From an uncultured virus (IMG/VR IMGVR_UViG_3300030202_002298) (Duplodnaviria > Heunggongvirae > Uroviricota > Caudoviricetes): a stretch of 64,000 nucleotides of DNA. Made by a program: the position numbers and the translations under genes. How positions within the stretch are numbered: the first letter of the stretch is position 1; each line of letters opens with the position of its first letter. Positions 1 through 64,000 of the stretch are shown here, piece by piece. Below the pieces are notes generated by a model. That model ran no database searches and had not been told where the DNA came from. It saw only the letters and a list, made by a program, of their open reading frames with translations. The DNA lies in IMG/VR virus record IMGVR_UViG_3300030202_002298, positions 1-64,000 of that record, one strand, 5' to 3'.

Positions 1-3000
1 TAGTATATCTTTTAAAGCATTGTTAGTTGCTATGATCCTTTGTGCTTCCATTCGTACAACGGCAAGATCAACTTGGTCATACATATCACGATCAGGAGCG
101 AACATTACTTTAGTGAAAAGAAGATTATGCTCTACTGCTTCAGGTGAATCACCGACAACCTCCTTATACTGTACAGTCTTATTGTTTAAGCTATGAACAG
201 AATCAATTAAGGAATCAGAGTCAACCATCTCCATTGAACTCATCCTCTCACTGACACTGTACTTGTATCCTGAAATCCAGCTTATGTATTTAGGTGCATG
301 ATTACCCGTTAGCATTGCCTCCACTTGGATTCTGAAATAGTCCATTGCAACCTGACCTTCATTCCCGATCATGCGGTGGTAGGCTTGCTTGACTGCTAAG
401 AATAAATCCTTGAAGAACTTTACTATCTTAGTTGCGATATTATTGGCAGTGGTAGGGTCGAACTCATTATTGATTAATGCTTCTGCTAATGCTTCAACAA
501 GTCTTTCTTCCTGTACTGTTTCTTCTGCAACTTCTGCATCAGTTTCGTACTTATACTTACGACCTGGAATCCTTAGTGTGACATCTTTTAATTGAGAGAT
601 CGCCTTAAGTACTCTTGCTCTGTCTCCTTCTAGTAAATCGTTTGTTGCTGCGTGTCCTATCTCATGTAGAAGATCATACAGGTTCTCTACTGTAGGGCTT
701 TCCATAGCGTTCATTGCCAGCACTATGAAAGGTTTACCATTAGCAACACCGAACATCGCCCTTGATTTACTCTCAGCGTTGGCAAATTCCTTCTCGGTAA
801 TCTCTACCTGCACACCAAGGGACTTCATCCTCTCTATAAGGAAGGTGAATATCCTATTTAACTTGGCTTGCGGAACTCTAGGGTATGCATTAGCTGGACG
901 ATCAGGTGCATTCTTATTTGTAGACTGCTGATCTCCCTCAACTAATTCGTCTGTTTCTCGCTGTTCTTTTTCATAAGCTTGGTTGCTTCTTCTTTGTAGG
1001 CTTTCCGCAATTTCTTGAATAGCATTGTCGTTAACAACTCCCTCGATAAAGGCTTCTCTTGTTTGTCCATATTCTTTGAATCCATTTTTTATTCTTTTTT
1101 CTATTAGTTCTGAAAATTTAATTAACTCTTCGCTGGTAACACCAAGTCCTTTAAGTTGATTCCATAAAGCCTCATTAGCTTCTTGTATGTTATCAATGGC
1201 ATCTTCAATAACCTGTTCAGCAGTTAACCCAGAATCCTCCTGCATTCCTACGTCTATAAGGTCATAGATAAATCCTGCTGATTCCTCTGTGAAATACGCT
1301 GCATCCCTTAGATCTGTAACCTCTTTCGCTGGTGCATTTTCAATAAGCTCTTGTGATATAGTCTTACCTATCTCTGGATCTTCTGCTGAATCAACAACAT
1401 CACCACCTGCTCCTCTTGTTACTTCTAGTGTGTCAATTAGGTTTTCTATACTGATCTTACTTGCAGCCTTAAGTGACCCAGCTTGTTTCAGGTATGCAGG
1501 TGTATTGACAACTTGTAGTTTTGTTTCATTAACAAGATCTTTAAATTCCGAGACACTACCTACTTGGTAATTAAATTTTTGTGCAGCTAACTTGAATCTG
1601 ATTGCTGCAAACGGAACAAAGCCTGACTTTAATATCTCTGAAAATTCTAATCCTTGATAAGATGGATCATTTGAATCAGTTAAAGGCGGAGTAACCATCC
1701 ATTTTAAATTGCCTTTACCTCCTCTATGCAATCCTAATACCCAAACTTTTCCATCTGGTGCTTTGAATACTATCTGTCTTCTTGTTCCAGAGGATGTAAG
1801 TTTATCAAAAGAACCTCTGGACAAAACGGTAGCAAGTTCGTTTGCAATCTTATCTTGTTCGGCTTCTGATCCTGCTTCGCTATATTTTTCTAGAATAAAT
1901 GTTGCTTGATTAGAAAATTCAGTTGTGGTGGTTTCTCCTTGGCCAAGTTCACCAAACTCATAATAAGCAGGGCCAGCTTTAACTACGTTGTCTTTATTGC
2001 TAACATCAACATCTATATTCGCAATGCTTAAAGGATTGTTTTCATCCGCATCTCTTGATGCAAGTTCAGCTTCAGCCTTCCTACTTGCTGCTGCTGTATA
2101 ATCATCTAAAACTTTTTTTGTTGCTGCTCCTTGAGGTGTGCTAAGTGTCGCTTCACCTGACTCTACTTCCTCTGCTGTAAACCCTTTTACCTTTGTTTCA
2201 ATTTGAAGTATCGTGTCATCAATTTTTTTAATCTTAGCATCAATCTCAGCTAATGCTTTTTTATGGCCATCTATAAATTTCTGTTTTGGTTTTTCTTGAT
2301 TCTCTTCATCAACAAGTTTTTCTTTTCGTTCTATTCTTTTAGTCCTAAGAGTTTCCTTTTGTGTTTGAAGCCTACGAACTTCACCTAAATTAGACTTAAC
2401 ATTAAGTAACTTGTTTGAATCTTCAGGTGACTGCTCAACTTGCTGCTCGATAACACCAATCTTCTTTTCATTTGTCTCTATACTTTTATTAGCTTTTTCA
2501 ATTACTTGCTGACCTCCTAAGCGGATGGAATTTCTAGCGTTAGCATCATTGTTCTCCGCAGTGCTAAGAGTAGTTTCTTTAGATTTTTCAATTTCCTCTA
2601 TTTGTTTATTTAGAACTTCAATCTCAGTCTCGACTTCCACCATCTTACCAAGCAACTCATCAGTAGGTTCTCCTTTTCCTTCAGCAGCTACAGCTTTCTT
2701 AGTTAAATTAGAAAGAACTAACTGTTTACCAGCTCTCTTCTTTTTAAGACCCCCAGCCGTAGGGAGTATTGCACTTGGTCGTTCCCTTTCCTTAGCAGGT
2801 TGATCCTCCGCTTCTCGTTGCTGTAATGCTGAATATCTTAACTCAATAGGAGAGACATTTGTTCCAACGGCAGTTTCTCTTGCTCTAGCTCTAAAGTCTA
2901 ATGAAGGGTCAGGTGTTTGTTCTATCTCTTGGGGTACTTCCTCTACGACTTCCTCTGCGGGGGCTTCTGTTTCTTCCCCCTCTATTAATGGAACTCCTAG

Positions 3001-4590
3001 TGTTTTAGATAATTGAGATAGTGACGCTCCACCACCTTTACGACCTACAATCTTTTCTGGTTTTTCGACAGCAAGACCTGGAACTGTTTGATCTATTGTT
3101 TTCTCTTCGATTGCAACAGGAGCAAATGGGTCAGCTAAATTCGCTTTAAGTGTGACACTACCCTTCTCTGCTGACTGACGGTGCATCGCTTTAAACAACG
3201 AAGTCCTGTAAACCACATCAGCATTAGGATTACCTGCTACAAGTTTATCGTACTCACTTCTTATCTCGTCACCTTCTTTAGCTCTCAATGAAAGCTCATC
3301 TGCGTTCCTAGGTGTAGCTGAGAGATTATCAACAGTTCTTCTTACTAAATTCTCTATAGCCTCAAGAGTTTTTGGATCATCCTTATATGCTTCTCTGGCT
3401 ACATCGGCTGTAGTTGTAAATAGTTCTTCAACTCTAGGATCTATGTTCCCTTCATCATCAACGTCAGCACCAGTAGTACCCATTGGTTTTTCAGATGAAT
3501 CTAACCTAGACACCTTTCGGTTTATGGCAGATGCAATTAAAGAAAGGACTGCACCTGATACACCACCTGCGGCTGCATCTTCACCTAAGTCTTTAAAGAG
3601 TTCCCTGTCTGGATCGTACTGGACAATATTAGCTGCAATTATATCTCCTGCTGCACCTTGAAACGCTTCCTGTAATGCTTCCTCAAATGTTTCAACAGCG
3701 GCGTTACCAAGGAAATACATGAGCGTACCTCCACTAGCTGTGTCTAATCTGTTAAGCATCCTAGCTAAAGGTATAGCTTCAGATGTACCAACAATGCCGT
3801 TAAGAATATATGATGCTACTGCTTGATCTGGTGTTGCACCATTAGCTAAAGCATCTCTGTATCCACCAGCAGCATTAGCGGCAGCACCTAGCCCTGCAAT
3901 AGTTCCAGTGTTAGCCCTCTGTGCAGCTTCCTTAGCATATTTCTGTGCAGCTTCTACACCCTTGTCCCTAGCCATGTGCTGAACACCAGCTTGAGTCCAA
4001 GGATTAATAGGTGTTTTTTCTAGAGCAGACTTAGCTGTTGATTCCGCAATTCCTCTAGCTTTCTTTTCAACACCTCCTCTTAAAAATGATTGGACTAATT
4101 TACCTGTCGGCCCACCCATACCAATGAAACCAACACCAGAACCTAACGCACCGGGAGCCTTGGTTAACCAGAAGCTATCAGCCATTCTTTCAGCTTTACC
4201 CACTGGAACTTCTGGAGATACATAATCCCCTGCACCCCTAATGCCACCAGCAATCTGGCCCATGTAGGTTTCTCTAAAGTCTCTCTCTCCTATACCAAGT
4301 CTACCCAGAGTCTCAGATTGAAGTATGCCTATCGACTCAGGTATTGATCCTATCGTCCCAGCGACCCCGCCAATCAAAGACTTACCAGCTTGTGCTGCCT
4401 TGTCTCCTGCTGTTAAAGGGAATGCACGATCGTAGATAGCACTATAATCTGCGGCGAAATCAGGGTACGTCTGAAGAAGACTAGGTAGTTCGTCGGAATA
4501 CTGCTCCGCATAATGGAGCGTTATATCTTCGTCAGTAAGTTGTGTGCCAGGATTTTCACTACGATAATGGTCTACTATCTGATTGGGCAT
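1..4590 (-). CDS. Giant internal virion/ejection (polyvalent-type) protein, >1530 aa, runs off the left edge; contains a zincin HExxH motif
   Basis: Not in the ORF track because there is no stop in the window. ATG at 4590 (MPNQIVDHYRSENP...); frame spot-checked as open. Gly/Ala-rich helical N-terminus, coiled coils, and LLHEIGH at ~672-652 followed by EERLVEALAE. Confidence 0.8.
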   Translation of the reverse strand, partial: MPNQIVDHYRSENPGTQLTDEDITLHYAEQYSDELPSLLQTYPDFAADYSAIYDRAFPLTAGDKAAQAGKSLIGGVAGTIGSIPESIGILQSETLGRLGIGERDFRETYMGQIAGGIRGAGDYVSPEVPVGKAERMADSFWLTKAPGALGSGVGFIGMGGPTGKLVQSFLRGGVEKKARGIAESTAKSALEKTPINPWTQAGVQHMARDKGVEAAQKYAKEAAQRANTGTIAGLGAAANAAGGYRDALANGATPDQAVASYILNGIVGTSEAIPLARMLNRLDTASGGTLMYFLGNAAVETFEEALQEAFQGAAGDIIAANIVQYDPDRELFKDLGEDAAAGGVSGAVLSLIASAINRKVSRLDSSEKPMGTTGADVDDEGNIDPRVEELFTTTADVAREAYKDDPKTLEAIENLVRRTVDNLSATPRNADELSLRAKEGDEIRSEYDKLVAGNPNADVVYRTSLFKAMHRQSAEKGSVTLKANLADPFAPVAIEEKTIDQTVPGLAVEKPEKIVGRKGGGASLSQLSKTLGVPLIEGEETEAPAEEVVEEVPQEIEQTPDPSLDFRARARETAVGTNVSPIELRYSALQQREAEDQPAKERERPSAILPTAGGLKKKRAGKQLVLSNLTKKAVAAEGKGEPTDELLGKMVEVETEIEVLNKQIEEIEKSKETTLSTAENNDANARNSIRLGGQQVIEKANKSIETNEKKIGVIEQQVEQSPEDSNKLLNVKSNLGEVRRLQTQKETLRTKRIERKEKLVDEENQEKPKQKFIDGHKKALAEIDAKIKKIDDTILQIETKVKGFTAEEVESGEATLSTPQGAATKKVLDDYTAAASRKAEAELASRDADENNPLSIANIDVDVSNKDNVVKAGPAYYEFGELGQGETTTTEFSNQATFILEKYSEAGSEAEQDKIANELATVLSRGSFDKLTSSGTRRQIVFKAPDGKVWVLGLHRGGKGNLKWMVTPPLTDSNDPSYQGLEFSEILKSGFVPFAAIRFKLAAQKFNYQVGSVSEFKDLVNETKLQVVNTPAYLKQAGSLKAASKISIENLIDTLEVTRGAGGDVVDSAEDPEIGKTISQELIENAPAKEVTDLRDAAYFTEESAGFIYDLIDVGMQEDSGLTAEQVIEDAIDNIQEANEALWNQLKGLGVTSEELIKFSELIEKRIKNGFKEYGQTREAFIEGVVNDNAIQEIAESLQRRSNQAYEKEQRETDELVEGDQQSTNKNAPDRPANAYPRVPQAKLNRIFTFLIERMKSLGVQVEITEKEFANAESKSRAMFGVANGKPFIVLAMNAMESPTVENLYDLLHEIGHAATNDLLEGDRARVLKAISQLKDVTLRIPGRKYKYETDAEVAEETVQEERLVEALAEALINNEFDPTTANNIATKIVKFFKDLFLAVKQAYHRMIGNEGQVAMDYFRIQVEAMLTGNHAPKYISWISGYKYSVSERMSSMEMVDSDSLIDSVHSLNNKTVQYKEVVGDSPEAVEHNLLFTKVMFAPDRDMYDQVDLAVVRMEAQRIIATNNALKDIL

Positions 4591-4603
4591 GGTATTACTA
4601 AAT

Positions 4604-4613
4604 TTAGTGTCAC
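4604..4613 (-). promoter_or_regulatory. Conserved motif copy 1 (GTGACACTAA on minus strand)
   Basis: Exact TTAGTGTCAC on +; intergenic, 14 nt upstream of ATG 4590. Confidence 0.7.
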
Positions 4614-4614
4614 T

Positions 4615-6435
4615 TTATTGTTTCGAGCCTTGTCCTAATGGGAGCTTTTGCCCTGCCTGTCCTTCTATGGCTTTTCTTAACGTGCTAAGTTGAATACCTA
4701 TATCGTCATACTGTTTAAATAACTGAGGTATCTCAGATTGGTCTGCCTGTAATTGATCTGCACTTTTTCTAATTGTCTTAAGTAACCCTACATCTGAAGG
4801 AGTGCCAATTGGTGCGCCTATGGGACTTGATCCCGTCATAAATTCAGATATAGATATTCCGTCTTCACTTCTAGACCCTCCTCTATTCATCAATTCCCTC
4901 CCTGTATCTTGTTGTTTTTGTTCTAAAAATCTTATTGCCTGATTTACTCTGCCTTGAGGAGAATTATCACCTAACCCTAAGACATTCCCTAATCCTTCTC
5001 TTGCAAATCTACCCATCAAGTTTGCTTCACCTAATACTTTATTTGCTATTTGAAGAGCTGATTCCCCTCCTTGTGGAGCTGTCATTAACTTACCTGAAGC
5101 CCCTTCCACTTTTACATCAGAAGGAAGTGGTGCAGTTGCTCTAGGTGTAGGAGATGGTGTTACAGATGTTTGATCGACACCTAATGCTGCTGGCCTTTGC
5201 CCCGGAAGAGATGGGCGTTTTGGTGTTGGTGTTGATGTTGGTGAAGTTTGACTTGGTAATGGAGTATTATTAATCTGCTCCATGTCAGACAATGCATCTA
5301 TAGCTAAAAGTGACTGCCATCCTTCGGGCAATCCAGCTTTCATAGCTTTGTTCTCTTTAATTAATTCAGGGAGTATTCTAGTGAAAGCGTCTCTAGCATT
5401 TCCAAAGTCTTTAATCTTTGCCTCTTCCCTAAGAAAGTTCAGTGCCTCTTGTTTTTCTGCTCCGGTAGCACCTCTTAATTTTCCTGTTTTATCAGGCACT
5501 TGAAAATCAAAAGCCTTACCCTCAAGCATTGCTCTAGCTTCTATTTTCGCTTGCCCATACATTGAGATTAGCTCAAGTCCTTCTTGAGTAGTTATATTAC
5601 TAACACCTTCTGGAGTGTTGTGATCTCCGAGTCGATAGATGTACGCATCTGGATTCAGAAGAAATGTTTTTTGTTTCTCCTCTGTATCAAGTATCTTTTT
5701 AAATTCTGGTTTATTTTTTAATATAGAATAAGCAGCACCATGACTAATCTTTGCTGATTTATTTCCAGCGGATATTGAAGAGATGGCAGGTGTTAGGAAT
5801 TTATTCACCATCTTCAGGATCTGGGCATCATTTCTTTTTATTTGATCTTGTACCTTTTTGTATCTTGGATTATTACGAATTACATTACTTGCGTCTCTAG
5901 TTTTAATAACATTAAGAAGTGGTTCTATCTTTGCCTTTATCGCTAAGGCTTTATTGGGAGTTAGACTCTGTAACTCTTCCGGTGACATTGCTTTTATTCT
6001 AGATAACTCTGCGGCATCAGCTTCATTCAGACCTTTTAGATCCAGCTTGTCTATATTACCTAACGCTTTTTCTGTTACAAAGAACTGTGTAGCTGGAAGG
6101 TTAGCTTTAAAGTTTCCTAGCTCTGCGTTTAATTCAAATATGTTTTTGTTTTTAAATGGAATTCCATATTGTGCAGCTTCTCTTTTAGCGTTAAATAAAT
6201 TCGTGTAGTCAGTAAGTTTAGTCTCTAGATCGAAACGTAATGAATTCGCTTTTTCCAATGCCCTTGTGCTTCGAGACTCTGCACGTTGTTCTGCCCTAAT
6301 AGCTTCAGCTTCATTAAGTTGTCGGGTTCTTAAATTCTCTTCTCTATCTAGTCTTCGTTTGCGTAGGTCATCATCATGGTCATCGCCCATAGTGCCTAGC
6401 CCCATCATAATACTGTACGGATCGTTAGTAGCCAT
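4615..6435 (-). CDS. Putative internal virion (ejection) protein
   Basis: 606-aa helical/coiled-coil ORF between the tail genes and the giant virion protein; assigned by position. Confidence 0.55.
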   Translation of the reverse strand: MATNDPYSIMMGLGTMGDDHDDDLRKRRLDREENLRTRQLNEAEAIRAEQRAESRSTRALEKANSLRFDLETKLTDYTNLFNAKREAAQYGIPFKNKNIFELNAELGNFKANLPATQFFVTEKALGNIDKLDLKGLNEADAAELSRIKAMSPEELQSLTPNKALAIKAKIEPLLNVIKTRDASNVIRNNPRYKKVQDQIKRNDAQILKMVNKFLTPAISSISAGNKSAKISHGAAYSILKNKPEFKKILDTEEKQKTFLLNPDAYIYRLGDHNTPEGVSNITTQEGLELISMYGQAKIEARAMLEGKAFDFQVPDKTGKLRGATGAEKQEALNFLREEAKIKDFGNARDAFTRILPELIKENKAMKAGLPEGWQSLLAIDALSDMEQINNTPLPSQTSPTSTPTPKRPSLPGQRPAALGVDQTSVTPSPTPRATAPLPSDVKVEGASGKLMTAPQGGESALQIANKVLGEANLMGRFAREGLGNVLGLGDNSPQGRVNQAIRFLEQKQQDTGRELMNRGGSRSEDGISISEFMTGSSPIGAPIGTPSDVGLLKTIRKSADQLQADQSEIPQLFKQYDDIGIQLSTLRKAIEGQAGQKLPLGQGSKQ

Positions 6436-7424
6436 TATTTAAGTTCCTTATTAACTTGTTGTAATTCGTTGTTAACTTTTGCTTCCTTATTTCTAAGGTT
6501 AATTTCTTTTAATTTAGGTAATAGATTAGCGTTATAAAGTTTCAATGCTTCTGGCCCCATAACATACGGAGCTAGATCTGGATCTGTTGTTATATCTAAA
6601 TACTGACCAATGTTAGCTATGTAAACTACAGGTGGGTATGGTTCATTAACGGAATCTAATCTATCAAACTCGGCTGATGCTTGTTCTGCTGTTTCAAACC
6701 TAGCAGGGAGAAGCATTCTATCTGTCGGAATATTATCTATAGTCATAGCTCCAATGTTTGAAAGCTCATCATTGCTTAAGATTAAATTCTCATAACTTTC
6801 AACAGGAGCAGTAACAGGAGCAGTAACAGGAGCAGTAACAGGAGCAGTAACAGGAGCAGTAACAGGAGCAGTAACAGGAGTAGGCATACCGCTTGGTTTA
6901 ACCTGATCTGTGTTCGTGTTAATCTGAGGCATCATCATCTTTACAGCTTTGTTCATCTCTTTAAGAACGTCAGTTAACTCAGAAGCTTTCTTCTCGTTAC
7001 TTTGTTGTGCTGGTGAAGGGGTGGGAACAGGAACTTCAGATGGAAGTGGGCCTTCTCCAGTTCTTCTATCAAAAACTTCTTTTGCAGCGTTAAGGTCTTG
7101 CTCGATTAAAGAATCCATTTCCTCAATCTCTTTAAGCTTTTTATATTCAGGATCGCTTTCTAGATTAGTTTGATAGTTCTTTGCAAAGTCTTGTGCAGCT
7201 ACAATAGGAGCAACAACAGCGGGAGCGGTAGACATTGGAGGAGCAGGTAGTTTAGCTTCATAATTTTTAGCCCTAGGATCTACATACCCAGCCTCAAATA
7301 CTTCTGGCCCTTCAGCTAATGAAGCAAGCTCAGGATTGTAAGAGATATTATCCTCACCTTTTCGGGATTTCCTTCTTGCGGCAAGCTCACCCAACCATGC
7401 CATGTGTCCTTTTTTAAAAGCCAT
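6435..7424 (-). CDS. Hypothetical virion-module protein with PVTA repeats
   Basis: 329-aa Pro-rich ORF, tightly packed with its neighbours. Confidence 0.6.
   Translation of the reverse strand: MAFKKGHMAWLGELAARRKSRKGEDNISYNPELASLAEGPEVFEAGYVDPRAKNYEAKLPAPPMSTAPAVVAPIVAAQDFAKNYQTNLESDPEYKKLKEIEEMDSLIEQDLNAAKEVFDRRTGEGPLPSEVPVPTPSPAQQSNEKKASELTDVLKEMNKAVKMMMPQINTNTDQVKPSGMPTPVTAPVTAPVTAPVTAPVTAPVTAPVESYENLILSNDELSNIGAMTIDNIPTDRMLLPARFETAEQASAEFDRLDSVNEPYPPVVYIANIGQYLDITTDPDLAPYVMGPEALKLYNANLLPKLKEINLRNKEAKVNNELQQVNKELK
6801..6880. repeat. 12-bp tandem repeat (AACAGGAGCAGT) x6 plus 8 nt
   Basis: Read directly from the sequence; encodes PVTA repeats. Confidence 0.95.
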
Positions 7425-7425
7425 T

Positions 7426-8622
7426 TCAACTTACGCCTGAATAAAAATCTTGATAGATATCTTCCTTTTGACCTGGAAAAATATTCTTAAGTCCATCCGT
7501 TATATCTTGCATACCACCTGTCTGCTTATATGCACCCTTCATTAGATTAGCCATTAACCCTCCCTGCCCTGCGGCTGAAGTGTCAGGTCTAATATTTGTT
7601 AAAGCTGTAGCCATTGGCCCTTGATACCCTCTAATTTTATGTGGTGATAGTATACCTGATCTCATTAACTGTTGTTGTCCAACTTGAGATTGAGGGAACA
7701 CTGAAAAATTAGATGCCATCTGTGCAGTCTGAGTGCCAAGTGACGGGTTCTGTAATTTAATATTCCTTATAGCATCCTTTAACCCTAGCCTTCTTGATTC
7801 TTGCCCTACATTTAAAGCACCTGTTCTGTTTGCCATTCTCTCAGCCGTAGCAAGTTTCATTTGTGCGTCTAATCTTCTTTGACCTAACCCTGTGCTTGCA
7901 GAACCATAGTTAGCTAGGTTTGATGCCCTCATCTGGTTCATTTGATTTGCTCTTTCAGTATCAAACGCATCTTGTACTCCAGCTAATTGATTTAACTCAG
8001 CTTGTTCAACTGCCTCTAGATCTGATAGCTGATCCTGTAACATCTGACCGCTAAATAAATCCTTAACAACCTGACCACCTGCTTGAACTGTTGGATCGTA
8101 CTCTTGCTTGATCGCTTCGGCTCTTGCTTGCATCTCTTCTGGAGTTCCGAATGCATCATAGGCTGCGATTGCATCCCTCCCCATTCTTTCCTCAAAAGGT
8201 TTAACTGCTTCAGGTTCTAGTTGAGCGATTAACTCTTCTCTGTTAAGAACCTGCTTGGCTTTCTTTCTAACTTTAGTCCCACCAAAAAAGCCTGATATAC
8301 CTCCTCGTTTTTTAAGTACAGTATCATATTCAGTTCTGTAAGTAGGGCTAACTCCATATTTATCAGCGACACGAAGCAGTGCCTCATCGCTCATAGAATT
8401 AAGTTGTCCAGGTTTATATTCTCCTTCGCTTAAGTATGTTGCAAAGTTAGCAAACCCAGCATTACCAGCAGCCATTAAGCTCTGAAGCATATTATTATAG
8501 AATGCCATCTGCTGATTCGCTTCGTTCGCAGCTTGAGATACCGTGTTTGCGTTCGCGGCAGATTTCCCCGCTTGGTTTGCCGCATACATTTGCAGCCCCT
8601 TAGATACTAATGCCATTATCAT
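7426..8622 (-). CDS. Putative internal virion/DNA ejection protein
   Basis: 398 aa, rich in Gln/Ala/Gly/Met, as is typical of podovirus core proteins; position. Confidence 0.55.
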   Translation of the reverse strand: MIMALVSKGLQMYAANQAGKSAANANTVSQAANEANQQMAFYNNMLQSLMAAGNAGFANFATYLSEGEYKPGQLNSMSDEALLRVADKYGVSPTYRTEYDTVLKKRGGISGFFGGTKVRKKAKQVLNREELIAQLEPEAVKPFEERMGRDAIAAYDAFGTPEEMQARAEAIKQEYDPTVQAGGQVVKDLFSGQMLQDQLSDLEAVEQAELNQLAGVQDAFDTERANQMNQMRASNLANYGSASTGLGQRRLDAQMKLATAERMANRTGALNVGQESRRLGLKDAIRNIKLQNPSLGTQTAQMASNFSVFPQSQVGQQQLMRSGILSPHKIRGYQGPMATALTNIRPDTSAAGQGGLMANLMKGAYKQTGGMQDITDGLKNIFPGQKEDIYQDFYSGVS

Positions 8623-8623
8623 A

Positions 8624-9556
8624 TTAAATAACTCCGTAAACTTCTATGTAATCCAGTTCAGCTTTGTAATCAGCACTGGCTCCTGTTTTATAAAAGTAAA
8701 TTGTTTCTGTTTCAGGATTATTGCCGCCGAACTCAGCAACAAATGTTTGCCAAGGCGCATACTTAATATCTGTTGTAGCAGTTGCCGCTCCTCCTCCGTA
8801 GGTATTGCTAGGCGGGACTTGCATTTGCATAATGTCGTATGAAGGAGCAACACTGACTGTTCCCTTAAAGAATTGTGCTTTTAGATCTACACCATACCCT
8901 GCAATGATCCTTGCTGTGGCCTTAATTATGATCTTTGAATATGAATTACTAGCCAAAGAATAAGAACCAATTTGAGCGGTGTCTGTATTAGAAGTATGAG
9001 TTGATGAATCAGATTCAACAGTAGCAATTTTAAAAATACCAGGATCAGCGGTAGATATATTACTTAACAAATGAAAGACACTGCTACCTGCGTAAACAAC
9101 TGCAATGATCTGTGTGTTTTGTAAATCACCTGTTGCTAGATTCGCTGTGCCATTCTTTTTAATAATTCCAGAAGTTGTAACACTACCTGTAGTTACATTT
9201 ATAGTAACAGAACCCGTGTTTGTTCCATTAACCTTTATATAGAATACACTTCCTACTGCTGGAGCTGCGGTTAATTCACTTACAGATACAGCAAGAGTAT
9301 TAACATCTGTTGCACTGTCTTCGGCATAGAATAAAGCAGATAACTTATCGTACCCAACTGTTCCCGCTGTTAAAGCACTTCCGTTAACTGTTCCCGCAGC
9401 GGTTTTAATATCACCATCAGCATCGTGGGCTACTAGAAACTTTGTGTGATCTCCTGTGATACCTGTTGCTAGGTTGGTGAGGTTGGCATCCATCTCGGTA
9501 GCCGTGAGAGCGGAACCTTTGACTAATCTTTTAACTAGAGTAATTGAACTTGGCAT
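8624..9556 (-). CDS. Tail fibre/spike-like protein
   Basis: N-terminal KGSALTATEMDANLTNL fibre-anchor-like motif; Thr/Ser/Gly-rich beta content. Confidence 0.6.
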   Translation of the reverse strand: MPSSITLVKRLVKGSALTATEMDANLTNLATGITGDHTKFLVAHDADGDIKTAAGTVNGSALTAGTVGYDKLSALFYAEDSATDVNTLAVSVSELTAAPAVGSVFYIKVNGTNTGSVTINVTTGSVTTSGIIKKNGTANLATGDLQNTQIIAVVYAGSSVFHLLSNISTADPGIFKIATVESDSSTHTSNTDTAQIGSYSLASNSYSKIIIKATARIIAGYGVDLKAQFFKGTVSVAPSYDIMQMQVPPSNTYGGGAATATTDIKYAPWQTFVAEFGGNNPETETIYFYKTGASADYKAELDYIEVYGVI

Positions 9557-11481
9557 TAGCTTAAACTTGGTTGTCTTGTTTCACTTGTGCTTTTGACCAT
9601 GCTAACATCGAAAGTCCGAGCAGCTAGTCTTGCATTTTTATATTCTGTTGCTGTCACCTCATCTTGAAACAAGTGGCTTCTAAAGAAACAAGGTACTAAA
9701 TTTCGTGTCGATGGAGTTGTTATCTGAAACCCATTAACTAATGTAGTCGGAGTGCTGTAAGGGTTTGCATATCCATAGATCTTAATTGTTATTATAGCGT
9801 TCTCTTCTTGTTGGCTGGCTAATTGAAGTAAGTAACCTCTGAAATCTTTTTCATTATAAGCATCACCAAAGTTAGCAAGACCACCTTTGATTGTACTTGG
9901 GTAAGCAACTTGTGTAGTGGAATAAGAATTAGTTCTTCTGTAATAGATAGCTTTCTTATTGCTCCATTCAGAAACAGTTTCGTTTGCCAACCCGTATCTA
10001 AATAAAGTTCCTCCTGCTGTTCCCATTACAAACCAATCTTCATTAGTTAATGGTGGCTTCTTAATACTTGCTGCTGCTGTGAATGCCCCTGATGTAGTGG
10101 ATGCTGTTCCGTTTCTGTAATCATAACATATAGCTGAGTCATCTGTTAGTGATGTGAAACAAAACCAAACCTCATTAGTAAGAACATTGTCAGCGGCAAA
10201 TACAGAGTTAGTTGCTGCAATCTCATTCTGTTTATAGAAAATATCCTTAACACTAGCTAAAGCACTTATCTCTTTTGGCCCTCTGCTTGTCAGATCGAAC
10301 GAATAAAAACTGTCACGACCTGCGTAGATATGAGTGTTCTTTACAGAGATTAAAGTGTGCTTGTAATACAAGGCTTGGGTACTAGGTATTGTTATTACCC
10401 TAAACTTAAACGGAATATTAGTGTTACCTGTGTATTGACCAATGAAAATTGATGTGTCCTTGTAGACTACTAAATTATTCTGAAGCGAAGCCATGTGAAC
10501 AATCCCAGATCCATCTCCCATTAAATCTTCAAATCCTATAATACTACCGATCTCACTTGTCTGAACTACAGAGCCATCGCTTACTGTTGTTGAGGCTTCT
10601 GCATCTAGGAATATTGTTTGATTGTTTGTTATCCCTGCAATGTTAGCTGTGAAGTTACCTCCATCAGTTCCAGCACCAACTATAGTAATCTGATCTCCTA
10701 CTTGATACGACTTTGCTGGGTAGCTTAGTGTTAACGTCTGCTCTCCGCTTGAAATACTTCCTGTTGTAGTAGCTGCAAATTTTAAAGGCTCCCTAATCTG
10801 CGACCAAATAAGTCTATTATTAAACTTGGTTGTGTTTGCAGTAACCACTCCGTAAGCAGATCCACCTGACATCCATGTTTTTAAATCATCAATTTGATCT
10901 ATGTCGGCAAGCATTAGGATACCATTATAAGCTGTGATTGATCCTACACTAGCGACACCGTTCTCTCTAAGTTCGTACAAAGGAGTAACCTCCAGGTGTT
11001 CAACTCGATATGAAACAGGCAAGTCAACGCCATTATTTAAAATAGTGTACCCATTTAAATTAACTGCTTGCCACCTGTTACCACTTGAACTGAATCCGCT
11101 TCCTATAGTTATCCAGTTATCAGGTGTATTATCAAAGTAATCTGTAACATAATCACCTGACACATAGGTTACATCATCGCTCTTTTGGTATCTGTAAAGG
11201 TGAGTCTTGGTTCCAACAATGATTGCCACCTCTCCATTAGGGCGGCGTACCATGTGTACTAAATTAATTTCACTGCTAGTAGGAACAGCGTTACCAGTTA
11301 CGTCACTTGATCCTGATGGACTAAAGTAATCGTACCCTTCACGCCTTACCTCTTGATCCAAGTCTCTACGCCAATCGAGCTTCTGAACATAGTTAGCAGG
11401 GCCAGCAAATTCATGGGACAATGCACTAAATAATTGCCCTCCATCAGTTGGCTTTGCCGTTATGTGTTTGTATCTTGCCAC
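9556..11481 (-). CDS. Putative tail nozzle / DNA-stabilisation protein (P22 gp10-like position)
   Basis: 641 aa with a beta-propeller-like pattern (NEVWFCF...AICYDY); follows the adaptor and fibre genes. Confidence 0.55.
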   Translation of the reverse strand: MARYKHITAKPTDGGQLFSALSHEFAGPANYVQKLDWRRDLDQEVRREGYDYFSPSGSSDVTGNAVPTSSEINLVHMVRRPNGEVAIIVGTKTHLYRYQKSDDVTYVSGDYVTDYFDNTPDNWITIGSGFSSSGNRWQAVNLNGYTILNNGVDLPVSYRVEHLEVTPLYELRENGVASVGSITAYNGILMLADIDQIDDLKTWMSGGSAYGVVTANTTKFNNRLIWSQIREPLKFAATTTGSISSGEQTLTLSYPAKSYQVGDQITIVGAGTDGGNFTANIAGITNNQTIFLDAEASTTVSDGSVVQTSEIGSIIGFEDLMGDGSGIVHMASLQNNLVVYKDTSIFIGQYTGNTNIPFKFRVITIPSTQALYYKHTLISVKNTHIYAGRDSFYSFDLTSRGPKEISALASVKDIFYKQNEIAATNSVFAADNVLTNEVWFCFTSLTDDSAICYDYRNGTASTTSGAFTAAASIKKPPLTNEDWFVMGTAGGTLFRYGLANETVSEWSNKKAIYYRRTNSYSTTQVAYPSTIKGGLANFGDAYNEKDFRGYLLQLASQQEENAIITIKIYGYANPYSTPTTLVNGFQITTPSTRNLVPCFFRSHLFQDEVTATEYKNARLAARTFDVSMVKSTSETRQPSLS

Positions 11482-13124
11482 TAGCTAATGTCGTAGATTG
11501 CACCCCATCCATCATTACCAGATATAGGGCCATCATCATCAGATTTGTTTCTTTTACCAGCTCCACCAGAGCCGTACCCTTTAGCTGATGTTTGAGTGTT
11601 GGAAGACCCAATAGAACCTAACGCTCCTGCCCCCTTGAATGACGAGCCACCATACCCTCCTAAACTGTTACTCGCCTGTGCGGATTCTCCGTAAAAGGCT
11701 TTTCCTCTGTCGCCACCATTCTGCCCATTAACACTCTTTGTATAAACGCCTCCTGTACCAGCAACTCCTCCAGCCCCCCCTGTTTCTCTTGCACTTCCAG
11801 TTGGTATGGCCCCGCCTAATGCTTCGGCAAGTTTGGTCGTGTTAAGTGATGATCCAGTTGTCCCTGTTAAAGATCTAAATTCAGTATTACCCCCAACGAC
11901 TCCTGCTGTCCAAACAGAACCGCCGTTAGCTACATATCCTCCGTCACCAACAGTAATTTGATAAACTTGATTTGCTGTTACCGTGTGTTCGGACTCTGTG
12001 TAAGCACCAGCCCCACCACCTGCTCCTGCTTGGGTTGAACTGTCCGTAGCTCCACTTGCCCCGCCACCTTGCAAGCATACTTTAATTTTTGTTACCCCAC
12101 TAGGGACAACCCAATGACTTCCAGTATTACCAGACGAAGTTATTTCCAGCATCGGAACCATTGATGTCTCACTCTCGAATGTAGGGGCAGCGTTGTTTCC
12201 ATTAGACTTGAGAACTTTTCCTGCTGAATTAGAGTCTGCTGTAATAGCTGCGGCTGTACCACTAGACCCATACCCTAGTACTCCTGCTGATGAATGCCCT
12301 TTAATGTGAGAAACTTCTACGCCAGCAGATTTAATTGAAAGTGTGCTACTCGATAACTCTAAGGAAGTGGTATCAGCTACGTTAGCGTTAAGCATCGAGC
12401 CTTCAACCGCACTAGCAGCAATTGTAACAGCACCAGTGTTTGCCATGGTGACATCACCAGATAGAGAGGCCGCAGTAAATCCTGTGCCATCCCCAATTAA
12501 TAACTGTGTGTTACCTACAACCTTGTCACTAGCTGAACCAGTGGAGTTTGCATCACGAACTTTAACGGTGTTAGCTGGCATATCTGCCATATTACCGTTG
12601 GAAATGTTTGCACTATTTATCTTAGCAAATGGAATATCACCATCAGCTATAGACAACTTACTGTAAGGTATGCTCCCTGCTAATTTAGCTGCGGTAATAC
12701 TCCCTGCCAGATCAGCGTTAAGAATTGCTCCTGTAAGATTAAGTTTACTGTAAGCAATAGCAGCAGAAGTATTAACCATAGCATTAGTAATAGCATTATT
12801 CGCTACACTTCCTACGGTAACAACACCTGCATTAGTTATGGTAGCATTGCCACTCATTGCGACAGCCGCACCTTTATTACTGGCATTACCTACAACAATC
12901 TTGGAACTGTCTATTGCTATATCATCTAAAGCTACATCACTTTTCTCCTGCCATTTAAGATATGTCCCATCACTTGAAGCGTCTTCGTTCCAGATATAAA
13001 ACTTAGCTTCACCAGAAGTACCCAACCTTCTTATCCAAATATAATCTTTCCATGCCACTGTCTTTGCAGCATCAGGCACGTTTGGACTTCCACTATCCGT
13101 ATCTGTGGTATTAATTAAACTCAT
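11481..13124 (-). CDS. Tail fibre protein with glycine-rich C-terminal domain
   Basis: Repeated SGDVT/AIAYSKL fibre motifs and a WVVPSGVTKIKVCLQGGGASG Gly-rich domain. Confidence 0.75.
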   Translation of the reverse strand: MSLINTTDTDSGSPNVPDAAKTVAWKDYIWIRRLGTSGEAKFYIWNEDASSDGTYLKWQEKSDVALDDIAIDSSKIVVGNASNKGAAVAMSGNATITNAGVVTVGSVANNAITNAMVNTSAAIAYSKLNLTGAILNADLAGSITAAKLAGSIPYSKLSIADGDIPFAKINSANISNGNMADMPANTVKVRDANSTGSASDKVVGNTQLLIGDGTGFTAASLSGDVTMANTGAVTIAASAVEGSMLNANVADTTSLELSSSTLSIKSAGVEVSHIKGHSSAGVLGYGSSGTAAAITADSNSAGKVLKSNGNNAAPTFESETSMVPMLEITSSGNTGSHWVVPSGVTKIKVCLQGGGASGATDSSTQAGAGGGAGAYTESEHTVTANQVYQITVGDGGYVANGGSVWTAGVVGGNTEFRSLTGTTGSSLNTTKLAEALGGAIPTGSARETGGAGGVAGTGGVYTKSVNGQNGGDRGKAFYGESAQASNSLGGYGGSSFKGAGALGSIGSSNTQTSAKGYGSGGAGKRNKSDDDGPISGNDGWGAIYDIS

Positions 13125-13130
13125 TGTAAT

Positions 13131-13856
13131 TTACGAGGTAGCACAGGCTAAACTTGTAGACCCCGCTGGAGGGTTGGTTCTTATTGCCTGTCTCCCAAAG
13201 CTATTGATGTAAAGTTCCTGCCTCTTCTTTTGAAATGTTCCATAGTAAGACTGAAACAATTTTAAATCCTTATCCACTTCTCTAGTTACCTTAGCTTTCA
13301 CATATTCCCCCACACATTCAGCCATTGGATCATCGTAAGGAACCGTATCTGAGTCAGCGTGATCTGCTGTGAATCCATCCCAGTGAATCTGAAGTACTTC
13401 GTTCCTATCTAGCTGTGGGTATATGTAGAAATCTCCTGACTTACCTATGGCTATAACAGATGCCCCGTTGCTTATTAAAGGGTGGGCACATATTAAATCA
13501 TTTCTGTTTGAGTAAGGATAATTAACAACAGGTGTACGATTGCACCCTTCATTATCAGTGGAAGGAGTGGCGGCTACCTCTGCTGTTGTATAAAAAATTC
13601 TGTACGCTTCTTGTGGCCTAGCCTCTGATGGTAATTGTCCCAGACTTGAGTTTCCCTCTGTAGTTAAAGGCTGAAATCCATCGGGGCCAGCTAGGTTATA
13701 CTTGGTGATGTTACCTTTAGTGTAATGCTCTACATGAGATAGCACCTCGATAACACCTAGCTTAATCATCCGATCTACATACGAAGTGATACCCTGCCTA
13801 GTACCATCAACGGTAATAAGTTCTTTAACTGCTGTTTTAAATTGTAACCAAGTCAT
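13131..13856 (-). CDS. Putative head-tail adaptor
   Basis: 241 aa, MTWLQFKTAVKELI start, located after the capsid genes. Confidence 0.5.
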   Translation of the reverse strand: MTWLQFKTAVKELITVDGTRQGITSYVDRMIKLGVIEVLSHVEHYTKGNITKYNLAGPDGFQPLTTEGNSSLGQLPSEARPQEAYRIFYTTAEVAATPSTDNEGCNRTPVVNYPYSNRNDLICAHPLISNGASVIAIGKSGDFYIYPQLDRNEVLQIHWDGFTADHADSDTVPYDDPMAECVGEYVKAKVTREVDKDLKLFQSYYGTFQKKRQELYINSFGRQAIRTNPPAGSTSLACATS

Positions 13857-14209
13857 CTTAATCTTAAAGCTGCGTTCTTCGCTTGTTGTCTACGCCTCCT
13901 CATTGCTGCTTGCCTTTGCTTTATTAAACTAGAATTCATATTAACCTTCCTTCTCTTACCGAAAGGCATTGGCTTCCGTGGTTTTCTAGGTCTGCTCTTT
14001 GGCCCGAATGCTTTATTAACCAAACCAACTAAAGGCTTTGATATTAATTCTTCCGTAACTTTTCCCGGCACTTTAGATACTGGGCCAACGACAGGAAGAT
14101 CTCCTAGTTGTGGTAACTTTGTGCGATCTGCAACTTTACCATAAGCCCAACCCCAAGGGTTAGTAGTAGCTCCGTAAATTTCTGACGCTGCTTTTAATAA
14201 GTTAGCCAT
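13853..14209 (-). CDS. Basic hypothetical protein
   Basis: 118 aa with K/R-rich C-terminus; overlaps its neighbours. Confidence 0.55.
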   Translation of the reverse strand: MANLLKAASEIYGATTNPWGWAYGKVADRTKLPQLGDLPVVGPVSKVPGKVTEELISKPLVGLVNKAFGPKSRPRKPRKPMPFGKRRKVNMNSSLIKQRQAAMRRRRQQAKNAALRLR

Positions 14210-14430
14210 TATGTTTTAGATTTCTTCCACTTTCTTGCCTTTACCATTAAATCCTCTGCTAACTCTGGGTAATTACGTTGATTGCCAATGGCTGCTGCCT
14301 TGCATTCACTATAAGTTGGGTTGTTTCTTTGTAGAATATCTAACCCATGCTCTCTCCAGAACTTACTTTTAGCTTCTCTCTCTGCATGAGATTCACTTCT
14401 TCTTTGATTTTCTAGATTTAGGTTTAGCAA
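14209..14430 (-). CDS. Hypothetical protein
   Basis: 73 aa, fills the operon. Confidence 0.5.
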   Translation of the reverse strand: MLNLNLENQRRSESHAEREAKSKFWREHGLDILQRNNPTYSECKAAAIGNQRNYPELAEDLMVKARKWKKSKT

Positions 14431-14773
14431 CTTGTTTTACCTCAAGTACATCATCTTCATCTTCGATTGACTGCTTGGGAGTTTGACCCTCCACACGATC
14501 CGCAACCTGTTGGTCTGACACGCCTTTCAATTGAGGAGATAAGTTCTGCCTCTCTAATTTTTTTTTTGTGCAATCGTCATACTGCTGCTTAGTAAGAGAA
14601 CTTACCTGACCTTTACTTACTAGCTTATCAAGTGCGGTTTGTTCTGATGGATCGTCTGTTGAGTAAACGCCGTACCAATTTCCAGCGGTTATATCTACTG
14701 CTTCAAAGGTAAAAACATAACCGTCCATAACTTTTCCGCTCGTAGCATTTCCGCTATAGAATTTCGTAGCCAT
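14393..14773 (-). CDS. Hypothetical protein (likely start MATK at 14773)
   Basis: ORF track gives 14393..14800; ATG 14773 lies just after the promoter/motif at 14791. Confidence 0.6.
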   Translation of the reverse strand: MATKFYSGNATSGKVMDGYVFTFEAVDITAGNWYGVYSTDDPSEQTALDKLVSKGQVSSLTKQQYDDCTKKKLERQNLSPQLKGVSDQQVADRVEGQTPKQSIEDEDDVLEVKQVAKPKSRKSKKK

Positions 14774-14781
14774 TAATAGAA

Positions 14782-14810
14782 AAACTAAATTTAGTGTCAC
14801 ACAAAGTCAA
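14782..14810 (-). promoter_or_regulatory. Sigma70-like promoter with motif copy 2 in the spacer
   Basis: Minus strand TTGACT-17 nt-TAGTTT; TTAGTGTCAC at 14791-14800. Confidence 0.55.
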
Positions 14811-14844
14811 AGAAAAAGGGGCCAGGGCATGACACCCCGACCCC
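14811..14844 (-). terminator. Rho-independent terminator after the capsid operon
   Basis: Minus strand GGGGTCGGGG-TGTCATG-CCCTGGCCCC hairpin followed by TTTTTCTTT. Confidence 0.8.
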
Positions 14845-14880
14845 AGTAGCAGAGACAGAACAGGTATGGAGCAAAATTAA

Positions 14881-15432
14881 TTACAAAGTAACTGTAGCCC
14901 AAGCCCCTTCTTTAAGAAGTTCGTTCATGTCTACGATTTCCATATAAACTTCTATCTCTCCTGCTGTTAGTTTATCTAGCTTTTCAGCACCAGAACTAAC
15001 AGTTGCGGTGAGTGTTCCGCTCAATATGACATCGGTTGTTGCAATAAAGCCATAACCATCACCGTCACCTTGAGGAGTGTACGCATCCCAAGCACCAGCA
15101 GTTGCTACAGATTGAGAGTCAATGAACTTATCAGTATCACCTGTGATCCCTAAATCAAATACAGCACTAGCCTGATTAGCAATACCAGTAAAAGCTGTCT
15201 TTGTGTAAGCAACTACATCTCTAACAACATATCCTTTTAATAAGCCCTTAGCCTGATCAGAAGCATTCTTAGCTAAAGAAGCATTGACCGCCGCTGTTAA
15301 AGCATCATCAGTTGGAGTGTAATCAGTATGTGACCAAGTGATTTTATGAGTAAAGTTGTGATTCCTTACGCTATTTTTCAGGTCAGAAAATGTAGCACTT
15401 AGTTGTGTTCCAATTAATTTTTCTACTTTCAT
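14881..15432 (-). CDS. Putative capsid decoration/cement protein
   Basis: 183 aa, beta-rich, directly after the major capsid gene. Confidence 0.55.
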   Translation of the reverse strand: MKVEKLIGTQLSATFSDLKNSVRNHNFTHKITWSHTDYTPTDDALTAAVNASLAKNASDQAKGLLKGYVVRDVVAYTKTAFTGIANQASAVFDLGITGDTDKFIDSQSVATAGAWDAYTPQGDGDGYGFIATTDVILSGTLTATVSSGAEKLDKLTAGEIEVYMEIVDMNELLKEGAWATVTL

Positions 15433-15439
15433 TGTGATA

Positions 15440-15475
15440 TAAATTAAAGGCAGGGGCCATTCAGACCCCCACCCT
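15440..15475 (-). terminator. Hairpin/leaky terminator after the major capsid gene
   Basis: Minus strand GGGTGGGGGTC-TGAAT-GGCCCCTGCCT then TTAATTT. Confidence 0.5.
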
Positions 15476-15487
15476 AAGTGTTAACAA

Positions 15488-17377
15488 TTAAGATACAGTC
15501 ACATCAGCTCCAGAGACAGTCACACTAGGTGATGCATCACTGAAGTTTTCGACCATTGCGTGGCGGTTGGTATTACCTACACGAACCTCGAATGTCTTAC
15601 TATTCAACTGATAGTGGGAGACATTTGGCTGGATGACACAGTTATATATATCATCAGCGGTGTTAGTCTGACGCTTAACGCTCGCAGTCTTAAGGACGTT
15701 GATCGCAATATCAGACCAATCAATTAACCAGAGTTGACGGGCTTGATTCTTATTAGTAGTAGAACCATCATTAATACTCATTGAAGCACCGATCTTATCA
15801 TCGAAGAATGTATCAGTGAACACAGCCAAGCTGACACCTTGATCAGGTAAGTCATACTTATTGTACTCAAATACAACTTGTCCATTAAACGAGATCTGTT
15901 GCTTAGGCTGCATGAACAGTGTTAAGTCAGCAGAATATTTGGACTTATAGTACTTGGTCATTAAGTCGCGGATCTTAGCAGCGGTAAAGCGGTCAGTCAT
16001 CGCGTCGATTGTATCAACAGTACCACCTGAATTTTCACGTTCCCGTTTAATCATGTAGCAAGATTCAAACAAGACATCTAGATTCAGGGCATTTCCTTGG
16101 TTATCCCAAGTGCGTGAACACTCAGCTAACTGTGTACGAATACCAAGAGTGTTGGCTTTGTACTCAATTGTTGGAGCAGTAGAACAACCAGCATCATTAT
16201 TAGGATCAAGAACAGTTGGTAGACTTGTGTAAGTTTCAACCTTTTGATTGTCATTGATTCTATCGCCGTAGAACACTGTGTTCATAAAGGCATTCTGGTG
16301 ATATTGCTCTTGTTGCTTGCGTTGTTGAGCGAGTGGCAACTGACGGAACTTCTTAAAGTACTCAGATGTAAGCGGTGCTTGCAAAGCCTTTAAGTATTCT
16401 TCGTTGTACTGGTGAGTCCAGCGTTGGGTTTGCTGCCAGTATTCGATCAAGGTTAGATCGTTGACTGCTGGCCCTTGGTGACACCACTTCTCGTAATCAG
16501 AAACAGAGTTCCCCATTATCATTCCAGAACCTAGAACTAGATTATATCCAGCGTCAGCTTTTTGAGTTGCAGTTGCAGAACCCCATGCTGTTTCAATCGA
16601 GTCACTTGCTGCACTAGAAGCATACTTGGAAGGTGCTACTACGATGCGAGCTTTTTCAACTCCACCAGCGTTAGCATTCTCAGCTGCAAAAACTTTATAC
16701 TGAACATAAGCTATATCAGCACCCGCAGCAGTAGTATTTGTATCATTGCCACCACCTAGTTGCCGTCCATTAGTCATAACAGTTATGTATGAACCAGGAT
16801 GGAAGTATTTCTCAATGTTTTGTACCTGACTTTTATTGAAGTTAGTCTTAGACAAGTTGTTTGCAGCAACAGTAGCGTCACTAGATTGTGAGCCATCTGT
16901 ACCAGCATTCACTGTAAGAATAAGAGCAGAGCTAGGTATGTAACCGTAAGTACCATCAGTTGCATTAAAGCCGCTTATAGCACTTGTAAAATGTGCAGGT
17001 GTAACTGAGCGAGCTTCAACTTGAAAGTAGTTAAAGTTCAAAGTGTTGCGGCGTGGAACCAAAGTAAATGGTGCAATCACAGACTGCGAACCACCACCAG
17101 ATTTCTCACCTAGGGCAACGTGCTTTGAAAGTAACAAGTCATACAGAGATTTTTCGTGCATACCAGCAAGGCGAGCCTCAGCGGTCTGTGCTATTATTCT
17201 GTCCATTCCGACTTCCTTAGCTGCTTGAGCTTCAAAGTCGCTGCGTTTAAAGGCAGTTATATTTGCCCTTGTTAACGTACATCCTTTACTCTCATCAACG
17301 AGGATGTGTCGAGGGGCACAATTGTATACGCGATTATCTGTGCCGTCGCTATCATGTAGTGTAGTATTAGTAGCCAT
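15488..17377 (-). CDS. Major capsid protein (putative)
   Basis: 629 aa, after portal and scaffold, strong SD (AGGAG), followed by hairpins. Confidence 0.7.
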   Translation of the reverse strand: MATNTTLHDSDGTDNRVYNCAPRHILVDESKGCTLTRANITAFKRSDFEAQAAKEVGMDRIIAQTAEARLAGMHEKSLYDLLLSKHVALGEKSGGGSQSVIAPFTLVPRRNTLNFNYFQVEARSVTPAHFTSAISGFNATDGTYGYIPSSALILTVNAGTDGSQSSDATVAANNLSKTNFNKSQVQNIEKYFHPGSYITVMTNGRQLGGGNDTNTTAAGADIAYVQYKVFAAENANAGGVEKARIVVAPSKYASSAASDSIETAWGSATATQKADAGYNLVLGSGMIMGNSVSDYEKWCHQGPAVNDLTLIEYWQQTQRWTHQYNEEYLKALQAPLTSEYFKKFRQLPLAQQRKQQEQYHQNAFMNTVFYGDRINDNQKVETYTSLPTVLDPNNDAGCSTAPTIEYKANTLGIRTQLAECSRTWDNQGNALNLDVLFESCYMIKRERENSGGTVDTIDAMTDRFTAAKIRDLMTKYYKSKYSADLTLFMQPKQQISFNGQVVFEYNKYDLPDQGVSLAVFTDTFFDDKIGASMSINDGSTTNKNQARQLWLIDWSDIAINVLKTASVKRQTNTADDIYNCVIQPNVSHYQLNSKTFEVRVGNTNRHAMVENFSDASPSVTVSGADVTVS

Positions 17378-17497
17378 ATCAGTACTCCTAAAAGAACAAA
17401 GATATAACTAATTTTAAAATCTCAAAGGAATACAGTGAAATACACTAAAATAAATTAGTTTTAGAGGTGAAGAATTTAATCGTCCAGGTTGACGAAT

Positions 17498-18841
17498 TTA
17501 GAAATCTATACCAAGTCTGTTTAATATATCTTGTCCCGGCGTGTCTACTTCCTCAACACCATCTGAATTGGGAGCAGCTCCGGGGCTTGGACTATTAGTA
17601 GCTTTAGGAGTTCGAGTCGGCTTAACCTCTTCCTTTTTCGCTTTGGTCTGCGATTTATTTTTAGTTTGCCGTGTGAACCCTAGTTTATTAAGGCGTTCTT
17701 CCTCTATTTTTACACTGTCTTTAGCTCTGGTAGAGAAGTAGTTACCCATAATTTCCATTACGTCTTTACTTGTGAATGTCCAGTGCTTGCTAGGATCTGC
17801 ATGGGCGTACTCGGATGGAGGGACAAACGCTTTATTATCTCTTGTTAAATGTTCGCCTCCATGTTTCTGGAAAGCATCTGATTGCTGAGTAACGAAATCA
17901 ATTATCCAAGAATGAAGTGGATCTTCCTGTTCAAAAGTTTTTAATCCATAGAATAAATCTAGATATTCTTTTCCTACCTTCTTGGCAGTGTCCATCTCTT
18001 GACTGTAGATAGATTCAGCTAGTCCGTCCTCTTCTGGTTTTTCTTCTTCTAATAAAGATTCGTACTTTGTGTATTCCTTCTCAGCCTTGGGCCTGTCCTC
18101 AACCTTTCTAATCTTATCCTCAAGTTCATTTTGTTTCTTTTCAAATTCAGACTTAGCCTCACTAATAGCTTGGTCTTTAATCATCTGACGTTCGAGCTTT
18201 CGTTGCTCCGTATTACTCAGTGATGGCTTGTTCCTTTGTATCCACTTAATAAACTCCTCATCGTTCTCGTCGAAAGTTCTATCTGGGTCATCGTTGTTAT
18301 CTACATATTCATCAAGGTCTGTGTAGAATTTTTGAAGATTATTAGCCATCCCTTTGTATTTCTTAGGATCGACTTGCTCTGCGTATCTAGCTAATTCAAT
18401 CTCATCCCGTTGTTCTGGTAAGTAATCATCGAGGTCATCTATTTCCTCTGGTTCTTGAGTAGGTTTTTGAACAGGTTGCTCTGGTAAGGATGGCTTATGT
18501 CTTGCTATCTCATCCTTGATTGTTTGCCTTATATCATCCTTAGATAACTCAGGTTGCTTAACCGAAAACTTCTTCTTAGGTTTAGCTGGTTCTGGTTCTG
18601 GTTCAGGTTCAGTTGAATCCTCTGTAGTTTCTACCTCTGCTTTCGCCTCTGGTTCAGGCTCAGGTTCGGGTTCGGGTTCAGGTTCTTCTTCCTCAACAGG
18701 TGGCGGCTCGATGTCTACACCTAGATCAGTATAAAGAACGTCTAGGAAACCTTCATTGTTCCCTTCTTGTTCTTCTACTTGATGTGTTTCTTCTGCCTGT
18801 GTTTCTACCTGTTCCTGCTCTAGTGTTTCTGTCTCTGCCAT
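17498..18841 (-). CDS. Capsid scaffolding protein (putative)
   Basis: 447 aa, very acidic, PE repeats and coiled coils; between portal and capsid. Confidence 0.65.
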   Translation of the reverse strand: MAETETLEQEQVETQAEETHQVEEQEGNNEGFLDVLYTDLGVDIEPPPVEEEEPEPEPEPEPEPEAKAEVETTEDSTEPEPEPEPAKPKKKFSVKQPELSKDDIRQTIKDEIARHKPSLPEQPVQKPTQEPEEIDDLDDYLPEQRDEIELARYAEQVDPKKYKGMANNLQKFYTDLDEYVDNNDDPDRTFDENDEEFIKWIQRNKPSLSNTEQRKLERQMIKDQAISEAKSEFEKKQNELEDKIRKVEDRPKAEKEYTKYESLLEEEKPEEDGLAESIYSQEMDTAKKVGKEYLDLFYGLKTFEQEDPLHSWIIDFVTQQSDAFQKHGGEHLTRDNKAFVPPSEYAHADPSKHWTFTSKDVMEIMGNYFSTRAKDSVKIEEERLNKLGFTRQTKNKSQTKAKKEEVKPTRTPKATNSPSPGAAPNSDGVEEVDTPGQDILNRLGIDF

Positions 18842-18844
18842 AAA

Positions 18845-19108
18845 TTACCAATTATAGTTACACGCCCAGTATCGAGGTGTAGTACGATCTTTAGCCGTTG
18901 AGCAGTTATGTCTGGCCTTGAAGTTAGCTCTGCGTTTCTTGTTCTTATGCTTCAAGAAATCTGAATAACCAACTGCTCCAAAGTGTACGATCCTAACCTT
19001 GCCTGACTTGTCCTTAACATAGACGGTGTACTTCTTACCCTTTGGTGTGACACCTGGAATCTTGCGAGGCTTACCTAGCTTTACATTTTTACCTCTATAC
19101 TCAGCCAT
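18845..19108 (-). CDS. Small basic phage protein (DUF5754-like)
   Basis: KKYTVYV...VHFGAVGYSDF..HK...RRANFKARH..W pattern. Confidence 0.6.
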   Translation of the reverse strand: MAEYRGKNVKLGKPRKIPGVTPKGKKYTVYVKDKSGKVRIVHFGAVGYSDFLKHKNKKRRANFKARHNCSTAKDRTTPRYWACNYNW

Positions 19109-21474
19109 TATACTATAGGTTCTTGCTGTTGCTGTGGTTGTATCTCGGCTGCTAATGCTTGTGCTGCGGCTTGTTCTTGTGCGGCTTGTCTCTCAAGCAT
19201 AGTCCCGCTTTGAGGATTAGCTTCTCCACCACCACCTAATGCATCTTTGATTGAGTTAATATCAATTGCATTCTGCTCAACAATTCCAGCCATTTGCTCC
19301 ATGACTTGTTGCATCTGCTGGTTTGGCCCTCCTAAGCTATTGTCTTGTCCGGTTCCTATCTCTAGCTTGAGATCAGTGCCAGACTTGCGAGCGATTTCAT
19401 TAACAAGTTCAAAGTATTTATCTTTACCTAATGCTTCCAGAACCACTGGTGATTGGCTCACAATCTGGAACACTTGTATTAAGGCTTGAGCTTGCTGGAG
19501 ATTGGATGCTCTCTCTGATCCGTCTCTACTTGTAAATACATAGTCATGACATAACCCACGTTTACTACCGATGATTGTGTACCTTCTCTCAATGTCAGGG
19601 TCCATCATCTCAGCATCATCTGTGTCTATATCAAAGCCAGCTTTCTGTATTACTGCTGGGATATATCTATTCTTAACAGGTAGATGGATAGTGTTACTTC
19701 CCATTGCTACAATTGATTCATAGATAACCCGCTTCATTGCAGCTCTGCCCTCATCAATAGCTTCACTAATAAATGTATAAACAGATTCAGTTGTGTTAGC
19801 TATTGTTAAGACTTCAGTTGCACTTGTTTCCCTAGGTGATGGTTGTCCTTGTTCTTGTGGACTTAACGCCATTAACCTTTCAGATATAGAAATCAACTCA
19901 GCTATAGATCTAAATATATTTGTTAGCTGTGAGTTAGGTTGGCTTCTGATTATCTTGAATACGTTATCTGGATTTGTGTCTATCCCTAGGTTAGCAAGCT
20001 TTTGAAATGAGGCTTCAAGTACATGGGTAGTGGCATAATAATTCTCACCACTCATAGTCTTCTGAAACTCTTGCCTTAGTTTTAATCCTTCTTCTGTATC
20101 AGGAAAGATGTCCGTATTAAGCACACCTACATTGAACAGGTCAGCCTTCGTAGTCTCTAGTAATTGCGAGAACAGATTAGTCAACTGGTCTTGGTAGCTC
20201 ATAAGTTCGTGAGCCACACTTAAGTTCCTTAATCTAGTATCGTTCTCATTGTAAGAGAATACAGCAGCAGGTGATGAAGGAAGGAACTCTGCAAATATAA
20301 TTGTAGAATCTCCAGCTACCCTCATATGTACCCAAACAGGGTGAGGATAATCCCCAATACCCCACTGGTTAGGTACTAACTTCATAAAGTAATCGGTAAC
20401 AAACACGGAGGTATCACCCATTTCTCCTGAGTACATACCTACGCTGTTCTTCCGATCGTTCCAGCTAGTTAGATCATCCTCTGTGCGAGGGGGAACTATC
20501 TGCGTGTAGTAGTGGTTAAAGTAAGTTGCATACTGAGTAAACAAACCTACTGACGCTGTCGTATAACCAACTGAGTCACGGTTAAAATACATTGGGTTGC
20601 TCATCACATCCCTGTACCTAACCACATCCCAGAACCCTACATATTCCGAGCCTGTATCGGAGTTTAGGGATGTCAAAGGATAGGCATTATCCCAAAAGAC
20701 TCTACTAGGATGGGGGTTGATCCAACTGATCCCTTCCTTTGTGACCTTAGTTTTGGCACGATTGTCGTCGTATTCTGGATTTGCCTTCTCCCATTGAACT
20801 TCCCGTTCCCAAGCAGCTCTAGGAAATGCTACGCTGTGACCGTATAGGAACATATCCCTGACCACCTGCGTTTGAAAGTGTCTGTAATCATACTGGTCAG
20901 ACATGATCTCTACCCTTTGAGATAGAACATCAGCCCTAACCTTTCCTGTAACCCCTGTCGATCTAGGTTCGTACTTAAAGAAAGGGTATAGGTTATTGTA
21001 TTTGTTTACCTGTGCAGCCAGCCTTCTAGTTACAAAGCTACGCACTAGGTTAATGTTAACTTCAAAGAACTTAGGTAAATCTATTTCATCTGGTTGCCCT
21101 GCGGCTCCTCGCTTAACGTACTTGTCAGAAACCTTCAGCTTATCTAGTTCCTTAACACAACTCGACACGTTGATTCTCTTCTGAGCGTACATTACCAATG
21201 GAATAACCCTGCTATTCAGAGGTGTACTATCCCAAGCTAGATCAACAGAACTGTACAGGTGGTGGTTCCTTAGTGAGAAAGTAATAGCCTCAGTTATCCT
21301 ACTGGCTACCAACTTCTCCATCTCTTCCCTCTTGTCGATGTCTTTCTGCAAGGCTTTCACCTCACTCTTTTCCATCTTATCCAGCACCTTTTTTGCTGGG
21401 AGTTTAGCTGATAGGACTTCCCTTAATCTTTCATTGGTAGTCCCGTGGTCTTTGAGTATATCGAAATCAATCAT
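19108..21474 (-). CDS. Portal protein (putative)
   Basis: 788 aa, after the terminase; SATEV motif and Gln-rich C-terminal tail typical of podovirus portals. Confidence 0.75.
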   Translation of the reverse strand: MIDFDILKDHGTTNERLREVLSAKLPAKKVLDKMEKSEVKALQKDIDKREEMEKLVASRITEAITFSLRNHHLYSSVDLAWDSTPLNSRVIPLVMYAQKRINVSSCVKELDKLKVSDKYVKRGAAGQPDEIDLPKFFEVNINLVRSFVTRRLAAQVNKYNNLYPFFKYEPRSTGVTGKVRADVLSQRVEIMSDQYDYRHFQTQVVRDMFLYGHSVAFPRAAWEREVQWEKANPEYDDNRAKTKVTKEGISWINPHPSRVFWDNAYPLTSLNSDTGSEYVGFWDVVRYRDVMSNPMYFNRDSVGYTTASVGLFTQYATYFNHYYTQIVPPRTEDDLTSWNDRKNSVGMYSGEMGDTSVFVTDYFMKLVPNQWGIGDYPHPVWVHMRVAGDSTIIFAEFLPSSPAAVFSYNENDTRLRNLSVAHELMSYQDQLTNLFSQLLETTKADLFNVGVLNTDIFPDTEEGLKLRQEFQKTMSGENYYATTHVLEASFQKLANLGIDTNPDNVFKIIRSQPNSQLTNIFRSIAELISISERLMALSPQEQGQPSPRETSATEVLTIANTTESVYTFISEAIDEGRAAMKRVIYESIVAMGSNTIHLPVKNRYIPAVIQKAGFDIDTDDAEMMDPDIERRYTIIGSKRGLCHDYVFTSRDGSERASNLQQAQALIQVFQIVSQSPVVLEALGKDKYFELVNEIARKSGTDLKLEIGTGQDNSLGGPNQQMQQVMEQMAGIVEQNAIDINSIKDALGGGGEANPQSGTMLERQAAQEQAAAQALAAEIQPQQQQEPIV

Positions 21475-21712
21475 ATCTTGCCTCTAGTTCCGCTTGTTCC
21501 TGTAGATAAAATAACAATGCTATGTACGGTGGCACTTTGTTTATTTGCATCCATTTCTTTAGCTTTGAATATGGAATACAACTCCGAGCTGCAAGTTCTT
21601 CAACTGTGACATTAAGAAATTTAGCACATCGTTTAACCCTTCTCCTATCCCAGCCTTCTTTAACTCCAGCTTTTCCATGCAGTTGTTCGAGTAGGAATAC
21701 GCTTGCGGTCAA
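21467..21712 (-). CDS. XRE-like HTH protein
   Basis: LNVTVEELAARSCIPYSKLKKWM HTH pattern. Confidence 0.55.
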   Translation of the reverse strand: MTASVFLLEQLHGKAGVKEGWDRRRVKRCAKFLNVTVEELAARSCIPYSKLKKWMQINKVPPYIALLFYLQEQAELEARYD

Positions 21713-21984
21713 TAGGATTCAGCCTTGGATTTGTTAGCTGCTGCATCCCCACCCATCATAACAGCAAGAACTGGTGCGGCATCTTCATCAGGTGCATCAG
21801 GCTCAGACTTGCTATGAATAGATACTTCTTTAACAGAGAATACTGCTTGATCGTCAGTCCGGTCATCAAGTACACCTGTCACTGTCATCTTACACTCTTC
21901 ACCAACATCTTTTGCAGCCAAGTAACCAGCAAGTTCGGTATCATCGGTTAAATCCAATACAACCTTATCATTTAAATTTGCCAT
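21709..21984 (-). CDS. Acidic hypothetical protein
   Basis: 91 aa, SD AAGGA, downstream of motif copy 3. Confidence 0.6.
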   Translation of the reverse strand: MANLNDKVVLDLTDDTELAGYLAAKDVGEECKMTVTGVLDDRTDDQAVFSVKEVSIHSKSEPDAPDEDAAPVLAVMMGGDAAANKSKAESY

Positions 21985-22006
21985 GTTCCTTGTGTGATAA
22001 CCAATT

Positions 22007-22016
22007 TTAGTGTCAC
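22007..22016 (-). promoter_or_regulatory. Conserved motif copy 3
   Basis: TTAGTGTCAC within TGTGA-N15-TCACA; 23 nt upstream of ATG 21984. Confidence 0.7.
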
Positions 22017-22018
22017 AA

Positions 22019-23524
22019 TCAAGATATTCCGCAATGAATTAGGTTGGCTCTAACGTCCCTTGCCCTTGGTGCATGAGCTTGTCCGTTCAATTCTAGCTTG
22101 AATATAGGATAGGTAACGCTATCAAACTTATGGATGTACCTACTTCTCTTAGGTTTTGTGGGGTCTTTCTTATCTGCTTCCAGTTTCATAAGCATATCAG
22201 TTGTGTTAGGGCATAGTGCTGAAACATAAAACTCATCTTGAAATAACTTACCTGAAAGTAATCTTACCCTAGCCTCCACTGATCCCTGTCCCTTCGGGCA
22301 ACCAATCATTTTTATTCTCCCATTACTGTATCGCTCAAAGTCCCAGCTATCATAGCTTCCCTCCCCACCTGGATGCCATTGGTTGATAGCACTAGAGTCA
22401 GTGATATGTTCATAATGAAACTCATTTTTAATCTTAGTGTTCCAGTAATCCATACGCTGAATGATCTGTTGGCATAGTCGTTTGTATAGATGTCTTTCTC
22501 CTAAGTAATCTACCTCATCAAAGACAGTCCATATGTTCCCTCTCTTTGTGGGTATCATTTGAAGAAAGGTAACAGCAGAATAAACCTGACCTAAATCATA
22601 ACCTATTATTATTGGATGCCCAACCTTCGGCATTAACCCACTCCCCTTTATCTCATCCCCTTTCTTATGAAGTTCGGGTGCGTAGTAATCTCTGAACAAG
22701 GCTTCACCGCTTGGCCTGTCTACCCATTCACCTTCAATTAATCTTCTCCACTCAACTGGATCTGCTTTAAGAATAGACTCAAGGTTATCAACGTACCCTT
22801 CCGGCAAACGCTTAGTATTCTCTTTGATTGGGACATGGTAGACTTTGTACCTAATGTTTCTCTTGCCATTATCTTCTATGATGTCTTCAAAGAACTGCTT
22901 GTAAACCCAGTGGCTTGGCCCTTCAGGGTTGCAGCTTGCAAGGAATTGTTGTGGCCCTCTAATCCCTCGCCTTCTTCCTAACTGTGCCGCTGGGTAACGA
23001 AAGTATTCCACTCCATCACATTGTGTAAGCTCATCAACATAGACACAACTTGGTGCTGGCCCTTTGATCCTAGTTTCTACAGCAGCGGCATATGGAATTG
23101 ATATAAGAAGGATCTTACTCCACCCACCGAATCTATTCTTAACCCATCTATGCCTGTCTTTTGTATTGGGATCTAGCTTGGATGCTGTGTACTCAAGACC
23201 TATGCCCTCCTCCCATTGTGGTAGTATTAGAGTATCTAGGTCATGCCATATACCTTCCGCACCTGTTCGAATACTCGGAGCAATGATCATAACTAAAGCA
23301 TTCTCCTCTTCATAGGCATGGCGTATTAGCTTATGAGCGAAGCCTATAGTTTTACCTGATCCTTTTTCCCCGTAGCCTAGTATAAACCTAGTACCGTCAT
23401 CGAAGATCTTTTGCTGAGTCTTGTTGAGATCAGGATGCCAAGACTTTGATTCTGCTATAGTTGTGGTAGCAGCAGTAGCTAAGGCTTCCACTTCCTCATC
23501 ACTTAGTGGTTCCCTTATTGGCAT
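22019..23524 (-). CDS. terL: Terminase large subunit
   Basis: Walker A GEKGSGKT, Walker B VYVDE, motif SCNP, nuclease IGYDLG. Confidence 0.92.
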   Translation of the reverse strand: MPIREPLSDEEVEALATAATTTIAESKSWHPDLNKTQQKIFDDGTRFILGYGEKGSGKTIGFAHKLIRHAYEEENALVMIIAPSIRTGAEGIWHDLDTLILPQWEEGIGLEYTASKLDPNTKDRHRWVKNRFGGWSKILLISIPYAAAVETRIKGPAPSCVYVDELTQCDGVEYFRYPAAQLGRRRGIRGPQQFLASCNPEGPSHWVYKQFFEDIIEDNGKRNIRYKVYHVPIKENTKRLPEGYVDNLESILKADPVEWRRLIEGEWVDRPSGEALFRDYYAPELHKKGDEIKGSGLMPKVGHPIIIGYDLGQVYSAVTFLQMIPTKRGNIWTVFDEVDYLGERHLYKRLCQQIIQRMDYWNTKIKNEFHYEHITDSSAINQWHPGGEGSYDSWDFERYSNGRIKMIGCPKGQGSVEARVRLLSGKLFQDEFYVSALCPNTTDMLMKLEADKKDPTKPKRSRYIHKFDSVTYPIFKLELNGQAHAPRARDVRANLIHCGIS

Positions 23525-24182
23525 CTTTAACTTCTACTTTTGTGGCATCTGTTTGCACGATGATATTATTCATTGGCGAAAATCCAGGCTTACTGGAAGA
23601 CTTCCCGCCCTTCTCATCTTGCTTGGCTTTTATCTGTGCGTCAATGAGTGCCCCTTTTAAAATGTCCCTATTGATTTCATTACGATACTTGACCGTATTA
23701 AACAGGGCTTCATATAAGGTTCGCTCTCTCTCCTCTTCTTGACCCGCAGTTATTTCCTCTTTGATCTCCCCCATGAGAACACCCAACTGTGTGAAGTCTT
23801 TGAGTATTCCTCCCGCTGTGATTTGCCGCATGGCCTGAAGATGTGTACTGCTAAAAGCGGCTGCTGCTATAGCCTCCTCCCTTGCTTTGCCTACAATACC
23901 TACTGCCTCCAGACCATGCGTTAACGCCCGTTCCTCTTCCTTTAATTTCTCGGTGAACTTAAGAGAAGGGTCAGGTCTGTGAACTACCTCTTGTTTAGTC
24001 GGGGGTTCAACAGGGTCTTTGCTCCACCTTGCGTTAAATTCTTCATCATTATATATCAGCTTATAGATATTACCCTTTGGCATATCCAGTAATAGAGCTG
24101 CTTTACTTACATCACCATCAGCTTCTTCCAATGCTAGGTGAATAGCCTTTCGCTCCCCTTTACTGTACTGATTCTTTCTCAA
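23499..24182 (-). CDS. Putative terminase small subunit with N-terminal Fis-type HTH
   Basis: ALEEADGDVSKAALLLDMPKGNIYKLI; overlaps the terL start. Confidence 0.55.
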   Translation of the reverse strand: MRKNQYSKGERKAIHLALEEADGDVSKAALLLDMPKGNIYKLIYNDEEFNARWSKDPVEPPTKQEVVHRPDPSLKFTEKLKEEERALTHGLEAVGIVGKAREEAIAAAAFSSTHLQAMRQITAGGILKDFTQLGVLMGEIKEEITAGQEEERERTLYEALFNTVKYRNEINRDILKGALIDAQIKAKQDEKGGKSSSKPGFSPMNNIIVQTDATKVEVKDANKGTTK

Positions 24183-25009
24183 GTAATATAATGCTTAACA
24201 GTAGTAGAGGATTTAGAGTGAGCCAGATCTTTAGCTATTGTTTCTATATCCTCTCCTGATTTCTTACGCTGACTAGCATGAGTAACCCTAAAGCAATGGA
24301 ATGTTTTATCCTCAATACCAAACCTAATCAGCATTCTTTTAAACGTCTGTTGAAACCATGTCCTACGTCCCGCTCCACCATCATCTGGCAGTAAGTATTT
24401 CTTTCTTTCTTCTGGGAATAAATATGAATCATCCTCTTGTGGCAGACTACCTATTGTCTTACGCAATCTAGCACTCATCTTTAAAGCAACCTTCTTATCC
24501 TTCTTGTCTGTCCACACCTCAACATGAGTTGGGCTAAAGCAATCCCATTCAAGCTGAACGATGTCACCTAAGCGTAACCCTGTCTCGACAGCTATAATTA
24601 CAGCAGATCTCCAGAACCCCTCAGTGTTTGCAATGATATACTTAACCTCAGCAGGTGTGAATGCTTCCTTCTTCTGTGCTTGTCTCTTCTTATGTGGAAC
24701 CTTCCTGATGTTAACCTTTACCAGTGAGGCAGGATTGCCAACCATCCACCCCTTAGCTACACAGTAATTAAAGAATGTCCTCAACGCTGACAGCTTATAC
24801 CTACGAGTAGAAACAGCAGTAATCTTCTTACCGTTATTGATATAATCATTGACGATAAACTCATCTATTTTTTCGGTATGCGTATCTAATAGCTCCTTGT
24901 CCTCCAAGAAGTGAGCGACCTCTCTCCAAGTGTTTTCGGCAGTCTTGTTGGATTTACCTATTGCCTCCATCCACTCCATCATTTTATTCAATGCTTCATT
25001 TGCTTTCAT
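24179..25009 (-). CDS. Tyrosine recombinase (XerC/D-sized, no arm-binding domain)
   Basis: TGLRLGD, HCFR and LAHSKSSTTVKHY catalytic motifs; N-terminal SAM-like domain. Confidence 0.9.
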   Translation of the reverse strand: MKANEALNKMMEWMEAIGKSNKTAENTWREVAHFLEDKELLDTHTEKIDEFIVNDYINNGKKITAVSTRRYKLSALRTFFNYCVAKGWMVGNPASLVKVNIRKVPHKKRQAQKKEAFTPAEVKYIIANTEGFWRSAVIIAVETGLRLGDIVQLEWDCFSPTHVEVWTDKKDKKVALKMSARLRKTIGSLPQEDDSYLFPEERKKYLLPDDGGAGRRTWFQQTFKRMLIRFGIEDKTFHCFRVTHASQRKKSGEDIETIAKDLAHSKSSTTVKHYIT

Positions 25010-25269
25010 TGTATGAATAGTTCTATCTCTTTATCTTTAGTTGCTTTCTTTATGAATTCTTTTCTCATGTCAGCGGTTGCTTTATCCGTAACATCTCCAA
25101 CTATCTTCTCTCTAGTAATGGCTATTGTTAATTTACATTGAACCATTTGAGCCAACAGTCTGTCTATCTTCCCATTGATACGGTCTACGATCTTTAGGTT
25201 AGATTGAATAGCCTTACTCTTGGCACATCGTTCCTCAATTTCCTTCTGATATTCCTCGCTTAACTGCAT
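25006..25269 (-). CDS. Hypothetical protein
   Basis: 87 aa; ATGA overlap with the recombinase. Confidence 0.6.
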   Translation of the reverse strand: MQLSEEYQKEIEERCAKSKAIQSNLKIVDRINGKIDRLLAQMVQCKLTIAITREKIVGDVTDKATADMRKEFIKKATKDKEIELFIQ

Positions 25270-25633
25270 AACACTGTCTCCATTTCTTTATCAGTGGAAT
25301 ATAGTAGTCATCCCAATCAGGCGTAGTCTTAAGGTATTTAAAACGAATAGGCCGCTTGCGTAGGTAGTCCCTGACATACTTCATACAAGTGGAATCAAGG
25401 AAGTCTACACCGCAAGCACCTGTAAATCTTCTGAACTTCTCAAGGCTTACACCCTTCCAAGAAGTCATCTCTGATATAGTTAGAACTTCATACTCTGATA
25501 GCCCTGACTTATCTGAGATCTCCTTGGTAGACATGGCTGGACCGGGGCGATGCTTGGCCATTAACCTGCATAACACAGGTGGGTAATCATCAACACGTTT
25601 CCAGAATTTTTCTGTGACAGACCAGTGAGTCAC
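25235..25633 (-). CDS. HTH-containing putative regulator
   Basis: MSTKEISDKSGLSEYEVLTISE...VSLEKFRRF, XRE-like; start codon uncertain. Confidence 0.5.
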   Translation of the reverse strand: MTHWSVTEKFWKRVDDYPPVLCRLMAKHRPGPAMSTKEISDKSGLSEYEVLTISEMTSWKGVSLEKFRRFTGACGVDFLDSTCMKYVRDYLRKRPIRFKYLKTTPDWDDYYIPLIKKWRQCYAVKRGISEGN

Positions 25634-25662
25634 GGTTTTAGTGTCACATAATTTTTCGTCAA
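25634..25662 (-). promoter_or_regulatory. Sigma70-like promoter with motif copy 4
   Basis: Minus strand TTGACG-16 nt-TAAAAC; TTAGTGTCAC at 25638-25647. Confidence 0.55.
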
Positions 25663-25691
25663 GTCAAGGGAATGGCGTGGAGGTTGGGGAA

Positions 25692-27372
25692 TTAATCCTC
25701 CGCTAAATTGAAGACTTCTTCCAACATGCCGCACTCGTGCATAAACAATATCCTTTCAGCAACCGTTCCGTTTTCCCATTCCTCATCAGTTGTGTGGCCA
25801 TCTTGGTCTGGACCTTCATTCCAAAGATCGCGGTTGTTTGCAGTGAGGTAACACTCCCCCATAGAGATAATTGGTTTCCATTCATCGTCCCAGTTTCTAG
25901 CAATAGACAAATCTCCAGTTGTTGATAAACGCCATTCATAATATCCGTTCCTTTCATCATGCTGATAGAAGTCCCACAGTTCGTACTCTTCTCCTATCTC
26001 ATCGCCATCTATCTTTTGGATTTGTAATCGTTGCAAGTCATTACCAAATGTGAGGCGACAACCAAGGTACTCAGTCTGCCACTCGTACTGACCATCACCG
26101 TAAACATTTTTTTCTAATTTCATATCAGTTCCTACTTGGATCTCCTGTTTCATCTGCTGCCACCTCGAATGCTGACTCCAACATCTCAGTGATAGATCTA
26201 TTTGCTTCTGCAACTCCAAGCGATTTGATAGCCGCGACACTTTGCCCAAGCATCACTGACCATAACGCTTCCTGTGGTTTGATCTGTAATGACACAGCAA
26301 GTTGATCGAATAACTTATTGATCTTGTCGTGCTGGTCTGCTGTTAATCTCTCTGGGTTCATGCTTCTATTTGTGCTTCTATTTGCTTTGCGTAGAATTCT
26401 CCTGCCTCTCTCATTAGTCTAGCTATAGCTTGTGCGTCTACACCTGGATCATCAATGAACGTGGGGTTCTCAATGCTAATGATTGGGGGCTTTATAGTAA
26501 CAACTCCTATAAACCTAGGCTTATGTAGGTGGATAACAAGCTCATCATTATTATCATCATTCGCTATCACGAACTTAGACCAATCGTTATCGTTCCATTC
26601 TTTCATGCTTCTTCCTCCTCGTAATTTTCTGCTTCGTATTGCCTTTGCTCTGCCTCCATTACGTTGAAGTTGGAACACTCTTCCGATTTCCAATCTTTGC
26701 CTTGCAGCTCTAGAACTTTTCTTTCTAGGTCGTTCAACTCTGACTCTAGTTCTATGGCCTCGCCTATCTTCTCTTGAATCTCCTCTGACAGCCAAGCCAT
26801 CTGTTCTGCTTTTGTTTCTTCACTCATTGCTTTCTATTTCTATTATACTTTACTTGTCAATTGTATTCCAATCAGGCCAATCAGTACCTTCCACTAACCT
26901 TGCCATCCCTGCACTGTGCAAGTTATCAAGGTCTAATGCTTTCTTGTATTCTGATTTAGCATCTTCTTCAGTCTCAAACATTGCTATGTTGTCTATTGTT
27001 TCTCCGTCATTGAAGAGATCATTTGTAGTAGTAAACACCACATACCATTCCTTCTCCTTCCGCTCCATTGCATTAGCAATTCTATCCAATGCGTCCGTCA
27101 TCTTTGGTAGCGTTCTTTCTATGAGTCGCTTACCCATTACTGTTTCATGTAGTTCCATTTTTTTCTGTCTGTTGTATAGGCCACTTGCCATCGAAGGCGA
27201 ATGACCCAAGCTCTTTGTACTTGTCCTTACCATGTAGCTGTTGCAAGTAAGTTACCTTCCCCGCTGTACCAGCTATGCAATCCATATCTTTCACGGCCAG
27301 CATTGCCATGCGTTTAGTTCCATCAAACTTGGTATCTAATCTAACGTGTGTTGTGTGTCTTGGTGTCTTCAT
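25692..27372 (-). other. Cluster of about six small hypothetical early genes
   Basis: Tightly packed ORFs 25692..~26122, 26125..26361, 26358..26606, 26603..26827, 26850..~27160, 27145..27372 with ATGA-type overlaps. Confidence 0.6.
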
Positions 27373-27959
27373 TTGTTAGCCTCGAAGAATGCTTGAGCAA
27401 AACCTCTTGGTGTCTGGCTCCGCATCTCCTTAGTCCTTTCTGATTTGCCTCCGTACATAGTGTGCATCTTAGACCCTAGCACTGGAGGTAAACTTTTCTT
27501 TTTAGGTTTAGAGAACTTCCCCCATAAGAGAGTGTACTTGGTGTACTGTTCTTCCTCTCTCTCTCCCACTGGCAACCAACCAGCGAACTCATTAGGATGG
27601 AATGCGTACTCTCGAACACCGTACCAGTTCTTCATCCTTCCCACTGGATTCTCTAAGCACCACCACTTTGGGCTGTAGATAACCACTGTCCTCAAGCAAG
27701 CATCCACTACTCCTATGTTGTTCGTAAGTTTCTCAGGAGTATGCTTTGCCTTACCTCTCCAGTGCCTAGCTCCTGACACTGCGAACTCAGTACATGGGGG
27801 AGCCATAAGGATACCGTGTACTTTTTTATTCAGCTTAGGGAACAGTCGAACATCAAACCCTAGCTTAATGTCTACCTGTATTACCTCGTACCCTGCATCT
27901 CTGTAAGGCTGACTCCATCTACCACTGTAATCACATAGGGACAGGATAACCTTACTCAT
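27369..27959 (-). CDS. Compact DNA cytosine-C5 methyltransferase
   Basis: ILSLCDYSG (motif I-like), PPC (motif IV), ENP (motif VI). Confidence 0.8.
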   Translation of the reverse strand: MSKVILSLCDYSGRWSQPYRDAGYEVIQVDIKLGFDVRLFPKLNKKVHGILMAPPCTEFAVSGARHWRGKAKHTPEKLTNNIGVVDACLRTVVIYSPKWWCLENPVGRMKNWYGVREYAFHPNEFAGWLPVGEREEEQYTKYTLLWGKFSKPKKKSLPPVLGSKMHTMYGGKSERTKEMRSQTPRGFAQAFFEANK

Positions 27960-28290
27960 TCACTCCCTTTACTGTGACGCAGCCCTCTTCATACTTGAGG
28001 GTGTAATGAGTAAACCCATCAAAGAACTGCTTTATTTCCCAGCCTGTTAAATCAATGACGGGCCTACCTTTTTTTGAAGAAACCTTTCTACGTTCTACAA
28101 TTATATCATCGTCTTCCAGTAACCAGAACTTAACTGACCTACCTCTTCCTCTTTGTATCCATTGAGGTGCATAATAAGAACCGGGAGTGAAGCCAACCTC
28201 TGACAACCTCTTGTTCTCAATCCAGATTCGAGCATGATCCTGCCCTGTCTTCTGGCACTTACCTAATTTGTACTTTTTTACATTGTCCAC
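27952..28290 (-). CDS. Hypothetical protein, possibly MTase-associated domain
   Basis: RIWIENKRLSEVGFTPG...RKVSSKKGRPVIDL; overlaps the MTase start. Confidence 0.45.
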   Translation of the reverse strand: MDNVKKYKLGKCQKTGQDHARIWIENKRLSEVGFTPGSYYAPQWIQRGRGRSVKFWLLEDDDIIVERRKVSSKKGRPVIDLTGWEIKQFFDGFTHYTLKYEEGCVTVKGVNE

Positions 28291-28444
28291 ATTCTTGCCT
28301 TTCCATTACCTGTTCACCGCACTCTTCACACTCTTCCTCTTCAGGTTCTTCACCACTGCCATAACAATCAGGACAACTGTATGAAAGGGATGATCCCTGC
28401 TCTACATACAGATACCCTTTACCTCTACACCATTTGCATTTCAT
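28259..28444 (-). CDS. Small Zn-finger protein (DnaJ-type CxxCxGxG repeats)
   Basis: CKWCRGKG...CPDCYGSG. Confidence 0.55.
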   Translation of the reverse strand: MKCKWCRGKGYLYVEQGSSLSYSCPDCYGSGEEPEEEECEECGEQVMERQECGQCKKVQIR

Positions 28445-28496
28445 TTGTTTATCTTACTCTTTTGTATGGGACATCTACTGTCCGTGATTACCATAT

Positions 28497-28506
28497 TTAG
28501 TGTCAC
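28497..28506 (-). promoter_or_regulatory. Conserved motif copy 5
   Basis: TTAGTGTCAC within CGTGA-N15-TCACA. Confidence 0.65.
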
Positions 28507-28696
28507 AAATCCAACGCCAATTCCATTTTGAATTTCATTGCACTCAATACATCCAGCTTTCTTGATGCTTTCCATGTCTCATTGATACCGTACTTGTCAT
28601 GTATCTTACCTATCTCTTTTACTGTCTTGTTGTATTCTTTTTGGAGCTTATCTCTGTCCCAATTGGAATAGTCTCTACCTTCTTCGTGATTGTAAC

Positions 28697-29326
28697 TCAT
28701 GCTTTAAACCTGTGCTTTATCCAGTACCCATACTTCTCGTTGGGACTGCGTAGTTGTATGTGATATTTACTGTCTGTCTTCTTGGCTACTAGACCCTCGT
28801 AGAACTCACACCCTTGCTTCTCATTGAACTGCTTCATCTCTTCCCAATGAGCATTGACTTCACACTCTGGAAAGTGAGGAGCAATGTAAGCACCAGCCAT
28901 TATACTGAATCCAGTAGGGTTAAGATCTAAAGGGTCAACAGGTCTAAGGCTTTCCATTTCATTGTTCCAGAATGCGAAAGGTAATCGCGTGTCATAAACC
29001 AATCCCTTACGAAACAAGTAGGTCGGGCCTCTTCCTTTCATCGGTGTATCAAACACAATCAAGGAACCTTTCCCAATGTCATGCCTTCTCTCTAATGCTT
29101 CGCAGTCTACCCATTCTAGGTCTGTCTCTTTGAGTTGCATTAAAGCTGTGTCGAACTTGTCTGTAATACTTAGAGGTTCGCCTTGCCTGTTCCACATTCT
29201 GCCTGTTGGTACATGGACTAATGCTCTCCATCCATTGTACTTAGGTTCATACATCCAATCACCATACTTAGATGCTGCCTTATCTACAGGCCCACCGTTA
29301 GTTGGTCTTGCTGGGTACGTTATCAT
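28697..29326 (-). CDS. ATP-dependent DNA ligase-like protein, adenylation domain only
   Basis: EPKYNGWRA (motif I), DCE (III), VFD (IIIa), EGLVAK (IV), WIK (V); likely start ATG 29326 (ATGA overlap). Confidence 0.75.
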   Translation of the reverse strand: MITYPARPTNGGPVDKAASKYGDWMYEPKYNGWRALVHVPTGRMWNRQGEPLSITDKFDTALMQLKETDLEWVDCEALERRHDIGKGSLIVFDTPMKGRGPTYLFRKGLVYDTRLPFAFWNNEMESLRPVDPLDLNPTGFSIMAGAYIAPHFPECEVNAHWEEMKQFNEKQGCEFYEGLVAKKTDSKYHIQLRSPNEKYGYWIKHRFKA

Positions 29327-31055
29327 GTCTCTCTCTTCCATATGTCCATCACTTCCTGTATTGGTATGTTGAATTGTTTCTTGAATCTTTTCTGAACCTG
29401 CCACATGTCATCCTTCTCTATGACAACGCCCGTCCAGAAGTCTTTACTTGGGCCTGAATGAAACCAAGCAACTGGCTTGATTCCCCATGCTCTTATGTGC
29501 TGGCTAATCCACATCATGGGATCAATCGCACAGTCATTTCCGTTAATGATGTATGTATCGGGATGGTCTTGAAAGATCTGCCTAACCATCAAGTGTGTGT
29601 CTCTCCCAATGTAAACATCTAGCTGACCAATTCTAACTCGCCTGGTTGTAGTGCTGGGCATAGTCTTAGTAGGTCATTGAATTGTTCCTTTTGTTGGAAC
29701 TCTTTGTACCACTCCATCAACTTAGGAATCTCCCTGTGCATTTGTAATGCGTCGATGTCTGGGTTGTATGTTAATGTGATCTGTCCTCTCATAACTCCAG
29801 CCAGTAAAGCGTCTTGCTCTTGGCCATTGTCTGTTGCATCACATATCGTATCGTTTATGTAGTCTGTTGCTTTCATATTCTACCACCAACTGCTGTAGTA
29901 AACTGCTTCACCATTAGCGAATGCTTCTCTAGCTTTACTAATGAACTTCAAGTCATCCTCCTTATCTTCATCAATGCTTTCCCCAAAGAAACAACCCTGT
30001 GTTGGAGGTAGACTGTTACTGTTAACATCAGCTTCCAACTTGTCTATGTCTTCACTTGTTAACTCTAGGTTTGAACAGTTGAAGTCACTGTCCTCCCCCC
30101 CTTTCTCGAAGTATAACTTATGCATCCAACCTTGGAGGTTAGCGTGTTTACGCCAGTAACTTATCTGGTCAGAAACAAATATCTCATCTGCATCTGATAC
30201 ACTTGGATCAAAGTCTACTGGTTTATCTACTGCTCTCTTGTCTACCTTGTATGCGTACTGATCTAGTCCCATGTTAAACCTTTACTTGTATTGTGCATGG
30301 CATGAGGTCGTGTATTTCCATGTTGGTTTCCAGTGAGTACATACTATGCCTCTCCTTGTGGAACCCTTCCTTTGGCTTACACTTCTCAGCTAACTCAAGT
30401 GCATCACTACACTCATACTCCTCGAACAGATCAGCGAGCCTACCTATAAGCTCATCCTGTTTGTCCTTGGGTATGGCATCACTCTTTACCTTAACCTCAA
30501 ACGATTCCTCGAACTGATTAGGTAGAGATGGATCTATGTCTGCCAGTGCTGCTAAGTCTACCTTGCGATAGCTGTTCATCATAATGATCTTACCATGCAC
30601 TGCATCCCATGTGCCTGTTACTCCTTGCTTACCAGACCAATGCTTGTAGTGCATATCAGGTACGCCTTCCTTAATCATCTTGGATGTTGAGTCGTACTGT
30701 TTCCATGCTGGTTTTAATTCAGCTAACAATTTCATGCTATCAACAAGCTCGGCATCCTCAACTACGGGATACTTACTTGTCTTCTTGATTGCTGCTGTTC
30801 CACTTTTCTTTATTCTGTTTAGTGCTGCTATACTCATCCTATTATTTCCTCTATGTCTTTTGTTTCCCAATGTATAAGAAAGATTTTATCTGGAGTTGGC
30901 GTGGTGTGGTACCAACCGTCATATCCAACAGTCATTTCTCTAGCCCACTCACCACGAAACCAATCTTCACCTTCACCTAACTTTATACTCGATGGTTCAG
31001 GCTTCCACATGGTTATGTCATCTGAAAAGTTAATACCAAACCATGTTCGCTTCAC
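29323..31055 (-). other. Cluster of hypothetical early genes
   Basis: ORFs 29323..29661, 29619..29876, 29880..30272 (MGLDQY...YWRK...YYSSWW, a common phage family), 30274..~30837, 30834..31055. Confidence 0.6.
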
Positions 31056-31474
31056 CTTACGTTTACCTTTCTATACTCTACCTTTGCTACTCCTCTTAGC
31101 CTGTACTCAGGTAACATCTCTCCCTTGTACTCAACTAGGTTTGTGCCTACTAACTTACCCATTAGGTGCGGTGTAACATCTAGCTTCCGTCCCTTCCTAT
31201 ATAGTGAGAACGATGGCCCTCGATCTAGCACAACACCCAACACTCTATTAGTGCCATGCTTTAGTTCGAGCCATGTCCCGAATGGATAATCTAAACTGGC
31301 GATGTATGGTTTATCTGGATCAAACTCTTGACCGCTTGCCATAAGATCACCTTTCTTGTAGCTGTCACCTTCTCCGTAATAACTACACTCAGTTGTCTTG
31401 AATCCCTTGTCTCGACTGCTCGCCCAGATCAGAGGGACTATCACTATCATTAGTATTAGTTTCTTCATCGTCAA
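31052..31474 (-). CDS. RlpA-like double-psi beta-barrel (lytic transglycosylase-like) protein with N-terminal signal
   Basis: SYYG...MASGQEFD...ASLDYPFGT...VVLDRGP...RKLDVT. Confidence 0.75.
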   Translation of the reverse strand: MTMKKLILMIVIVPLIWASSRDKGFKTTECSYYGEGDSYKKGDLMASGQEFDPDKPYIASLDYPFGTWLELKHGTNRVLGVVLDRGPSFSLYRKGRKLDVTPHLMGKLVGTNLVEYKGEMLPEYRLRGVAKVEYRKVNVR

Positions 31475-31654
31475 AATATGTGGTCATGCATTGTGTTAGA
31501 TGCCACTCGTTTGTTGCTGCATATATAACTTGCCCATCATTGTATACCCCCACCCTTGGATAGAACTCACTGAGTATCCGCATCATAACTGAATACAATG
31601 CGTAATCTCTTCCGTGTTTAATCAGGTTAATGAGATAGATTTTAATACATTGAA

Positions 31655-32122
31655 TCATTCTCCTATGGTGTCTGGCATTATTGTGAAACTTTTCTCCTCA
31701 AAGGCTACGATCAGATGTGTCTTACATTTATCTAGCATCCTTTGAATCTCTGATACCTGAACTGTATCCGCTCCATCATCACCGCCCCATGTTGCACGTT
31801 TAAGTTCCCACCAATCATTGAACTCATCTACCTTTGGGTTACATCCCTCGGCGTATGCAATCGGATGAGTATGGCTGACACCGTTCCGGTCTGTTCCTCC
31901 TCCCGTCATAAAGTAAACACCCTGATCTCCAACAATAATAAGCGTTGGGGTTGTTGATGCTTTCTCTTTTAACTCATTCATTGATGGTAGATCGAAGCCG
32001 TTATACCAATCACCTGTATCTCTAGGGTACTTGATTGAATAATCTATAACTGCTTGCACCTCCTCCTTCTTAAACTTGAGGATGTCCGGCTCCGTGTACT
32101 CTCCTCTTATTTCATCTTCCAT
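31655..32122 (-). CDS. DUF3085-like protein
   Basis: IVGDQGVYFM...AYAEGCNP...WW...TWGGDDG. Confidence 0.75.
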   Translation of the reverse strand: MEDEIRGEYTEPDILKFKKEEVQAVIDYSIKYPRDTGDWYNGFDLPSMNELKEKASTTPTLIIVGDQGVYFMTGGGTDRNGVSHTHPIAYAEGCNPKVDEFNDWWELKRATWGGDDGADTVQVSEIQRMLDKCKTHLIVAFEEKSFTIMPDTIGE

Positions 32123-32520
32123 ACTCTAGTAGTCCTCCTTACTTCTGATAATGGTTTAGGTTTGAAATATATATCACGCTCAACAGGTAGTCCTAACTTA
32201 CCTCTTAACTTCCACAGCATATCCAAGCTGAAGTAGCCCAGCTCTGCCTCGATCCCCTCCACCAATCCAAAGAACTGATCTTCACCATCAAACTCTGTGG
32301 CGTACCAAGTCCAGTTGGAATCAGGTGTGAAATACTTAACCCATACTACGGGATCAGTTACTTCTTCCTGACTATATATAGGTGGAAGTTTCCTTCTTTC
32401 CTTATCAGGTAGTAGATCAAACTTTGTTGGTGCTTTACCTGTCTTTATTGTTCGTCGAAGTTCTGCTATGGCCAAAGCCTTTTCGACATTCGTTAATACT
32501 TCCTTCATCTCTTCACTCAT
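32107..32520 (-). CDS. DUF2958-like protein
   Basis: VKYFTPDSNWTWYATE...FFGLVEG.EAELGYFSL...LGLPVERDIYF. Confidence 0.8.
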   Translation of the reverse strand: MSEEMKEVLTNVEKALAIAELRRTIKTGKAPTKFDLLPDKERRKLPPIYSQEEVTDPVVWVKYFTPDSNWTWYATEFDGEDQFFGLVEGIEAELGYFSLDMLWKLRGKLGLPVERDIYFKPKPLSEVRRTTRVWKMK

Positions 32521-32522
32521 AA

Positions 32523-34535
32523 TTAATTTACCTTTGTTGCTATCTTTCTTAGGAAGGATGTCATCACTCCGATAGATGAAGTAATACCTCCAAGTACAAC
32601 ATTGTTACCTTCGCCATACATCTTCGCTCCTTCCTCCTTTGTGTATGCGTTTGCTATACCTATGCCATACACATCTATCTTGTAGATTGAACGACAGAAG
32701 CTAGTGGTATCAGCAACATGATTTATAGCAGCGTCACCACTGTAATGATGGGCGTGAGGCTCACCATCACTTATAACAAACACGATTCGGTTATCATAAT
32801 ATGGGTAGTCATTCATTAATTTCTTACTAACTTCCTCGATTGCATACCCGTCATAGTTAGCACCCCTATCTCTTATAGCTGGGATACGAACAGTGTCATC
32901 TCTTTGCTGGCTTAGGTACTCATGTATAACTACGCAGCATTCGTTCTTCGTTTTCTTTTTAGAAGGGACAGACTTGATTAGTTTTTCACCATGATTGTTT
33001 TCCCAATCAGCATAGTGTGTGTATATATCAAGACTAATACCTTTAATCTGCTTGAGTGCTTCAGACATAATCACACACACCTTATTAGCTGAGTCCATGC
33101 GAGTGACAGGAGCTTTGTAAGTACTACCCCCAGACTTGTCATAGTTTCCCATCGACCCTGACCTATCAACTAACAGTGCTACCGCAATCTTCTTACCCGA
33201 TATGACTTGCTGCTTCTCAAAGACAGATGGGTTGTCCGTATTGAATGATAACTTATACAAGGACGCAGGATCTAAGTGTCCACTCTTCTGACCGCGAACA
33301 TAACTGCGAGGATCATTGTTAAGGAAGTCTAAGCTATTAACTATTGCCTTGATTGAATCCTTATTATCACTGACCACTTGCTTGTACTTGTTAGACAACT
33401 TAGTAGCTGCTGCTTTCTTTGCAGGTGTAGACAAATCAAACTCATCTTCAACCACCCACTCAACACAAGACGGTGGCTCACCAGCATCAGGTATAGTAGG
33501 AAGCACCAGCTCAGACACATTAGTTGGAGTATCATCCTCACCTGACTTCATCTCATCTCCAAACAAGTGAGCATCAGCCTGACTAGGTAACGGATCACCC
33601 TCACCTTTGTCTTCACTGTTCTCACCTTCGCCTTCGCCCTCATCACTTCCACCTTCAGTCTCACACTCACCTTCCTCTTCTGGTACAGGATTGATAGGAG
33701 TATGTGCATCACCCTCTTCCTCCTCTTCCTCTACCTCGAACAGATCGTTGATGGTTTTCTCTAACAACTGTGCATCTTCAAACCTTTCCCTTGGTTTACC
33801 TGACAGCATGATCTCAGCCGCTTCATTCATTATCTGTTTCATCCTGCCATCATCCATGAATCTGGCATCTATAGGATTAAGTAGATTGTATGCTGTTGTT
33901 ATCGTTGCTGACCTTGCATCTAGCTCAGTTAAGTTGTCCATGTACTCATCATTGACCGTAGTTGAATAGTCACGGTGAGCATCGAAGAAACCTGTGAAGC
34001 CAGACCAGTTATCCAGTACATCCTTACGAGCTACTGCTTGCTCCATAGCTTCCCAGATATACTTAGCTTTACTACGCTCCCTGTTGAATGGCTTCGCCTG
34101 TTTAGCTGCCCTAGGATGAACTGTTCTCTTCATGGTTGAGGCTATCATTGCTAACCCCGACATGATGTCAGTTGCTTCACCAGTTGATTCAGTGTTAGTG
34201 AATATATCTGCTGGCATATATACGGTATCTGACTCGACATCATTAACCGCACCGACTGTTGCAAACCCCAGCTTCAGTGACCTCTCGCCACTAACACTGT
34301 TGTCCAGTACGTTAAGGTTCTTGGCTACAGTTCTCTTGAGCCTATCCTTTTCTACTGTTGATTCATCTGCCTTAGCTACAGATGTCCAACCTCCATACCC
34401 ACCACCATAAGAACCACGCGAGCTACCCCAGTTATCTAGGTAATCAGAAAGGCTAGTGCCATCCCTTCTACTCTCGTATCTACGTTCTTCTGCTGCTGCT
34501 TCATCTACTCTTATTTCCCACAATGGTTTACTCAT
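32523..34535 (-). CDS. CobT-like VWA-domain protein
   Basis: MIDAS motif LVDRSGSM, ISDGEP, acidic linker, GHLDPASLYK; likely start ATG 34535 with SD AGGAG. Confidence 0.85.
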   Translation of the reverse strand: MSKPLWEIRVDEAAAEERRYESRRDGTSLSDYLDNWGSSRGSYGGGYGGWTSVAKADESTVEKDRLKRTVAKNLNVLDNSVSGERSLKLGFATVGAVNDVESDTVYMPADIFTNTESTGEATDIMSGLAMIASTMKRTVHPRAAKQAKPFNRERSKAKYIWEAMEQAVARKDVLDNWSGFTGFFDAHRDYSTTVNDEYMDNLTELDARSATITTAYNLLNPIDARFMDDGRMKQIMNEAAEIMLSGKPRERFEDAQLLEKTINDLFEVEEEEEEGDAHTPINPVPEEEGECETEGGSDEGEGEGENSEDKGEGDPLPSQADAHLFGDEMKSGEDDTPTNVSELVLPTIPDAGEPPSCVEWVVEDEFDLSTPAKKAAATKLSNKYKQVVSDNKDSIKAIVNSLDFLNNDPRSYVRGQKSGHLDPASLYKLSFNTDNPSVFEKQQVISGKKIAVALLVDRSGSMGNYDKSGGSTYKAPVTRMDSANKVCVIMSEALKQIKGISLDIYTHYADWENNHGEKLIKSVPSKKKTKNECCVVIHEYLSQQRDDTVRIPAIRDRGANYDGYAIEEVSKKLMNDYPYYDNRIVFVISDGEPHAHHYSGDAAINHVADTTSFCRSIYKIDVYGIGIANAYTKEEGAKMYGEGNNVVLGGITSSIGVMTSFLRKIATKVN

Positions 34536-34663
34536 AAATATACTCCTATTAAATACCCTGCAATCAGGGCGATCAGGCAAAGGAATCCTGTTTCCATTAC
34601 CCAGAATTGTCTCTGAGCTTTCTGCCAGTCGGCTATGAACTTTTCTGATTCTTTAAATGTCAT
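34532..34663 (-). CDS. 43-aa protein with C-terminal transmembrane helix (not in ORF track)
   Basis: MTFKESEKFIADWQKAQRQFWVMETGFLCLIALIAGYLIGVYL; its stop overlaps the VWA start (ATGA). Confidence 0.6.
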   Translation of the reverse strand: MTFKESEKFIADWQKAQRQFWVMETGFLCLIALIAGYLIGVYL

Positions 34664-34671
34664 GGTATTAA

Positions 34672-36057
34672 TTACATTAAACTTACACCTGCAAATAATG
34701 TCAGTGCCTTACTCCTATCTGACTCAGGGCCATCAGCATCGAAGTGATTAAGAATGGTATGCTCGATTGCATCCTTGCCTAACTCGGGCCATAGGAAGCA
34801 ACACTCTTCAGCCTGTCTGTATGTGATCGGCTTGTCATACGAACCAGTACCAACTACGCCACACTTGGATTGCACCTGCTTGACCACCCTAGATAAGTTC
34901 TTAGCGAAGTCTTGATCCACTCCTGTCCTACTCACTAATACCTTAGTCATGTTCGCCTCAGTCAATGGCTGGAAGATTGCTCGTATCTTGAATCGAGATA
35001 GCAATGACTCACACATTCTGAATGTACCTTGGTATTGTGTACCGATGTTAGCTGTCGCAATGAACACAGTGTCTATGCCTATGCGTACCTCACCTAGTTG
35101 ATCAATGTGTGTCCGTCTGTCTTGCAACAGTTCAAGCAATGGATTCTGAATGGAGGGATCAAGACGGTTCAACTCCTCTAACCGTACAACTACACCACCC
35201 ATACTGATAGCCTTCACGAATGCACTATGCTCAAAGAATGTCTTACCATCCCTAGCTTGCATGGTACCGAACCATTGCTGTGCCTCTCGTACAGTTGAAC
35301 AGTTGATCGAGAAGAACTTGCGATTGGTTGCCGCTGCGAATTGCTCTGCTGCCTTGGACTTACCCGATGACGGATCACCTTGAGCTAACACACACGACAT
35401 CCCCCTAATGCTTGCTGCATTGTTAACAGCCTTCCATAACTTCTTATGTTCCTTGCTTACAATGAAGTCACGGTCAACCTCTGGTACTGGTGGACTAAAC
35501 TCACCCATCTCAACAGTCGATGCGGTACTCACTGCTGATTCTAATGTCTTAACACGGGCATTAAGATTGTTCACATGATTCTCCATGTCATCGTATTGCT
35601 GCTTCGCTGCCTCGATACGGAAGTCATTGACCACCTCATGTGGGGCAGACATAAACCGCATAGGATCTGTAAGTACCTGCTCTTTGGTTAATAAAGGAGG
35701 AGGCACAAACACACCGTTACTTTTCATACGATTAGCAGGTGCTACCTCTGCCTCTTCCTCTTCTTGAGGTTCATCTTCGTATGGAGTGAGGTCACTAGTA
35801 GTGATGAAGGTTGCCAGCTTATTGGCTTGCTCTGATATCTCTTTAGACATGGAGACGGAAATGTCAGCGTCGATTGATTTATCTATAGCCCACTCAACCC
35901 AACCGCTGATCGTCTTGAATGTACTTGTCGTGTTATGGTTTATAGACTTCAAGATACATTGCTCTGCCATCTTGTTTATCTTTGCATCACCACTCGTAAT
36001 ACAAACTAACACTGTCTTTAACATACTGCTTACGTCTTGCTTTGTTTCTGTACTCAT
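34672..36057 (-). CDS. MoxR/CobS-like AAA+ ATPase
   Basis: Walker A GDPSSGKS, Walker B VRLEELNR, ATAN sensor, SLLSRF arginine finger. Confidence 0.88.
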   Translation of the reverse strand: MSTETKQDVSSMLKTVLVCITSGDAKINKMAEQCILKSINHNTTSTFKTISGWVEWAIDKSIDADISVSMSKEISEQANKLATFITTSDLTPYEDEPQEEEEAEVAPANRMKSNGVFVPPPLLTKEQVLTDPMRFMSAPHEVVNDFRIEAAKQQYDDMENHVNNLNARVKTLESAVSTASTVEMGEFSPPVPEVDRDFIVSKEHKKLWKAVNNAASIRGMSCVLAQGDPSSGKSKAAEQFAAATNRKFFSINCSTVREAQQWFGTMQARDGKTFFEHSAFVKAISMGGVVVRLEELNRLDPSIQNPLLELLQDRRTHIDQLGEVRIGIDTVFIATANIGTQYQGTFRMCESLLSRFKIRAIFQPLTEANMTKVLVSRTGVDQDFAKNLSRVVKQVQSKCGVVGTGSYDKPITYRQAEECCFLWPELGKDAIEHTILNHFDADGPESDRSKALTLFAGVSLM

Positions 36058-36530
36058 CTTTATTTATACTGCCTGTAGTTGCTTTCTTAATAATGCCATC
36101 GGACTATCTTCATCCTCTGACTTGACGGTAGGGACAGGCTTACCCTTACCTTTTCTGAACTTGAACTTGGTAGGAGTCTGACAACTGTGACCCCAGTACC
36201 CTTTGTTACCTGATTTCAATGCACGATAACCTGTCTTCTTGATGAACCCGTACTCTCTCAGCTCTTTCTCTGCTGCATCATCGAACCCATCACTTGTTAT
36301 CCAACACCAATCACCATCTTTCTCTATTGCTATACCCTTATTACTTGCCCACTCTATGCAAGTATCTTGACTAACAGGGTTGCGTTTCAGCCATCGCTTT
36401 TTCTTCGTACCACTCATGTCTTCTCTCTTGTATTGTTAACCTATCCTTACTACTACCCTTCCTTCTCCTTGGATTAGAGCAACACACACACTTAGGCTTC
36501 TCGCCTCTATACCTGACTAGCATCTGTATA

Positions 36531-36540
36531 TTAGTGTCAC
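36531..36540 (-). promoter_or_regulatory. Conserved motif copy 6
   Basis: Exact TTAGTGTCAC; ATG at 36523 just downstream. Confidence 0.6.
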
Positions 36541-38275
36541 AGTGTGAAGGATGGTATTCTGCGACCTCAAACCTGGGCCGCCATCTCTTGCGTGTAGTTC
36601 TTGCCATGCTTTCTGTATCTTTTGTTGTACTTTTTCTTCACTGATCTTACGTCTGATGGAGACATTGATTTCCTATGCCAACTACCTTTACCATCGAAGC
36701 AATCTCTCTCTGATCCGTCCTTACATGGTATCCTTGGACTCACCACGCTTTTTCCTCCGATAAAGTGTATAGATCGCTAATACTGGAACGAATTTCATCC
36801 CGGTACAGAGCCTTACCACTAAACTCTTTAAGTTGTTCTATGACTTCTTCGTGTTTGTATGTGCCTTTAGGGAGTCGCGCTATATCATATACTTGATCTA
36901 TGAATTCCTGATCTTTCATACTCATCCTTCTATTGCTGGTGTTGGTTGATAATCCAGAAGCGAGCCATCTATTTTCTCAATAAACTTTATCGCTTCACCT
37001 ACTGTCTCTATACTTAATATTGCTTGCACCTTAATGATGCTCTCATAATCACCTTCATTTTGTTTCTCCAAGGAATCTAACATCTTCCTATGTTCCTTAT
37101 ACTTCTTGAGCTTATCACCCTTCAGATTAATCTTACTCGGCTCCGTGTCCCATCTATAGGAAGTGATTCTATCATCTGCATTAATAGGCTTACACGCACT
37201 CTCCAACAACTGAACATTCAGCTCGTTTATCTCTGCACACTTCTGCTTTATCTGATTCTTTATCTTGTCTGCCCCAATGGATTCCTCATAACGACATTGT
37301 GCTGACTTAGTTTCTATATCAGTCTTATTATTTGCTAGTGTTCGCTTTTCCCTACCTATATCTACCAGTACATCTGATAACTTATTCTTCTCTGATGGGG
37401 TTAGTTTTCTCTCTTGGTTTGTATCTTTTATTATGTCTAACATTTATTTACCTTTCTGTTTTGTTGTTACTTGTTTGCTATCTCTCTTCATCTTCTCGAA
37501 CCACCAATCTGCTACCTCTGGTGATGCCTTTGCCCTTCCATCTCTACGGTTAGGCTTAACTCTTATCAGTGTTTGTTGTGTCATAATCATGATCCCGATC
37601 CCGCATATTCCCCAGAATATCTACTAATAGGAAACGGGATGCCTACGATCCAGCCTTGCCCACAACCATCGCTTCCTACTAAGTATGCCCACGGACACAG
37701 CGACTTGATCCACTTGTCAGCCTTATATCTAGACTCCATGTCTGCCTCAATCCAATCGCCTTCCTTCCATTGGTTCTCCAGATTCCAGTAGTACGGTAGA
37801 TAGTAGAGAGTAAACCCACTATCACCCTCAACGTCATACACAGTCGTATACTTACCTATCTCCTTGAGTACACTGAACTGTGCTTCATGGGACAACTTGC
37901 CATCGTATAGGTTGCCCTCAAACGTAATAACTAGCTTGTTCACATTAACCTCCCGTTACCTACCAGCACATTGCGTAGACAAGACCCTTGCCCTTTGCGT
38001 TTACTGTGTGATTGGTAGTGTTCATACGATTCCTCGGACATGATCTGTATTTCTCCCGCTGTCTTGTGCGAGTAGATCATAGCCCCTTTTCTCCTGCATT
38101 CCTGCCTAGGTTTAACTACCTTTGGCACATACACTCCATGCTTCATAACATCCTTTCTCCTGATATGGTTGGTGATAAAAAATACAGGGCCATCATCAAT
38201 GCGATAGCCCCGTACACAACTAGAGTGAGGACAATAAGCCCCACATTCTTTAATGTTTTCATGTCATTACCTTTT

Positions 38276-38285
38276 TTAGTGTCAC
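38276..38285 (-). promoter_or_regulatory. Conserved motif copy 7
   Basis: Exact TTAGTGTCAC; ATG 38262 is 14 nt downstream. Confidence 0.65.
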
Positions 38286-40286
38286 ATATCCCACCCATTA
38301 ATAGTAGAGAATTTATGATAGAAATACCTAGCTTCTGCACTATCTATCACATATTCCTGTAACAGCATGGCGATCCAGAAACGCATTGCTACCTTGCGTC
38401 CTCCACCTACAGCCTTGCCTTCTGTCCTTGCCTCTGAGCTAGGAACAATACTCTCCATCCATACCAATTCATCACGGTCTTCTGGATCTAGTACAGCCCA
38501 TGTATCAAAGGTATATTGATCAGGTAACTGTCGTTTCACCTCGTTATTACTACACTTCTTAGCCAATGAGTTGATCCCCACTGGCAATGGTCTACGCATT
38601 ACTTCTGTCTGTATCATTTGGTTCCTTTCACTTTTCTATAATCTTCCATCAATCTTGCCGTATCTTTAGCTATTTGTTCTATCTCTCTCTCTTTAAACCA
38701 ACACCACACATAATGGTGAACTGTATATGCTATACTGTATATTGATATTGCTACCAATCCACACATGACAATGATGCCTATATTTAAAGCTAATAACTGA
38801 ATTATATTATCCATTTTATTATTATCCTTTCTATTTGATTAAGAATTAATTAATTGCATTAACATAGATGCTTTTTGTTCTTTGTTTAAAGATGGCATCA
38901 TTTCCCCTAATATTGCCAAGCTATCAACTGGCTTCATAGGTGGAATACTTGCTATAGCTTCCTTCCTAGCTTTGACCAGTGATTTCTTTGTGGGCCTTGC
39001 GTATGTTGGTGCTTCCATGTTTCTTTTCTTGGTACGAAGGCAACTGCTTACAATTTCACCTGTCTTTTTGTTAGTTGTTACATCTAAGTTTACCTGATTG
39101 TTTTGCTCGAATATGTCTTTGATTCTTGCCTCAACTGCTTTGTGTGCTTTGACACTTTCTTCCTTCCAAGCTTTATGTTTCTTGGAGTAGAATTCTTTAT
39201 TCTTTGCTAATCTTACAAGTTTTCCTGATTTATATTCTAAAACAAGTTTACCGTTTGACTCTCTTGCCCACTTCTTCTGATTTAAGTTACAGTATGTCAT
39301 CCAAGACATTGCAGGTGTATCACCACTGTCTTTAATTGCTACTTCCTTATTGCTGATTGTTTCTTTAATAAGGCCACCGTTTTTAACACTAGGAACTACT
39401 TTTTTATTTGTCATAATATACTTTCTTTTTGCTACTCTGTTTTTATTCAGCCTTGTAACTGACAATTAATTCAACTGTAGAATAATTGGGAACATTAACA
39501 GTGCGGTATAGTGTCATTGACTCATATTCATCGAATACTGCTATACCACAAAAGTATCTGTTATTAAGGGGATTGGATGCTGTCACTGTTTGTCGTGCCT
39601 CCTCTCCGGCTCCTCGCCTCAAAGTGTAACCCTATCATCTTCTGATGTTGCTAGTTATCTTCAGCCATTCTCATGCCTATTCTCATGCCCCACTATGTAC
39701 AGCCCTCAGCTTCCATATAGATCTCACACTCGTGAACCGTCTATATTACCCTGAATTCAACTTCTGATTATTTGCTTCATGTATTAAGTTTATTTGATAA
39801 ACAAGGGATGTCATCCAACCCTACAAGATAATCTCTTCTCGAAGTATCTACTGCTAACTAAGTTAAAGATTACGATTGCATATGATTACCTTAATCACTC
39901 GCTCTCACACTTCCATTGCCTAGGTTAGTTAATGCAATGGTTTCTTGTCGCATGGTACTTTGATTGCCTGTCGCATTGGTTCGCTTGTTAACTATTTCAA
40001 GAATAGAAGATTTAGGACTTGAGGAGGGGCATATTATACCGGCCCGTATTTTCTCGCACGACTTACTCGAACTCGCAGTATGTTGGCTGCAAGGTATGTC
40101 AAAGAGCATTAAGTTAACTCTTACACCTATACCTATTGAGTTGTGACCCTATATCAATAGTGTGACACCCCATGTGTGAGATCGAGGGGCGGGGGTGAGG
40201 GGGGAAAGCTTTTTGTCGCGACTCACTATATACATGTCTCTTCTCAACTTTCTGGCATTTTTCAGATTTCGATTTATGCTTTTTGA

Positions 40287-40619
40287 GTGAGGCTTTTTGG
40301 ATTCAAGATTTGTAGATACCAGGAGTGGTTGACTGTAATTAAAATTGAGTTTGGCAGGGTTACTCTTCGTGACAAAATTAAGCTGTTCGTTACAATGATC
40401 CGATCAATCAAGTGGAGTCGTGATAAGACGTTTAGGAGAAAGTATAGGAGTTGTTATCGCTGTCCTTTGTACCATCGGGATTTACGGCGTTGTCGCCCTT
40501 ATAATGACAGTCCTGCTGGGTGTGGGTGCTATATGCCATTTAAGATCTCGCTTGGTGGAGGGTGTTGGATCAATGAAACTTTTCCAGAAGAGGATTTAGG
40601 TTGGAAAAAAAGAAACTAG
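40287..40619 (+). CDS. Cys-rich small protein (zinc-binding)
   Basis: CYRCP...C...CGCYMPFK...GCW. Confidence 0.6.
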   Translation: MRLFGFKICRYQEWLTVIKIEFGRVTLRDKIKLFVTMIRSIKWSRDKTFRRKYRSCYRCPLYHRDLRRCRPYNDSPAGCGCYMPFKISLGGGCWINETFPEEDLGWKKRN

Positions 40620-40837
40620 AACCGCATTACTATGTATTCGTCTTGGAATTGAATGGCGAGTTTTATGAATGTGGTGCTAGGTGTAGTTCTGAGGAGGATG
40701 GTTTTAATATGAGGATACTAACCAACAGTACATTACCAGAGGAAGAGATCCCTGAGACTGTGGTTGAGGTGATTGATGGGTGGATTGAGGATACTAAGAG
40801 TGCTTATCACCAGAAGTATTTGATGACGCTACCTTAA
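40601..40837 (+). CDS. Acidic hypothetical protein
   Basis: 78 aa, overlaps the previous plus-strand gene. Confidence 0.5.
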   Translation: MEKKKLEPHYYVFVLELNGEFYECGARCSSEEDGFNMRILTNSTLPEEEIPETVVEVIDGWIEDTKSAYHQKYLMTLP

Positions 40838-41160
40838 GTTCTCTTAGCATAGGTATTTCTTTATATAATTTGTTAATGGTATATTCGGCAGCTGATAGAG
40901 TGACATAAAACTTTTCAACTAAGGCTGTCCCGTCATCGACAAATACCTTTTTGTATGAGATCTCGGGAGGCTTCTCCGGTACTTCTATGCCATGGCAGAA
41001 TTTTCGAGGTTTACAGTTACATCTACAGTTTTTCATTAATCTTTTTTGCCTGATATATGGCGTTTTTTAGTATGCGAATACATTCTATTTGAGTTGTTTG
41101 CCTTAAAGCAGTCTCCAGGTTCTTGATTAGATCAGACATAAGCCTCCATCTTTATCATTT

Positions 41161-41170
41161 TTAGTGTCAC
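41161..41170 (-). promoter_or_regulatory. Conserved motif copy 8
   Basis: Exact TTAGTGTCAC; a small gene (ATG 41139, SD GGAGG) lies 22 nt downstream. Confidence 0.65.
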
Positions 41171-41174
41171 AAGG

Positions 41175-41480
41175 CTACTTATTCGCTGCTTCTCGGAGTT
41201 TTTCTCTTACGATTCTGCTTGGAACGAACTGCATACGGTAGGTTTTGTCCCATTTTATGCGTTTTCCGTTGAGGTCTGAGCCTAATCTAGCCTTTCTATC
41301 CACCCTATTGAAGCTTCCTAGGTTGTGGATCTGTACAGTTTTGCCATTTGTAACGCTATCAACTATGTAAAACGGTAGACATTCTAGAACATGACGGACA
41401 TCTGTGATTTTTAAGTCGGTTTGTTCTGCGATTATCTCAGCTAAGTCTTTAGTGGTTGTTTTGAGGTGTAATTTCGCCAT
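41175..41480 (-). CDS. HU/IHF-family DNA-bending protein
   Basis: TTKDLAEIIAEQTDL...VQIHNLGSF...RKARLG...FVPSR. Confidence 0.85.
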   Translation of the reverse strand: MAKLHLKTTTKDLAEIIAEQTDLKITDVRHVLECLPFYIVDSVTNGKTVQIHNLGSFNRVDRKARLGSDLNGKRIKWDKTYRMQFVPSRIVREKLREAANK

Positions 41481-41687
41481 CGTTAGGGTGTCTTATGCCA
41501 GTGTCTTTGTTGACTAGCGTTTTTTCTGTGTGAACTACGCTATCAAAACAGTCATAACAGACGTTTCCGTACACTGCCCTGTCCCAATAGTAGCACTTTT
41601 TATGCTGTTCGCAGTAGTAGCATTCGTTAACGGCCCCTCTAATATCTTTTGGTAACAGTTTCATGGTGGTATTGAGGGACATAATTG

Positions 41688-42014
41688 TTATTTCCAGAGT
41701 TCTTGTTCTAGTAATGAGAGGATTAAACCGTAGTTTGCTATATCTCTGGCGTTATCTTTGATGGATTCGTTGTTAGGTTCCCCTTTTGTTTTAATTCTTT
41801 TCTGGAGAAGGTTCATCATACGTTGGACTTTGTCGTTTAACCTGATGGCAACGCCTAACATATTCATATCCCTCTCTTCAAATGAGGCTATGTTCTTAGA
41901 TCCGTAGTCTTGTTGCTTCTTATCAAACAGAAGTACGCAGGACATGGATTCGTGTAGGGCTTTGTTGCCCATATCTGTCTTTAGTTGGTTTTGGTAGTAT
42001 TTTATATCTGTCAT
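41688..42014 (-). CDS. DUF1599-like (nucleotide-modification-associated) protein
   Basis: KKQQDYG...IRLNDKVQR...ESIKD...DIANYG. Confidence 0.7.
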   Translation of the reverse strand: MTDIKYYQNQLKTDMGNKALHESMSCVLLFDKKQQDYGSKNIASFEERDMNMLGVAIRLNDKVQRMMNLLQKRIKTKGEPNNESIKDNARDIANYGLILSLLEQELWK

Positions 42015-42331
42015 AACGCTTTTAAAATTGCATCTGAGTCTAACATATTCCCTTCATTATCTTGTAACGCACCAGCTTCTATAACTAATTCAAGTCCATG
42101 ACCGTGGAAGAATGATAGTAGTGAAGTTAGTTCTGATATGTGGTCCATGTTTTTTAGTTTTACTATTTTAGATGTTATAAGTTTTCCGTCACAAATAATG
42201 CCGTGGTGTCTAGCTATCCGATAGTCTTCTACAGCCATTTCGATCATGGCACATAACAATCTCCTTATTCCGTGTTCATCTAGCCACGGGTGATAATGGA
42301 TAAAACCTTGTGTATTCTGGTTTAAATTCAA
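42011..42331 (-). CDS. Hypothetical protein
   Basis: ~100-aa ORF coupled between the helicase and the DUF1599-like gene. Confidence 0.5.
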   Translation of the reverse strand: MNLNQNTQGFIHYHPWLDEHGIRRLLCAMIEMAVEDYRIARHHGIICDGKLITSKIVKLKNMDHISELTSLLSFFHGHGLELVIEAGALQDNEGNMLDSDAILKAL

Positions 42332-43601
42332 ATTCTACATCCTTTCCATTCGCACCATTCCTGTTCTTTGCTATGTAGAGGTTTATTCTTTTATGTAGTC
42401 CCGTGTATGAGTCATCCTCTGCTGGTTCCCATAGAAACATACAGCAATCTGCATCCTGCTCTATGGAGCCTGAATCTCTTAGATCTGATAGTTGTGGTCG
42501 CCTATTGTCCCTACCCCCTTTTTCTACGTTTCTGTTAAGCTGTGCGGCTGCAATTACGGGAACATTAAGCTCTGCTGCCATAAGTTTAAGAGATCTACTG
42601 ATTTCAGATACAACTTCATACTTACCACCCTTTCTGGATTCTTTGCTGCCTTGAATTAACTGTAGATAATCAACGATAATAACCCTGCATCCATAGTTTT
42701 TTACATACCTTCTAGCCTCTGATCGGAGCATATTAGGTGTTAAGTCGGTCCTGTCATTTACGAACATTGGTAGCAGTCTTACTTCAGATGACTTGGAGAT
42801 CTTAGTGAAGTCTTGTTTTGATAAAGTCCCACGATAAACATAGTTCATATCAATCTCTGCGTGAGCTGCCATTAATCGCATACCTAGTTCTTTTTTAGTC
42901 ATTTCCAGACTGAACATAGCTACTGGGCTACCAGACACTAAAATGTTGTGTGCAATGGACAGAGCCATAGCTGTCTTACCTTGTCCTGGTCTACCTGCTA
43001 CGATGTAAACTCTTCCGTCTTGAAGTCCTCCAAGTGCATTATCTAATTCAGGAAACCCAGTTGGTATTCCCCAAGGAGTATCGGTCTTGTTATTGTACCT
43101 GTCTTCAATCTCCCCGATGATTTCTGGGATGGTTTCCTTTAAAGATTCATCTGTGGTTTTGCCTACATGATCTTGCATATCTAGGACGAAGGTTTGTAGT
43201 CCTGATAACATATCATCTATCTCGCCCACATTAGCCGCTGAGACAGCCTCCTGAGCGTTTTCTAGTTTAACCTTAGTCTGTCGTCGGGTCTTAAGTAAAA
43301 ATAGCTCACGGAGCCAATATGAAGCATTGTGCTTGGTTGGTGCATTGTCTTCCCAAGCTGTTAATGATTGCATACCCCCAATTTTATCCAGAAGGTTTTG
43401 GTTTCTTAATTCATAAACCACCTTTTGAGTATCAATGTCTTCACACCTTTCATGCATTGACTCTAGGATCTCATACACTCTGTGATGTTTAAGTTCGTAG
43501 AACCAAGATCCATCTACACCTGCGGCTATGCATTCTTCTATTCCTCCCAGTAGACAAACTCCAATTAGCCCTTGTTCTGCTTCAAGATTGTATAAGCTCA
43601 T
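42276..43601 (-). CDS. dnaB: Replicative DNA helicase
   Basis: AGRPGQGKT, FSLEM, IVDYLQL, AQLNR, DLRDSGSIEQDAD, AKNRNG. Confidence 0.97.
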   Translation of the reverse strand: MSLYNLEAEQGLIGVCLLGGIEECIAAGVDGSWFYELKHHRVYEILESMHERCEDIDTQKVVYELRNQNLLDKIGGMQSLTAWEDNAPTKHNASYWLRELFLLKTRRQTKVKLENAQEAVSAANVGEIDDMLSGLQTFVLDMQDHVGKTTDESLKETIPEIIGEIEDRYNNKTDTPWGIPTGFPELDNALGGLQDGRVYIVAGRPGQGKTAMALSIAHNILVSGSPVAMFSLEMTKKELGMRLMAAHAEIDMNYVYRGTLSKQDFTKISKSSEVRLLPMFVNDRTDLTPNMLRSEARRYVKNYGCRVIIVDYLQLIQGSKESRKGGKYEVVSEISRSLKLMAAELNVPVIAAAQLNRNVEKGGRDNRRPQLSDLRDSGSIEQDADCCMFLWEPAEDDSYTGLHKRINLYIAKNRNGANGKDVEFEFKPEYTRFYPLSPVAR

Positions 43602-44445
43602 TCCTCTTCCTTTCTTCTATCATCTGTCTTCTAAGTTCCTCTGCTCTTGCTGGGTTCTCTATCTGCATTCTCCTGTACTCAGCCATCTTCTCTCTTTTTG
43701 CGTATTCATCCTTGTTTACTGCCCTGTCTAAATTTCTATCAAAGTTGCTTGGTCTGAACAGGCAGGTTGGGTTTAACCACTTTGGTTCATTGGTGGTCCC
43801 TTTAAGTTCCTCAGTCTTATGTTCAATCACTAGGATCATATCCTCCATAGAGTGACCTTCCCTTAGTCTTGCTCGTATGGACTCAAGGTTCTTTGCACCT
43901 CTAAATCTTTTACCTGCTATCGTATTAAACTTATTCAGAACCTCTCTAGCATTCCTATTGATAACCTTGTCAGTCTCAGACTCTTCACTAGAAGCAATTT
44001 TAGATTCAGAATTTCTATTGTTCACATCATCATCTATATATCTTCTTTCTTCTTTCTTCTTGTTAGTGTCCGGCGATGTGTCCGGCAGTGCGTCCGGCGA
44101 TGTGTCCCGCGATGCGTCTGGGTTCTCTTGGTACGATGACCAGTTTAGTACTGATATTACTGTCTTTCTTGCGTACATTTTGCGTCTGATCATTGAGTCC
44201 TTTTCCATCGTGTTAAAAATGTTGTTTACGGTGTCCTTATTTATGTCGAAAAACTCGGCAACTTTACGACAACTGCACACCAAATCACCGGGGCAAAGCG
44301 TCCTGTCTTCGCCAGCGATTCGCATGACATATGGCTTGTGAGATGCTTTAAGCAAAAGGTAACTCCAGACAGCTAGGAAAATATGGTTAGAGGCATTTGG
44401 ATTATCCAACACCTTGCGGAAAATTTTGACATAGCCATTACTCAC
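43582..44445 (-). CDS. Phage replication initiator
   Basis: GYVKIFRK N-terminus, HTH, C-terminal WLNPTCLFRPSNFD; precedes dnaB. Confidence 0.8.
   Translation of the reverse strand: MSNGYVKIFRKVLDNPNASNHIFLAVWSYLLLKASHKPYVMRIAGEDRTLCPGDLVCSCRKVAEFFDINKDTVNNIFNTMEKDSMIRRKMYARKTVISVLNWSSYQENPDASRDTSPDALPDTSPDTNKKKEERRYIDDDVNNRNSESKIASSEESETDKVINRNAREVLNKFNTIAGKRFRGAKNLESIRARLREGHSMEDMILVIEHKTEELKGTTNEPKWLNPTCLFRPSNFDRNLDRAVNKDEYAKREKMAEYRRMQIENPARAEELRRQMIEERKRNELIQS
44066..44125. repeat. Five imperfect 12-bp direct repeats (G[T/C]GTCCGGCGAT), putative origin iterons
   Basis: Units at 44066, 44078, 44090, 44102, 44114, next to a TCTT-rich tract (44035-44062). Confidence 0.7.
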
Positions 44446-44675
44446 CTCTTGTTGAAAATTCTCTGCCAGAAGGTTCTCTTTTTATGCCAATCCTCTTTGT
44501 TTCTTGAGGATCTTCTTGCTGCAATATCTAGTTCCCTATCTGTAAACATAAACTTTTTCTCAATCCCTTTTTCCACCAGGATAACGAATTTATATTTATT
44601 GTTTGCACTAGAACGAGCATCTGTATTTACAGTTTCCGTTAGTTCTCCTATATCGACTTTCATAATAAATTAGGA

Positions 44676-44786
44676 GGTCGGGGTGTTAAATGAGAGGCGT
44701 TGACGGGAAAGCAATAAATCCGTCACGGTAGAAAGCACAAACCTTACACCTTGCCCAAGGCTCTCCCTTGGTTCTATTCCCCGACC
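44676..44786 (-). other. Intergenic multi-branched structured element (possible cis-regulatory RNA)
   Basis: GGTCGGGG/CCCCGACC closing stem; internal TGACGG/CCGTCA and CCAAGG/CCTTGG stems. Confidence 0.5.
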
Positions 44787-45233
44787 AAATCTCATCTGTT
44801 CTCCATATGCCTTTGCACCTCTAATACTGCGAAGCTGGCTGAGTATGAATAGTGCCTCTTCGCTTCAATTGGGTTCATCTTTGATGTTAACGTATAAACC
44901 CAGCTATTTAAGGCTGCTAGTATGGTTCTCTTGCAGTTTGTTTCCATATAGGCCATCTCCTTAGCTATCTCCTTGTAAACGTCTTCAAGGCGTATCCTCG
45001 GCCTCATTCTGTGTTTCCTTTTGTTTCTCGTTCCACTCATGGCATTCCACGGCGAACAGGTGTAGTCTTTGATAGAGATTACCTAAGTATTCATCTACCG
45101 AATCAAATCCCAAATCACTCGCAGCTCTGCCTAGGTGTGGAATTTCTTTTTCTCTTATTGGTGTTTCTGGTTTTTTTGCCATCGGCTAATTCTCCAATTC
45201 TTATTAATGTAAAGTACCCGTAATTTCCCGGCT

Positions 45234-45554
45234 TCAGAGTAGACTGATCCACCATCTCATCGCCGCCTTGTTGTCCTTGAATAGAGTGCATAATCCTGTT
45301 CCTACTTTTCTTGCTATATCTTCGTCTTTTCTAAAATTGATTGCCACTGAATGATTCAATGCGTGAATACACTCATGCAGAAATGTGTCTGCGATTGCTT
45401 GGTTAGACATTGTTTTACAAATTACAATGATCTGATTGTCATAGTCGCACCACCCATCAGCTTCGGCTGCTTCCCTTTCGGTTGCTTCAACGAACTTTAT
45501 TTTATAAGTGAAATTTAAAATCTTAACTTGTCTGGGGGGTCTTGGTTTATTCAT
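45234..45554 (-). CDS. Small HExxH metallopeptidase-like protein
   Basis: GWCDY...TFLHECIHAL. Confidence 0.7.
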   Translation of the reverse strand: MNKPRPPRQVKILNFTYKIKFVEATEREAAEADGWCDYDNQIIVICKTMSNQAIADTFLHECIHALNHSVAINFRKDEDIARKVGTGLCTLFKDNKAAMRWWISLL

Positions 45555-45889
45555 AGATGATCTCCTCTTACTAATCTAAAAAAGTCATCACAAGTCATTC
45601 CTATCATCCACGGGTGGCGATCCTTGTGTAAGGCTGCTATTGCAAACTGTTCTGTCTTCTTGTCTCTGATAGCTTGTTCAACAGCATTCCATAGATGTGG
45701 TCTTGCTCCTGCTTTAACTTCAAAATGAAACAAAGGTAATGAAGCACATATGACATCAGGTACTCCTTCGCTTATCGCATTAAAATTGCCAGCCACTTGT
45801 GCAGTCCTATGAGCTGGGTATCCTTCATTGGTGCAAATACTTGCCCACGCTCTTTCATTCACTGCTCCTTTATTCCTAGAATTTATCAT
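45551..45889 (-). CDS. PD-(D/E)XK Holliday junction resolvase-like protein
   Basis: NSRNKGAVNER...PDVI...HFEVK. Confidence 0.75.
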   Translation of the reverse strand: MINSRNKGAVNERAWASICTNEGYPAHRTAQVAGNFNAISEGVPDVICASLPLFHFEVKAGARPHLWNAVEQAIRDKKTEQFAIAALHKDRHPWMIGMTCDDFFRLVRGDHL

Positions 45890-46140
45890 GTGATAACTCT
45901 GTATGTGTTTTCTTTTTCTTTCTCTTTTTCAATGTCTGCAAACCCGTCATTAACCTGTGCCCTAATAGCCTCTAACTCTTGAGTGATTGATTGGTTATCT
46001 AATTCAGTTAATCTCAATTCCAGTTGTAGAATCATTTTGTTAAGTATGTCCTTGTTCATAAATTAAACGTCCCGCCTCATTTTATGTTTACGCCGATAAG
46101 CCCTTGTGGGAAGGGACTTGAAGTTAGAGGCGAGACTAAA

Positions 46141-46368
46141 TTATTCATTTTCAACAAATCTCCTTATCGCAAATCTAAAACAAAATAATCCAACCACTAG
46201 CGAGATTAATTGAATAAAAAACCGTAACGCTCCACCTTGTAGAGATTCTTGCATTTGGTACGGATCAGCGAACATCACTGCAAAGATTCCTATGACGATT
46301 CCTATGAGGAACATTATTGCCAATGTTGATACAATAAATACGATGTATGATATAATATATTTACCCAT
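46141..46368 (-). CDS. Two-TM membrane protein
   Basis: 75 aa with two hydrophobic segments. Confidence 0.6.
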   Translation of the reverse strand: MGKYIISYIVFIVSTLAIMFLIGIVIGIFAVMFADPYQMQESLQGGALRFFIQLISLVVGLFCFRFAIRRFVENE

Positions 46369-46637
46369 GTTATTTTTCTAAATTTGTAACTCTAACTTTT
46401 CCATGTTTTTAAAAATTCCTCTGGTGTTAATCCGCTCTCCTTGAACTTTCTAATCATAGGCCCATCTCTGTAGTCTGGATCAAATCTCCCTTGTAGAACC
46501 TTTAGTCTTACTTTTTTTGTAATCTGCTGATTAAGTGAAGCTAACCCCTGTATTCTTTTTCCATTAGGGCCAACCGTATCCTTCATTGACTCCAGCCCGT
46601 AGTGACCACTCTCACCGATTTTAGGTATGTCATCCAT

Positions 46638-46898
46638 TTATCTGGACTCCAGCTTCTCTTCTAATTTGTTGATGGTGTGAAGACAGTCCCTTACGAACAC
46701 CTCAGAATCTTTCGACGCTCTTACTGCATCTTGAAATCCTTTAGGGTGTCTCTTTATTAATTCGTGAGCGTTCTCGAACTTCGTCGTTATGCACCCGCTC
46801 GTCATTACCAGCGAGAGCATTAGCGATAGCGTCATCCACCATTGCATCCTTCTTTTTCCTCCTGACCTCTGCATTTGATTTTTTAACTTTTTGTTCAA
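46638..46898 (-). CDS. Lipoprotein (o-spanin-like)
   Basis: KRR, hydrophobic stretch, then lipobox MTSG|C; overlaps the upstream gene out of frame. Confidence 0.55.
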   Translation of the reverse strand: MNKKLKNQMQRSGGKRRMQWWMTLSLMLSLVMTSGCITTKFENAHELIKRHPKGFQDAVRASKDSEVFVRDCLHTINKLEEKLESR

Positions 46899-46959
46899 AG
46901 AACTTTACGATCTTACTTAGTAAAGGGACTGCCTTCATAAAGGCCCATAGCCAGTTCAT
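46741..46959 (-). CDS. N-terminally hydrophobic protein (i-spanin-like)
   Basis: MNWLWAFMKAVPLL followed by a charged helix. Confidence 0.45.
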   Translation of the reverse strand: MNWLWAFMKAVPLLSKIVKFFEQKVKKSNAEVRRKKKDAMVDDAIANALAGNDERVHNDEVRERSRINKETP

Positions 46960-47333
46960 TAGAAACCGCCTGTGTCAGTGGGTGCAGGTTTAGGTGCGGA
47001 GTCAGCTTTACTTCCACAGAAACCACAGCTCTCAACGTGAATTATATTCTTAGACCGATTATCACCTGACTGTTTGTCTACCCACTTCTCCGTTCTTGTC
47101 TTACCTCTGAACCAGATCTGCTTACCTTTCTCAAAGTGCTTTTGGATAAACTCAGCATTCTTTCCAAACGCTTTAGCTTCTTGAAACGTAGGATCGTCTA
47201 CCCAGTTATCTCCTTCTTTTTTCTGCTCATTGATTGCAATGGAGAAGGAAGTAATACTAAACCCATCTTTTTCGATAGTCTCAGGATCTCTAGTTAAGTT
47301 CCCCATCATGTGGGTCGAATTTAATGTTGCCAT
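46959..47333 (-). CDS. ssb: Single-stranded DNA-binding protein
   Basis: MGNLTRDPE...FSIAIN...FGKNAE...KGKQI.F.G...W.DK. Confidence 0.92.
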   Translation of the reverse strand: MATLNSTHMMGNLTRDPETIEKDGFSITSFSIAINEQKKEGDNWVDDPTFQEAKAFGKNAEFIQKHFEKGKQIWFRGKTRTEKWVDKQSGDNRSKNIIHVESCGFCGSKADSAPKPAPTDTGGF

Positions 47334-47338
47334 ATCTG

Positions 47339-48220
47339 TTATTTTATTAGTTTTTTCTTACACTGAAGCCGATAAAACGACTCTCCCCGCTTCATTATTT
47401 TTTCTGCGGGAAATTCCTTACCTGAAAATATCTTGCGTAGTTTGCTTGATGATACCGTACAGGCTTCTAAAAATTTTTCTTTAGCTTTCTTACCGTACTC
47501 TTTTTCAAGTGCAGGTTTACAAGCCAGCCATGCTTCCTTTAAGTCAGGAGCAATTTCTCTTCCTCTACATTTAGAATGTTTATAGTTGGGCAACTCGTTT
47601 CCAGCTTTAATGTGTGCCACTCCAAGCTCTTTAACTTTCTTACTCCAGACTGAAACTAGATCTCCAATAATCATTGCCTTACTAAGATCTTCAGATGATT
47701 CAAATTTAGTGGGCAACCCAGAGGAAACTATTGAAACTATTTCGTGATTAACTGCTTCACACTCAGCGAGATTCTTGCACCATTGGCAGTTCTTATTTGC
47801 TCTTGGCTTCACACCTGGCGTAAGTCTCTTTGCTAGGATCTCCATGATCTTCGCTTTAGCTTTATCGTATGTAGTGTTCCAAGTGTAGTGGTACTTCTGA
47901 TCTTCCCAAACTAAATGAAGTGTAGCGTTATTGTGATCTGTTATTCTTGGCCACTTACCATCTCTAGCTTCATCTAGTAACGCTAAAGCATATCCCTCTT
48001 GCTGGGCTATGTGATCTTCATTAGATCCCCACCCTGTCTTAAGATCCGAAACATGAAGTTGTCCATCAACCGATCCATGAAAATCAACGTGACCGAAGTA
48101 TAAATCTTGAAAGCCAGCTTGTGATTCACAGTGAATGAATTCATCACCGTAAATACTATTAAGAGTATCAACAGAAAATTGTAACTCTTCGTCAGTTACT
48201 ACTTTTAGTCCCGTCTTCAT
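47339..48220 (-). CDS. Cas4-like/DUF2800 PD-(D/E)XK exonuclease, C-terminal part
   Basis: GHVD...DLKTG...QQEGYAL...CQWC.....C; has its own SD AAGGAG. Confidence 0.75.
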   Translation of the reverse strand: MKTGLKVVTDEELQFSVDTLNSIYGDEFIHCESQAGFQDLYFGHVDFHGSVDGQLHVSDLKTGWGSNEDHIAQQEGYALALLDEARDGKWPRITDHNNATLHLVWEDQKYHYTWNTTYDKAKAKIMEILAKRLTPGVKPRANKNCQWCKNLAECEAVNHEIVSIVSSGLPTKFESSEDLSKAMIIGDLVSVWSKKVKELGVAHIKAGNELPNYKHSKCRGREIAPDLKEAWLACKPALEKEYGKKAKEKFLEACTVSSSKLRKIFSGKEFPAEKIMKRGESFYRLQCKKKLIK

Positions 48221-48404
48221 TAAAACCCAGCTCCTTGTTTCTTTGGGTGATTACTCTTTCTAAAAGCTCATGCCGCTGTGTTCCCCTTTCAGCAGCTTCA
48301 CTAGTTCCTCCCCTGTTTGTGAACAATGCACAGAGTTCCCACTTACCAAAGTTACTAGGACTTTGTGGATGATGTGGTCTTTCTCTGTGCTGTGTATCAG
48401 GCAT
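48192..48404 (-). CDS. Cas4-like/DUF2800 exonuclease, N-terminal part
   Basis: SPS...WELC...SEAAERGTQRHELLE. Confidence 0.65.
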   Translation of the reverse strand: MPDTQHRERPHHPQSPSNFGKWELCALFTNRGGTSEAAERGTQRHELLERVITQRNKELGFNEDGTKSSN

Positions 48405-48805
48405 TGCTTTTGCTAAAAAATTTGTCCTGTTGTTTGTGCGATCTCTACAACTTGAGCAGCATTAAGAGGTTTCAATTCTTCGCAGTGTCTTTTAACAACA
48501 ACACATGACCTTATGCCAATTTGATTAAGAATATCTGTAAGTATTTCATTTACCATTTTAGTAGATGGCTTAACTCCATTCTCTCTCATCTCTTTTCTGA
48601 TTTCTAATTTGAGAGCCTGTTTGTTTATGAAATTATTAGGATGCACTAAATTGCCTCTCTCTTCTTTTGGCTTTGGCTTGATCTAACTTGTCACTTGTCT
48701 TAAGCCTGTCTTTCATTTCGTAGTATCCTAACTTCTTGTTGAGATTCTTGATTTCTCTTTTGAGTGCTTTAATTTCAGCCTGACAAGCATCTCCATACTC
48801 CATTA

Positions 48806-49459
48806 TTATATCCCTAGTGTCTTGCATACTGCCTCTATGTTGTTGATTAATAATTGACGCTCATTGTCCTTAAGATCTCTGAAAGTTTGGCCTTGCTTGA
48901 TGTAGCCTTTGCCTATGCAATACTTGTTAACTTTATCCTCTTTAGTACCAAATCTAAGCTGGCAGCTAACTACCCAAGCTGGAGGTGAAACCTTCTGAGG
49001 TGTAACATGAGCAGTAGTTCGAGACTCTTGAGGTTCTTCTGGGGCAGTATCAGGCAGATCCTCTCCTGCGTAGATGTAATGACCGAGTCCGAACAATGCT
49101 AAACACTTTACTAAACACCGCATTGTAGTGTCGCTAACCTGTCTTGAATTAGGATTCTTAATCGGGTTATTGCGATTATCCATTACAGGTAGCCACATTA
49201 ACCTCCGAACATTCTCAATAATTACCTCTACCCATACGGTTGCAGTCCCATCAGGAAGGATCTCATACGGATACATCTTTGTTGCATTGCTTGGGTCTGA
49301 GAAATACTTAACGTCAAACTCTGTGTCGGGATAATTCTCCATAGCGATACCCCATGCCCATGCCCATGACAGGTATTTAAGCCCCATCTTCTTATCAATC
49401 TGATCGGTGCAATCAATTTTACTCAATTTACCCCATATATCTTTGTGTTTTGTTTCCAT
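48806..49459 (-). CDS. DUF1071/Sak-like single-strand annealing protein
   Basis: LKYLSWAWAW...MWLPVMDNRN...MRCLVKCLALFGLGHYIYAGEDLP; likely start ATG 49459. Confidence 0.85.
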   Translation of the reverse strand: METKHKDIWGKLSKIDCTDQIDKKMGLKYLSWAWAWGIAMENYPDTEFDVKYFSDPSNATKMYPYEILPDGTATVWVEVIIENVRRLMWLPVMDNRNNPIKNPNSRQVSDTTMRCLVKCLALFGLGHYIYAGEDLPDTAPEEPQESRTTAHVTPQKVSPPAWVVSCQLRFGTKEDKVNKYCIGKGYIKQGQTFRDLKDNERQLLINNIEAVCKTLGI

Positions 49460-49460
49460 T

Positions 49461-49637
49461 TTATCCTGTGTATTTGCGTATATGATCTGGCCTAAACCGT
49501 AGAGTAGATCCAATTTTGTAGCCTTTAAGATTTCCTTTATCCAAATGCCTATATAAAGCGGATTGTGATATATTAAGAAATTTACAGACTTGCTTTGCTG
49601 TCATCATAGGCTCTGGTTCTGTACTGAAAGTGGTCAT
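49461..49637 (-). CDS. xis: Excisionase-type HTH_17 protein, 58 aa (not in ORF track)
   Basis: MTTFSTEPEPMMTAKQVCKFLNISQSALYRHLDKGNLKGYKIGSTLRFRPDHIRKYTG. Confidence 0.75.
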   Translation of the reverse strand: MTTFSTEPEPMMTAKQVCKFLNISQSALYRHLDKGNLKGYKIGSTLRFRPDHIRKYTG

Positions 49638-49799
49638 TCTTCAAAATACTTTCTTACNNNNNNNNNNAGCCCTGATAAATTCTGATTTCTTTCCATTAAA
49701 CAGCCTAGATCCAGCCGTAATTAGCTGGTCTGTATGTGGGTCAACAGCGAATCCCCTAATCCGATCTTTTAAAATTTTCTCTTTCTTTGTTTGCTGCAC
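49634..49799 (-). CDS. Small RHH-like regulator (Cro-equivalent), interrupted by an N gap at 49658-49667
   Basis: GTG start; IRGFAVDPHTDQLI...KKSEFIR[gap]VRKYFEE. Confidence 0.5.
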
Positions 49800-49964
49800 G
49801 GGACAAGTGTTACCATATCTTTTAATAACACCACAATATCTTTTTTTAGTGATGGTAACGATTCTTTTAAAGAAAATGTTGACACCTGATAAAAACCCTT
49901 TATTTTCGCTTCAGGTTGTTAGTATTTTTAAAAGAAAAAAAATGCACTTGAAAATCAACCACAT

Positions 49965-50306
49965 ATGAAAACTAAAAAGAAACAGCGACAATTTAGATGC
50001 ACAGACACGCTATATAGTTTGGTGGAAGCTGCGTCTAAGGAAGCTGAAATGAGCGTGAATGAGTGGGTGTTATCCGCTATTCGTACCCAATTAAAGGAGG
50101 GTGTTCATGGAGAGGGGCTTGATGTTGATAACGTATCAGAGCTGGCAACGGCACAGGCGATCAATAATTACAGTCAAAGCAATGAAAAAGCTGCTGAAGT
50201 TTTAAAAGCGGCAATTGAGAAAACAGATAAAATATTTGAATTATCAAGGGAGAGGTTAGAGAGATCTCTACAATTGAAACGAAATCAAGAAAACAATAAA
50301 AAATGA
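49965..50306 (+). CDS. Ribbon-helix-helix (Arc-like) regulator, candidate repressor
   Basis: QRQFRCTDTLYSLVEAASKEAEMSVNEWVLSAI; TTGACA at 49879 upstream. Confidence 0.65.
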   Translation: MKTKKKQRQFRCTDTLYSLVEAASKEAEMSVNEWVLSAIRTQLKEGVHGEGLDVDNVSELATAQAINNYSQSNEKAAEVLKAAIEKTDKIFELSRERLERSLQLKRNQENNKK

Positions 50307-50416
50307 ATAGTTCAAGTAACACTCGCAATAAACGTATGGCTATCGCTATTAATAAGCGGTACGAACATAATAAGATAAAAAGTAAGAGAAAATTATAGTA
50401 CAAAACACAAAACATA

Positions 50417-51436
50417 ATGACAGAAGGTCAACAAGAAGAACAACGGATGGGGTTTGCAAAAGTAACGCAGAATCAAGGATGCTCAGAAATAAATGCAATT
50501 GAACGCAGTGATGTTATAGAATCAAATGCTGAGTTACGACATAGTAGAGCTGAATGCACCCACTCACATCGAGAGATGCGCTGGATGAAACGCTGGATTG
50601 CCGCCGTAGCCGCAGCTATTGTCGCAGTTATTGGTGCAACATGGTACACAACGAGTTATGTTACCCATTGGTACGGGAATCGTGTGTATCCCGAAGCCCC
50701 GCCGACTGCTGCCCTTATGGATGAATTGGCTGCACACAAAAAATTAACGGCATCACTCGTGGCTGAATTCGAGAGAATGAAAGAAGCGACAGCAACAACG
50801 AAGAGAACAGTGTTTTGGTTCGACAGAAAACGTCAACACAACGATTTAAAGTTCGCTATAGTGGATAACAAATACCCAGCCGGATATGAAGTCTGGGAGG
50901 ATGGTGAACTCATTGAGCGGTGGCATTGGAAAATTGAGGGGAACCCTAAAACGGATCAGTACGGCGATTATATATTCAGATGCGTTTCAACGTACAATAA
51001 GGAAGGTGAATACTCAGGTTTTAAACAATATGTCATGGCAAATTATCCTGACGACGAGGGTTTTATCATGCCAATTGACAATGCTCTGGAGTACACAGTG
51101 AATATAAAAAAGAACTGGCTCAAACTAAAGTCATACGACAAGGACATGAATGGGATGGAAATTATGTGGAAGGACGGAAAGGTACTTCATACCTATTTAC
51201 ATGAACGGGATTTTATGCACTCAAAACAAGAAGGAACTGATCGCGATTTGTATTCAATTATTCAGGAACCTGATCAGTTAACATACATGGAACACCTGTC
51301 AAAAATGTTTCCGTTCATTCAAAATGATGTTCTCGAACCGTTCAAAAAATCTATACGTTATGAAAAAATCAAGGCAGCACAATCGGCTTTAAACAAAAGC
51401 AAAGCGGCGGTTAAAAGTGTTAGGAGGAAGGGGTAA
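50417..51436 (+). CDS. Single-pass membrane protein (lysogenic cargo)
   Basis: TM segment WIAAVAAAIVAVIGATWY; lies between the repressor and the integrase. Confidence 0.65.
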   Translation: MTEGQQEEQRMGFAKVTQNQGCSEINAIERSDVIESNAELRHSRAECTHSHREMRWMKRWIAAVAAAIVAVIGATWYTTSYVTHWYGNRVYPEAPPTAALMDELAAHKKLTASLVAEFERMKEATATTKRTVFWFDRKRQHNDLKFAIVDNKYPAGYEVWEDGELIERWHWKIEGNPKTDQYGDYIFRCVSTYNKEGEYSGFKQYVMANYPDDEGFIMPIDNALEYTVNIKKNWLKLKSYDKDMNGMEIMWKDGKVLHTYLHERDFMHSKQEGTDRDLYSIIQEPDQLTYMEHLSKMFPFIQNDVLEPFKKSIRYEKIKAAQSALNKSKAAVKSVRRKG

Positions 51437-52825
51437 ATGGCTCAACCGTGGATTAAATGGGTGCGAGGTTCTAAACAAGAAAACTTGATCGCAGAACTAC
51501 TTGGTATCAAATATAAAAAAGAAGGCGGCAAATATAAGGTTCGTTATTGGACAAGTACGATTCACAGAAATGCGTTTCGTAAAGACAATGCCAGAAAACA
51601 CCTTCCAGTATTAGACAAGTTCATTAGAGACAGAATTAAAGAGTATGAAGATCATCAACCTGTTGAGCCAAAAGTAGCCAAACAATATGAATCCGATGAG
51701 CTTCTAACTGCTAAACAAATACTCAAGGATTGGAAGATAACAACTCCCCTATTAACATTTGTTAAACAGCAAGCAGAACAAGAGTTTAACACGAACGGAA
51801 AAACACAAGACATCTCACCTAAAGAGGCGTACAAACAATACCGTGTATCGAAACCTCTGGCACACAACTCAATTCCCGCTGCTCAAAAAATATTCAAGGA
51901 TGTGTTCAGTCCATTTTTCGACATGGAAATGCGGAGAATTAATTTTACTGATATAGATAAACAGTTGATTGCTCTCTGGAAATCTAATGACTGGTCTGTC
52001 GATACATTTAATAAACGAGTCACGGGTACATCAGGTTTTCTAAAATGGTGTCAGTCTTCAAAAAGGCGATACATTAGCATGAGTTGGCCTGTTAGCTCAT
52101 TGGAACGTATGCCAGAGGAAGAATATGAAACATTAGCTGGCGGCATAACCAAATATTTCACACCTGACCAAACCAATGATTTACTACATTCTGCAACAGG
52201 TCGAGATACAGACAAATATCAATTCGATTATATGCCGAATCTCGCAACCCAATTTTTTGCAGGGCCGCGACCTTTCGAGACATACCGTCTACCGTTGGAA
52301 AATTTCAATATGGAGGATAACACGGTTAAACTGGTTAAATCAAAACTAGGAGACAACAAACATCGTTTAGTTAAATTAAAACCTAACCTAAAAGCCATAA
52401 TTCTCCCCTACTGGGAAGCTCAAGGAGGAAGAGGTTTAATGTTACCGCCAGAATTAAGGGTAAAACTAGAACCATTGTTCTATGGGCTGAATGCTGAACT
52501 TGCAAAAACAGGTAAAATTAGAAACAAAAAAGCGAAGAGGGAATATGACGAATGCCTAGCTTCTATCGGTGGTACGTTTAGTCAGGCATTTAAGCGAATG
52601 GCCGAGCGGCTCAAATTAGATTGGATTCGTGACGGATCTAGGCACAGCTATGGCTCCTATAGGTACAATCAGTTATTCCATCAAGATAACTCCGATAATT
52701 TTATATCAACAAAAAACACTCTCAAAGAAGAGATGGGTACAAATGTTGAGAACCTGGAAAAACATTATGTTGGTAGCGGTATTAAACTAGCTGAGGTTAA
52801 CCAATATTTTTCTGTGGGATTGTGA
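51437..52825 (+). CDS. int: Tyrosine integrase
   Basis: FAGPRPFE, DGSRHSYGSY, EMGT...LEKHY; 462 aa; adjacent to the tRNA and attP. Confidence 0.88.
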   Translation: MAQPWIKWVRGSKQENLIAELLGIKYKKEGGKYKVRYWTSTIHRNAFRKDNARKHLPVLDKFIRDRIKEYEDHQPVEPKVAKQYESDELLTAKQILKDWKITTPLLTFVKQQAEQEFNTNGKTQDISPKEAYKQYRVSKPLAHNSIPAAQKIFKDVFSPFFDMEMRRINFTDIDKQLIALWKSNDWSVDTFNKRVTGTSGFLKWCQSSKRRYISMSWPVSSLERMPEEEYETLAGGITKYFTPDQTNDLLHSATGRDTDKYQFDYMPNLATQFFAGPRPFETYRLPLENFNMEDNTVKLVKSKLGDNKHRLVKLKPNLKAIILPYWEAQGGRGLMLPPELRVKLEPLFYGLNAELAKTGKIRNKKAKREYDECLASIGGTFSQAFKRMAERLKLDWIRDGSRHSYGSYRYNQLFHQDNSDNFISTKNTLKEEMGTNVENLEKHYVGSGIKLAEVNQYFSVGL

Positions 52826-52902
52826 TGGTAGCTGCGAGTGGAATTGAACCACTGACCTGAAGCTTATGAGTCTTCCGCTCTAACCAACTGAGCTACGCAG
52901 CC
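52826..52902 (-). tRNA. tRNA-Met(CAT), elongator-like, CCA encoded
   Basis: GGCTGCGTAGCTCAGTTGGTTAGAGCGGAAGACTCATAAGCTTCAGGTCAGTGGTTCAATTCCACTCGCAGCTACCA; the acceptor stem resembles elongator Met more than Ile2 or fMet. Confidence 0.93.
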
Positions 52903-52964
52903 ATCGAAGAAGGGCAATTTAAACACACTTGTCAATCGTTCTCAATCCTCCCAAATTCCAGATC

Positions 52965-53186
52965 TAGGGGGGATGAAAGGGGGATTTCTAAAAACTGGTC
53001 AAAATTGCCCCACCTTAAACTACTGCCTATAAGATAGTTAGATGCCTTTAGACTTCTGGCCTCATAATCCAAAATTCTTGTAACTATAAACCACTGATAA
53101 TCAGCAACATAACCCTCTCTGTTTTTTTTGTGATTATGTCATTTACTCCCATTTACTCCCATCCATAGGGGGGATTTAGGGGGGAT
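52965..53186. other. attP site
   Basis: Arm-type repeat pairs (consensus TAGGGGGGAT, 11-bp period) at 52965/52976 and 53166/53177; core AGACTTCTGGC-CTCATAA-TCCAAAATTCT at 53050-53078; CATTTACTCC tandem at 53140-53159; IHF-like TAAACCACTGATA at ~53087-53099. Confidence 0.75.
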
Positions 53187-53187
53187 T

Positions 53188-53436
53188 TTAAGGCAGGGTT
53201 GGATGACACTCCCAGCACCTATCTAAGATAGTATCTCTTTTGACTAGGAAGTCTGCTCCCCTCTCCTCTTCGTACCCTACATAATGAACAATGAGCTGCT
53301 GCTTGTAGACCTTGCACACTGCCTCATGAGCCTGATCTTTTGCTCTACTAAAACTGGATGCCGTTAATGCCGCCAAGATCCCGATAATGGCGATAGCTAT
53401 GAGTAGCTCCATTATGGTCATTCCAGCAAATCCCAT
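53188..53436 (-). CDS. Type IV pilin-like mini-protein with C-terminal CxxCH
   Basis: G|MTIMELLIAIAIIGILAA with Glu at +5; SRAKDQA...C...QQL; CWECH near the C-terminus; alternative start at 53421. Confidence 0.8.
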   Translation of the reverse strand: MGFAGMTIMELLIAIAIIGILAALTASSFSRAKDQAHEAVCKVYKQQLIVHYVGYEEERGADFLVKRDTILDRCWECHPTLP

Positions 53437-53810
53437 GACCCTTCAAATTTGTAGAATCTATTACCTGTGCCATTATAGATTTTCGCTGTTAAACCTCTAA
53501 CCTCATCAAACGGAATAATCCAGAATTTCAATACGTCGATTGCACAGCATATAAAATAATCAACATCACCTGGATCGTAACGCTTTTTAGCGGAGAGTCC
53601 GTGAGCTAATTGAAACTGATAATGCGGCCTGTTGTCTTTGTATTTGTGTTGCTGAAGGGTTGCCTTAACTTGGATACGAAGGAACCTTTGCCGTTTGACC
53701 ACTAATAGATCAAAACGGGCGGTGTCTGAAAGGGGGTGTGCTACGCTCCAACCGTGTTCTATCAATTTCTCCGCTACCAGCAGTTCCCCCCGCTGGCCAG
53801 TGGAACGCAC
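53418..53810 (-). CDS. PD-(D/E)XK endonuclease (PDDEXK_5-like)
   Basis: GQRGELLV...FDLLV...RIQVK...VDYF. Confidence 0.8.
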   Translation of the reverse strand: MRSTGQRGELLVAEKLIEHGWSVAHPLSDTARFDLLVVKRQRFLRIQVKATLQQHKYKDNRPHYQFQLAHGLSAKKRYDPGDVDYFICCAIDVLKFWIIPFDEVRGLTAKIYNGTGNRFYKFEGSWDLLE

Positions 53811-53816
53811 ACCGTT

Positions 53817-53981
53817 TTATTTTTCAGCTTCGGTTTTTACGCCGTGACGCACGAATATGGCTAATAGAGAGGTTATGGCTATATTAATAGCAGCACCCAT
53901 TTCTAATTCACCTGTCATGTATCCCGCCAAACTACCGATTATACCGGTAACGCCACTCCAGAGGGTCTTTGATTTTAGCAT
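53817..53981 (-). CDS. Holin-like protein, 54 aa (not in ORF track)
   Basis: MLKSKTLWSGVTGIIGSLAGYMTGELEMGAAINIAITSLLAIFVRHGVKTEAEK; two hydrophobic segments and a charged tail. Confidence 0.6.
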   Translation of the reverse strand: MLKSKTLWSGVTGIIGSLAGYMTGELEMGAAINIAITSLLAIFVRHGVKTEAEK

Positions 53982-53983
53982 TT

Positions 53984-54211
53984 TTAGTCCTTGTTTTTGT
54001 TAAGCCTGAAACAACGCATGATGATGTAAACTAGGGTAGCCAGAGAAACTAGGCATTTAAGAACCAGATCTATATCTGTTAGAAACCAGTTCCCCACCCC
54101 TAGAATACTAGCCACTCCTACTTTAAAATCATCAATCAGTTGCACTTTCAGGCATTTCGATAGTCGGGTTTTCCTCGCTACCTTCTGCTTCCTGTGCTGG
54201 TGGTTGAACAT
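53984..54211 (-). CDS. Small membrane protein (holin-like); true start probably downstream of 54211
   Basis: VGVASILGVGNWF...LVSLATLVYII followed by a basic tail. Confidence 0.5.
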   Translation of the reverse strand: MFNHQHRKQKVARKTRLSKCLKVQLIDDFKVGVASILGVGNWFLTDIDLVLKCLVSLATLVYIIMRCFRLNKNKD

Positions 54212-54347
54212 CTAGTCCGAAATGTTTAGCTAATATTTGAATAGCTGCATCTCTTTGACGACCAGAAGGCCCATCCACCATTGCACGATCCGCGACTTGA
54301 GCGAGTACTTGCACCGCTGTTTTTAACTGTTCTGTGTTATCTGCCAT
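54132..54347 (-). CDS. Hypothetical protein
   Basis: 71 aa, SD GGAG, first gene after the promoter at 54368-54396. Confidence 0.6.
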   Translation of the reverse strand: MADNTEQLKTAVQVLAQVADRAMVDGPSGRQRDAAIQILAKHFGLDVQPPAQEAEGSEENPTIEMPESATD

Positions 54348-54367
54348 GATAATTGCTCCAAAACACT

Positions 54368-54396
54368 AATATTAGTGTCACATATTAATTTGTCAA
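54368..54396 (-). promoter_or_regulatory. Sigma70-like promoter with motif copy 9
   Basis: Minus strand TTGACA-16 nt-TAATAT; TTAGTGTCAC at 54372-54381 overlapping the palindrome ACACTAATATTAGTGT. Confidence 0.7.
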
Positions 54397-54398
54397 TT

Positions 54399-54694
54399 TT
54401 ATGGTTTGCGTTTTTTTCGAGCAGTTTTAGCTGCGGCTTTGAAATCAGCGTCACTTGGGGCACCTTTCTCACCCTTTTTTCTCATGGGCTTTCCGCTTTT
54501 GCGTTTCTCGTTAATGTTATAATACAACCCTTTAGCCATTATCTACCTACCTTCTTCATAGCTGCCTTGTGAGACTCACCAAATGTTTTACCCTGTTTCA
54601 TCATAGTCTTCATAGCACTCATATGTTTTGCTGAGTGATGTTCAGAGTGACGAGCAAGCGTATCTTTTTGTCGTTGTGTTAATTCTTTTTTCAT
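54399..54694 (-). other. Two small Lys-rich genes (54399..54539, 46 aa; 54539..54694, 51 aa)
   Basis: MAKGLYYNINEKRKSGKPMRKKGEKGAPSDADF... and MKKELTQRQKDTLARHSEHHSAKHM...; both below the ORF-track cut-off. Confidence 0.6.
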
Positions 54695-54742
54695 TTGCAG
54701 TTTCCTTGGCAAGTATCGTCAAAGCAATAGGGGTTTTCACAT

Positions 54743-55165
54743 TTATTCTCCATCTGATCCCTCCTCTTCATCTTCATCTGCGTCCACATCAACAACTGGT
54801 TCAGGCCCAGGTATTGGTTCAGGCTCTGGTACTGGTGCTGGTTCCACAGTAGTATCAATCGTAATCTCTGGAGACTCAAAGTCCTCGACATTCTTAGGTT
54901 GAGCTTTCTGCGCTTCAATCTGGGAATCTAAACTAGCAATCCACTTGTTATCAGCAGCGAACTGTGACACTAGAGCATTTGCCTGTTCTTTAAACTCATT
55001 GAGCATAGGCATACTATCCATTGGATATTGGTATACCCCGTCAATGTATGAACTGTTCCCGTCTGGGTCTGTTGCTGTTAGTCCTATGACCACCTCGCAT
55101 ACGCAGTTGGGGTCTTCCGATTTGTGGCGTGGCTCTAGCCTCACGCAGGTATATGTATTAGCCAT
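54743..55165 (-). CDS. Hypothetical protein (possible tail-fibre assembly factor)
   Basis: 140 aa with an acidic PE-rich tail, downstream of the fibre gene. Confidence 0.45.
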   Translation of the reverse strand: MANTYTCVRLEPRHKSEDPNCVCEVVIGLTATDPDGNSSYIDGVYQYPMDSMPMLNEFKEQANALVSQFAADNKWIASLDSQIEAQKAQPKNVEDFESPEITIDTTVEPAPVPEPEPIPGPEPVVDVDADEDEEEGSDGE

Positions 55166-55281
55166 TTCAATATCCTTTCATTTTCTTTGTACCAGTTTTT
55201 TTACTGTTGGGTTTTGGTTTTGGTTTATTAGTACTTGGTTTTCCGTATCCTTTTCCTTTTGGCATTATTTATCCTTTCTAT

Positions 55282-55908
55282 TTAGCTTGTTGCTTGTGTG
55301 TCTACTGGTTCCATTGTGGATGCCAGCATTTGTGTAAATCTTGCTAATCCCTCGGCAGGAGAATTCTGGGTACATTCCACGTCAATGCTGTAACGAGCTG
55401 AGAAGTCTGATGATCTAATGTTTTCAGAATGTGATGTAACTGTTCCTGTATGTGAATTGGAATGAGATCCACCTGCATCAAACCCTACTCCCCAGAAGTG
55501 ACCACTTACAGATGCATGAACTTCAGACTCCGAATGATCCTCTTGTTTATTGTCGTGTGACTCTGTGTTTTGGGAATGACTCTTAACCTCCATATCAAAA
55601 TGTACCTTAACATCAGATATAGATAGGTTAGGTATAGTTACCATCGTTAGTAACGGCATCTTCACCATTTGTTTTAATGGTTTGGTTTGACCTTTGATTA
55701 GCCGTTCGACTTCTACATCAACGGTACGGGTCCTGGTTTTCTTTGGATCTTCTGGATCAGGCTCAAACCCAATCGAGGATACAAAGTCCAATGTTACTCC
55801 AGCTAATTTCTTCTGGCCTTTAGCCGCTGACACTAGAGGGTCAATTATGAGTTCCGAAAGCGGGAGGCCTTGGAAATCTTTTAGTTGTTTATCGTCTGCT
55901 CCTGGCAT
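55282..55908 (-). CDS. DUF2589-like protein (long form)
   Basis: FQGLPLSELIIDPLVSAAKGQKKLA...F...IGF...PLLTMVTIPNL.I..V.V.FDMEV...ARYSI...PAEGL. Confidence 0.75.
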   Translation of the reverse strand: MPGADDKQLKDFQGLPLSELIIDPLVSAAKGQKKLAGVTLDFVSSIGFEPDPEDPKKTRTRTVDVEVERLIKGQTKPLKQMVKMPLLTMVTIPNLSISDVKVHFDMEVKSHSQNTESHDNKQEDHSESEVHASVSGHFWGVGFDAGGSHSNSHTGTVTSHSENIRSSDFSARYSIDVECTQNSPAEGLARFTQMLASTMEPVDTQATS

Positions 55909-55918
55909 AATGATTTAT

Positions 55919-56308
55919 TTATATTGTTGGTATTAGTTTTATTAGGTTATCTCCGATACGAGCCATGCCTTCAGCTTGATCCGTACTGGAAAATTTTATC
56001 TTTACGTTAGCCATCTTGGATTTTCTTAGTTTACCCAAACAGCCAACTGCTTTGTCTCCGTCATGGTCAAGGTTCACCTGTAGATCAACCTCGCATGATT
56101 CTATTTTTAGTGTGTTATGAGGAACCAGCACGAACAATGGAGCTTCTACATCTTTATCGTTAAGCCTAATCTTCACTGTCTTAGCTGATCCGTCCTCATT
56201 AAAGTACCCTTCCCTTATATTATTTGAGAGAGACTCCTCCACTGATTTTTGAGCCTGTACCACTGCTGAGTACAAGCTATCGAATATGTTCTGTAATTCT
56301 CCTGCCAT
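55919..56308 (-). CDS. DUF2589-like protein (short form)
   Basis: SLYSAVVQAQ...YF...PLFVLVPHNTLKI...EGMARI. Confidence 0.7.
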   Translation of the reverse strand: MAGELQNIFDSLYSAVVQAQKSVEESLSNNIREGYFNEDGSAKTVKIRLNDKDVEAPLFVLVPHNTLKIESCEVDLQVNLDHDGDKAVGCLGKLRKSKMANVKIKFSSTDQAEGMARIGDNLIKLIPTI

Positions 56309-56319
56309 TTTAAAAAATG

Positions 56320-59300
56320 TTATATCTGTCCTTCATACTCAACTTCGTATCTATCAATATCTGCTCGCTCTCCGTAAATTGTGTAGTAGCAATCAATAGC
56401 GTTACCATCTGCCTCGCCTATTTTTATCTCTATATTACTAGCAGAAATTACAAACAGTTTTTGGTATGAACCTTTAGGGGTTAGCTGAACTGTAACTGTT
56501 CCATCTCTAACCAACCCTGCCCAATAATCTGGTAGATCAATAGTGTCACCTTGAACTTCACCACGTTGGTAAACCCCAATCTCTGGCCCTTCCAATGAGG
56601 AGTGGCGAAGATTCATTCCTTCTTTTGTAGGGTGAGGTATTTTAAATGATTTACTGTACCCGCCTATGTCACCGTTAGAATAAATATTGCCACTAAAGAA
56701 AGCCGTGTAAGAACTATTCGGGCTGGTTCCAACGCCTAGTCTTGTAGTTATCTGAGCATCTCCAACAACGTGTAGGTTCTCATTACCAGGAGATGTCTTG
56801 TTAACAGTTAGTGAATGATCAGAGCCATTGTAAAATAAACGTGGAGCTTGTTTAACTGTAGTGCTGTCTGTGTAAACCGCTATGTTTCCATTGGTTGTGC
56901 TGCTAGTAACTGAGCTTGATGAAACTGTTCCACTACCACTGCCTCCTCCGCTTTGGTCTGCCCATTCTAATGTGGTTCCACTACTAGGTGCTGTAAGAAC
57001 TTGCCCCGCACTGCTAGGTGCTGACGTTGGAAATGTGTATGCATCATGGAACCTAATTCCAGAGTTAGATACGGACATACGACTATTACCCCCAGAGGTA
57101 AATTCCATTGTGTCGTTTGCGCTTCTAAAAATACCTGTGTTTAAATCATTTATAAATGTGATACCGGGATTACCAGCACTACCATCTCCTGAACGGAAGA
57201 ATGCTGAAAAAGTATTTAACCATCTGAGATTATATGCACCCGAATCTCTCACTGCATCAGCGTAAGGGCCGATGTTTCGCTCAAAGTAAGTTTGTTTATT
57301 GAAATAAAACGATGGCCGATCCGTCATAAAGTGACAGAAAGAACTATTTTGTGGCCCTGTTTGTAACCAGCCATGATCAGTGACTGTTATTAAAGAAGTG
57401 TTAGTGGAATTATGTTGATATGTGTCCGCACCGAAATATAACTTATCAGATATTACAACATTACCTCCAGAGTCTACACGGAATTTTTGTGATCCGTTTT
57501 CATCAATGTAGAGCAAAGGATAACCCGCAGAAGTTCCAGACGAGTTGACGCTAATTCGCACACCATACGGAGTTGTGCTGCTTGTTTGGAAATGCCCAGC
57601 ATAGGTTGTTCCACTTGTGACTGCATGAATTTTTGAGTCAGGGGCGTTAGTCGCTATACCTAATCCTGTGTTATTTACAAATGCCCTTGCAGTGCCTCCC
57701 GTTACAAACCCAATACTATCCGCAGAATTTTCGTATATATATGTGTTAGAACCTCCGTCTAGGTAAAACGCTTCAGAAGCACCCACAAAGACTTCACCAT
57801 TAGCTTTAACACCAAATTTATAAGTCCCATTAACATTAACACCGAGAGCCATTCCAGAACTCCCCGGCTCATCCATTCGCACTAGCAACCCACCTGAGTT
57901 TCCACTAGTTGCAGTGTTGTAAATTTTTGAAACCCAGTTGCCTGTTAATGATTTCTGAACGTGAAACGGGTACGATGGAAAAGCTCCTATGCCTAAAGCG
58001 TTTTGGATTTTTATGTTCCCATCATTGTAGATCATAAAATCCGCAGTCCCACTTAAATCAGGATCAGTGGTAGCACTTGAACTTCTGATAATTGCAAACT
58101 TGTTTGTACCGTATGCATTAGTTACCAAGAACCTTCTAGCACTAGATGTGTGTCCTGTGTTTGCGTGAAATAATAAACCTCCGTAGGAACCGTAGTTGCT
58201 TGTTGTTGAGTAACCCGCTAGTCGCAATGCGTTGTTATCTGGATCTCCATTAACTTCACCTATTGTTAAACCTCGCCCCGAAATGTGCTTTATGTACGAA
58301 TCACCACCACTATTTTCAAGTTGCAACGCTCCCGCATTTGTTATGGTTAATCGGTTAGTATTATTTGTTGCAAAATTGATAGCACCATTTTCGTAGTTAT
58401 GTATTCCAGCGTTAAGGCCAGATAAATAAAATTCAAGTCCGTCACTAGCTCCCGTGCCACTACTGTTGTTTTGCAGTGCCATTTTTACGGGAGTGGTGTC
58501 GTAAATTGTTAGTTTTTTAGTCGCAGCAGAAAGGCCGATTCCTAAACGACCTCGGTTAGAAACAAACACACCAGTTCCAGTTGGGGTATAACAAGCTAAA
58601 TTTGGTACGTCATTGACGATGTTGTTTGCTGTATCAATTGACAAACCATAAGCACCTCCGTTGTTTTCAAATCTGCCAGTCCAGTTAACAGTAGTCTGTT
58701 GTACGTCCAGTAAATATCCTGTTTTTCCAATGATGCTTACCTTGCCGTTAAATGTAGCAGTGTCACCTATTCTACTGTGTTGTTCATGGCAAGATATGTT
58801 GTCTATGTTAAAATTACCTCCAGCAGTGTTAGCCCAGAATCCTAAAGTTGTGTCTGTTGGAACAATTTCTATAGTGTGCGTTCCATTACCGTAACTAACA
58901 TATCCATTTGAACTAGTGTAAGCACTTCCACTTCCAAGTTTATTACCAATCCAAATATTTGCTAGACCGCCACTTCCAACTTGAATTGTAAATGAGAGTT
59001 TAAATGTTTTGCCAGAATCGTTAGCAACAAAAACACTGTCTTGAGCTAAAGTTCCGTTACTAGAATCGTCAAATGATGCAACTCCATTGAGAATCTTCCA
59101 CGGAGCAGAACTTGTGGTGATTGCAACATTGCCTCCATTATACATTGTCCATGAACTGGTACTCGCCATAGCACCATTGGATATTTTGTCAGTAGTGCTG
59201 TGAGTTTTAATTTCACCTGAGACATCTAATTTAGAATTTGGTAAAGTATCTGCTATCCCCAAATTCCCATTTCTCAGTGTCATTGTGTTTACCCCTCCAT

Positions 59301-62300
59301 TAGCTGATCTGCAATAGAGAGTGTCGGTGTCAAAATAAATATCCGAAGTTCCGCTATAACCGAATCTGTAGGAACTGCCGTTAGCATTAGCAATCTGAAT
59401 TTTAGAGTCAGGAGCAGTTACCCCTCCAATGCCGCAATTTCCATTTGTATCAATTACAAAACGAGGGCTACTGTCTAGGTTGCCAGCATTGTTTTCGCTG
59501 ATAAAAAACCCAGCACCATTTTGGCCAATAGATGTTGAACCTCCTGACCCTTTAAATATCAGAGGGACTTCACCTTTGCTTGCATCGCCAATCGTTATCC
59601 CTTGTTCACTTGCGGCTGGAGTTACTTGGAGAGTTCCTGTGATTGTGCCGCCAGATGAGTTTAGTATTAGTTTCTGACTGTTCTGAACTCTGAACTCTAA
59701 GTTGCCGCCGATACTGTCAACAATGCCTGAAGTGTTCCCGTTGGAGTATGTTAGCTTAATTCCATACGTTGAACTTTGTGTGAAGTTTGCTGCACCGTTT
59801 GAATCTATCTCAAATTTCTTACTTCCGCCGCCAAAACTACTGCCTGTCCAAAATTCTATTCCTCCTTGACCGTGAAGTTTTAATCCTGCTGTAGAATATT
59901 TTAGTGCTAATCCTCCACGGTTCCCCCCGCTGTCAGCTAATATCAAGTAAGGTTGCCATGTATTTGCTGTTTGTGAAACATTTCTAACGTAAACAGTACC
60001 AGTGCTATCTGAAGAATTTCTAAAACACGCATGACCAGCACCCGCCGAATAAAGACCTAAAAGCTCATTGCTTGAAGATATGGTAGCTGCGGTTCCTATG
60101 CCTAAAAAAGAACCACTCAGCGTCATTTGCTGAGAGTTGTTGGTGAAAAACTTTAACGTGGAATTTGTAGCTTCAATTCGCTCATGTGAGTCAGCCCATT
60201 GCAGTGAGTATCCGTGGTCTAAGTTTAAATGACTGTTATCAATTATTAAATCGCCACTTAAATTAGTATTACCTCCTGATGAAACAGAAAAATAATGTGA
60301 TCCGTTTTGCTCAACTTTAAGTAAAGGATAACCTGAAGAAGTTCCTGACGAGGAAGCGTTAATCCTCACACCATACGGAGTTGTGCTACTTGTTTGGAAA
60401 TGTGCAGAATAAGTTGAACCACTGCTAATTGTATGAATCCTAGAGTCGGGTAAAGTTGTGTTTATACCAACATCTCCATTTTTTACGATCAGTCCGGTGT
60501 GAGTGGTAGCCCCATTAGAATCTACCGTTGTAAGCTGTGCATAACGGTCAGACGAAGCGTTGTTACCTTTAAGAAGTAAAGCACCTCCGTAACTTCCACT
60601 CCACATTGGGAGGTTGTTTCCGATCTGTATTTTTCCATCACCCCGCACAAGCATTAGGCTAGTGCCGTTACTGTATGTTGTATTGTTTGTTCTAACGTGG
60701 AGTACCTCTACATCTGAACCATCGTTAACCGTTGAAATTACAGTCCCATCATACTCTGAGGTGTTGCCCGAATTATGAAGCCATGCAACAGGAGTGTTAG
60801 CTGCACCTGAACTACCAGAGACAGTTAAAGGGCCACCAATTGTTGTTGTATTCCCACTTGTCCCGCACAAAGCAACGCCTCCAGCCCGTTTAACAACCAA
60901 GTCCATGTTGTTGACGTTTGGTTGATATACATACCAATCACCGTTGCTAGTCCCATATGCAGGGGTTGTATTATAAGCCATGCCCATCCGTGCGGAATTA
61001 GCATAAGTGGAGTTGGTAAAAAATATTTCACACCATTGGCTGCTCTTTACCTCAATGCCGCATCTGGCAGAGGTGTTACCGAATTGAGCCATTTGTTGGC
61101 CTGATCCAGTTGCGGTTATGTTACCACTAAATATAGCGTTCCCGTTATACAACGTCAGAACATTGTTGCCTCCCGGTTGGCCACTCGTTTCACCTATTTT
61201 AAATGCTCCTGAATCAGTCCTATCAATACCTACACACCAGTTAGTTGTGTTGTCACCGAAGGAAATGTATGGGTCGTTATTCCCTGAAAATAACCTAAGT
61301 TTTGTTGCTCCCGAAGATTTGGAAACTGTTAAGTCACCACTAGGTATTTCTACATCACCAGCATTAAGTAACTTCAGTACTGTTTTTGGAGAACCAGTGT
61401 TATCGGTGATGAAATGAAAATCTCCTACATTTGTAGCGGTTTTATATTGATATGCAATTCGTCCATCAGCATTTCTCGCTCGGAAATCTAGATTAGCATA
61501 AACATTGTCAGCCTCTGTTGTGTTGTAAATTAAAAACCCCTGCCCAGCACCTCCACCACTTAACCCATCTTCTGTTACATTTGTGCCTGAACGTGCAAAA
61601 ACTACAGAAAGAGTTTTATTCGGTGTTGTGCTACCTATGCCTACCGAATCACTACCGATAGTCATCACCGCACTATTGTTGTCCCAGATTTGCGTTTTTA
61701 AATTACTAGCATCAGCAACAATGCGTCCGACTATAGTATGATCTAGTCTCCTCCAGATTAACGCTGACGATGTTCCTGTGTTTGTTGGTACATCAATGTA
61801 GGTTGTGTTATTAACCTCTAGTTGACCTGATAAAACGCCATTGTTGTCCTCGGTTAATTCAAACGCTGTATTGCTGTCTGTGGTGTTTCTAAATTTTAGT
61901 CCAGTGCCAGCGACATAAACCTTCCAATCATCTGTACCACTCTCCGCTGAAACTAATGAGAGTGCGGGGTCGCTTGATGTAGAAATTAAAAGATCGCTGC
62001 CAATAGTCCCACCATTGAACGAACTACTTGTCTGAATTACGTTACCACTAGAATCAACTGCTAGATATTTGGCTACCGTTCCTGTTAAACCACTGCCACC
62101 GTATTTGTTTAATTTAAGCTGCCCCGTTTCCCCGCTTACCTCTAACAACCAGTCAGTAATCGCCCCAGATTGCCCATGCCTACCTATACTGAAGTCTGCT
62201 CCTGAAGTGTTATTATTATTACTGTCTAGATTTACAAACAGTCCTCCGAAAGTATTAATTCGTAAGTCATCCGCAGCATTACCTGAACTGTTACGACTAC

Positions 62301-63603
62301 CAATAGCGTGTTCCGTGTGACCCCCGCCATAAAATGTTATATAAGGAGCCTGAGATGCGAAGTCTATATTTTGAGCAAAAGTCACCTTGCCGTTGCTGGC
62401 TATAGTTACCCTCTCCGTAGCGTCAGTATAAAACTTTAGATAATCTCCGCCATTGCTCCCGACTATCTTTGCTTTGGTTCCACCCCACCTAATGCTTTGC
62501 CCGTCATCAAGAAATGAATCACCATTGTTTATTCTAACATCGCCATTGACTTGAAGTCTGTAGCTAGGTGTGCAAGCGATCCCTACCTTGCCATTATCAG
62601 CAACAGTGAATCTTGTAGTGCCAGCGGTTTGCACATAAAAATAATCATTGCTGACAAACATACCAGTATTCGCGTCTGTATCGCCAATATTGTAACCATC
62701 TGAGACTGCTATACGGCCGTTGTGAACATGAAGCTTTTGGCTTGGCTCAATTCCTAAACCCAGCGATCCATTCTGCATGAAATACCACTTGCGAGTACCG
62801 TTAATGCCGATAAACAAATCGGATGAACCCATCTCTAAGTCGGCATAGGTTCCATTCTTGTTTATTCTAAGTGTCGGGTTGTGAGAAGCAGTATAAATTT
62901 CTAGGTCTTTAGCTGGGGCTGAACTGCCTATGCCAACGCCCGTTGATTTTACAACAAGGTGATTCTCGTTGAACGTAGCACTAGCATTAAATTTTAAAGC
63001 AGTTGATGAATGATCCCATCCGATTTTTGCATTAGCTGATGTATCAGAAAAAAGTATGTAGTTGTCATGCGAAGTGCCGCCTTTAACCTCAATGCCAGTA
63101 TGACTAGACGTTTCAACTGTCAGGTTGCCCGTAAGTGTGCCGCCAGTTGCGGTTATTGCTCCACTAAATGTAGCGTTACCGTTTTCTGACCCGTCCAAAG
63201 TCAAAGCAGTTTTTACAGTGCCACCATCCTTGATCTTAAAAAGAATATCTTTGTCATCAATAGGGTTTTGAATAACAAAGTTGTTTGAAGAGTTTTGTAA
63301 AATCCCAAATCTAACTCCATCATCTTTAAGGCTAATAGTATCGCCACCAGCGTCTAAAACAATTCCATCAGCGGAGTCTATTATAAAGTCGCTAGTTGAC
63401 GCGATTGTTCCACCGATAGTTAAAGTGCCACTAAGTGTGCCGCCAGCTAGGGGGAGATGATTGTTTAACTGTAGAACACCATTGGCAGCGGCATTGCCGA
63501 CATAGAGTTTACTGTCATGTAGATTAACTGCTAACTCGCCAGCCGCTAAACCGCTAGGTACGCCAGCAGTTGCCTTGCGCTTAATCTGAAGTGTATTAGC
63601 CAT
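56320..63603 (-). CDS. Giant (2427 aa) tail fibre / receptor-binding protein
   Basis: N-terminal LQIKR...LAAGELAVN...KLYVG; many G[NK]VGIG repeats; C-terminal KSFKIPHP...LRHSSLEGPE...LPDYW domain. Confidence 0.85.
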   Translation of the reverse strand: MANTLQIKRKATAGVPSGLAAGELAVNLHDSKLYVGNAAANGVLQLNNHLPLAGGTLSGTLTIGGTIASTSDFIIDSADGIVLDAGGDTISLKDDGVRFGILQNSSNNFVIQNPIDDKDILFKIKDGGTVKTALTLDGSENGNATFSGAITATGGTLTGNLTVETSSHTGIEVKGGTSHDNYILFSDTSANAKIGWDHSSTALKFNASATFNENHLVVKSTGVGIGSSAPAKDLEIYTASHNPTLRINKNGTYADLEMGSSDLFIGINGTRKWYFMQNGSLGLGIEPSQKLHVHNGRIAVSDGYNIGDTDANTGMFVSNDYFYVQTAGTTRFTVADNGKVGIACTPSYRLQVNGDVRINNGDSFLDDGQSIRWGGTKAKIVGSNGGDYLKFYTDATERVTIASNGKVTFAQNIDFASQAPYITFYGGGHTEHAIGSRNSSGNAADDLRINTFGGLFVNLDSNNNNTSGADFSIGRHGQSGAITDWLLEVSGETGQLKLNKYGGSGLTGTVAKYLAVDSSGNVIQTSSSFNGGTIGSDLLISTSSDPALSLVSAESGTDDWKVYVAGTGLKFRNTTDSNTAFELTEDNNGVLSGQLEVNNTTYIDVPTNTGTSSALIWRRLDHTIVGRIVADASNLKTQIWDNNSAVMTIGSDSVGIGSTTPNKTLSVVFARSGTNVTEDGLSGGGAGQGFLIYNTTEADNVYANLDFRARNADGRIAYQYKTATNVGDFHFITDNTGSPKTVLKLLNAGDVEIPSGDLTVSKSSGATKLRLFSGNNDPYISFGDNTTNWCVGIDRTDSGAFKIGETSGQPGGNNVLTLYNGNAIFSGNITATGSGQQMAQFGNTSARCGIEVKSSQWCEIFFTNSTYANSARMGMAYNTTPAYGTSNGDWYVYQPNVNNMDLVVKRAGGVALCGTSGNTTTIGGPLTVSGSSGAANTPVAWLHNSGNTSEYDGTVISTVNDGSDVEVLHVRTNNTTYSNGTSLMLVRGDGKIQIGNNLPMWSGSYGGALLLKGNNASSDRYAQLTTVDSNGATTHTGLIVKNGDVGINTTLPDSRIHTISSGSTYSAHFQTSSTTPYGVRINASSSGTSSGYPLLKVEQNGSHYFSVSSGGNTNLSGDLIIDNSHLNLDHGYSLQWADSHERIEATNSTLKFFTNNSQQMTLSGSFLGIGTAATISSSNELLGLYSAGAGHACFRNSSDSTGTVYVRNVSQTANTWQPYLILADSGGNRGGLALKYSTAGLKLHGQGGIEFWTGSSFGGGSKKFEIDSNGAANFTQSSTYGIKLTYSNGNTSGIVDSIGGNLEFRVQNSQKLILNSSGGTITGTLQVTPAASEQGITIGDASKGEVPLIFKGSGGSTSIGQNGAGFFISENNAGNLDSSPRFVIDTNGNCGIGGVTAPDSKIQIANANGSSYRFGYSGTSDIYFDTDTLYCRSANGGVNTMTLRNGNLGIADTLPNSKLDVSGEIKTHSTTDKISNGAMASTSSWTMYNGGNVAITTSSAPWKILNGVASFDDSSNGTLAQDSVFVANDSGKTFKLSFTIQVGSGGLANIWIGNKLGSGSAYTSSNGYVSYGNGTHTIEIVPTDTTLGFWANTAGGNFNIDNISCHEQHSRIGDTATFNGKVSIIGKTGYLLDVQQTTVNWTGRFENNGGAYGLSIDTANNIVNDVPNLACYTPTGTGVFVSNRGRLGIGLSAATKKLTIYDTTPVKMALQNNSSGTGASDGLEFYLSGLNAGIHNYENGAINFATNNTNRLTITNAGALQLENSGGDSYIKHISGRGLTIGEVNGDPDNNALRLAGYSTTSNYGSYGGLLFHANTGHTSSARRFLVTNAYGTNKFAIIRSSSATTDPDLSGTADFMIYNDGNIKIQNALGIGAFPSYPFHVQKSLTGNWVSKIYNTATSGNSGGLLVRMDEPGSSGMALGVNVNGTYKFGVKANGEVFVGASEAFYLDGGSNTYIYENSADSIGFVTGGTARAFVNNTGLGIATNAPDSKIHAVTSGTTYAGHFQTSSTTPYGVRISVNSSGTSAGYPLLYIDENGSQKFRVDSGGNVVISDKLYFGADTYQHNSTNTSLITVTDHGWLQTGPQNSSFCHFMTDRPSFYFNKQTYFERNIGPYADAVRDSGAYNLRWLNTFSAFFRSGDGSAGNPGITFINDLNTGIFRSANDTMEFTSGGNSRMSVSNSGIRFHDAYTFPTSAPSSAGQVLTAPSSGTTLEWADQSGGGSGSGTVSSSSVTSSTTNGNIAVYTDSTTVKQAPRLFYNGSDHSLTVNKTSPGNENLHVVGDAQITTRLGVGTSPNSSYTAFFSGNIYSNGDIGGYSKSFKIPHPTKEGMNLRHSSLEGPEIGVYQRGEVQGDTIDLPDYWAGLVRDGTVTVQLTPKGSYQKLFVISASNIEIKIGEADGNAIDCYYTIYGERADIDRYEVEYEGQI

Positions 63604-63606
63604 TTA

Positions 63607-64000
63607 CTAAAATGTTCCACAGTCTATTGTTAGGTTTGCTGGTTCTTTTGTTTTTACCCAGGTGGTTCCGTTTGATTCAAGAATTCCGTATGAATTTGCA
63701 CCTGAAGAAGTATGTCCAAAACCAGCTATAGTGTTTAAGTCAGCGTCATACGCTTGAACATCTCCACCTATTGTTAAGCCAAGATTGGATCTAGCTCCAC
63801 TAATGGTTGAAGCTCCTGTACCTCCATCTGCTACAGCAAGATCGCCTTGTGCGCCAATACCAGCATGAGTCAAGTCTACCTGAATCTCACCAGCATTAAT
63901 CTCCAAACCAGCATTGGCTTTTAAATCTACACTAAGAGTATCACCAACTTTTTGGAGTCCGTTGCCAGCAGTAATCTGCCCTGCTCCAGAGAACTGAGAG
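63607..64000 (-). CDS. C-terminal part of another tail fibre-like protein (extends past the right edge)
   Basis: Frame open to the edge: SQFSGAGQITAGNGL...LAVADGGTGAST...ARSNLGL...IDCGTF. Confidence 0.75.
   Translation of the reverse strand, partial: SQFSGAGQITAGNGLQKVGDTLSVDLKANAGLEINAGEIQVDLTHAGIGAQGDLAVADGGTGASTISGARSNLGLTIGGDVQAYDADLNTIAGFGHTSSGANSYGILESNGTTWVKTKEPANLTIDCGTF

Follow-up and report, generated by a model that had tools for sequence, protein, structure and literature searches.

A putative attachment site around a CAT anticodon loop, and a complete phage tRNA beside it, suggest tRNA-dependent lysogeny in a marine phage

A complete tRNA gene with the anticodon CAT adjoins the integrase gene of an uncultured marine phage, and a proposed attachment site close by holds the anticodon loop of such tRNAs without any half of a tRNA gene. 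This raises the question of where the phage integrates and what it keeps the tRNA for. The original prediction was break-and-replace integration, in which a host CAT tRNA gene is destroyed and the phage copy complements it. We examined the locus in a stretch of 64,000 nt (the window), bases 1–64000 of a source record of 70,722 nt that is rated complete and is present in marine metagenomes from 11 studies. The features that bear on the question are the following.

49461–49637, minus strand: candidate excisionase or recombination directionality factor, a 58-aa helix-turn-helix protein (PHROG matches)

51437–52825, plus strand: divergent tyrosine integrase, 462 aa (remote homology, fold search and conserved columns)

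52826–52902, minus strand: complete tRNA, anticodon CAT (Met or Ile2), CCA end encoded (ARAGORN and Rfam)

52916–52945, minus strand: promoter-like site, TTGAGA, 18 nt, TAAATT (consensus match only, 9/12)

52965–52987, plus strand: putative arm-type repeat pair 1, TAGGGGGGATGAAAGGGGGATTT, two GGGGGAT copies with an 11-nt period (repeat scan)

53050–53078, plus strand: proposed attP core, CTCATAA (53061–53067) within an 8/11 inverted repeat, no tRNA half

53140–53159, plus strand: tandem of two CATTTACTCC copies, at 53140 and 53150

53166–53188, plus strand: putative arm-type repeat pair 2, two GGGGGGAT copies with an 11-nt period, an 87% copy of pair 1

The 462-aa protein had no match in Pfam, PHROG or PDB sequence searches, and an index of 5.8 billion proteins returned its own cluster, one relative of 46% identity and nothing else. 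An exhaustive HMMER search with the protein found 29 relatives, 20 of which entered a family scan that left out nine of 61–227 aa, apparently fragments. PF00589 was detected at E≤0.001 in 16 of the 20 (14 above the Pfam curated cut-off), and the four relatives without it include the two closest full-length ones. The AF2 model of the integrase was moderate (pLDDT 62.6, 7-row alignment, poor C-terminus). When it was compared using Foldseek, all six matches at E≤0.001 were tyrosine recombinases (XerA, IntI), as were the next seven ranks (including Tn1549 Int, XerH and Brujita Int), and Lambda Int stood at rank 15, all with low TM-scores. The conserved columns of alignment A1 include RP.E, K.K.G, RHS.G and (H/N)Y, and residues 25–71 are modelled as three strands and a helix, probably an N-terminal arm-binding domain. 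The family and fold matches bear out the original reading of this gene as a tyrosine recombinase, and we conclude that 51437–52825 is a very divergent tyrosine integrase, one that no family library names.

Two further genes belong to the recombination inventory of the window. The 58-aa protein matched PHROG 66 and PHROG 2907 (excisionase) with E values of 6e-7 to 9e-7; a run of 10 N at 49657–49666 lies between the excisionase-like gene and an Arc-like repressor gene. A second, conventional tyrosine recombinase of 276 aa is encoded at 24179–25009 on the minus strand, two ORFs from the large terminase gene. It carries PF00589 (63 bits), matches PHROG 1 ‘integrase’ with an E value of 2e-36 and is without an arm-binding extension. 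This protein could act in dimer resolution, in a plasmid-like prophage state or in a second integration system.

The tRNA gene scored 66.5 bits with the Rfam tRNA model at 52826–52902, ARAGORN agreed on the anticodon CAT, and ARAGORN detected no second tRNA anywhere in the 64-kb window. The fold is a standard cloverleaf in which two pairs, G1-U72 and A31-G39, are non-Watson–Crick. Its last base touches the TGA stop codon (52823–52825) of the integrase ORF, confirming that a complete tRNA on the opposite strand abuts the int stop. The tRNA had been called tRNA-Met(CAT); its completeness and its anticodon hold, and the Met label, for which the anticodon is the sole ground, is no more likely than Ile2(CAT). 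Among annotated phage tRNAs, the closest are of the tRNA-Ile type and carry TAT or GAT anticodons (86–87%); in E. coli, elongator tRNA-Met matches best over the full length (77–78%). The promoter-like site ends 13 nt upstream of the tRNA, and its match is not significant, with three sites found in the region against 1.9 expected from shuffles.

When the window was compared with L002, a related contig, the tRNA was identical at all 77 positions, and int differed by 7.4% and the intergenic DNA by 5.2%. The probability of finding no change in the tRNA, given the divergence of the flanks, was 0.003–0.016. Such identity amid flanks diverged by 5–7% indicates that the tRNA is under selection, and we propose that it is a replacement copy for a host tRNA.

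We next consider the repeats beyond the tRNA. Counting both strands, the entire 70.7-kb record contains five copies of GGGGGAT, and four of these fall within this 220-nt region (at 52968, 52979, 53169 and 53180), all on one strand and arranged as two pairs of 11-nt period that flank the core, as had been claimed. This distribution supports the view that the repeats behave as arm-type sites. Pair 2 appears to mark the outer edge of attP, the similarity to L002 and L004 ending directly after it. Judging from its position, the CATTTACTCC tandem may be a further arm site or a site for an excision factor.

Between the two pairs, AGACTTCTGGC (53050–53060) and TCCAAAATTCT (53068–53078) can pair at 8 of their 11 positions, and the sequence between them is exactly CTCATAA, in agreement with the original description. 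CTCATAA is the 7-nt anticodon loop of CAT tRNAs, and the phage tRNA(CAT) has the same loop. The core thus holds the loop 7-mer with a 3-bp stem-like TGG/CCA, and its positions 53050–53074 are identical in L002 (25/25). A flanking inverted repeat of at least 8/11 was found at 61 of 63,971 window positions and in 0.15% of local-composition draws. Counted together with its complement, the 7-mer has 14 copies in the record, and on either strand and anywhere in the 152-nt inter-repeat stretch it was recovered in 3.6% of shuffles. CTCATAA by itself is therefore weak evidence and takes its value from its setting.

ARAGORN and a permissive Rfam search (E up to 5, 52700–53600) detected the complete tRNA and no partial tRNA near the core, so that neither flank of the core continues as tRNA sequence. 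Between 52988 and 53165 there is no tRNA fragment, and thus the site lacks the feature of a classical tRNA-restoring attP. The 5′ end of the complete tRNA is 158 nt from the core 7-mer, and the bases flanking the two loops differ (GAAGA/GCTTC in the tRNA versus CTGGC/TCCAA in the core); both points had been noted in the original prediction, the first as about 150 bp.

To place this anatomy we turned to relatives. In L002 (92% protein identity) the tRNA, arms and core are all as in the window; L004 is of the L002 type, and the DNA of L003 is 99.6% identical to that of the window. Three distant loci are organized differently. The integrases of L006 and L007 are 29% and 36% identical to that of the window, and L011 was found through its att fragment. 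Each of the three has two arm pairs of its own with an 11-nt period (ATTCCCACA or ATACCATAC), 243–254 nt apart, and the interval between the pairs contains, on the other strand from int, a 3′ portion of tRNA-Lys(TTT) that begins 2–4 bases before the anticodon loop and runs to CCA. A complete tRNA was found at none of the three loci, and the L006 record (63.5 kb, 89% complete) contained no tRNA at E≤0.01; weak tRNA matches in the L007 and L011 records are probably the att fragments, to judge from where they lie. It follows that this integrase lineage puts an anticodon loop between its arm pairs, and the tRNA-Lys fragments suggest that L006, L007 and L011 restore their target gene classically. 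Sublocation classes of tRNA integration were reportedly described by Williams in 2002. L007 also has a 10-nt exact repeat, CGGCTTAAAA, at 5670–5679 and 5839–5848, in the int stop region and the attP core, which is probably due to chance.

The positions of the loops were then compared. In the relatives the loop is 72–73 nt from the nearer arm pair and 144–154 nt from the farther one, the longer side containing the 38 nt of tRNA. In the window, the gap between CTCATAA and pair 1 is 73–75 nt and that to the CATTTACTCC pair 72 nt, and pair 2 is 100 nt away. A 7-mer at a gap of 72–75 nt arose in 0.15% of shuffles of the 152-nt stretch, but the true significance is weaker than this value because the match was noticed post hoc and could have been made with either of two repeat types on either of two sides. 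The agreement in spacing with the relatives is still suggestive. Measured from start to start, the arm pairs are 201 nt apart in the window versus 243–254 nt in the relatives, a shortening of about the length of one tRNA 3′ half. The arm-to-core spacers of the window and the relatives showed no similarity in either orientation (z −1.4 to 1.1), and therefore the positional argument is purely one of geometry, drawn from two lineages, one of each type. The idea that the window attP could be shown to be inverted relative to int was dropped, as the spacers could not be aligned in either orientation.

Collectively, these data lead us to favour, with moderate confidence, the explanation that the phage attP breaks a host CAT tRNA gene and that the phage’s own tRNA(CAT) replaces its function, which amounts to tRNA-dependent lysogeny. 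The mechanism itself was published in 2024 for other phages. According to this explanation, 52965–53188 would be the attP of a temperate marine phage, and its heterobivalent tyrosine integrase would bind the GGGGGAT arm pairs. Strand exchange would take place in or beside CTCATAA, within an imperfect inverted repeat that may mimic an anticodon arm, and a host gene for a CAT tRNA would be the predicted target, entered at its anticodon loop. With no more than the loop and a few bases around it in attP, neither junction would rebuild the tRNA. The conserved tRNA(CAT) beside int, with a promoter-like site of its own, would then replace the lost function. The identity of attB, the break in the host tRNA and the complementation are read from the anatomy of the locus, and we infer them from it. 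The integrase fold and family, the repeats, the core anatomy, the intact and conserved tRNA and the contrast with the relatives were observed directly.

The break-and-replace claim is accordingly upheld in part: loop placement in the lineage, a core 7-mer without a tRNA half and a conserved tRNA speak for it, and no junction, attB or host was found. The further claim that the host could come to depend on the prophage calls for a qualification. Since attB would be restored by precise excision, lethality should be confined to cells that lose the phage tRNA and keep the prophage integrated.

The host and integrated copies were sought in several ways. Terminase and helicase had only distant matches among isolates (<35% identity), in phages of unrelated hosts; the terminase had no close cultured phage relative, its best match being 29% identical, and the integrase had zero matches among phage isolates. 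Across the genome, metagenome and viral contig collections searched, no integrated copy, attL/attR, attB or host was found. Searching viral contigs with the integrase gave one close and two distant loci, every one in the attP form, and the genome collection contained no prophage copy. Two matches to the integrase in Prochlorococcus single-cell genomes were rejected as spurious frame artefacts. The match covered 46 residues of an alternative reading frame; the opposite strand encodes a 372-aa ORF across it, which by eye we take to be tgt. The L006 integrase as query retrieved L006 alone, the right attP arm as junction probe retrieved the L002 contig alone, and a 28-nt stretch from 53196 had no match in viral contigs. 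The tRNA-Lys half of the relatives was present in none of 151 cyanobacterial genomes when up to three mismatches were allowed.

That the host site lies elsewhere is possible, if somewhat unlikely. Under this alternative attP would be as proposed and the target another short sequence, CTCATAA would be a coincidence or a relic, and tRNA(CAT) would be a phage tRNA like many others, retained to aid translation or to escape host defences directed at tRNAs. The empty search for attB fits this view, as do the 14 copies of the 7-mer in the record, its recovery in 3.6% of shuffles of the stretch and the result from four metagenomes, in which no abundant host segment matched the inter-arm stretch (flat depth, bin 52976–53136). 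CAT tRNAs are among the commonest phage tRNAs, and if that holds, the matching anticodon is less telling for it. Other roles of phage tRNAs are proposed in the discussion of PMC10865867. A coincidental 7-mer would nevertheless have to sit at the loop position of the relatives, at the 0.15% level in shuffles, and within the 8/11 inverted repeat; and the single tRNA of the window has the anticodon CAT, adjoins int and is fully conserved amid diverging flanks.

A classical arrangement, in which the complete tRNA beside int is the crossover site, its 3′ part restores the host gene and CTCATAA is idle, appears quite unlikely. An int gene converging on the 3′ end of a tRNA is a frequent layout in tRNA-targeting phages, and int does so here. 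Furthermore, the pairs G1-U72 and A31-G39 each join a base of the 5′ half to one of the 3′ half, as in a hybrid of two tRNAs. However, the int side of the tRNA is free of arm repeats: 51437–52825 contains no GGGGGAT, and the nearest match to the 11-nt arm with two mismatches is at 52399. The tRNA’s own loop is 95–97 nt from pair 1, not 72–73 nt, and in all three relatives a tRNA fragment is found between the arm pairs. The T-arm/acceptor 29-mer of the tRNA, when searched by exact matching, which a host tRNA with one base changed would escape, had no match in 185,579 species genomes; it was found in two contigs of the JGI metagenomes, both free phage, and in one contig of the viral contig collection, that of L002. 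Its absence outside phage is slight evidence against a long core of the classical kind within the tRNA gene.

We regard it as very unlikely that Int inverts the segment between core and tRNA as a switch, or that the module is a decayed, non-integrating relic. The plus strand reads CTCATAA at 53061 and the complement of this 7-mer at 52864, two copies in inverted orientation 190 nt apart, and an inversion would join the tRNA 3′ half to the left arm of the core, giving a classical-looking half site. Against this, the loop flanks of tRNA and core differ, and no joints, no integrated form and no inverted form were seen in the contigs of four marine runs, an absence of limited weight since contigs lose rare variants. 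A decayed relic is at odds with the intact int and the conserved attP in L002. Least probable of all is a reversible flip by Int between the core and an attB-like tRNA that would split the phage tRNA and couple its supply to the integration state.

A pilin-like gene of 82 aa (53188–53436, minus strand) with an N-terminal methylation motif adjoins the outer arm pair on its outer side. It was found in the window, in L003 and in the distant L011 (about 2170–2400), and was absent at the same junction in L002, L004, L006 and L007. In four metagenomes, contigs with up to ~13 times the phage depth matched 53187–53261 only. The gene looks like a mobile moron cassette beside attP, and a protein atlas placed the pilin-like protein in viral clusters only, with no host lead. 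Among the loose contig ends listed from the four runs, clusters fell on the tRNA 5′ half and on 53187–53261. The continuations at the tRNA 5′ half look like T-arms of other tRNA genes, and the related pilin-like gene in L011 may explain the ends at 53187–53261. Loose ends from two of the runs hint at marine CAT tRNAs that read TCCAT or TCCTT past the loop, which is no more than a lead. Elsewhere in the window, at 32523–36057 on the minus strand, a CobT-like gene (685 aa) adjoins a gene for a CobS/porphyrin-type AAA ATPase (461 aa), and the two resemble auxiliary metabolic genes of other phages. Very large ORFs lie at 56320–63603 of the window (minus strand, 2427 aa) and at 65668–70650 of the record (minus strand, 1660 aa); repeated Gly/Ser/Thr/Asn stretches in the first suggest a tail-fibre or adhesin protein.

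If the favoured explanation, breakage of a host CAT tRNA gene and its replacement by the phage tRNA, is confirmed, tRNA-dependent lysogeny would reach an uncultured marine lineage with a very divergent integrase, beyond the cultured phages of Actinobacteria. The lineage would also offer a natural pair for studying how the switch evolved, with a tRNA-Lys half and no tRNA on one side and a CAT loop and a whole tRNA on the other. For the prediction of attB and host, a search for long attP/attB identity fails with such phages, and a lone phage tRNA beside int can point to the target.

Experimental proof of tRNA-dependent lysogeny was given for mycobacteriophages by Guerrero-Bustamante and Hatfull (mBio 2024, PMC10865867). 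That paper describes as cases Fionnbharth (K4), Cluster L, Cain (K6), OneUp, Mollymur and Gaia, with common cores of 8–17 bp flanked by arm-type pairs and with phage tRNAs of the same isotype needed for viable integrants. CAT (Ile2) and TTT (Lys) tRNAs are among the targets, and in Gaia the tRNA lies downstream of int. The authors also report that close integrase relatives of the tRNA-dependent phages carry a 43–52 bp tRNA 3′ half without a phage tRNA; in the pairs Cain/Ximenita and Gaia/Omega, a long core without a phage tRNA stands against a short core with the cognate tRNA. Boilgate, Ximenita and Omega integrate classically at the anticodon loop, with restoration (PMC10865867). The authors expect the strategy beyond Actinobacteria and leave its frequency there open (PMC10865867, section 11). 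In a full-text literature search for tRNA-dependent lysogeny, none of the 15 titles listed, of 23 papers found, named a temperate marine phage.

The tRNA-dependent actinobacteriophages and the window share a tyrosine integrase, arm pairs flanking the attP core and what in the window appears to be a core cut down to about the anticodon loop, from which the tRNA would not be rebuilt. Unlike them, the window belongs to an uncultured marine phage known from sequence alone, its integrase is outside the family libraries, and its tRNA abuts the int stop, 158 nt from the core and inverted to it. With the classical L006, L007 and L011 the window has in common the integrase lineage, the layout of arms and core and the loop spacing, 72–73 nt in the relatives; it differs from them in lacking the 38-nt tRNA 3′ part, in its arm spacing (201 versus 243–254 nt) and in carrying a whole tRNA outside the arms. 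Outside Actinobacteria, Lj965 of Lactobacillus johnsonii (PMC10865867, section 11; PMC12429752) and Sinorhizobium prophages resembling Mesorhizobium phage vB_MloP_Lo5R7ANS (PMC10865867; PMC12429752) are named as possible cases, and PMC12429752 states that a Sinorhizobium group described the mechanism for some prophages. By these descriptions, Lj965 and the Sinorhizobium prophages resemble what we propose here, in that the prophage fails to rebuild the tRNA and encodes a cognate one. The lineage of the window, like the tRNA-dependent actinobacteriophages, also has integrase relatives that keep a tRNA 3′ half without a phage tRNA.
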